A DNA stretch of 64,000 bases from Macrostomum lignano (taxonomy: Eukaryota). The stretch is from NCBI GenBank assembly GCA_002269645.1, contig NIVC01003516.1, forward strand, positions 29,912-93,911, in the 5' to 3' direction. This document shows positions 1 through 64,000 of this stretch, piece by piece (the stretch's first letter is position 1; every line of letters starts with the position of its first letter). The notes beneath the pieces were generated by a model, which was given only the letters and a program-made list of their open reading frames with translations, made no database searches and was not told the DNA's origin. The position numbers and the translations under genes are program-made.

Positions 1-2633
1 CCCCAGCATATTGGGCTCAGTCACTAAAATAGGTGGTACGATGAAGGAGATTTAAAGAGCTCTCGAGGGGATTGTCCCAGCTTCTGTCCCTCCCAGTGCA
101 GCTTGTACCTGCAGCTAGCTCGTATCTGCAGTTTGCTTGCACCTAATCTGGGTCGCACTGCGCGACTGCCTGCAGCCTCATTGACAGGAAAGGATCATGT
201 GATTGCTAGAACACAAAACAAATAACTGCAGATTGGCCTTCTCAAACTGAAACTGTTAAGCTGTCATTTTTATAGGCAATGCGCCTGTGGACGTCTGAGA
301 CAGCTAGAGACACTTTTTTCCGGCTTCCCTCTCATTTACAGTCGCCCTAATTAACATTTTGTTAAAAGTCGTGGCTCTCGGATTTCAGCGAGACGATTCT
401 ATATAATCTTAGGGATAGGTTGAGAGCTAGTTAGTTCCACTGCCGCTGATCGCTAATGATAGGCTGTAGCCCTGCTATTTTTTTCAGACACAAAAGGAAA
501 ATGCCGAGTTCACAGATTGCTTTAAGTTTAACAAAACATGCAGATGCATCTCGATCTCAGTAGCGCAGTACAAATACGATACGAGCATTGTAAACGCATG
601 TAAGGGCATTAAACTTTTCAAATGTGGTTGTGTTTAAAAGTCGCTACAGGGACAGCTTGCATCACGGTTATTGGGCATTCTCAGCAAGCTTCATTGATCA
701 AATGACTTTAAGAGAGGCTTTTGAAGGGATCAAAGCTAATTTGGTAGGAATATTCTCAGGAACACGCTCAAAGGAAAAAAACGAAACTTTATACTTTTAA
801 ATCGTGATTGCATGGCTAAATGAAGATCGAAAATTACGAGCTAATTTACAGTGCATTCAAAAAGGTACGCGCAATTTATCCTGCATGGTCCTGCATATCA
901 AAATTTAGACACATAAATGTACATCACATGGACAACTAGCGCGCGTTGTCCAATGGTACATCAGTGCCAACTTATGCATCAAATCGTAATTCTGCAGTAA
1001 GTATACATTCTGCGTGTGTAGTACTTGTATTTCTAAATGTACATGTACATGCATGAAGATCTGCGTTGTTGTGTAGTGTACATGTACATGAACATGCAAA
1101 AATTATTACACGTACTTGCATTGCATGTAACTATACAGAAGTTAGTTTACGTGCAATCAACAATGCCTAAATAAATATACATGTAATATAGACACAACTT
1201 TCTGCGGTATAATTTGTATATTTATAGCCTTATTTCTTCATATACATGTACATGTAGATACGTGTGTTAACTGTACTGTAACATGCTATTCATATTTCAA
1301 GCTCTCATATTAAATATTATAAATTTATGAATGATAGACTTAGAATTTCTACAGACTTATCATGCTAATATTATTCTTTGGATTCGCACCGCAAAATATA
1401 AATTATATTTGTAAATTCTTGCAAATTTGTATATTCTAAATTCTAAAATTGAGTCCTGGCTGATTTACGAAAAAATGAATGGGGCTGCTTCCTCAAAGTT
1501 TAAGTATGAATCTAAAGTAAAAATAGTTAGATAGAACAAAGAAACTGATTGTTTACATAATTTTACTTTGGCATAAATGTTAATTGATCCGCAAAGTGAC
1601 ACACTTATCTTATAGCATTTGTTTAACTGAAGTAATTGTCAAGGTAAAATTCGTTGCACACTTTTAATTAAAATTTTAACTTGATATTTTATTCAGTTTC
1701 ACGCCGTCCAATGGCAATAGCATAAAATTGCGTGTAGTAAGAAATTTTGTAAGAGATATTTTCACCACTGGATTTAAACTCATAAATTTTTCACATTTAA
1801 TGTGTATAAAACTATACTATTTTGCTAACTTAACATCGCTCGCTTGTAACTGTTATAGTCAATCAGCAAGGAGTTGAAATTTTTTCGCAGTTTGTATGTT
1901 GGAGTATGTAGGAACTGTAAATTTTAGTTGTACTGATTTTTAAGTAGCGTGCGGATTAAATGATGTATTTCAGAATCCGATAAAGTTGATTCATTTTTTT
2001 ATTCCCCCAAACTGTTTATACACAAGGTTGTTACTGAAAGTAATGGAAATGTAGTGCACTAAAGAGCTCATTGCACATTATATTGAATAGATAAGATAAT
2101 AAATTGAATGGATATTGAATATGACTTATGCCAGCCGTTTCCTTTATATTATATAGTTCTGCAGTTCTTTCTAGGTAAAATAGTTATGAATTTTTTTATT
2201 AAATATAACTACTAAATGAATTGTGCTATCTCAAAATAACATAAATGTAAATATTATGTAAATAACATAATTCAAATTTAGTTGAAAACTCTAAAAATAT
2301 TTAGTTCGAACCATATAGTTACTTTGTCTTAAATTACTAGACAGTGCTTTGTTGTTATGTTCAATATCACAGAGCTGATATTTTATAGATAAACATATCA
2401 TTGTCACTTATCCAAAGTACTTTTTAATTCAATTTTTTATTTCTATTTTTTATTCTGGGAAAGGGGTTTAGAAGAAACTCGTCTTTGTATCACTCTTTAG
2501 TTAAAAATTTGCCTTCTGGTGGGGATCTTGACCCCCCCTCTGTGACCCCCTTGTGATCCCCTGCCTGAAGCACGTGTTATTACTGTATTTCAAATGCTTT
2601 TCACTTCATTTCAGCGCGGCAAAGCTGGTGCAA

Positions 2634-5600
2634 ATGGGCCGGAACAGAAAAAGTGATAGTAAATCTGCGCGCAGCGAAGAGCCAGGTGATAAGGAGCCAG
2701 GCAAGTCACGTGCATCATCATAGTTTGAGCGTTTGCTGGCTTCGTACTTCTTATTGTACCATGACCTTTGTGCCCGCTGGGCACTTATTCTTGTCTTTTA
2801 ATGCCATAGACTACATTTAAGCCCGCTTGCAGGAGTCAAACTTACTTTAATTCAAATTAGCGGGCAGTTAATGACATTTAACGCCCGATTGTCTATTTCA
2901 AACTTACTCTAATGCAAATTAGCGGGCAGTTAATGACATTAACTGCCCGCTAATTTTGTTCCACTTTGTCAAGGACACAAATGTCTATGGCACAATAATA
3001 GTAATACCCATGCTTTGCGGGCGTTAATGGGAAAATCAGAGGGCGCCGTATGGGTATTAATGTACTATTCTTTCAGTCTTTGGTCAGTCGCCTCAGACTT
3101 AATATTTTGCCATTGCTCTTGAAATTTGTCATTTCTTCATTCAAACTTTTCAGAGCCCTACCAGCCCACCGGCAATTTTCAAACGGATTTTGCCGAACTG
3201 TGCAAAGAGGCCGAGATCTGCCGGCCGCCAGCGGTGGTGCTGAGAGCCAAGCGGCCCACCTCGCCAGATAAGGTGAGTCATCAAGCCGCGCAAACTTGTT
3301 AGGAAATGTAGGAAATGTACTGGTTTTGTCAGCCTAACTGAGAATAAAGCCATCCAAAGTGAGAATCCTGCCTACGCTGACTGCGAAGGGCCTGGCTGCG
3401 TGCAGCCTTAGTCTATGGGCCATAGACAATAAAGGACAAGCAAAGTGATAAAAAGCCATCCAATGTGAGAATCCTGCCTAACGGCGCCCTCTGATTTTCC
3501 CATTAACGCCCTTAAAGCATGGGTATTAATGTACTATTAAAAGTTTCTATTCAGACAATCCAGCGCTCTAACAGCTTTATAGGCTTAGCGCTTGAAGTCA
3601 ATACAGCGCAGCCTGTCAATAAAATACGGCTTTGAACTTGATTTTGTACCCAAAATTCTGTAAAAAACTGGGCTAATCAAATCCCCCCGACTGCAATGCC
3701 TTAGGCTTAGACTTTTAGCTACTCTAGAGGGTCCCTTGGTCAGTTGGATAAACAGCTCCCGCAGTCTTATCTAGTTTCTGATCGAATGGCAGTATTTTTA
3801 TGACACTGGCTGCTGTCGAAGAGAATGACTGTCAACTTGATTGGCTTAATAACAATGCTTCTCATTGATGCGTTTAAGAATGTGTAGAACGGTAAAAGAC
3901 GAGCCAATCGTACAAATCATTCAGATCGAGCACGCCCAGGTGCCAGCCGGCAAGAAGGGCAAGGAGGACAAGAAGGCCGCCCAGCAGCAGCAGCAGATGG
4001 TCGAGCCTGAGGAGGAGTCGCCTGAAGAGAAAGGTAAGAAGTGGCGCAGTGCGATGATCTGCTCAGAGCCTTTTGTTTAATCTTTTAGCAAAACTTTAAA
4101 GCTATTTAAGCATAGGACTGCTGGACTTTTCTTAAAACATATCCATAGTCAGCTGGTGTCACCTGTTGAAGGTGCCGACGGTGTCTCGATGACGACTGAA
4201 TGCTTCAGAGACTAGCTGAGGATGTCCTGCAATTAAGGTTTGCTCTTTTGAGGTTTGATCAGAAAAACTTGAGAAATTCGTAATAGGGTGTCTGAAGCAC
4301 CTGGTGCCACGTGTTGAAGGTTCACAAGCTGCGCCAAGCTGAAGGCCAGTGACCAAGAAAGTCAGAGCTGCTGCAGACACATGTGTTCGATGTGCTGATG
4401 AACTTTGTAGGCTTGGCAAGGCGGCACTGAGGCGCAGTGCTGACTGGCGCCCAGGGGGGTGTATTGAATGCACTTGCGCTTTTGGGAAAAATCCTCGACG
4501 GCGACTTGATTCTGATTTTCAGAAGGTGCACAACAAAAATTAAGTCCATGTTCTTAAGTTGCTCCGTTACTCCTTCTCCATGGTAGTTCTACTGTCAATA
4601 CGATGAGTTGTAGTCGGAGGTAAAACGGTCGCGTTAATTTACCTTGGAAATCTGTTGAAGCAAGTATCAGTTCATTTCTTACCCGCGAGTTCGCCACCTG
4701 GTTCCCAGACTCTGTCTTGTCCGATGAAGAGCGGAGACTCGCACTTGACGACTGGGGTAAAAGCTATTACATGTACATCGCATTTTGGCGATTGAGACCT
4801 TGATTAGTTTTTTAAACCCAAACGTTTCCTAAACTGTTGGTAGAGCTTGTGAAAGTTAAAACTGACAATTTTACTAAAACAACCGCGTGTAATATTCATG
4901 GACAACTGGAGTACAAGGACGCTACTATGTTTATTGAGAGCATCCTTATACTTTAGCTTCCATGGTCATGAGCGATTCAATTAACAAAAATCGTGTATTA
5001 CTCGTATAGTTTCATCTGCAAACCCCTTCATTATTCGTACTAACCAAGTTTCCTAGAATCGCAAGTCTCCTGTGGTAAAATATGATTGAAAATCAGGATT
5101 TATTTAGCAATAATTAACTATGGTATTTGCCATTAACTTACTCCCTGTGCAGCCGTGATGGAGCTACTCGGATTCAAGCCGAAGACATTTTCCGTGAAAA
5201 GCCACCTGGAGCTGATGAAGCCGTGCATTCAGGTTGAGATGGACCACCCGGACAGGCAGGACAGCGTCACGGAGGTCTTCATCAAAGATTGGAAACTGCA
5301 GGCGCCGATGCTGCTGACGCTGGGCCGCTGCTTTGAGAAGCTTCAGAAGCTGCACAGCATAAAGTAAGCACGCGGATCAAATTTGTTCATGCGGATACCC
5401 AGTGCCAATGACTACTAAGGACCCCCAGATCCGTTGATTTTGGGAGGGGGGTGGGTGTCAACCCACCCCGCCTCTCATTGGCTGGCGCTCGGCGCGCGCG
5501 CCGCAGGCGCGTGGCGCCAAGCGCCATCCAGGCGCGCCAATCAGGCGCGCCAATCAGGCGCCCATGCCGCAGGCGGCCCTACCGACATGTACACCCTCCC

Positions 5601-8600
5601 CAGCCGCAGGCAACCCTCCCCAGCCGCAGGCGACCCTACCGACATGTATGCCGCAGGCGCACCCTCCCGATATGTACCCCGATATGCCCACCCTCCCGAT
5701 ATGTACCCCGATATGTTTGCCCTCCCTCCAGAGCAGCAGGCGCCCATGCCGCAGGCGCCCCACTCTCTCAAGCCGCAGGCACCCCGAGTGTACACTCTCC
5801 CGAGCCGCAGGCACCCGAGTGTACACTCTCCCATGCCGCAGGCACCCCGAGTGTACACTCTCCTCAGTACACTCTCCCGATATGTAGTCAATGATATTAG
5901 GCTAGTGAAAACTACTTATAGTAGGTGAAATTGAGTATATTTACATAAAAAGTATAAAAAACATATTGGTAGGTGTGAATAATGATGCATAATGCATCAT
6001 ATTAAAATGTACATATTGGAGCATAATAGGAATATGAGCAGCAAAAAACACACAACGTAGGCGCATATTATTGATATATTGACAGAAAAGCAGGTGAAAT
6101 AGACAAAATAATACAAAGCGGGTACTGTAAGCGCTAATAAAACATAGGTGGAAATACACACAAGTATAATAATACAGGAAAATTACATAGCATATAATGT
6201 AGGCAGATTTTAAACATTACATTTTGCATATTAACCCGCAGGCACAAATTTCAATGCATAGGCTAAAACACACACACTGGAAGTTAAGTATAATACAACA
6301 TATGCATGCAAAATTAAGCATATAGGTGCAAAGTAAAATATCCGGCTTCCTAGTAAAGAGACACGCCCCCCGCATTCCTCCCCAGGGCCGGGGGATCCCA
6401 ATGTACAGTGCGGGCGGAGTAACATAGAGAAATTCAATTCCTCCCCAGGGCCGGGGGGATCCTTAGCGGAGTACAGTGCGGGCAGAGAGGAGTAACAGAG
6501 ACCGCCCCAATGTACAGTGGAGGTAGCAGACCGCATACAAAGAGAATTCTCCCCAGGGGGGCTTCCAAATAGGTTTTATTATCTCAAGTGCCGCGCAGAC
6601 AGGGGAATCTCAGTCAGGGGAGACTGTTTAAGGCCTTATCACTCCCGAAAGCCATACGGGCGGCTGCCAGACCCATACACTCGCTTAGTCATGACGCGCT
6701 GGAATGTCTTATCCATCTCCAGGGTCCGAATTGTACAGCTGGCCTTGTCGCGCCTGAACTGTGCCTGGGGCAGCCGTACAGTCCCGCCGTGGCGCAGAAT
6801 CTCCTGCAGCTCCGCCTCCCGCTCGGCAATCTCGGGCGTGACTCGGATGCCCTTGCACTTGAGCACCGAGTACAGCGACCCGTCGGGCTTCTCCACCACA
6901 TAGCGATAGAGCTTGGGGCCTCCCGTGGTGAACTGTACCATGCGGCAGCCGGCAGGTACCTCGTCAGTCCACTGCCCCAAACTCGAACCGCTGGGAGGCT
7001 CGTACTGGCCTGGAGAGCACCGGTATACGACCCTGGGGAGGAGGAGAATAAAGTGTTTAGGGGAGCGAAGCAGACAGACAGACAGTGTGAAAAACTTACG
7101 AATCAGTATCGGCGTAAATCACGCGGGTTCCTAGACCCTCAAGAGCCTCGTACAAGCGCAGACGGGCATGGGAGGTGGTGAAAACTCCAATAGGTACATT
7201 GGCGTACTTGAATGCCCGCTCGCCAGCAACACCAATTCGGGGCTTGTATTCAAGCATCATGAAGCACTCTCCTATTGGCTCGCACGACTTGACTTTGATG
7301 GACGGGTCTGTCAGGCGCTGCAGCCACGCCTCGTAACTGTCCACAATCTCTGTGGAGGTCAAGTCATCCCGCTGGCAGAATTTGCCCAGAGCCTGCAGGG
7401 AAAAAAGATTTAGTATTACTACTGTAAGTAGAAAAACACGGTCCACCACTGTACAAACCCAGACTTACGAGTTTAGAAAAATCTTGGCCACAAAGCGCAG
7501 GCCAGGATTTTCTTCGACCTTTTCCAGCCGGACGCCTTCGCGCTCGAAAAAGCTCGCCATGTAGGCAGTCTTTGCGTCCTCAGTCATCCCCGGCGAACCG
7601 CTAGACTCGGCCTTGAGCTTCAAAAAGGTGTTTACATAATCTGCAAACAGCCCGGTCCGAGTCTCGGTCCAATAGGCCAGGGCATGAACTGACTGCAGCT
7701 TGTATCCCAACTGCAGGGCCTTGTGGAGCTCTGGGGTCGCCCATGTACCGCGGAGCATTCTCTCAGCGTCAGTGTGTGTACACTCGCTGCTGCACTGGGT
7801 CTCCATGCAGACGCGGCAGAGGCCGAAAACCAGCTTCTTGCTAATCTTGGCGGGCAGTAGCGGGATGTGGAGATTGGTCGGCGGCAGAATCGACACCTCG
7901 GCGATACCAAAATACCGGGCCAGCTGCAGCTCATCCAGTAGATGAGGCTCGGGGTGGTGAACCGGGTGCCCGACAGGGTACTTGTCAAACTTGTTGACAG
8001 TCGGGTAGAGCGACACCTAGAGAAAAGTAGTAGGCTAAACTCAAACGCATGTTAACTGTGTGTGTGTGTGTGTGTGTGCGCGCGCATGTGTGTGTGTGTG
8101 TGTGTGTGTAAGAGAAATTTTGAAAAAACTTACCGCATCCCGATAGCGCAGCTCCACAGTCTCGGTGGCCTCGGCGTGCGGGACAAAAGCCTCGGTGCGG
8201 CCGCCAAACAGGGCTTCCTCCAGGCGAATAGGCTGCTGGACTGGCGCTCCCTCGCCCTGATAGTCGTGCTCCCACAGAACACGTACATTGTAGGCAGTGG
8301 AGAGCAGCCGAGTGAAGCGCTCAGTCTCCTCATAAATCGCCCGCATTGGCTGGTTCTTGAGCGGGTGCAGCACGTCGCCGTTGGGGAAGCACTTGGGACA
8401 GCCATGGTAGAAACAGCCATGAAACTGCAGCACAGTCCTACTCTCCGGTCGAAACCGTCCACCTTACGGCCCATGGCGAAAGCCTCGCCGCCAGAGTCGG
8501 CTGTCCGCAACCGGCCGCCAAACTCGGTTGCATTCAAATGTGCAAGCCAGCACCGCGCCTTGTGCGACTGCACATCTGATCGGCGGGAAATCACCCCAAG

Positions 8601-11600
8601 AGTGTTGGGCTCCATAAACTTGGTGGTGAATACAGCCATGGCCAAGCCCGCAATGGTGTTGGATTGGACAAATGCGTCCAGTCCGCAAATGTCCTTAATC
8701 AGGCGGGTGTACTTTAGACAGCCTTCCCGCAAAATTAGCGTGTCCTGCAGGCAATAGTCCAGGTACTCCTTATTGAAATTAAACACTCGGCCCTCCTGCT
8801 TGGCCAGCCAGTCAGCGATGGAGTCGTGCTGCTTATTCTTCTTCCCGCCGTACATATCAATTGAGCAGTAGGGACCTACGTAGCCCCAGTTTTGTGGCTG
8901 ATTGAACACGTGCGGGAAATCTCCTTTGGTCAGTTGGGTGCCCAAACCAAGCGCCTTTGGGAATTGCGCCAGACCAATAGGGATAAAGTTGAGGCTGTCC
9001 TTGAACGTGATCTTGTCGCACTTCATGTACATTAGGCGGCTGTTCTGGAAGATCACCTGCGGCTTCTTCTTGGCCAGTCCGTTGAGTAGGGCGCCGAGCA
9101 GGAGGAATGCGTCATACGCAGAGCCATTGTGCGCAATTGCAATTGCCCCCTGCTTGAACACACTAGTCAGCCAGCAGTAAAAGGCATCGATAGAGTGCGG
9201 CCCGACAGATACAAACTCTCGCATCCCACAGGCACAGTCATTTTGCGAGACACAGCTCGTAAAATCGCGCGCCAAATCGCGTCCCGCAATGCAATTGGCT
9301 GAGCTGTGCAACCCCCCGCACGCGCCGCAGCGGGGCCTGGGGAAGAGTTTGGGACACGCCTCGCAGGAGGTGGCAGCCGTAACCAAGTGTACCCGGTGCT
9401 GCTTGCCAGAGTCCACGTACGTCTCGAAATCATAGTAAACATACGGGGCGCTAGACTCTTTGGCTTTGGGCGGGGTGACAAAGCACTCGTGGGTGGCAGT
9501 TTCGTCGTACTGCTTGCAGACTGGACACTTGGCGTAACCACACTGATGCTCGGGGGCGTGGCCTACTTTCAGTTCTTCTAGATAGCCACACGTGCCGCAA
9601 ACGTGGACTGAATCACAGCGAGATCTGCCCGCCTTATTCTTGCGCTTGTGATTCTCTAGGCACTGAGCATTATAGCAATTTAGACCGCAATCCTGGCATC
9701 TTACATATGCACGGTTGACCTTGCAGTTTGAGCCCGGAGTCTTGCAGGTGCTACAGGCGTCGGCGCACTTGTGCTTGGCGTTGCCGCAATCGTAGGCCAT
9801 CTCGCACTTGGCGCAGTAGTGGTGGCTGCCGAAAAACGCTGACAGCTTGGTGACCACATTGAAGTGCTGCTCAACCAGGTGCAGGTGCAGAATCTCAGTG
9901 CCAGGCAGGTTGAATATGCACGTGTTGGCCTCCTCTGCCCTGTACACTCGTACACCAAAATCGTGGCCTGGATACAGACGGTTCAGGGCCCGGACCGCCT
10001 CGGGCAGAACATCCACCCCAAAAGGACCGGCCTGCGAGACGATTTGATGAGTCTGTGTGGAGGCAAAATATTTATTTTAGTAATCCTTATCGTAAAATTT
10101 CTTATCAGAAGATATATCTTTTAGTATTCCATGATACTGAGTAAAAATTATATCTTTTAGTATTCCATGATAGTGAAATTCTTATCAGGAAAATCAGTTC
10201 ACAACTCACGGTGTAGAGTCCAGCCTCAATTTGCAGCTCAGTTGCCAGCTTAGTCTGCTTGGGCGAATTGGCTCTGATTGTACGCCACACCTGCTCGGTG
10301 ATGCGCTTGGCCACAAATTGCAGGTAGGCGCAGGCCACGACCAGAGCTCGCAGCAGGCATCTCTTGTCCGTGTTGGTGATGCGGACATAGTGCTTGGAGA
10401 AGGCATGCCGCTCCTCTAGATGTTTGTTCTCGAGAGCACATCCACCTCGAGGCACCCAGGCCTTTAGCAGACGGATAGAAAAGTTGCTCGACAGTACGCT
10501 TGCGTCTGACTGCACAATCTTGTCAATGTGCTTAAACAACAACTCTGCTGTCATGCGGGCTGCACGCACCGGAGGAGTGTGGGCTGCTTTGAGCATATTA
10601 TCACTCTCGAATTTAGCCGCCATAAAGTCATCACCAGCCAAATCCTGCTTGAAAACTTCGAGCATGCTGGCAAATGTCTCGCGTAAATCTTCGGTGTCAT
10701 CTAGCTTTACCACATACTCAACACCCTTTGCCCTAAACTTGGGCAGGTCGCGCTGATTATCCAGCCGGGCCGTAAAACCTGTAGGGGGAATGAAGGGGGA
10801 GTGTGAGTCAGCCCGGATCTGCCTGGGGAATAGGGGGGTTGGATAACTCACCCGGTCCGGTAACAGATTCAGGTTGGGCAGGCGGGACAAACGCGTCTGA
10901 AAAAACACAAGGAGATAAAAAACCAGAAGAATCTGTCAATTCGTGGCACCCCAGGATCAGACTCCAACCGACTCATTGTTCACGCTCCCCCCTTGCGCTC
11001 AGGCCCTCTCACCGACACGCTCTGCAATTTTTTTAACCCCAGCCCGCAGCTGTTATCCAGCCCGGCCCGGCTCATTGTTAGCGCTACCTCTCGCACGCAT
11101 GCCCCCCTGCCGAGACGAATCTGCAATTTTTTAACCCTAGCCGCATCCGGCCTGGCTCATTGTTTGCGCTACCCCTCCCGCACAAGCCCTGCTGCTGAAA
11201 CGCTCTGCAATTTTTTTAACCCCAGCCGCATCCCGCCTGGCTCTTTGTTTGCGCTACCCCTCGCACGCATGCCCTGCTGCTGAAACGCTCTGCAATTTTT
11301 TTAACCCCAGCCCGCATCCTGCCTGGTTCTTTGTTTTCGCCCCCTCTCTACTCAAACTCGCATGCCCTGTCGCAGCACTCTGAATTTCCGCATGCTCCTG
11401 CAGCTGTCAGAGCGCCCACCACTTTTTATCTGGCCTGGCTCTTTGTTTGCGCTCACGCATAACCCCTCGCACGCAAGCCCTCCTGTTGAAATGCTCTGCA
11501 ATTTTTTTAACCCTAGCCGCATCCGGCCTGCTCTTTGTTTGCGCCCCCTCCCTACTCAAACTCGTAAGCTCCCTGTCGCAGCACTCTGAATTCTATAGCC

Positions 11601-14600
11601 CGCATGCGCCTGAAGCTGTCACAGCGGAAAACCCCTCAACTCTTTGTTAGCCCCCGCCTGTCTAGTCTGCTCTTATCAACTCTCTATCGCGCCCCTCTTG
11701 CTCCTGCCCCTGCCAATTCATAGAAGCTCCCTGCTGCAGCAACTCAAAACCCGTCTAGACTGATATACAACCGGATAGAAATTAATTAAAACTTACCATA
11801 AAGACGTTGCCTCTTGTCAGCCAGGAAAGTGGTCGATGCTGCGCTGCGTTTAGCCATTTTGCATACAGAGAGAAGGATTATCTCTCTACCCCTGTTCTAG
11901 GGTTCCGAATATATACTAAAAACCTGCTTAGCTCGTCTATTATTGGCCAAATCACCAAAAAACCAACCAGAATCACTCAAAATCACCCCCAAAATCACAC
12001 CCTCCCACCCTCCATCTGGGGTATATAAAGCGCTGCGCGGCTGTCGGAGAGCTCTCTGCTGCTGCTGCTAATCATGTCTTCTTCTATCGCTCTATACGAA
12101 AACTTTGTGGCGCGGAAGCCCACATTTGAAACGGAGCATGACTTAATTGAAATCCGTCGGCTCTACACCGACGAAGCTGGAGTGTGGAAGGACGGCTTCC
12201 CAGCAATCTATTTAAGCGAGGTCGAGTGGAAGAAGCTCGAAGCTGCACGCCCTGACCTGGAGGCTGCGGCACGTCTTCACGTGGACAAGAGAGTCGTGTT
12301 GGGCAGCTTCAAGGCAGCAGAAGCTTCACAGGGGAGGATTCGTTTGCGGCGCAATTGGCTTAATCGGGATCCAAAGTTCAATTGGCGCTACACAATTGAA
12401 TTCACGCCGGAACTGTGGCGCCGGATGTTTGCCGCCCGTTTGGGCAAGCTCTTCAAACCCAAGGCCCCGCCGCCAGCCAAACGAGCCAGGACCGAGACCT
12501 CTCCGGTAGCCAGGACTGAGGAGGAGGAAGAAAATCTCCAGGTTGCGGGTCTCAAACCCTACCAATCCCCGCCCTGGGAAAATCTGTTTGACGAGAGTCA
12601 GCGCTGGTAGTTCCCTATTGGCTCGCGCCACCCCGCGGGGCTTCCTATATAACTAATCTATCCAGCCTCTAGAGAGCCAAACCCTAATCCTAGCCCTGAT
12701 ACTATAGTCTGCTGATTCCAACATGTCCCGCCGCCGAGCTCTATCCACCCTCTGGGATAAAAACCGCCCATCTGAAGAATTAGCCTTCCTCGACGGTGAA
12801 ATACCCGAACATATAATCCCCATAGGCATAGAAAACGGCGGACTTGACTATCCTGAAAATTGGGGTGCTGATATAGCCTTATCTTGGGCTTTGTGGGCTA
12901 TTACCTACGATAGCGACCCGGGGTCTGAGATTTTCGACATCCCGTGGGGTAATAGCTTCGATAGCGACACCGGGTCTGAGATTTTCGACCTCCCACCGCT
13001 GACTATCGGAGGGGGTGTGAACGCCGCCGCTGCCGACTCTGGTGCCTCTGCCGATGCCGACTCTGCCACCTCTGCCGCCGATGCCGACTCTGCCGCTGCC
13101 GACCCTGGTGTCTCAGCCTCTGCCGCCCCTGCCACCTCTGCCGACTCTGGTGTCTCTGCCTCTGCCACCTCTGCCGCCGATGCCGACTCTGCCGCTGCCG
13201 ACTCTGGTGTCTCTGCCTCTGCCGCCTCCAGCCAAGCCTCGATATCATCAGCCACCACGATCCTTCTCTTTGGTGATGAGGAAATGAATATGGCCGAGGA
13301 GATCGCCATGGTCCGCGATCGCTTTCGGCGTATTGTGGCCTCCTTTTTTCACCGTGATATCGAGTGGTTGAGGTCTCGCCACCCCGACGGCCTGCCTCCC
13401 CAAGACACCTTTGTCGAGGCCTTTAATCGGGTTCTCGATACTTTGGTGTCGAGGGGGGGCTGACCTACGGGAGGTGTTGGAGGCAGAGACACTACATCAA
13501 GATTGGTTGATGGGGCGCAATTCGCATGCCTCCGACACTGAGGCATATCTGGCCGGTCCGGGAGCGCGCCCTACTGAGTGGGATGCACCTATGGTAAGAT
13601 ATTACACTGTATACACAATTCGTCTTATCATATACAAAGCATATATTCTTTCTACATTAATTGTTTTAATTTCCCCATTGCAGTCGGCCGACTACTGATT
13701 CGAGACCCTTGAGGAGGAGGCGGCATGAAACAACACTGAGGAGCGGCTGGAGGTTGACTGGGGTTTGCGGTTTTTTCTCCCTGTACGTGGTTTAGGGAAA
13801 CCCCACAGTATACACTGAGTATATTGAGGGGGGGGGGTTAAAAGACTAATTCAGGGAGAAAATTGTCTCCCTTACAGTCTCCCCTGACCGAGATTCCCCT
13901 GTCTGCGCCGCACTTGGGATAATAAAACCTATTTGGAAGCTCCCCTGGGGAGAATTCTCTTTGTATGCGGTCTGCTACCTCCACTGTACATTGGGGCGGT
14001 CTCTGTTACTCCTCTCTGCCTGCACTGTACTCCGCTAAGGATCCCCCGGCCCTGGGGAGGAATTGAATTTCTCTATGTTACCCCGCCCGCACTGTACATT
14101 GGGATCCCCCGGCCCTGGCTCTGGGGGCGTGTCTCGAATATCCTGGGCTGGATATTTGACTTTGCACCTACATTATATGCTTAATTTTGCATGCATATGT
14201 TGTATTATACTTAACTTCCAGTGTGTGTATTTTATCCTATGCATTGAAATTTGTGCCTGCGGGTTAACATGCAAAATGTAATGTTTAAAATCTGCCTACA
14301 TTATATGCTATGTAATTTTCCTGTATTATTATACTTGTGTGTATTTCCACCTATGTTTTATTAGCGCTTACAGTACCCGCTTTGTATTATTTTGTCTATT
14401 TCACCTGCTTTTCTGTCAATATATCAATAATATGCGCCTACGTTGTGTGTTTTTTGCTGCTCATATTCCTATTATGCTCCAATATGTACATTTTAATATG
14501 ATGCATTATGCATCATTATTCACACCTACCAATATGTTTTTTATACTTTTTATGTAAATATACTCAATTTCACCTACTATAAGTAGTTTTCACTAGCCTA

Positions 14601-17600
14601 ATATCATTGACTACATATCGGGAGAGTGTACTGAGGAGAGTGTACACTCAGGGTGCCTGCGGCATGGGAGAGTGTACACTCGGGTGCCTGCGGCTCGGGA
14701 GAGTGTACACTCGGGGTGCCTGCGGCTTGAGAGAGTGGGGCGCCTGCGGCATGGGCGCCTGCTGCTCTGGAGGGAGGGCAAACATATCGGGGTACATATC
14801 GGGAGGGTGGGCATATCGGGGTACATATCGGGAGGGTGCGCCTGCGGCATACATGTCGGTAGGGTCGCCTGCGGCTGGGGAGGGTTGCCTGCGGCTGGGG
14901 AGGGTGTACATGTCGGTAGGGCCGCCTGCGGCTGGCGCCTGGTCGGCGCTCAGCGCCTGGACGGCGCTTGGCGGGCCGCCTGCGGCTGGCGCCCGGTGGG
15001 CGCTCGGCGCCTGGACGGCGCTTGGCGCCACGCGCCGACCAATGAGAGGTGAGGAGGGTTGACACCCACCCCACCTCCAAAAACGCCCGGATCTGCCGGC
15101 CCTTAGTAGTCCAATGCAAAGCCAAAATGCGTATTTAGCTGAGGGTGTCTGGGGTCCTCACAGGTTTTGAGAAAGATGCATGTACTTCCCATGTACATCA
15201 GCAAGGAAGCTTCCAGGCGCGTCGCCACGGGGGGGCAGGGGGAGATGTCCCCCCAGTAAAAGCTCTGGGGGGGACATGCCAATGCTTTGTCCCCCCCCAC
15301 CCCACCTTGTGAGTCTTGGTAATCAATAACTTTTCTTCAGGGCGCCAAAATATAGCGCCATTGCTGCCAAAATGAGTGCATGTGGTGCTAAAATGAGTGC
15401 CTGCAGCGCTAAAATGAGTGCCTGGAGCGCTAAAATGAGTGCCTGGAGCGCTAAAATGAGTGCCTGCAGCGCTAAAATGAGTGCCTGGAGCGCTAAAATG
15501 AGTGCCTGCAGCGCTAAAATGAGTGCCTGGAGCGCTAAAATGAGTGCCTGCAGCGCTAAAATGAGTGCCTGGAGCGCTAAAATGAGTGCCTGTGGCGCTA
15601 AAATGAGTGCCTGCGGCGCCAAAATGAGTGCCTGGAGCGCTAAAATGAGTGCCTGCGGCGCTAAAATGAGTGCCTGCGGCGCTAAAATGAGTGCCCGTGG
15701 CGCCAAAATGAGTGCCTGCGGCGCTAAAATGAGTGCCTGCAGCGCTAAAATCAGTGCCTGGAGCGCTAAAATGAGTGCCTGCGGCGCCAAAATGAGTGCC
15801 TGGAGCGCTAAAATGAGTGCCTGCGGCGCTAAAATGAGTGCCTGCGGCGCCAAAATGAGTGCCTGGAGCGCTAAAATGAGTGCCTGCGGCGCTAAAATGA
15901 GTGCCTGCGGCGCTAAAATGAGTGCCCGTGGCGCCAAAATGAGTGCCTGCGGCGCTAAAATGAGTGCCTGCGGCGCCAAAATGAGTGCCTGCGAAGCTAA
16001 AATGAGTGCTTGCGGCGCTAAAATGAGTGCCTGCAGCGCTAAAATGAGTGCCTGGAGCGCTAAAATGAGTGCCTGCAGCGCTAAAATGAGTGCCTGGAGC
16101 GCTAAAATGAGTGCCTGTGGCGCTAAAATGAGTGCCTGCGGCGCCAAAATGAGTGCCTGGAGCGCTAAAATGAGTGCCTGCAGCGCTAAAATGAGTGCCT
16201 GGAGCGCTAAAATGAGTGCCCGTGGCGCCAAAATGAGTGCCTGCGGCGCTAAAATGAGTGCCTGCGGCGCCAAAATGAGTGCCTGCGAAGCTAAAATGAG
16301 TGCTTGCGGCGCTAAAATGAGTGCCTGCAGCGCTAAAATGAGTGCCTGGAGCGCTAAAATGAGTGCCTGGAGCGCTAAAATGAGTGCCTGCAGCGCTAAA
16401 ATGAGTGCCTGGAGCGCTAAAATGAGTGCCTGCAGCGCTAAAATGAGTGCCTGGAGCGCTAAAATGAGTGCCTGCAGCGCTAAAATGAGTGCCTGGAGCG
16501 CTAAAATGAGTGCCTGTGGCGCTAAAATGAGTGCCTGCGGCGCCAAAATGAGTGCCTGGAGCGCTAAAATGAGTGCCTGCAGCGCTAAAATGAGTGCCTG
16601 CGGCGCTAAAATGAGTGCCCGTGGCGCCAAAATGAGTGCCTGCGGCGCTAAAATGAGTGCCTGCAGCGCTAAAATCAGTGCCTGGAGCGCTAAAATGAGT
16701 GCCTGTGGCGCTAAAATGAGTGCCTGTGGCGCTAAAATGAGTGCCTGCAGCGCTAAAATGAGTGCCTGGAGCGCTAAAATGAGTGCCCGTGGCGCCAAAA
16801 TGAGTGCCTGCGGCGCTAAAATGAGTGCCTGCGGCGCCAAAATGAGTGCCTGCGAAGCTAAAATGAGTGCTTGCGGCGCTAAAATGAGTGCCTGCAGCGC
16901 TAAAATGAGTGCCTGGAGCGCTAAAATGAGTGCCTGCAGCGCTAAAATGAGTGCCTGGAGCGCTAAAATGAGTGCCTGTGGCGCTAAAATGAGTGCCTGC
17001 GGCGCCAAAATGAGTGCCTGGAGCGCTAAAATGAGTGCCTGCAGCGCTAAAATGAGTGCCTGGAGCGCTAAAATGAGTGCCCGTGGCGCCAAAATGAGTG
17101 CCTGCGGCGCTAAAATGAGTGCCTGCGGCGCCAAAATGAGTGCCTGCGAAGCTAAAATGAGTGCTTGCGGCGCTAAAATGAGTGCCTGCGGCGCCAAAAT
17201 GAGTGCCTGCGAAGCTAAAATGAGTGCCAAAATTTAGTCATGTACATGGTGAATTCGTGGCTTTGTCCCCCCCCCCACCATAAAATCCATGGAGACGCCC
17301 CTGCTTTAATCGACCTGTGAAGGCAACTTACTTTCCAAGCTCCCTTGACCATCATCAGCCTTTGGCGAGTGGCGGCCGATGCCAGCATTGTTGACACCCT
17401 GGCTAAGCTATTGGGACGCTTGCCAGCCCTGCGCTCTCTGTCTCTGGAGTCAAACGGACCCGTGGCAGATGAAGAAGTCTACGCGGAGCTGATTCGAGTT
17501 GAGAGCAAGTAAGTGCCTGCCAGTTTCCCAAGCAACATACAAGTCTCTACTTTCTCTGTAAGACAGTGTTAACCAACCGCCAATATTCCAACCGCCACAA

Positions 17601-20600
17601 AGCCTCACAAAGCTGCGCCTGCGCTTCAACCAACTTAGCGACAAGGCCGTCTCAGCGATGGCCATCCAGCTGGACGGGCTGCGCGAGACGCCGTCGAAGC
17701 TGGTGTCGCTCGACCTGTCCTCGAACTGCATCGGCGACGCTGGGGTGGATTCGCTGGTTAAGGTACTCAGACAGATCCTTTCCTGACATTCCAGATCCTT
17801 TCCTGACATTCCAGATCCTTTCCTGACATTCCAGATCCTTTCCTGACATTCCAGATCCTTTCCTGACATTCCTGATCCTTTCCTGACATTCCAGATCCTT
17901 TCCTGACATTCCAGATCCTTTCCTGACATTCCAGATCCTTTCCCGATATGCCAGATCCTTTCCCGATATGCCAGATCCTTTCCCAATATGCCAGATCCTT
18001 TCCCGATATGCCAGATCCTTTCCTGACATTCCAGATCCTTTCCTGACATTCCAGATCCTTTCCTGACATTCCAGATCCTTTCCTGACATTCCAGATCCTT
18101 TCCCGATATGCCAGATCCTTCCCGATATGCCAGATCCTTTCCCAATATGCCAGATCCTTTCCCAATATGCCAGATCCTTTCCCGATATGTCAGATCCTTT
18201 CCCGATATGCCAGATGCTTTCCCGCTATGCCAGATGCTTTCCCGATATGCCAGATCCTTTCCCAATATGCCAGATCCTTTCCGGGTATGCCAGATCCTTT
18301 CCCAATATGCCAGATCCTTTCCGGATATGCCAGATCCTTTCCCGATATGCCAGATCCTTTCCCAATATGCCAGATCCTTTCCGGATATGCCAGATCCTTT
18401 CCCGATATGCCAGATCCTTTCCTGACATTCCAGATCCTTTCCTGACATTCCAGATCCTTTCCCGATATGCCAGATCCTTTCACAATATGCCAGATCCTTT
18501 CCCAATATGCCAGATCCTTTCCCGATATGCCAGATCCTTTCCGGATATGCCAGATCCTTCCCGATATGCCAGATCCTTTCTGATATGCCAGATCCTTTCC
18601 CAATATGCCAGATGCTTTCCCGATATGCCAGATCCTTCCCGATATGCCAGATCCTTTCCGGATATGCCAGATCCTTTCCCGATATGCCAGATCCTTTCCC
18701 GATGTGTCAGATCCTTTTTCGGATATGCCAGATCCTTTCACAATATGCCAGATCCTTTCCCAATATGCCAGATCCTTTCCCGATATGCCAGATCCTTTCT
18801 GATATGCCAGATCCTTTCCCAATATGCCAGATGCTTTCCCGATATGCCAGATCCTTCCCGATATGCCAACTTTTCTTCAATATCGCTGCATTCAGTCTCA
18901 AGCGGACTGAACTGCCTCCCGTCTCTTTCTTACCCTGAATCTTCCAATCATGCTAAAGCTTAAAGGTGCAAATACTGAAACACCTGTTCACTCGCTCCAG
19001 TCTCTGCGCACCAACCGGACCCTGCTGCACCTGTCGCTGAGCAACAACCGCCTGACGGACCGGTCGGCGATCGCCTTGGCCCAGGTGTGTTCCCGGTTCT
19101 TCCTCACCCACGAGGAAACTGTGCAGCGCCGCCGCCTGATGTCCGTTGACTTCCGCTCCGGCACCAGCGTGAGTTCAGCTGTTAATGAATTGGCGCCAAA
19201 TAGCGGCGCTGGTAACCATGGAAACAACGCTGGTTTAACTGCATCTACAGCTACGCATAACACAAACCATAGTAATAGCCATAGCCACAACCACACTGGC
19301 GGCACTGCCTCTTCTCATCTGCGTGTTGTAAGTTCACCGACCTCCCCAGGCTTCTAACAAGTGATTTGTCCGAAACCCCGAAAAACTAGATAAACAGACC
19401 AACATTAAAATAATTTAGTGGCCATTGCTAAACCTGTGATTGCTGTTTTGGAACTCCCGTTGCTATGGTTTGAAGACCCGTTGCTATGGTTTGAACACCC
19501 GTTGCTATGGTTTGAACACCCGTTGCTATGGTTTGAATACCCGTTGCTATGGTTTGAACACCCGTTGCTATGGTTTGGAGACCCGTTGCTATGGTTTGAA
19601 CACCCGTTGCTATGGTTTGAAATCTCGTTGCTATGATTCAAAATCTCGTTGCTATGGTTTGAACACACGTTGCTATGGTTTTAAATCTCGTTGCTACGGT
19701 TTGAAGACCCGTTGCTATGGTTTGAATACCCGTTGCTATGGTTTGAACACCCGTTGCTATGGTTTGGAGACCCGTTGCTATGGTTTGAACACCCGTTGCT
19801 ATGGTTTGAAATCTCGTTGCTATGATTCAAAATCTCGTTGCTATGGTTTGAACACACGTTGCTATGGTTTGAAATCTCGTTGCTATGGTTTGAACACACG
19901 TTGCTATGGTTTGAAATCTCGTTGCTACGGTTTGAAGACCCGTTGCTATGGTTTGAACAACCGTTGCTATGATTTGAACACTCCTTGCTATGGTTTGAAC
20001 ACCCGTTGCTATGGTTTGAACACCCGTTGCTATGGTTTGGAGACCCGTTGCTATGGTTTGAACACCGTTGCTATGGTTTGAAAACCCGCTGCTATGGTTT
20101 GAAGACCCGTTGATATGGTTTGAACACCCGTTGCTATGGTTTGAAGACCCGTTGATATGCTTTGAACACCCGTTGCTATGGTTTGAACACCCGTTGCTAT
20201 GGTTTGAACACCCGTTGCTATGGCTTAGAGACCCGTTGCTATGGTTTGAAAACCCGCTGCTATGGTTTGAACACACGTTGCTATGGTTTGAAATCTCGTT
20301 GCTACGGTTTGAAGACCCGTTGCTATGGTTTGAATACCCGTTGCTATGGTTTGAACACCCGTTGCTATGGTTTGGAGACCCGTTGCTATGGTTTGAACAC
20401 CCGTTGCTATGGTTTGAAATCTCGTTGCTATGATTCAAAATCTCGTTGCTATGGTTTGAACACACGTTGCTATGGTTTGAAATCTCGTTGCTATGGTTTG
20501 AACACACGTTGCTATGGTTTGAAATCTCGTTGCTACGGTTTGAAGACCCGTTGCTATGGTTTGAACAACTGTTGCTATGATTTGAACACTCCTTGCTATG

Positions 20601-23600
20601 GTTTGAACACCCGTTGCTATGGTTTGAATACCCGTTGCTATGGTTTGAACACCCGTTGCTATGGTTTGAACACCCGTTGCTATGGTTTGGAGACCCGTTG
20701 CTATGGTTTGAACACCGTTGCTATGGTTTGAACACCGTTGCTATGGTTTGAAAACCCGCTGCTATGGTTTGAAGACCCGTTGATATGGTTTGAACACCCG
20801 TTGCTATGGTTTGAAGACCCGTTGATATGCTTTGAACACCCGTTGCTATGGTTTGAACACCCGTTGCTATGGTTTGAACACCCGTTGCTATGGCTTAGAG
20901 ACCCGTTGCTATGGTTTGAAAACCCGCTGCTATGGTTTGAACACCCGTTGCTATGATTCGAAATCTCGTTGCTATGGTTTGAAGACCCGTTGCTATGGTT
21001 TGAAGACCCGTTGCTATGGTTTGAAGACCCGTTGCTATGGTTTGAAGACCCGTTGCTATGGTTTGAAGACCCGTTGCTATGGTTTGAAGACCCGTTGCTA
21101 TGGTTTAAACACCCGGTGCTATAGTTCCATCGCTATCTCTGAAACACATTTGGTTTGAGGAAGGTTCTTTAGCATGTGGCCATTGAATTTGAGCAAAGAA
21201 ACAGGAGCACTACTCAAGCCTTGTCGGTTGTGTTTCGGGCAAAACTCACTTTTTATTGCGCATTTTTAAAATAGTTCCGGACGCACCGCCGCCTGCGTGG
21301 ACCAGTTTTTTCAAGAGTAACATTTCAAAACAAAAGTAAAAAAATATTCTAATTTAACGCTGATATTTCTGAAGTTGCCGTCACAGAATATTATTAATAA
21401 CTTGAATGAATTTTGATTTTCATTAACAAAACTGGTTCACACAGATGCGCCTCTCCGTAACTTAATTAAAACCAACTAGCCTAGCAACCAACCCATTTCT
21501 AACAAAATGCCTTTTTCTGCATTGCTTGCTGATTCTCGACAAGCAGGCGGCCACAACCGTAAGTGAAACATGGGGATTGAATTCGTAAAAAATAATCGTA
21601 TTTCAGTTTGAGTAATTATCTTTCCTGGCTTCTTTGTGAGCACAACTGACTTGAATAAAATATGTTTTTCTGCACATCGGGTTCTATACTGTATGTCTTG
21701 TATCCGTAAGTTTTTTCGGGCAACTTTTGCACTAATAGTTCATTTTATGAGCACAAATCTGCTTTGTAATTCATTCTTCCCTAGAAAATATTCAGTCTAA
21801 ATGTAATATAATTTTTTTTTCATTTTAAACTGTACTAACTGATAACAGTCGACTAATCAGAAACCGCAGCCAATCAGATGCCACAACCAATCAAATGTCT
21901 TAGCCAATTAGACACTGCAAACAATCAAATGTCTCAGCCAATCAGACACCACAACCAATCGAATGTCTCAGCCAATCAGGCACCGCAACCAATCGAATGT
22001 CTCAGCCAATCAGACACCACAACCAATCGAATGTCTCAGCCAATCAGACACCACAACCAATCAAATCTCTCAGCCAATCAGACACCGCAAACAAAAATTA
22101 GCCAGTTCAGGTTAACGAGCAATTGTAAAACCACTGTGTTAAGATCAGACTAAGCAATAGCCACTTAAATGCTTTTAGAGTAATACTGTTTTCATCCAGC
22201 CTTAACTCAAATCTGATCATAAATTTTTCCTTTCTCTTTCTTTTCTTCCTCCACAACTTTTAGCCAGACAGGGAGAGCCGTCAGAGTCGCCCAGATTCGT
22301 CTCACGCAACGGTACTCAAGATTTGCTTTGCTTGCCCATCTCTATGCATTCTGTGTGTGAGCTGACACCAACGGTTATTCGCTCTGCAACAATAATAACT
22401 GATGAATGTGTGAAATATTTGCATTAATTTTTATTAATTTCTACTTATATTGAAATTCAAAAGCTCGCATGCAGTGCAGTGTTCTCTAATTAAGCCAAAG
22501 CAACATCAGCAAATCGCTCGCAATGTGACTCCAAACTGTCCATGTATTTTTGAAATAGTTTTTTGAATCGGTGATGTTGATAAAGCACTTGTTTATCCCT
22601 CGGTAATTCTAAAGATTAGCAAGGTTATCCCTCGATAATTCTAAAGATTAGCAAGATTATCCCTCGATAATCCTAAAGATAAGTAAGATTATCCCTCGAT
22701 AATCCTAAAGATAAGTAAGATTAGCCCTCGATAATCCTAAAGATAAGTAAGATTAGCCCTCGATAATCCTAAAGATTAGCAAGATTAGCCCTCGATAATC
22801 CTAAAGATAAGTAAGATTATCCCTCGATAATCCTAAAGATAAGTAAGATTAGCCCTCGATAATCCTAAAGATTAGCAAGATTATCCCTCGATAATCCTAA
22901 AGATAAGCAAGATTAGCCCTCGGTAATTTTGCCACACAAGCATTAAGACAATTTTCGTACAGTAACCTACTAGAGCACACAACCACTATTTAATATTGTC
23001 TTGCCTGATTAACAACATTTTTAAGTGTACTTGCCCTTTTTGCTGTGACTTTGTGCTCCCTTTTGTTTAAATGATTAAAATAAGATGTTTACTGTTTGAT
23101 TTTTTTAAGCCAAGGTTAAAACACGCGATATTTTGGACATTTTATAAAATTCGCGTCATATTGAGTAGTCTGCATTTGTTACTATCAGTAGTAGTCTTGA
23201 GAAACGCACATTAAAAAAAGCTGAATAATAAAAAAACGCCTCCCCGCAGCCGCCGCCCAGCCGCAAGGGTGCGGACAGGCCGGGCAGCGTTCGCAGCATC
23301 GACAAAGATAAGGATAAGAAGTCTGCCGCAGCTGCCGCCAAGACTGCCGGCAAGGGGAAAAAGGTGAGCCTTGAGCTTTTAGGGGAGAAATAGGAGTCAA
23401 GTTGGTAATTTGGTACAAATTTTGGGATATGCAGGTGGGTGGGAGATGCAGGTACAAGAGAGGATGAAGTGGTAAGAATAGGGGTAATAAGAAACATGCT
23501 ATAGAGAGGGTGTTTTGAAAGGGGAGAGTGTGGTGAGAGACAGGGAGAGTGTGGTGAGAGACGGAGAGGATGGTGAGAGACAGGGAGAGGATGGTGAGAG

Positions 23601-26600
23601 ACAGGGAGAGGATGGTGAGAGACAGGGGAGAGGATGGTGAGAGACAGGGGAGAGGGTGGTGAGAGACAGGGGAGAGGGTGGTGAGAGACAGGGGAGGGGT
23701 CGTGAGAGACAGGGGAGAGTGTGGTGAGAGACAGGGGAGAGTGTGGTGAGAGACAGGGGAGAGTGTGGTGAGAGACAGATGAGAGGGTGGTGAGAGACAG
23801 GGGAGAGGGTGGTGGGAGACAGGGGAGAGAGTGGTGAGAGACAGGGGAGAGGGTGTTGAGAGACAGGGGAGAGGGCGGTGAGAGACAGGGGAGAGTGTGG
23901 TGAGAGACAGGGGAGAGGGTGTTAAGAGACAGGGGAGAGGGTGGTTAGAGACAGGGGAGAGGGTGGTGAGAGACAGAGAGAGGGTGGTGAGAGACAGGGA
24001 GAGGGTGGTGAGAGACAGGGGAGAGGGTGTTGAGAGACAGGGGAGAGGGTGTTGAGAGACAGGGGAGAGGGCGGTGAGAGACAGGGGAGAGGGTGTTGAG
24101 AGACAGGGGAGAGGGCGGTGAGAGACAGGGGAGAGGGTGGTGAGAGACAGGGGAGAGGGCGGTGAGAGACAGGGGAGAGGGTGGTGAGAGACAGGGGAGA
24201 GGGTGGTGGGAGACAGGGAGAGGGTGGTGAGAGACAGGGAGAGGGCGGTGAGAGACAGGGGAGAGGGTGGTGAGAGACGGGGAAGAGGGTGGTCAGAGAC
24301 ATTAGAGGAGGAAGGTGACAGTTTGCAAATCGCCAGGCAAATAAAGGTGCAAGGTGTGATCCGGGAACAAAGAAGACAGAAGCCGAAGATGACCCTGCCC
24401 TGTAAAAACTGCTTCTAATAGGACGAGAAGGCCAAACCGGACGATAAAGCAAAGGGAAAAGCGGCATCCAAGGAGGACCCAAAAGCGAAGGGCAAAGGTG
24501 AGTTGAGGCTTGTTGCTCAGCCGTTTAGCATTCAGTGAGTTGGATGGTGTTAACTGGCTCTGACATAATTCCCACAGCTGCTCAGGCCAGCGAGAAGGAC
24601 GCCAAGGCGGGCGCCAAGTCCGGCAAAGGTCGCGGCGCCAGGGTCAAGGTCTCAACGCCTCAGCCGGAACCGGAGGTCAGATTGTACTTTAGTATGGAGT
24701 TCTTAATTTCTTAGAACTGCTCTGGTGCTGGTTGGACCGGAGATTGGCAGTCAAGCAAAGATTCCAACAAGTTTCAATATTTTCCTATCTGTTTGTGCAT
24801 TTCTGTATGAACAAAACCTTATTTACGAGCCGTAGCATAGCGCCACAGAGCAAATCTTTGAGAACTTCTTTCTAATGATATGTCTGAAAATGTTTTGATG
24901 AACTTGTGAAACGAACTTTGGAATTTAGAAGCTCAGAAGAAGAGGGTGAGCTACTGTCCAATTTAGTGCTAAAAACTGAAAACTAAGAAGGATGGACGCA
25001 GGGGGCCATAGTCTGTAGGCTAGCGTGGCGCTCTGATGTGCCAGCGGCCCAGACTCGATTCCAAGTGCAGTCGCATTAATTTGGGGCTAAATTGGAATCT
25101 CGGCTTGGCTCTGCTCGTGCAATTAACGCCCTTGAGGGTCAACTCCCAAGACACAGTGAAGTGTACATTTCGCTGTGTACACTCCTGTGTGAGTGTGTGC
25201 CTGTGTGTATGACTGCGTACATATCCGCGCGCTTGTGTGCCTGCTCAGGGGAGTCGGCGGAATGGGCATCGCTCAAAGTGCGGTAAGGTGCAGACAACCC
25301 CCTGACTCTAATATAAAAAATAGATGGATGGACGCTGCCTAGATGTGTCCCATGTCTAACATCTAAGATTCTAACAATGATGCAGTCACGTCCTCAACCC
25401 CTCACAGCAAGTCGAGGTCCACTTCGACTCGGAGCACCCGCTGCTGGAACGTGCCGACGCCAGCTACGCGCCTGGTCACCTGCTGGTGCCCGGGAACTAC
25501 GCCCTGGCACTGCTGAACCTGTCCCGTGAGTTCCAACTGCGAGTTTTTCTACGTTTAATTGCATTTCTTGCTTCTCTGGAATTTGTTTTATTTTTACAAC
25601 GGATAGATGAAAATTGAAATGTTTTTTCGTAAAAAATCCTAATACTTTGAAATTTATTATTTATATTTTCACCAGGAATGACGCCGGAAAAAGTGACCAG
25701 ATTATTTCGATAACGTAATTCCCAGCTTCCTCCATTCACTGAGCAATCAAAGCTTGCGATATGTTGCGATATTCACTGCTCCAATGTTAACTACGTGTAG
25801 CTATTAAAAAATTCAGCGTTTCACGCGTGCTGTAACCGCGAGGTATTTCAATAAGGCCTCAATTGTATTTTCTATCGCTAATAAAAAATCTCCCACGTCA
25901 CTCTTGATGGCAATCTTCAAGATTCGTTCAAATTTGCGCCAAAATAAAACCAAGTTAAACAGCTTTTCAAACCGTTAAAAAAATAATTCTAAACATTATT
26001 TTAAATCAAAGTTTTAGTTCAAAAAATAACTTCAAGAGTGTTCAAAATTTGTGTTCACAATGTCCCTTGTTGTACTGAACTTATTGTACTTATTTTACTG
26101 AACGAACGACTCTTGAATGCTGCCCAAATCAATCAATGTACAATCGTGCACAACTTTTACAAGATCAACAAAAAATTTATTTTCTTATTTACTTATATAA
26201 CTAAACAATATTGTTAAAGCCGTTGTGACGACTAAACCTCGTAGGCAATCACATCACGGATCGTGGCGTTGACGAATGGAAAACGGCTATTAAATACCAG
26301 GCGGCTTACATGGCCAAGCAGAAAGTGCACGGAACTGGCATGCTGAAGCTCATGCTGCAGGTGAGAGTTCGGACCCTGCGGTATTTTCCTTTGTCCGTTC
26401 GAGAAAAACAGTTAAAAAACACGTTGTTCGGTCCATTATAATGCCAACTGTGGTTTGTGCCACGGTGTTGCAGAGTTCAATGAAGAGCCAATCAGAAGGC
26501 AGCGAGGGGGGGGAACAGAGTAAACAGAGATGAGGCCAGATGAACTGAATACGGGCTCGTAGATGACTAAGACAGATCTGATTTCCTCCATCAAATAGTC

Positions 26601-27042
26601 TATGTCGAAATCCCATTCAGCACTGTGCGTTCTTCGGAGCATACTACTTGTACATGTTTATATAAATCAGAAGCCCTCACAGCCTTTCTATCCGACCCTC
26701 GGGTCCTTTGAAACTTCTCTCCTCTCCCTCATCTTCTGTTCTCTCCCTTCTCCTCTCCCCTCGCCTATATCTCCTTTATTCTCGCCTCCTCTCTCTCCTC
26801 TCCTCTGGCCCACAGTCATGCGCTGGGTTCTATACGAGCGTGTCTGGCCCTTGAGGTAACAAAGTTTGCCGACCCCTGATGTAAATGCAGCATAGTGAGA
26901 GAGGCAACTTAGCGTTGGCGTCAGATTGTTTATTTTTGCGCCGCAGGGAAACCCGTTCTCAACGGAAACGGACAACTACAAAGCATTGGAAGACGCGTTG
27001 AATGCTCGAGATCCGCTGAGGCCCGGGGTTGCCGACACCTGA
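2634..27042 (+). CDS. LRRC71: Leucine-rich repeat protein LRRC71-like, 14 coding exons: 2634-2685, 3154-3272, 3925-4033, 5153-5363, 17359-17508, 17603-17762, 19001-19168, 22264-22311, 23250-23363, 24422-24497, 24578-24675, 25408-25525, 26245-26360, 26947-27042
   Basis: All junctions are GT-AG with compatible phases. Peptides EPYQPTGNFQTDFAELC, KPCIQVEMDHPDRQDSVTEVFIKDWK, LRTNRTLLHLSLSNNRLTDRSAIALAQVCSRFFLTHEETVQRRRL, HPLLERAD...PGNYALALLNLSRNHIT and RDP resemble vertebrate LRRC71 as I recall it (no database search run). Confidence 0.85.
5405..5410. repeat. Left target-site duplication CCAATG
   Basis: The identical hexamer flanks the other end of the element at 15111-15116. Confidence 0.95.
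5411..6627 (+). repeat. Left terminal inverted repeat (~1217 bp)
   Basis: Reverse complement of 13874-15110. The central part is identical (the same 72-aa peptide appears at 5941-6159 minus and 14339-14557 plus); the outer ~170 bp and the inner part differ. Confidence 0.95.
6575..6580 (-). terminator. Putative AATAAA polyadenylation signal for polB, inside the left TIR
   Basis: TTTATT on the + strand, about 60 nt past the polB stop codon at 6639. Confidence 0.55.
6639..11857 (-). CDS. polB: Protein-primed family B DNA polymerase (~1270-1295 aa). Exons (minus): 11857 or 11799-11797, 10896-10210, 10031-8134, 8016-7469, 7392-7100, 7032-6639. Two 1-nt frameshifts (~8447, ~7386)
   Basis: ExoI YYDFET, ExoII IAHNGSAYD, FKDSLNFIP, KGDFPH, ExoIII YCLQDTLIL; motif A YRDA|VSLYP, motif B AKIFLNS|LWGKF, motif C YADTDS|VVY; C-terminal GPKLY, KCKGI and RPYGF. 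Introns have GTAAGT or GTGAGT donors and (C/T)AG acceptors in matching phase. The first exon is inferred. Confidence 0.9.
10970..11620. repeat. Degenerate ~85-100 bp tandem units inside the inferred polB intron 1
   Basis: TCTGCAATTTTTT(T)AACCC recurs at ~11020, 11120, 11203, 11288 and 11494, each followed by related GGCTC(A/T)TTGTTTGCGCT sequence. Confidence 0.8.
11910..12030. promoter_or_regulatory. Divergent promoter region: TATATA (11910-11915) facing polB and TATATAAAG (12022-12030) facing the PC4-like ORF
   Basis: The TATA-like boxes lie about 50 nt upstream of ATG 11857 (minus) and ATG 12074 (plus). Confidence 0.55.
12074..12610 (+). CDS. PC4-like (Sub1/p15) ssDNA-binding protein, probably two tandem PC4 folds plus a basic/acidic tail (178 aa)
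   Basis: LIEIRRLYTDEAGVWKDGFPAIYLSEVEWKKL matches the PC4 pattern IDIRExxxDxxGxxxPGxKGISLxxxQWxxL. A second unit is IRLRRNW...YTIEFTPELWRRM. The tail has the NLS-like PPPAKRAR. Confidence 0.65.
   Translation: MSSSIALYENFVARKPTFETEHDLIEIRRLYTDEAGVWKDGFPAIYLSEVEWKKLEAARPDLEAAARLHVDKRVVLGSFKAAEASQGRIRLRRNWLNRDPKFNWRYTIEFTPELWRRMFAARLGKLFKPKAPPPAKRARTETSPVARTEEEEENLQVAGLKPYQSPPWENLFDESQRW
12617..12652 (+). promoter_or_regulatory. CCAAT (ATTGG) plus TATA box upstream of ORF 12723
   Basis: ATTGG at 12617-12621, TATATAA at 12646-12652, and ATG 12723 in CCAACATG context. Confidence 0.5.
12723..13463 (+). CDS. Acidic orphan protein with an Ala/Ser/Asp repeat core (246 aa; may extend to 13698)
   Basis: Long ORF with its own TATA box, a duplicated DSD(P/T)GSEIFD(I/L)P motif and a helical C-terminal part. 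No recognisable family. Confidence 0.6.
   Translation: MSRRRALSTLWDKNRPSEELAFLDGEIPEHIIPIGIENGGLDYPENWGADIALSWALWAITYDSDPGSEIFDIPWGNSFDSDTGSEIFDLPPLTIGGGVNAAAADSGASADADSATSAADADSAAADPGVSASAAPATSADSGVSASATSAADADSAAADSGVSASAASSQASISSATTILLFGDEEMNMAEEIAMVRDRFRRIVASFFHRDIEWLRSRHPDGLPPQDTFVEAFNRVLDTLVSRGG
13874..15110 (-). repeat. Right terminal inverted repeat (~1237 bp)
   Basis: Reverse complement of 5411-6627. Confidence 0.95.
13921..13926 (+). terminator. Putative AATAAA polyadenylation signal for the plus-strand ORFs, inside the right TIR
   Basis: Mirror copy of the signal at 6575-6580. Confidence 0.55.
15111..15116. repeat. Right target-site duplication CCAATG
   Basis: Identical to 5405-5410. 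Confidence 0.95.
15370..17228. repeat. 21-bp tandem array GCTAAAATGAGTGCCTG(C/G)(A/G)GC, ~88 units, with a 294-bp higher-order period
   Basis: Read directly. The variant GCGAAG sits at 15991, 16285, 16852 and 17146. Confidence 0.95.
17772..18868. repeat. 20-bp minisatellite CCAGATCCTTTCC(TGACATT/CGATATG)
   Basis: Read directly; the unit variant switches along the array. Confidence 0.95.
19456..21124. repeat. 21-bp minisatellite CCCGTTGCTATGGTTTGAACA
   Basis: Read directly. Confidence 0.95.
21865..22092. repeat. ~34-bp tandem repeat with two CCAATC motifs per unit
   Basis: GTCTCAGCCAATCAGACACCACAACCAATCGAAT, about 6 copies. Confidence 0.85.
22593..22926. repeat. 32-bp minisatellite TTATCCCTCGATAATCCTAAAGATAAGTAAGA
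   Basis: Read directly, about 10 copies. Confidence 0.9.
23521..24298. repeat. Purine-rich ~21-22-bp minisatellite GGTGAGAGACAGGGGAGAGG-type
   Basis: Read directly. Confidence 0.9.
24998..25320 (+). mobile_element. tRNA-derived SINE family A, copy 1
   Basis: Shares GTGCCAGCGGCCC..CTCGATTCCAAGTGCAGTCGCATTAATTTG...CAGGGGAGTCGGCGGAATGGGCA with three other copies; A-rich end. Confidence 0.7.
26660..26878. mobile_element. hAT/Charlie-like MITE remnant (related pieces at 58790-59117 and 59510-59750)
   Basis: Ends in GTTTGCCGACCCCTG (reverse complement CAGGGGTCGGCAAAC, a Charlie-type TIR), also at 59103-59117. Shares GCCCTCA(C/A)AGCCT(T/C)TCTATCCG..CCTCGGGTCCTTTGAAAC and a CT-rich interior. The partner TIR was not found. 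Confidence 0.45.
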
Positions 27043-27960
27043 CGGGCTTGAGCGCAACTAATGGCCTGCTTATTGACAAAAAACCCATTTTTATAATATT
27101 TCTGAGTATACGATTCTCGTTTCGAATCGTTTAAGTTTATAACAACCAAAATGGATTTTTTCGGTGCTTAACACACTGTACTGTAAGTAGTTTATGGTTA
27201 AATAAGATGACCTTCTGATGTAAATGTTTAAAATTAAAGTTATTTTGAGATTAATTACAGTGTTGCAACCCAGCACCCAATTGAACTCTTTTTCTGCAAA
27301 ACAGTCCGCGTCTGAAAACCTCTCATTGGATTCGAATTATTGTCACTTTACTCTGAGGTTTATGAGTAGATCGGTTCTATAACTTTCAACATAATGCCTT
27401 TTTGGGCTGGGTTCTCAAGCATCATTTTTCTGGAATTCAGTTTGAGTTGCTCTCTTATCCAGACCTTCTGCAGCGAACCCATTACCTTTAAAATATCTGC
27501 GTCCTCGTCCGCAGTTCTTGCACACTTCTGTCGGTAACTGTCATTAAATGAGATCAAACAGGAATGCTAAAATGGATTTCAGAACCCTCTTATTTTACTT
27601 TTGAAGATGACGTGTAAATTAATAAATTAATCAGAATGATTTTTAGCTCTGTATGAAAAATCAAAAGCTACAAAATAATCTGGGCCTTCTTATTTATTTA
27701 TTTATCGGTGTTTAAATGTAAAATACATTTCTGAGAGGCATGGCCTCACATCTTGTGTCACTGCACCGACATCAAGGAGGTTAGCATTGCACAGACACTG
27801 GACACTCTACTGCATGAAAAATACGAGTGGGTGATCGACAGTAAAAACTGAGGAGAAACCGAGTGCAGAGGCATTCAAAAGCTGCTACTGTATGCCAGAG
27901 AGGCTGCTATGGTCGCCTCTCTTCTGTTGGGAAACTCTGCAGGGAAAGAAGTCTCAGGAG

Positions 27961-29429
27961 CTACAGTTGCTCCCGCACGCGACGTCCTGAGCGACGTCCA
28001 GGCGCTACCGAAGTCGGCATCAGCGGCCTGCCGCCGCCAAGGCAGCCTGGCAGGGAGGCCCGAATCACCTGCTGAGCCTGATGCGGCTCCGTTGTCACCT
28101 GGTGATGCATCGAGCCAGCGGAAGCCAGGCAGGACGACTGTTGACTGGCCTTGGAGCACTGGCACGACTCGCACTGGCCACAGCCGACCAGCTCCAGCAT
28201 CAGATTCAGCCGGCTGACCACCACCTGCTGGAAATCGTTGCTGCTGTTGGTGTGGTGCTGCTGGTATTGTTGCTGAGGCTGAGGCTCAGAGAAGCTGGCA
28301 TCCTGGCCCTGATCCCCAGACGAGAGCATCGGCATGCTGGAGTTCAACTTAGTGCTTGATGAGAAGACTGTCGGCTGGTATTCAGTCGTCATCTTGCCAA
28401 CGCGCTGGTGCTGCTGAGGTTGCTGCTGCTGACGGCAGAACTCGGCTGCCTCTTGCTGCATCATGGACGGCACCTGCGGCAGTCGCTGCTGCTGCTGACG
28501 ACGCAACTGCGGCTTGCCGTCGGCTGTGACGGTGGGGCTGCGGCCGTACAGGGTGCTTTGAGGCTCGTCGAACTGAGTGCTTAGCGCAGTCGGATCGGCC
28601 CGGTGTCTGCCGGTAGTGGTCTGCGGTTGCTGCATGCAGGTGTCTGGAACCGGTACCTTACACGATCGCTGACTCTGCTTGTGTGCGCAACCCATGCTGG
28701 CCTTATTGGGTCTCTGCGGCTTCTGCTGCTGAATTTGCATCTCCATTTGCTGTTGCTGCTGCCTGCTGCGAGACTGTTTGCCGCCAGTGGCTCTGGGCTG
28801 GGGACTCTGATCGTACAGGAAAATCTGCTGCTGGTGATGGAGGCGGCTGTTGCCACAGCTTCTGATGGCATCTTCTGAGACATTCGGGTGTCGCTTCGGA
28901 GCCTGCAGAGGTTAGGTAAGAGGTTAGGAGCACAGATATTTCCCGCTTCAGTGTAAATGCAAACTGCATCTGATTTACACGTACTTACCCGAACTTCTAG
29001 TGGAGGATTCTCCAATGAGCTGCAGTCGCTCTCTTCATTTGAAGACGGTCCTATTGGGTCATTGGCGCTGACGTACTCGACTGGAACTTTACTGCAGGTT
29101 CGCTGCGTTTGCTGGGCTTGCATATCGGATGGCTGCTGCTGATGCATCCTTGACAATGCGGTCTGTCTCTGGTGGAACTGTTGCTGCTGCTGCCATTGCT
29201 GAGGCTGTTGCTGTTTCTGCTGCAGATGTTGGCGCCTGCAGCTGGAAGTGACAACTGATGCCGACTTCTTCGATTTGTAGATCTTGTGAGGCTCCATACT
29301 GTGATCGCCGCTATCCATCGGCCTCATCGGAGGCTGGTAGCTGCTGTCTTCGTCATCGTAGGCATCGTCATCCATCGGGCTGGCACAGTGGTATTGCTGA
29401 TGCGTCATCGGCGACATTGATGGCTGCAT
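27961..29429 (-). CDS. Gln/Ser-rich low-complexity protein, 2 exons (29429-28989, 28902-27961), 460 aa
   Basis: Two ORFs are joined in frame by an 86-bp GTAAGT...CTGCAG intron. No recognisable domain. Confidence 0.6.
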
Positions 29430-32400
29430 GTTTAATGACGCTGCTTACGAGTATTTGGTCTGACTGAGAATTCAAGTATAGTGTTTCGACTTTTCAGGGA
29501 GCTCTAAAAGGCAAGCTGTTAGCTCGTACACTACATTTTCGTCTGGATATGATTACGTGTATTATAGACTAGTTTAGTTTTTTTCAATTGCCTATTTTTC
29601 CATAGACCAATAGCTAGATTAATTTTTCACATGTGCATGCATATAAGCATTTAAGCTTAAAAAATAACAAATCGAATCTGGCGGATCATAGATGAACCAA
29701 GGACTACTCAAGTAGCTAGTCTACTACTTGAGTAGTCTTTGAGATAGACTCTCTAGAATTATTGCTCTTTAGGTTTGCCACAGAGACAGAGGCATCGGCT
29801 TGTTTATCTCAAATTTTGAAGGCACCTACAGAGTGAGGTGTCCACAAACTTTATTGTATATGTCACAATTAATTAAGCTGTACATGTGCATCTAATTTTT
29901 ACATGTATAAACTGATTTTATGGCCAGAAAGATTTACATAAAAACAGTTCCACGCGGTTTTTAGTGAAGATCGTCTACATGTATTCATTTACAGAAATCT
30001 TAGCCAGAAACTGAGAAACTTCGTGTAAAACTAGGTTAATTTTTTGTGCGATAGGGATGATGCAGCATCCTGACTTTTCAAAATCCCATCTCAGATAAGA
30101 CATTCACATTAGATGCGATTTTGCATCATAGTGCCAGTAAAAAACTCAGGCTAGGTTTTTTTATGCAATATGCACATTAGATGCAATATGCATCTTATTA
30201 GCGCCAGCGAAAAAAACCTTATTAGCGCCAGCGTATGACCCTAAATCTAAGAAAGAGCCCTTATCTTAGAAAGCTTAATTGATCCAACGAGCGTAAGAGC
30301 ACTTTTGTGAATTTTATGATAGACCACTATTTTTAGTAGTACCACTTAATAACGAAAAGTTTCTTTAAATTTGTTCTGATAACAGGCATTTTCTTTCCGC
30401 GCGGGTTCTATATCTTGGTTGTTCTATGTAATAACAAAACAACACAGAATAAATTTAGTTAGAAAGCACTTACTTTTTAAGGTAGTATATTTCCTTACTG
30501 AAAGTATTAAACAGATAAAAAAAACCGCTTTTTAAAGAAGCAAACTGACCTAATCTAAACCGATTTTATCGGAAGAAATTGAAATCGAAATTTTATCGCA
30601 TTTTAAGTTCCACCATGTGAAAGTTATTATTTTTCATTTTCTTTTTGCCATCTAAGAATAGATTATAGCGTAGCGTGCTCATTAGTGCTTATCTAATTTC
30701 TTTTTGTCTTAATTGCCTATGATTTGATTTGTTCGGTCTGTAACTTCATTTTCAGTTTTATTCTGTGATTCTGTATCATTGTATAAGGCCTACCTAATAC
30801 AGACTGGGCTGACTGACCTACTGAGACCAGCTAATTAATATTTAAACCACATAATAATCGCAATGTGTTGCTATTTATGATAAAGATTTGGCACATAAAC
30901 CCTTTTGTATGACTAGAGATTAGTGGTGCTGGAACTCAATCTATGACAGGCTAAGTCTATAAGACTTAGACTATAGTATCATTATAGCATTAGTAAACCA
31001 ACTAAGATTAAGAATGTTTGTGAAAAATGAATGTGTTTAATTAATTTAAACCATTTATATTTATATATTTTATATAAAATTGAAACTGGCTCTGATTCCA
31101 AGCAATTAATATATTTAGTAATAAAAAGCTTCTTATTTTAATAAGCAGTTCAACTGTTCAAGACTATTTATTACTTTAATTTTATTGGACAGTTAATTTC
31201 ATTATTAAAATAAATGATTAGATATTAGAATACTGGTTCCATATTTTTAAGACTGCAGAAAAACAATCTTTTAAATTTATAATTTTTGTATAGGCCTTAA
31301 TCAGTGGACAATGATTTTCTTCCTATTAAACTCTCCACTATAATTGTGGGGCTATGATTTATTTGTGAGTAAAAATAATAAAGTATAGTTTTAATGAGTA
31401 AATACAATTTAGTCAATAATAGCATTTGATATACTTTATATAGGCTATATACTACTATTATTATTGTAATATACTATCCCTCATTATCACACCACCATAT
31501 CATGTACTACCAAAAGCCATATCAATGTGTGCCAACTTTTTTCATATAAACAAAGTGCATGCTAGACCATTCCAGGATAAACAATATCTTCCAAAATATT
31601 AATATTAAGTTTAAGTTAAGTATTCTATATAGCCTTTTTATAATGTTCTATAAAATAATTTTTGTAGTAAAATTAAAATGCTTGCAATATAAGTTAAGAC
31701 CCACAATAATTTTTCTATGTGCTTTTATAGAGAATTTTTATTATCATTGCCCAAACTTGCTTTACCATCTTGAAGAGGTTAAGAGTCATTGGATTAGGCA
31801 GAATTGCCTCAATGCTATACCTTTTCATGTTTAATTTTGACCAAAGTCCAGCATTAGCCAGTCTGAATTGTCTGAATTGATTTCCACTAGTTTTTAAAAA
31901 ACTGGACTTTGATCAAAATTGAATGTGAAAAGGTGTAGTAGTAGCGCTATGCTATAACTAAAGAATAAAAATATTAGACTTTGCTAATACTAGGGTCTTG
32001 TGGTTAAATCCTGGTTTATTTCAAGGAAATATTTTTGTCCTCTATACAGTATGTTATAAGAATCTTTAAAATCAACATAGAAGCCAATTAAAAGTTTGTG
32101 TTGAATTTTGAAAAGTACTTTTTTAATACTCAGTGCTCTAAATTATTATTTTGGAGGTAAAATAAAATGTTTGTTTCACTTGATAGTATATGAAAGAATT
32201 GACCAAAGTGAAAAAAATTATTCAACAATATCTATTTTGAACTTTTGTTTTTGAAAAATCCAGACACTAGAACAACTAGATGGGCCACTCAGCACATTTG
32301 CATGCAAGCTACTTTCAGTTCAATAGTAAGTTAAACTGAAGCATTTTAATGTAGTCTTGAAGACAAGGCTCATTTATTGGCTTCTACCCCAAACTTAAAC

Positions 32401-32621
32401 CCTCAAACTCCACACAGATCCCAGTATTTTGTTCCATAATTGCAGGATTCACTACTACTCTTGCTAACAAAACTAGACTGAGTAGTCTGTTTTGAGTTCT
32501 GCTTTGAATCTAGGCTTGCTTGCTCTCTAGCATGATATTTTCTATTCTACTAGTACTTGAGCATTGCCCGGTCCATGGTCTCCATTAACTTCATGCTTCA
32601 GCTACTTTGCTGCCAGTGAGG

Positions 32622-35260
32622 ATGTACCGCCGGAATTTCCCAAACGATCCGGGCTTTGCCGACAGCATTGCTGTCGCCGCCAGGCAGCAGCAGATGCAGC
32701 AGAGCCTGGGCTCGAATCGAACTCGTGGCGTCCGTCTTGTCCGTTACTTCGTTGTCGCAGCGCTGCTCCTCTCTGGCTGCTGTCTGGCCTACTGGAATGA
32801 AGCTCGCGCCGTGGCCCGCGACCGAATCCTCTACGAAGGCCTGGAACGAGTGACGTCACTGCCAGCTGCTGAGTACCACTCTACTGGCAACGAGGGTCGC
32901 CTAGTGCACGTTTCGGGTCAGCTGACCGTGTCTGGCTGGTGCCTGGACCCAGAGTTCCGCGTTCGCCTGCGGGCTTATCGAATGCAACGCACCGTTGAGA
33001 TGTACCAGTGGCGCGAGGAGCTTGAGCACAGCGAGGTGAGGCAATATCGGAGGCTGGAGGAGGTCGGGATGCTATGGTCACAGGTATGAATGAGATCGCA
33101 AGATCCCGGTTTTTCGTGATCCCGGGTTTAAAGGCTCGTAAAATATAAGTCACATTTTTTCAATGTCACACTTTATCAATGTCACACTTTATCAATGTCA
33201 CACTATATCAATGTCACACTTTATTAATGTCACACTTTATTAATGTCACACTTTATCAATGTCACACTTTATCCAAATTTCACACTTTATCAATGTCACA
33301 CTTTATCAATGTCACAATTTATCAATGTCACACTATATCAATGTCACACTTTATTAATGTCACACTTTATTAATGTCACACTTTATCAATGTCACACTTT
33401 ATCCAAATTTCACACTTTATCAATGTCACACTTTATCAATGTCACAATTTATCAATGTCACACTATATCAATGTCACACTTTATTAATGTCACACTTTAT
33501 TAATGTCACACTTTATCAATGTCACAATTTATCAATGTCACACTATATCAATGTCACACTTTATTAATGTCACACTTTATTAATGTCACACTTTATCAAT
33601 GTCACACTTTATCCAAATTTCACACTTTATCAATGTCACACTTTATCAATGTCACACATTATCAATGTCACACTTTATCCAGTCACACTTTATCAATGTC
33701 ACACTTTATCCAAGTCACACTTTATCAATGCCACACTTTATCAATGCCACACTTTATCCAGTCACAGTTTCTCCCCTTGTCTCTACTTTATCAGTTGTGT
33801 CAAATCAGTGCTTATTGCTAATTAGTTATCTGATCCCACTTACACTGGATCTCAGGTGACGCAGCCCGATGGCAGCTCTCGCACAGAATCTGTGCCGGTG
33901 TACAGAACCGACTGGCTGCCCTACCTGGTGGACAGTCGGCAGTTCCAGGAGCAGCGGCAGCACCAGAATCCGCGCTCTCTGCCGCACGCGAGCATAAATT
34001 TCACTGCCGATGCGGCCAGCCTTGGCGCATTCGAACTGGCGCCAGTGTTCCTGGATCAGCTGACTGCCGACACTGCGCTGAAGAATCCGCCAAGCAGTGA
34101 GGTGTGTCAAATGTCTGCCTTGTGTACCTATCTAAACTGCTCACCTGTCTGCCTGAACTACTCATCTACCTGTCTAAACTGCTCACCTGTCTGCCGAAAC
34201 TACTCATCTACCTGCCGAAACTACTCATCTACCTGTCTAAACTACTCATCTACCTGTCGAAACTACTCATCTACCGTCTGAACTGCTCATCTACCTGTCT
34301 AAACTACTCATCTACCTGCCGAAACTACTCATCTACCTATCTAAACTACTCATCTACCTGTCTGAACTACTCATCTACCTGTCTAAACTACTCATCTACC
34401 TGTCTAAACTACTCATCTACCTGTCTGAACTGCTCATCTACCTGTCTAAACCACTCATCTACCTGTCTAAACTACTGATCTACCTGTCTAAACTACTCAT
34501 CTACCTGTCTGAACTGCTCATCTACCTGTCTAAACTACTCATCTACCTGCCTAAACTACTCATCTACCTGCCTAAACTACTCATCTACCTGTCTGAACTG
34601 CTCATCTATCTGTCGAAACTACTGCACCTGCACTTATCCCCTACCCCGCAGGTGCCCCTAGAAGAGCTGTCCAAGCGCGGCTACCAGTGGCTGGACGGTC
34701 ACCTGTACGCAGCCGGCTCCGACCCCAGGCGGCCGCAGGTTAGCGATGCGCGAATTCGCTGGAGCTACGGCGGCCTCGCTGGCGAGGCGGTCACCATCGT
34801 TGGCCGTCAGTCGGGCTCCAGCCTGGCAGCTTTCCCTGTGCCGGACGGCGAGATCGACTCCATAGCTCTGCTGGCCAGGGGCTATCAATCCCCTAGGCGA
34901 ATGTTCGCCTGGCAGCTGGCCAAGAGCCGGCTGCATCTCTGGCTGCTCAGGGCCGCCGCCTGGCTGCTCATGCTCATCGCCTGCTTTGTGCCCGGCTCTC
35001 GCGGCGTAGAAATTCTTCTGTGGCGGCTGGCCCCGCCGCTGCGGCCGCTGCTGGCTCTGCCGCCTGTCACTCTTTATGTGTGCCTGTCCGGCTGCCTGTC
35101 GCTGGCAGTCACCGGTGTGGCTTGGCTGCGTCACCGGCCCGTCATGGGCCTGACGCTGATGCTGGTCTGCGCGGCGCCGCCTGCGCTGGCCCGCCTGCGG
35201 CCGGCCGCCATTGCCGCCGCTGCCAGGCTGCGGAGCAGGACGACCGCGGCGCCGATTTGA
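32622..35260 (+). CDS. TMEM43: TMEM43/LUMA-family membrane protein, exons 32622-33035, 33856-34101, 34652-35260 (422 aa)
   Basis: YWNEARAV, NEGRLVHVSGQL, DPEFRV, RTVEMYQWRE, HQNP, PQVSDARIRW, VTIVGRQ and C-terminal hydrophobic helices. Phase-0 GT-AG junctions. Confidence 0.8.
33162..33765. repeat. 16-bp minisatellite TCAATGTCACACTTTA in TMEM43 intron 1
   Basis: Read directly. Confidence 0.95.
34127..34625. repeat. 21-bp minisatellite CTGTCTAAACTACTCATCTAC filling TMEM43 intron 2
   Basis: Read directly. Confidence 0.95.
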
Positions 35261-36436
35261 TGCCGAATGTCCTTGAAGGGTTCAATTGAGGTCGAAATAG
35301 AAGGTTGCTCCAAGGTCAAGTAAGGACAAATAGTCGTTTGTTGGGAAGCGTCACTTGAGGCAAAGAAGGTCTGCCCGTTAAAAAAAGATACTGAGACAAG
35401 AATCGCTAAAAATTCGTTGCAAACGGCTCACGACACTAGTGACTTTTAACGACTGATTCGTCACGTGAGTAAGAATAAAGGCAGCTGAGATTACTTTGAT
35501 CAGCTTAGAAGCCAAGCTTGCAGGCGTAAACAGCTTGCTAATTGGTTCAGCCATAATGTACATTAACCGCTGAGGTTCTGTGTGGAGTTTGAGGATTTAA
35601 GCTTGGGGGGTAACAGCCAATAATTGAGCCTTGTCTTTAAAAATACATTAAAAATGCTTCAGTTTGCACGCAAATATGCTGAATGGCCCATCTAGTTAGT
35701 CTAGGCCTACACTGAGTGTTTATTGCGCAACTGTAACTCGGACTTTGTGACGCGTCTCGGAAGTGAGCTATAGCGCTTCTGCGACTTTTAAGTGCGACGC
35801 AACTGCGCTCTAAACACAACTCAGTGTTTCTACTCTACAGCGACAGCGAGTTGCTGATGAGGCCAGTTTAGGTTCAATTGAGGTCAACTTTGAGATGTAA
35901 CAAATTAGTCAACTGACCTTATGGAGTTTAAGTGTCGTATAGTGAGGTCAAATAAGGTCAAGATCAAAACGGTGTTCAAAAAGAATAATTGAAATGTATT
36001 GTAGACAGATTTTGCTTTTAATGCAGTTTTCATCTTCCTTTATTTTATCTGCATTTTCTCGATTGCTTGTCTCGCGTCTCTTTGAATCTGCTAGCTTTTT
36101 TATTTTGTCTTACCGTGAACACTACTGCCCGTAAGTAGCATATATTCAGTTGTACTAAATCCTTCACAAAAAATTGTTATGCACTAAAGCGCAATTTGAT
36201 TTCACTTAAACCAATAGCAATGAAAGTGTTGGTCAGGATTTGATCTAACAGGTGCTAAGTACATGCCCGCTTATTCAACCTCTTTGTTTGTTACCTTACC
36301 TGTCAATAAATTATTACATTCCATCGGTAAAGAAACAATTTTATTCCAGACTGACTACTTACTTGGCTGGAAAGTAGCCTTGTGCATTTTTTCGATTTCT
36401 AGTTTTATCTACACAGTTAAAGTCTGCTTTAGTTTG

Positions 36437-36783
36437 GCGCGGTCTGGCGCGGCGCTTTGATGTGCCAGCGGCCCGGGCTCGATTCCAAGTGCAGTCACGT
36501 TAATTTGAGGCTAAACTGGAATCTCTGTCTAAGTCTGCACTGAGGGCCAACCCCCAGGGCACAGTGAAGTGTACATGCCAAACGATAAATAAAGTCAGGG
36601 CCGCTGTACACTTCTGTGTGAGTGTGTGCCGGTGTGCGTATGACTGCGTACGTATCCGCGCGCTTGTGCGTCTGCTCAGGGGAGTCGGCGGAATGGGCAG
36701 CAATGTCTCTCGCCGGTTGTGTGACAATGTCGCTTAAAGTGCGCCAGGGTGCTCACAGCCCCCTGCCTGTAATAAAATAAAAA
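36437..36783 (+). mobile_element. SINE family A, copy 2 (5' truncated)
   Basis: Same body as 24998-25320; ends AATAAAATAAAAA. Confidence 0.7.
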
Positions 36784-36998
36784 CATTCTCTAAATTGGAT
36801 CCAGATGCGCAGGTGTCTTAAATTAAACAATTTAGTCATAGCTCTCTTTGAAAGCTATATTATGCTGTAAAATTTGCCAGAACCTGTCAACTTTGCTTCT
36901 GTGATCAACTGTTTATTGTTCTGCTTGCAGATTTCTGGCATCCAACTAGCGGCAGAGAGAATTAGCAAGAGAACGTACGGAGAAGAGCCAAAGAGCAA

Positions 36999-56628
<19,630 letters not shown>

Positions 56629-56779
56629 GTCGCTGGACTGCTCTTTTGCACTGCAGCTTGGAGTCCTAGATTTTAGGGCCTCTTCTCTTTTTTATCTTCT
56701 TTGCTGGCTGCTGGCTCTGACTTTGCTGATTTACTTTTTACCTGCGCTTATTGATGTTGAGTCAGGGCCTTAGCACCGC

Positions 56780-57622
56780 ACCTCACCCCGGACTCTCCCA
56801 CCCTCTCACCCCGGACTCTCCCATCGCTCACCCCGGACTCTCCCACCCTCTCACCCCGGACTCTCTCATCCCTCACTCCGGACTCTCCCATCCCTCACCC
56901 GGACTCTCCCACCCTCTCACCACGGACTCTCCCACCCTTTCACCCCGGACTCTCCACCCTCTCACCACGGACTCTCCCACCCTCTCACCCCGGACTCTCT
57001 CATCCCTCACCCCGGACTCTCCCATCCCTCACCCCGGACTCTCCCATCCCTCACCCCGGACTCTCCCACCCTCTCACCCCGGACTCTCCCACCCTCTCAC
57101 CACGGACTCTCCCACCCTCTCACCCCGGACTCTCCCACCCTCTCACCACGGACTCTCCCACCCTCTCACCCCGGACTCTCTCATCCCTCACCCCGGACTC
57201 TCCCATCCCTCACCCCGGACTCTCCCATCCCTCACCCGGACTCTCCCACCCTCTCACCCCGGACTCTCCCATCCCTCACCCCGGACTCTCCCACCCTCTC
57301 AACCCAGACTCTCTCCCTCCCACCCCGGACTCTCCCCCTCTCACCCCGGACTCTCCCACCCTCCCACCCCGGACTCTCCCCTCCCACCAGGGACTCTCCC
57401 ACCCTCCTCATCCTGGACTCTCCCACCCTCTCACCCCGGACTCTCCCACCCTCCCACCCCGGACTCTCCCCCTCCCACCAGGGACTCTCCCACCCTCCTC
57501 ATCCTGGACTCTCCCACCCTCCCACCCCGGACTCTCCCACCCTCCTCATCCTGGACTCTCCCACCCTCTCACCCCGGACTCTCCCCGCCCACCCGGACTC
57601 TCCCACCCCTCACCCTGGACTC
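56780..57622. repeat. ~23-bp C-rich minisatellite CTCTCCCACCCTCTCACCCCGGA
   Basis: Read directly. Confidence 0.9.
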
Positions 57623-59272
57623 TCACGCTGTCACCACCGACCCTCCAATGTTTTTGTCTGATTCTGTATAAAGTGTTTACAATTATGACATTTCATAATG
57701 CACAAAACATTTTACATGTACCGTCCAAAATAAGAATTTGTAGTTTTTTCCTATTTCTCTTAATAATTGACAAAAATGTAAACTTTTTTCACTGCAGTTG
57801 TTAACTTTATTTCAAACTATATTCATATTAATTAGTAATACGAATAACCTGCTGAATTTTGCGTATATTTAAAAGTACAAATCGTACATGTAAATAAACA
57901 GTGCTATTGTTTAAATCGAATATGTCTATACATTAATATAATATAGATTGCATATATTGAAAAGCAAGCGATGGGAATACAGAGAATTGCATAGCAATGA
58001 CAACCAAAAGTTGGAAGGCGGCGGCATGGCCAAAAGCAAGGCTGGGTGGGAACTGGGAAATCATTGTTGGAGCCGAGAAGGAAGATAAGAAAATATTATG
58101 TCATTGAAGAAGCTAGACTAGACAGAGAACTACTCAAAATTGGCAGTTGTATACACGAAAGGAGATTATTTGGATACTGAACACACCAGAAGCCGTTATA
58201 TCAGGTAACACAGGATAAATGGACTAAACGATTAATAATGACTGGGTACAGTGGTACGACTGTTAAATACTCGAGAAGCACCGCAATAAAAACCAAATAT
58301 TATAATTACCTCGTTACAAGAGTCATTCGACTAGTGCATTTCCAAACAGTATTAATAAGTAGTATTAAATACTACTAATACTTTGTGGCGCATATAGTAG
58401 ATAAACAAACAGAAAAGTTACATTTCAGTAGTGGTAATCACATCATTTTATTATTGCGCTAAAATAGGCACCGAAGCAAACACCAGTTTAATGGAGCCTA
58501 GTCAAATCGCGCTCTAGCCTAACGTACATCCATTCAATGTACAGTTCTATTAAATTCAAATCCTCTAGTCCGACAAATTACACACGCACTCCAGATCACG
58601 TGACTCAGCCTCAAATGTACATTCGTTCCCCCCGCGCCAAAGACCACATTTAGATTGTAAAAAACGGACAATTAAATAAATTACAACTACGCAACAACCT
58701 CAATGGGAATACTTACTGTACATGCAATTAAGACTTCTCTAGTCAACCAAAAACAGCTTGTTAGAGCAAGCAGGAGCCAGCAAACTCCGCGCCAATAGGG
58801 GGCCTTTGAGACTTCAAGTTCAAAATCCGGCTAGCTTGTCTGTTTTCAGCTTTCTCTCTTCTCTCCCCTCTTTTTTCTCTCTTCTCACTTTCCCATCTAC
58901 TCTTTCCTCTCTTCTCTCCTCTCCCCTTTTCTCTCCCTTCTCTCCCCTCTCCTCTTTCCCTTCTTCTCTCCCCTCTCCTCTCTCCCTCCACTCCTCTTAT
59001 CTTGTATCTTTTCTCCCAATAACATCTCTCGCCTCTCCTCTCTTTTCTCATCTCTCATCTTCACTCCCTTCTCTTTTCCACTCTCATCTGGCCCGCAGCC
59101 ATGTTTGCCGACCCCTGGTTTAAAGATGCATGCAATGCATGCATCAATAAGTCCAATAATACAACAAATACTCGTATCTAGCCTTATGTGATACTAATAA
59201 TACTCGTGGTAGAGTTGCTCGCTTAATTAATAGCAAATAAATAAAGCTTAAGATCAACATTTAAGGCGAAAA

Positions 59273-59309
59273 CCAACGCGTTTCAACCCACTAGGGCCGT
59301 CGTCAGGTG
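59273..59309 (-). ncRNA. Minimal type I hammerhead-ribozyme-like motif (Penelope-type)
   Basis: The minus strand reads CAC-CTGACGA-C-GGCCC-TAGT-GGGTT-GAAAC-GCGTT-GG: conserved core, stem II, palindromic ACGCGT stem III and a GUU cleavage triplet. Stem I is weak. Confidence 0.55.
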
Positions 59310-59918
59310 ACGACGGCCTCCGAGCGACCGGGACCGAGCGACGAGCAACCGAGTAAATGTTGATCTTAAGCTTTATTTATTTGCTAATAATACTCGAATA
59401 ATCGATTCCTACATGTAGAAAACAGGCACAAAGTTCACCGAGTCAACGGACTTCCGTGTTTGTTGGGGTTAAAAGTTTCTGACAAATGGAAGCTTCAACT
59501 GGATCACATGCGGCCCTCAAAGCCTCTCTATCCGGGCCTCGGGTCCTTTGAAACATCACAATGGCAACGCGGCCCGCTCAAGGTTTGTCTATTCTCTGCT
59601 CTCTACTCTTTAATCCTCTCCTCTCCTCTCCTCTCCTTTCTCTCCTCTCTATTCTCTCCCTTCTCCTATATCATCACTCCTCTACCCGCGTCTCTTCTCT
59701 TCTCCTTTATTCTCTCATCTCTCCTTTCTCATCAGTCACGCCTCCGATCTAGAAGGGAGGCCTGTTCGTCGCCTATTATTTCCTTAAAAAAATTTTGCAC
59801 TGCTCAGTTGAGAAGTTAGTTATACCCCTTTATGCTTCCTTATGAGTCCACATTCTTATTCTTGTAACAAATGGATCCAGAAGAGCTTTCATTGGGTCAT
59901 AACAGCCACCGTCAGCCA

Positions 59919-60415
59919 TCATTGACCAGCCAGAAACAGCCAGACGACAATCGCCGCCATCAAAGCTGCCCGCCAGCCACTGCGGTGTCTCCCAGCGCTA
60001 CGGGTTGCGCCACCTCCGCGGCCGCCTCCCCGAGCTCCGCCGGCCTCCTGCAGCCTGCCGCTGTCCGGCTGTCTCGACGGTCCGGTCTTGCCGCTGCCAG
60101 CTTCCTCGGTCTGTGAGCTGCCGGGGCCGCAGATCCACTCAGCCAGACCGAACTCGTGGCCTTTAGACGGCTTTTGCGGCTTAGTAGTGGCCGCCTCACT
60201 GGTGGCGCCGTGGTCCAGCAGGACGCAGCCGACCCAACGGCCGGGGAGGGCCTGCTCGATCACGGACCAGCAGGTTGGCAGGCTCTCGCACTTCCACATG
60301 CACAGCCTCAGGCTGACGCGCGCGGGTGCCGACGCTCCCTGACTCATGTCGGCCGCGCGCCACATCATTCGACTCTCGGTTATGTTCTGTTGAGTGGGGA
60401 ATGTGGCTCATTCCA

Positions 60416-60455
<40 letters not shown>

Positions 60456-61214
60456 TGGCAGTGATGAAAAATTCCGGTGTGTGCTTTTTAGTTTTGATTG
60501 TTAGGATAATTTGATACGAATTTTCTTGGACAAGAGTTGGGGCAGAGTGTGGGGCAGAGTTTGGGGCAGAGTTTGGGGCAGAGTTTGGGGCAGAGTTTGG
60601 GGCAGAGTTTGGGGCAGAGTTTGGGGCAGAGTTTGGGGCAGAGTTTGGAGCAGAGGACGGTGTCGGACAGGGACACTCGCCTGCAGGCTGGGCTCGTACT
60701 CGCCGACCGGTTCAACCGGACCATCCAGAAGCCACCGGAGCACCGCCGCGGCAGCTGGGTGCGCACCGACGGTGTCGACTGATAGACGCTGATGACGTTG
60801 TCGCCGCCGCAGCGCTGGCTGGTGTCGCCGTGCACCGCCTGCTGCACTGGTCCACAGCGAGCCGGCCTCAGCCAGCCGCATGCCGTCCATGGAGATGCCG
60901 CAGGAGCACTCGGTGCTCTTCAGGGCGGCAAACAGAAGGCCTTTGGTCAGGCAGAACTGGGCGCAGCGCTCCGGAGTGACCTGGCCGGTCATGCTGTGCC
61001 GGTAGTACGGCATCAGGTCGTAGTTGTCGCCCACCTGGCGCTCCGCTTTGTTCAGCACGTAGTCCGGATTGGTGAGAAAGTAGCAGCCCAGGTAGCGGAT
61101 GGAGAGGTCGGATGAACGCGCGAACAGGGAGGACGCAGTAGCGGGGAGACAGGCCGCCAGAGCAAGGCTTACAAGGGCCAGCAGACAGCTCGTTTGCGCT
61201 CGAATATTCTTCAT
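59919..61214 (-). CDS. Secreted WSC-domain protein with a probable PAN/apple-like domain and hydrophobic C-terminus; frameshifted in this assembly
   Basis: Signal peptide, RYLGCY...ERCAQFC...FAAL...CSCG, then in shifted frames DQCSRRC and GDTSQRCGGDNVISVY. The downstream exon (~60388-59919) has SLRLCMWKCESLPTCWSV...GCVLL and ends AALMAAIVVWLFLAGQ. The gene model is incomplete. Confidence 0.6.
60538..60648. repeat. 12-bp repeat GGGGCAGAGTTT
   Basis: Read directly, about 9 copies. Confidence 0.9.
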
Positions 61215-61404
61215 GCTCGACTATCTCTGCTGGGCAAAAACTCAACAAATCCTGAAAGCTCGAAATTTGCTGTTTTTCTCAGCCCCGCCCGCGGATAACT
61301 TCGGCTGAAGTCCGGGCTCGCCGATTTCGATTGACCAATCAGAGACCGGCTTGATGCTATTGGCTGTGGCGACTGACTGGGTGGCTTTATTCTGGTGAGG
61401 TGTT

Positions 61405-61752
61405 TTATTAGAGGCAAGAGGCTGTGTGCACCCTGGCGCACTTTAAGCGACATCGTCACACAACCGGCGAGAGGCATTACTGCTCATTTCGCCGACTCCC
61501 TTGAACAGGCACACAAGCGCGCAGATACGTACGCAGTCACACGCACAGGCACACACTCACACAGGAGTGTACAGCGGCCCTAACTTTATTTATCGTTAGG
61601 CATGTACACTTCCCTGTGCCTTGGGGGTTGGCCTTCAATGCCGTTAATTGCACGAGCAGAGCCAAGCCGAGATTCCAATTCAGCCCCAAATTAATGCGAC
61701 TGCACTTGGAATCGAGCCTGGCCGCTGACACATCAGAGCAACGCGCCAGACC
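61405..61752 (-). mobile_element. SINE family A, copy 4 (reverse orientation)
   Basis: Reverse complement of the shared body; the same spurious peptide RLDSKCSRINLGLNWNLGLALLVQLT appears in the ORF track at 43178 and 61537. Confidence 0.72.
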
Positions 61753-62409
61753 ACTTCATGTGAGGTTACCTATTTTAGATCAGTTTCCTTCAGATATTAT
61801 TTGACATGATAAAGCAGAGATTATCAGTACTCAACTGTCATGACTGATGACTGCACTGAACGATATGTAGCGTAATTAAGTTTGCAGAGGGTTCATCAAC
61901 CGTAGTTTTTCTGCTGAATTCAAACTTTATCAACAGTAAAGTTTTGTTCATTTCTACTGACAGTACTAAATAAGGCTTGCAATGTAAATTTATTGGTTCC
62001 AACTGCTTTGTTTCTAGAGAACTAGATCGTTGCAGGGTAGATAAAGCAGTGTATTTGGGGTTCTAAATTACAAGAACAACACAAAGACAAAGCAGGTCAA
62101 GGTTCGCAAGTACATGTAAGACGAACAAATAACACAATTCGCATTGAAAACTGCAATGAAAACTACATCAACGCAATAAGTGCAGAGCTAAAAAGGATCT
62201 CGTAAAACGAGATTTCCAGACTGCTGCTGTATCTTATTTTGTGTAGACATAATTATCAGCCAATAACAACCTTTAGCTCAGTCACTTCGAATCCATTCAA
62301 CGCTGCAGAAGCAGTCAGCAAGTATGGTTGGGATACTCAGTGTAGAAGGCTGTGGAAATGTCTCTCAGCTTAGGTGCATCCCATGCAGCAACCCTAAAGA
62401 ACATTTCAC

Positions 62410-62885
62410 AGCACCTAAAGCATCACCTACAGTATCACCTACAGCATCAGTTACAACGTCAACTACAGCATCACCTACAGCATCAGTTACAGCATCACCT
62501 ACAGTATCACCTACAGCATCACCTACAGCATAACCTACAGCATCATCTACAGCATCATCTACAGCATCACCTACAGCATCATCTACAGCATCACCTACAG
62601 CATCATCTACAGCATCATCTACAGCATCACCTACAGCATCATCTACAGCATCACCTACAGCATCACCTACAGCATCACCTACAACATCATCTACAGCATC
62701 ACCTACAGCATCATCTACAGCATCATCTACAGCATCACCTACAGCATCATCTACAGCATCACCTACAGCATCACCTACAGCATCACCTACAACATCATCT
62801 ACAGCATCACCTACAGCATCATCTACAGCATCATCTACAGCATCACCTACAGCATCACCTACAACATCATCTACAGTATCACCTA
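62410..62885. repeat. 12-bp repeat CATCA(C/T)CTACAG
   Basis: Read directly. Confidence 0.92.
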
Positions 62886-63096
62886 AAACGCTGCCCCTTG
62901 CCAAACCCCCACAGTGCGTCACGAATGGAGTGAAATGTTTTTTATTTGGCCGAAACAGACTGGCTTATCATTTTCACACACCAGGTCTAGGGGAACGTGA
63001 TCGGGTGAGAGTAAAAGTGATGGAGTACGGATGACAGTTTCGGATGGGCAATCCTCAATCTACAGACAGGAGAAGTCCAGCGCGAATCATTCGCAC

Positions 63097-64000
63097 TCAG
63101 TCCATTTCCATCGGATCTCCCTGCACAGGCGTGCCGCCGCCTCCCCCTGCGGCTGACAGACCCTGCAGATCTTCGTGGTTGAGCACGATCGCGCTGAGGA
63201 TGTCGGAGAGTGACACCACGCCGACGACACGTTGCTGATTGTCAACGAGGACCAGACGGTGCACCTCGGCGATCACCAGCTTCTCGATGGCGCACCGGAG
63301 GCTGTCAGTCGCTTTGCAGGTTGTGACGCCTTCGAAACGGTCGTGGCGATACTGGAGGGCCTCCTTCACGGGCAGGTCCAGGTTGTTGTAGGTCTTTGTT
63401 GCCGCCAGGTTCTGCAAAATTATTTGTGCACATTTTCAACCCGACTCGTACCCAATGTCTGGGACCCAAAATCCACGCTCAGTACCCAATATGTAATACA
63501 TGGAACCCACTTTACTCAATACTCGCTACTCACTACTCAATGCTCTCTAATCATTACTCAATGCTCTCTAATCATTACTCAATGCTCTTCTAATCACTAC
63601 TCAATGCTCTCTAATCATTACTCAATGCTCTCTAATCACTACTCAATGCTCTCTAATCATTACTCAATGCTCTCTAATCATTACTCAATGCTCTCTAATC
63701 ATTAGCCAATTCTCTCTAATCATTACCCTAATCAGTCAGCCAGTCAGTCAGGACTCACAATGACGTCAAACTTGGAGTAGATGTCCACAGCTGGCCGTCC
63801 ACACCCAGCACCGGCAGTGCGCTGACGCGTGGTGCTGAACGAACAGGCTCAGCACCTTCACTAGCGGAGTGGATTCGGACACGGTGAGAACCCCTGAGTG
63901 GGTGCCGATGCCCAGCTGTTGGAGAGACAGGTCGAGCCACTCCGGCATGGGCAGCTGGTGCATATTCAGGAAGATGTACTTCAATATGCGCTTGTGTGTC
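63097..64000 (-). CDS. PRKAG: AMP-activated protein kinase gamma subunit (CBS domains), last two exons 63759-64000+ and 63097-63411; partial, with two apparent 1-nt deletions in the upstream exon
   Basis: THKRILKYIFL, LQQLGIGT, VSALPV, DIYSKFDVI|NLAATKTYNNLD, EVHRLVLVD, VVGVVSLSDIL are diagnostic AMPK-gamma motifs. Phase-0 GTGAGT/TTGCAG intron. Confidence 0.9.
63525..63725. repeat. 21-bp minisatellite CTCAATGCTCTCTAATCA(T/C)TA in the PRKAG intron
   Basis: Read directly. Confidence 0.9.

Follow-up and report, generated by a model that had tools for sequence, protein, structure and literature searches.

The window, a stretch of 64,000 nucleotides from Macrostomum lignano contig NIVC01003516.1, carries an element with long terminal inverted repeats, a spliced pPolB polymerase gene on the minus strand and two ORFs on the plus strand. 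Its features are as follows:

5411..15110, whole element, likely replication segment ('A', family 1), 9,700 bp, target duplication CCAATG (6 bp)
5411..6627, left terminal inverted repeat, about 1.2 kb
6639..11857, minus strand, pPolB gene (PF03175), seven exons, about 1,280 aa by exon lengths
7033..7099, minus strand, intron C in motif C, Ser codon, 67 nt, phase 2, TC|G
7393..7468, minus strand, intron B in motif B, Ser codon, 76 nt, phase 2, TC|G
8017..8133, minus strand, intron A in motif A, 117 nt, phase 0
10053..10209, minus strand, intron, 157 nt, phase 0, joints in X2, X3 and X13
10779..10851, minus strand, intron, 73 nt, phase 1, joints in 6/6 runs guessed to be RNA
10897..11796, minus strand, probable first intron, 900 nt, phase 1, fits the frame, variable repeat-rich interior
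12074..12610, plus strand, PC4-like protein, predicted single-stranded DNA-binding (sequence and structure comparison)
12723..13700, plus strand, ORF2, acidic, Ala/Ser-rich, no function assigned, missing in some copies
13874..15110, right terminal inverted repeat

The termini read 5'-ACTACTAAGG...CCTTAGTAGT-3' (pattern 5'-ACTAC...GTAGT-3'), and the inverted repeats match at 99% between 5566-6324 and 14174-14932 and at 95% between 6444-6627 and 13874-14057. End positions about 11-27 differ between the two ends of one element (for example, window 5411-5440 versus 15081-15110). A probable host exon (window 5140-5370) stops ~45 nt short of the left end, and the insertion may therefore lie within a host intron. 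The right end is adjoined by a 21-nt tandem array (window 15219-17237), and host ORFs further along match TMEM43 (34241-35260), leucine-rich-repeat (42720-43253) and WSC domain (60501-61220) sequences.

Two single exons of the polymerase match Pfam family PF03175, identity to Polinton-type relatives is 43-48%, and the closest named proteins are Macrostomum lignano UniRef models (96% and about 70%). The gene also has stretches that, by eye, we take to be OTU-like, exonuclease and VSR-like; the VSR-like stretch, as read by eye, corresponds to no Pfam family. The initial annotation had placed spliceosomal introns in all three catalytic motifs, and their positions are borne out by the sequence, by 30/30 copies and by spliced contigs. 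Introns A, B and C each have a GTAAGT donor, a pyrimidine tract and an AG acceptor, and exon lengths give phases of 1, 1, 0, 0, 2 and 2 for the six introns of the gene. Elsewhere the intron list needed revision: an intron given as 10032-10209 is in fact 10053-10209, with its acceptor placed by RNA joints 21 nt upstream of the one claimed; 10897-11796 stands on its fit to the frame, and 10779-10851 had been overlooked. No joint among those listed falls at 10897-11796, though contig depth inside it is low. The CA microsatellite reported in intron A is present in the window but not conserved, intron A being 65-128 nt in other copies. The window copy has frame breaks near 8450 and near 7385, with lengths matched by 1/29 and 2/29 other copies, respectively, and LWGKF is consequently out of frame after intron B in this copy.

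Transcript data consist of contigs from 8 of 23 listed runs, in which 'RNA' is a program's guess and no run is recorded as RNA. Among the runs guessed to be RNA, which come from five studies, joints were detected at intron A in 5/6, at B in 6/6 and at C in 3/6, several of them with short sides of 18-27 nt, and two contigs, X6 (1,335 nt) and X13 (1,780 nt), cross all three junctions. Two runs of unknown kind look like DNA on the basis of deep coverage of intron interiors, and joints at introns A, B and C were found in 0/2 of them. Splicing removes introns A, B and C from the polymerase transcript, and they are ordinary spliceosomal introns, combining the GT-AG borders, consensus donor and pyrimidine tract of the U2 type with removal from contigs whose RNA status is guessed. 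The junction-spanning check proposed with the annotation thus returned spliced contigs at all three motif introns in runs of five studies, and these support its suggestion of nuclear, spliceosome-dependent expression.

The same annotation suggested that splicing gates active polymerase in the manner of P elements, retention of the motif introns in some tissues keeping the enzyme off. Any of the three introns, if retained, would destroy a catalytic motif, and unspliced contigs are present in the RNA-guess runs at a depth of about 10; this is as shallow as the interior of intron 1 and consistent with DNA or pre-mRNA, contig depth being a poor measure of expression and contigs carrying no tissue or level information. 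The deep contigs, in whole-sample runs of five studies, are spliced, and the donors are strong consensus sites. Unspliced exons were said to read into a stop soon after each donor, which holds immediately after B and C, where TC+GTAA puts TAA in frame as a product of phase 2 and consensus, but after donor A only at codon 31 (30 codons later). In 4/6 copies of sister family 2 (described below), intron A, 81 nt long, keeps the frame and contains no stop. With the stops a by-product and motif positions not needed for gating, we find no support for a regulatory gate and regard it as improbable.

A DNA search of the animal's own genome (764 Mb) returned at least 42 matches from 40 of 277 candidates scored. 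Introns A, B and C are all present in the 30 loci examined, among which there is no intronless copy of this polymerase family, and all three are bounded by GT..AG in 29/29 non-window copies. Across 28 copies, the number of indels per 100 nt is 3.1-6.0 in introns and 0.01-0.35 in exons, and that of substitutions per site is 0.09-0.13 and 0.04-0.09, respectively; exon pN/pS is 0.07-0.12. The pPolB exons are under purifying selection and the introns are drifting. Frame-changing indels occur in the stretch checked in 15/29 other copies and are absent from it in 14/29 (stops not counted). The family 2 polymerase has about 70% protein identity to that of family 1 and introns at the same codons. Since they are common to all copies and to two diverged families, the intron sites are old and have replicated with the element. 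A distant pPolB relative of the same class as that of the window, L051 (G000:C234:55707-59999), is AT-rich, decayed and intronless.

Beside the polymerase, the element encodes the PC4-like protein, which shares 29% identity with the PC4 ORF that a canonical Polinton of the same genome carries, matches human PC4 in Foldseek (E 0.007, probability 1.00) and is an Atlas lead (score 0.86), and ORF2, which has a GT-AG intron of 90 nt (13594-13683) close to its end. No match to integrase, capsid, ATPase or protease was found in the window or inside family-1 copies (17/20 stretches searched), the single integrase match in these stretches (24%) lying 6 kb outside an element. A hidden spliced integrase was ruled out, the two plus-strand ORFs being the PC4-like gene and ORF2, with no integrase match. 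The element therefore shares pPolB, inverted repeats and a target duplication with Polintons and lacks their integrase, their capsid, ATPase and protease, and their 5'-AG...CT-3' end motif; alone it does not belong to the Polintons. The initial annotation overlooked both the absence of integrase and capsid and the complementary partner described next. Ten other family-1 copies were compared: both ends with matching 6-bp flanks are present in 5/10 (9.0-10.1 kb), 3/10 have a repeat at each side but not both of the end words, and 2/10 are rearranged.

A search with the end pattern revealed elements that share the first ~31 nt and have different contents. This partner type is a separate element of ~10 kb with 5'-ACTAC ends that encodes integrase and capsid without polymerase. 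The partners on C2210 and C1711 encode Fic, three unknown ORFs, an rve integrase and minor-capsid-like, major capsid, protease-like and ATPase-like proteins, and neither matches pPolB. The minor-capsid-like label is suggested by the position of the ORF, and the protease-like and ATPase-like calls have weaker sequence evidence than the capsid. In the structural model (pLDDT 91.6), the partner major capsid is a double jelly-roll fold, matching PBCV-1 Vp54 (E 1.7e-18) and the mavirus capsid (E 2.7e-15). Integrase and capsid with no pPolB match characterize 7/7 partner elements examined, 6/7 of which have matching 6-bp flanks. The Fic-domain gene (L110:5420-6283) occurs in family-1 partners and was not detected in family-2 partners. 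Capsid proteins P0082-P0084 of public assemblies are about 80% identical to the partner capsid, so this capsid lineage exists in other samples.

The pairing of polymerase and partner elements occurs twice. In family 2, the polymerase element ends in ACTACGTATCGTGCAG, and 14 elements with family-2 ends comprise 3 of polymerase type, 5 of integrase-and-capsid type and 6 empty ones; the family-2 partner capsid is 88% identical to that of family 1. Within the first 30 nt, polymerase (A) and partner (B) ends match at 22-28/30 positions for A1 versus B1 and 23-24 for A2 versus B2, against 10-16 across families. Past about nt 31, family-1 polymerase ends are closer to family-2 partner ends than to family-1 partner ends. 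The variants at end positions about 11-27 are found on polymerase-type and partner elements alike, as though the two types had exchanged ends. We also note a dUTPase in a family-2 polymerase element (C1263; L139:4175-4633), and a dUTPase and a deoxynucleoside kinase beside another pPolB class (C2285; L090:2439-3260 and L089:6950-7546).

Empty palindromic derivatives account for 6/14 elements with family-2 ends and 3/6 with family-1 ends. Seven such elements (G000 contigs C356, C125, C816, C1588, C3158, C251 and C1197; L128, L129, L136, L135, L137, L113 and L114) are 3-8 kb, largely palindromic and without polymerase or capsid, and have the same ends; the flanks of C356 and C1588 are inverted, not direct. 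These are probably defective, helper-dependent derivatives, and their frequency among elements with such ends indicates that the ends alone suffice for mobilization. No third coding segment with the same ends was found, the empty elements being palindromes or retrotransposon inserts with no conserved gene.

Canonical Polintons of the same genome (6 elements) are 16-17.5 kb with AGTAGT...ACTACT ends. Their polymerases are long single frames of a different class from the window pPolB, whose exons gave a tblastn match at 0/12 canonical loci, and their integrase and capsid are only about 36% and 30% identical to those of the partner. In the capsid tree, the two partner capsids form one clade (100/98) separate from canonical Polintons. 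Canonical Polintons as direct parents are thus ruled out by polymerase class, ends and capsid tree. One canonical Polinton stretch, L086 (G000:C506:482000-491999), contains 0 GGNCC sites where about 11 are expected.

Complementary gene sets lie here on separate molecules with matching ends, as expected of a multipartite virus, and together the two elements would work like a Polinton. Because integrase and capsid lie on a separate element with matching ends, the two are likely halves of one split virus genome, and the polymerase gene with its spliced motif introns is likely carried by the replication half, free of integrase and capsid, of a two-part Polinton. Gene content and ends suggest that the segments complement each other. 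Host RNA polymerase II and the spliceosome would make pPolB mRNA constitutively in expressing cells; starting at the shared ACTAC ends, pPolB and the PC4-like protein would replicate the two segments as excised linear molecules, in keeping with the terminal-protein priming at end repeats described for Polintons in the consulted parts of PMC8097293 and PMC11161782; the partner's integrase would insert both segments, its capsid proteins could package either, and empty derivatives would parasitize the pair.

The two types might instead be independent non-autonomous derivatives or satellites, each leaning on canonical Polintons or a lost ancestor. Canonical Polintons with integrase are abundant in the genome, the empty derivatives are mobilized by their ends alone, and three family-1 copies adjoin canonical Polinton genes: one is joined to or beside them on C271 (276939-287800; seen directly), and those on C4072 near 14540 and C2932 near 66727 are placed there from coordinates only. 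Against this, the gene sets are complementary in two diverged families, the ends match within each pair and differ from the AGTAGT ends of canonical elements, purifying selection acts on the polymerase, and many of the integrase frames in partners have kept their full length. Nor was an unsplit copy found, with 0/96 polymerase matches (all 134 candidates scored) less than 25 kb from any of 62 capsid matches (138 of 338 candidates scored), the nearest being 47 kb away. We consider independent satellites unlikely and prefer the two-part Polinton.

The position of the introns in catalytic motifs is a separate question. If six introns fell uniformly, the chance of hitting each of A, B and C would be about 2e-5, and for a looser version with any three motif positions P is 0.003-0.025, both values being post hoc. 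Distant relatives were surveyed at 83 loci, the best 80 of 512 metagenomic matches plus 3 viral contigs, a set in which intronless genes are over-represented. Uninterrupted motifs are present in 77-80 of the 83, and three loci, representing two distinct elements, bear introns: L257/L268 has one intron, in motif B (L268 being a whole Polinton with integrase, capsid and ATPase), and L234 has one each in the VSR-like motif, motif B and the GPKNY motif, so that all 4 introns in these two relatives fall in conserved motifs. Mapping intron positions across related elements, as the initial annotation proposed, therefore showed that motif B introns recur 5 and 6 nt from the window site in two unrelated metagenomic Polintons, and the clustering looks non-random on that account. 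Viral contigs gave 8 pattern matches for a motif C intron like that of the window, 0/8 of them in a pPolB. A quick tree separates the three intron-bearing lineages and so favours independent origins of motif introns, but a single origin is not rejected (AU p 0.083).

Our tentative first choice is that the motif introns persist since an invariant motif tolerates no excision but an exact one and a DNA-to-DNA cycle offers few routes of exact loss; three introns outside motifs and none in the exonuclease motifs speak against this survivor view. Ranked after it is the possible but doubtful idea of a shield: the conserved DNA at motifs A, B and C would be a target for nucleases of rival Polintons, an intron would split that target, and splicing would restore the protein. 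The recurrence in motif B and the confinement of the relatives' introns to conserved motifs fit a shield, as does the background that spliceosomal introns have no preference for conserved sites, unlike homing-linked inteins and group I introns (PMC2814812, as far as consulted), and that homing endonucleases are present in polinton-like viruses and in the neighbourhood of replicases (available portions of PMC12220804 and bioRxiv 10.64898/2026.10.13.758929). No nuclease with such a target was identified, the compatibility of the tree with one origin weakens the case, and only 2 distinct intron-bearing relatives occur among the 83 loci of the biased set. GGNCC sites in the window polymerase (17 seen, 18.9 expected) are not depleted, which speaks against a link to a GGNCC-cutting system. 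Chance or sequence context (G|G-type sites in Gly/Val/Trp-rich motifs) with no selective meaning ranks below shielding and is rather unlikely. The numbers are small, the motifs were picked after the fact and the base after each motif intron is G, yet such contexts are frequent along the gene and independent-looking introns recur in motif B. The regulatory gate comes last. Somewhat doubtful in its full form is a live bipartite animal dsDNA polintovirus whose replication segment is spliced and whose integration-and-virion segment is intronless, the two integrating separately and sharing origins after a split that predates the divergence of families 1 and 2, in which the motif introns would be repeatedly gained anti-nuclease shields.

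Both the definition of Polintons and searches for them have assumed a single intronless element in which the polymerase lies beside an integrase, and family 1 breaks both assumptions. A eukaryote-wide survey, in the part of the report consulted, accepted a locus when it had a tblastn match of 650 aa or more, an ORF of 900 aa or more and a nearby integrase (bioRxiv 10.1101/2023.08.22.554363). Family-1 open frames reach 895 aa among those listed and have no linked integrase, so the family would have been missed by that filter. The earlier suggestion that introns hide the gene and lead to under-reporting holds to this extent, but the gene can still be found, through Pfam matches of single exons and through spliced UniRef models. 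In the open full-text papers searched, no description was found of a bipartite Polinton, of a Polinton polymerase that is spliced or of Macrostomum elements of this kind; the word 'intron' is absent from the accessible text of PMC11131425, and a term search of that of PMC10159356 gave no match. A split into replication and integration-and-capsid elements, if true, would be natural genome segmentation among double jelly-roll DNA viruses. It would also make concrete the proposal that replication and morphogenesis modules are independent, in an animal that serves as a laboratory model and allows observation. Motif-clustered spliceosomal introns run counter to the reported lack of preference, and they make intron persistence in viral genes testable across many elements.

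Among known systems, the closest are Polintons/Mavericks (adintoviruses, Eupolintoviridae), which share pPolB, long inverted repeats, the 6-bp target duplication and a trinucleotide end repeat with the window element and, when both elements are summed, also integrase, major and minor capsid, ATPase-like and protease-like genes. They differ in that the genes here lie on two separately integrated elements and six introns interrupt the polymerase. Vertebrate Mavericks, when intact, are single elements free of introns and have 5'-(AGT)2//(ACT)2-3' ends, against 5'-(ACT)2//(AGT)2-3' here, and one fish has an (AC)3A end type (PMC8097293, in the sections seen). The pPolB2 of marine nematode and mollusc Polintons likewise has a VSR-like stretch upstream of motif A, but is encoded by long single ORFs linked to integrase according to the portion of bioRxiv 10.1101/2023.08.22.554363 available, whereas the window pPolB is spliced and unlinked. 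Bidnaviruses combine a Polinton-derived pPolB with two segments that have matching termini (PMC8502044, in part); they are ssDNA viruses with an unrelated capsid (PMC11161782, in part), whereas both parts here are dsDNA and integrating, with a predicted double jelly-roll capsid. Introner-invaded eupolintoviral elements of dinoflagellates also have spliceosomal introns in Polinton-like elements, most of them acquired once the element had integrated and derived from introner families that are active (PMC12166617, as excerpted), in contrast to the old introns shared here by all copies and two families. Transpovirons and the proposed mobile replication modules of Polisuviricotina similarly keep a replication module apart from morphogenesis, but the latter consistently pair pPolB with a DDE integrase (bioRxiv 10.64898/2026.10.13.758929, in the text available), whereas here the integrase travels with the capsid, in a polymerase-less partner that has matching ends.
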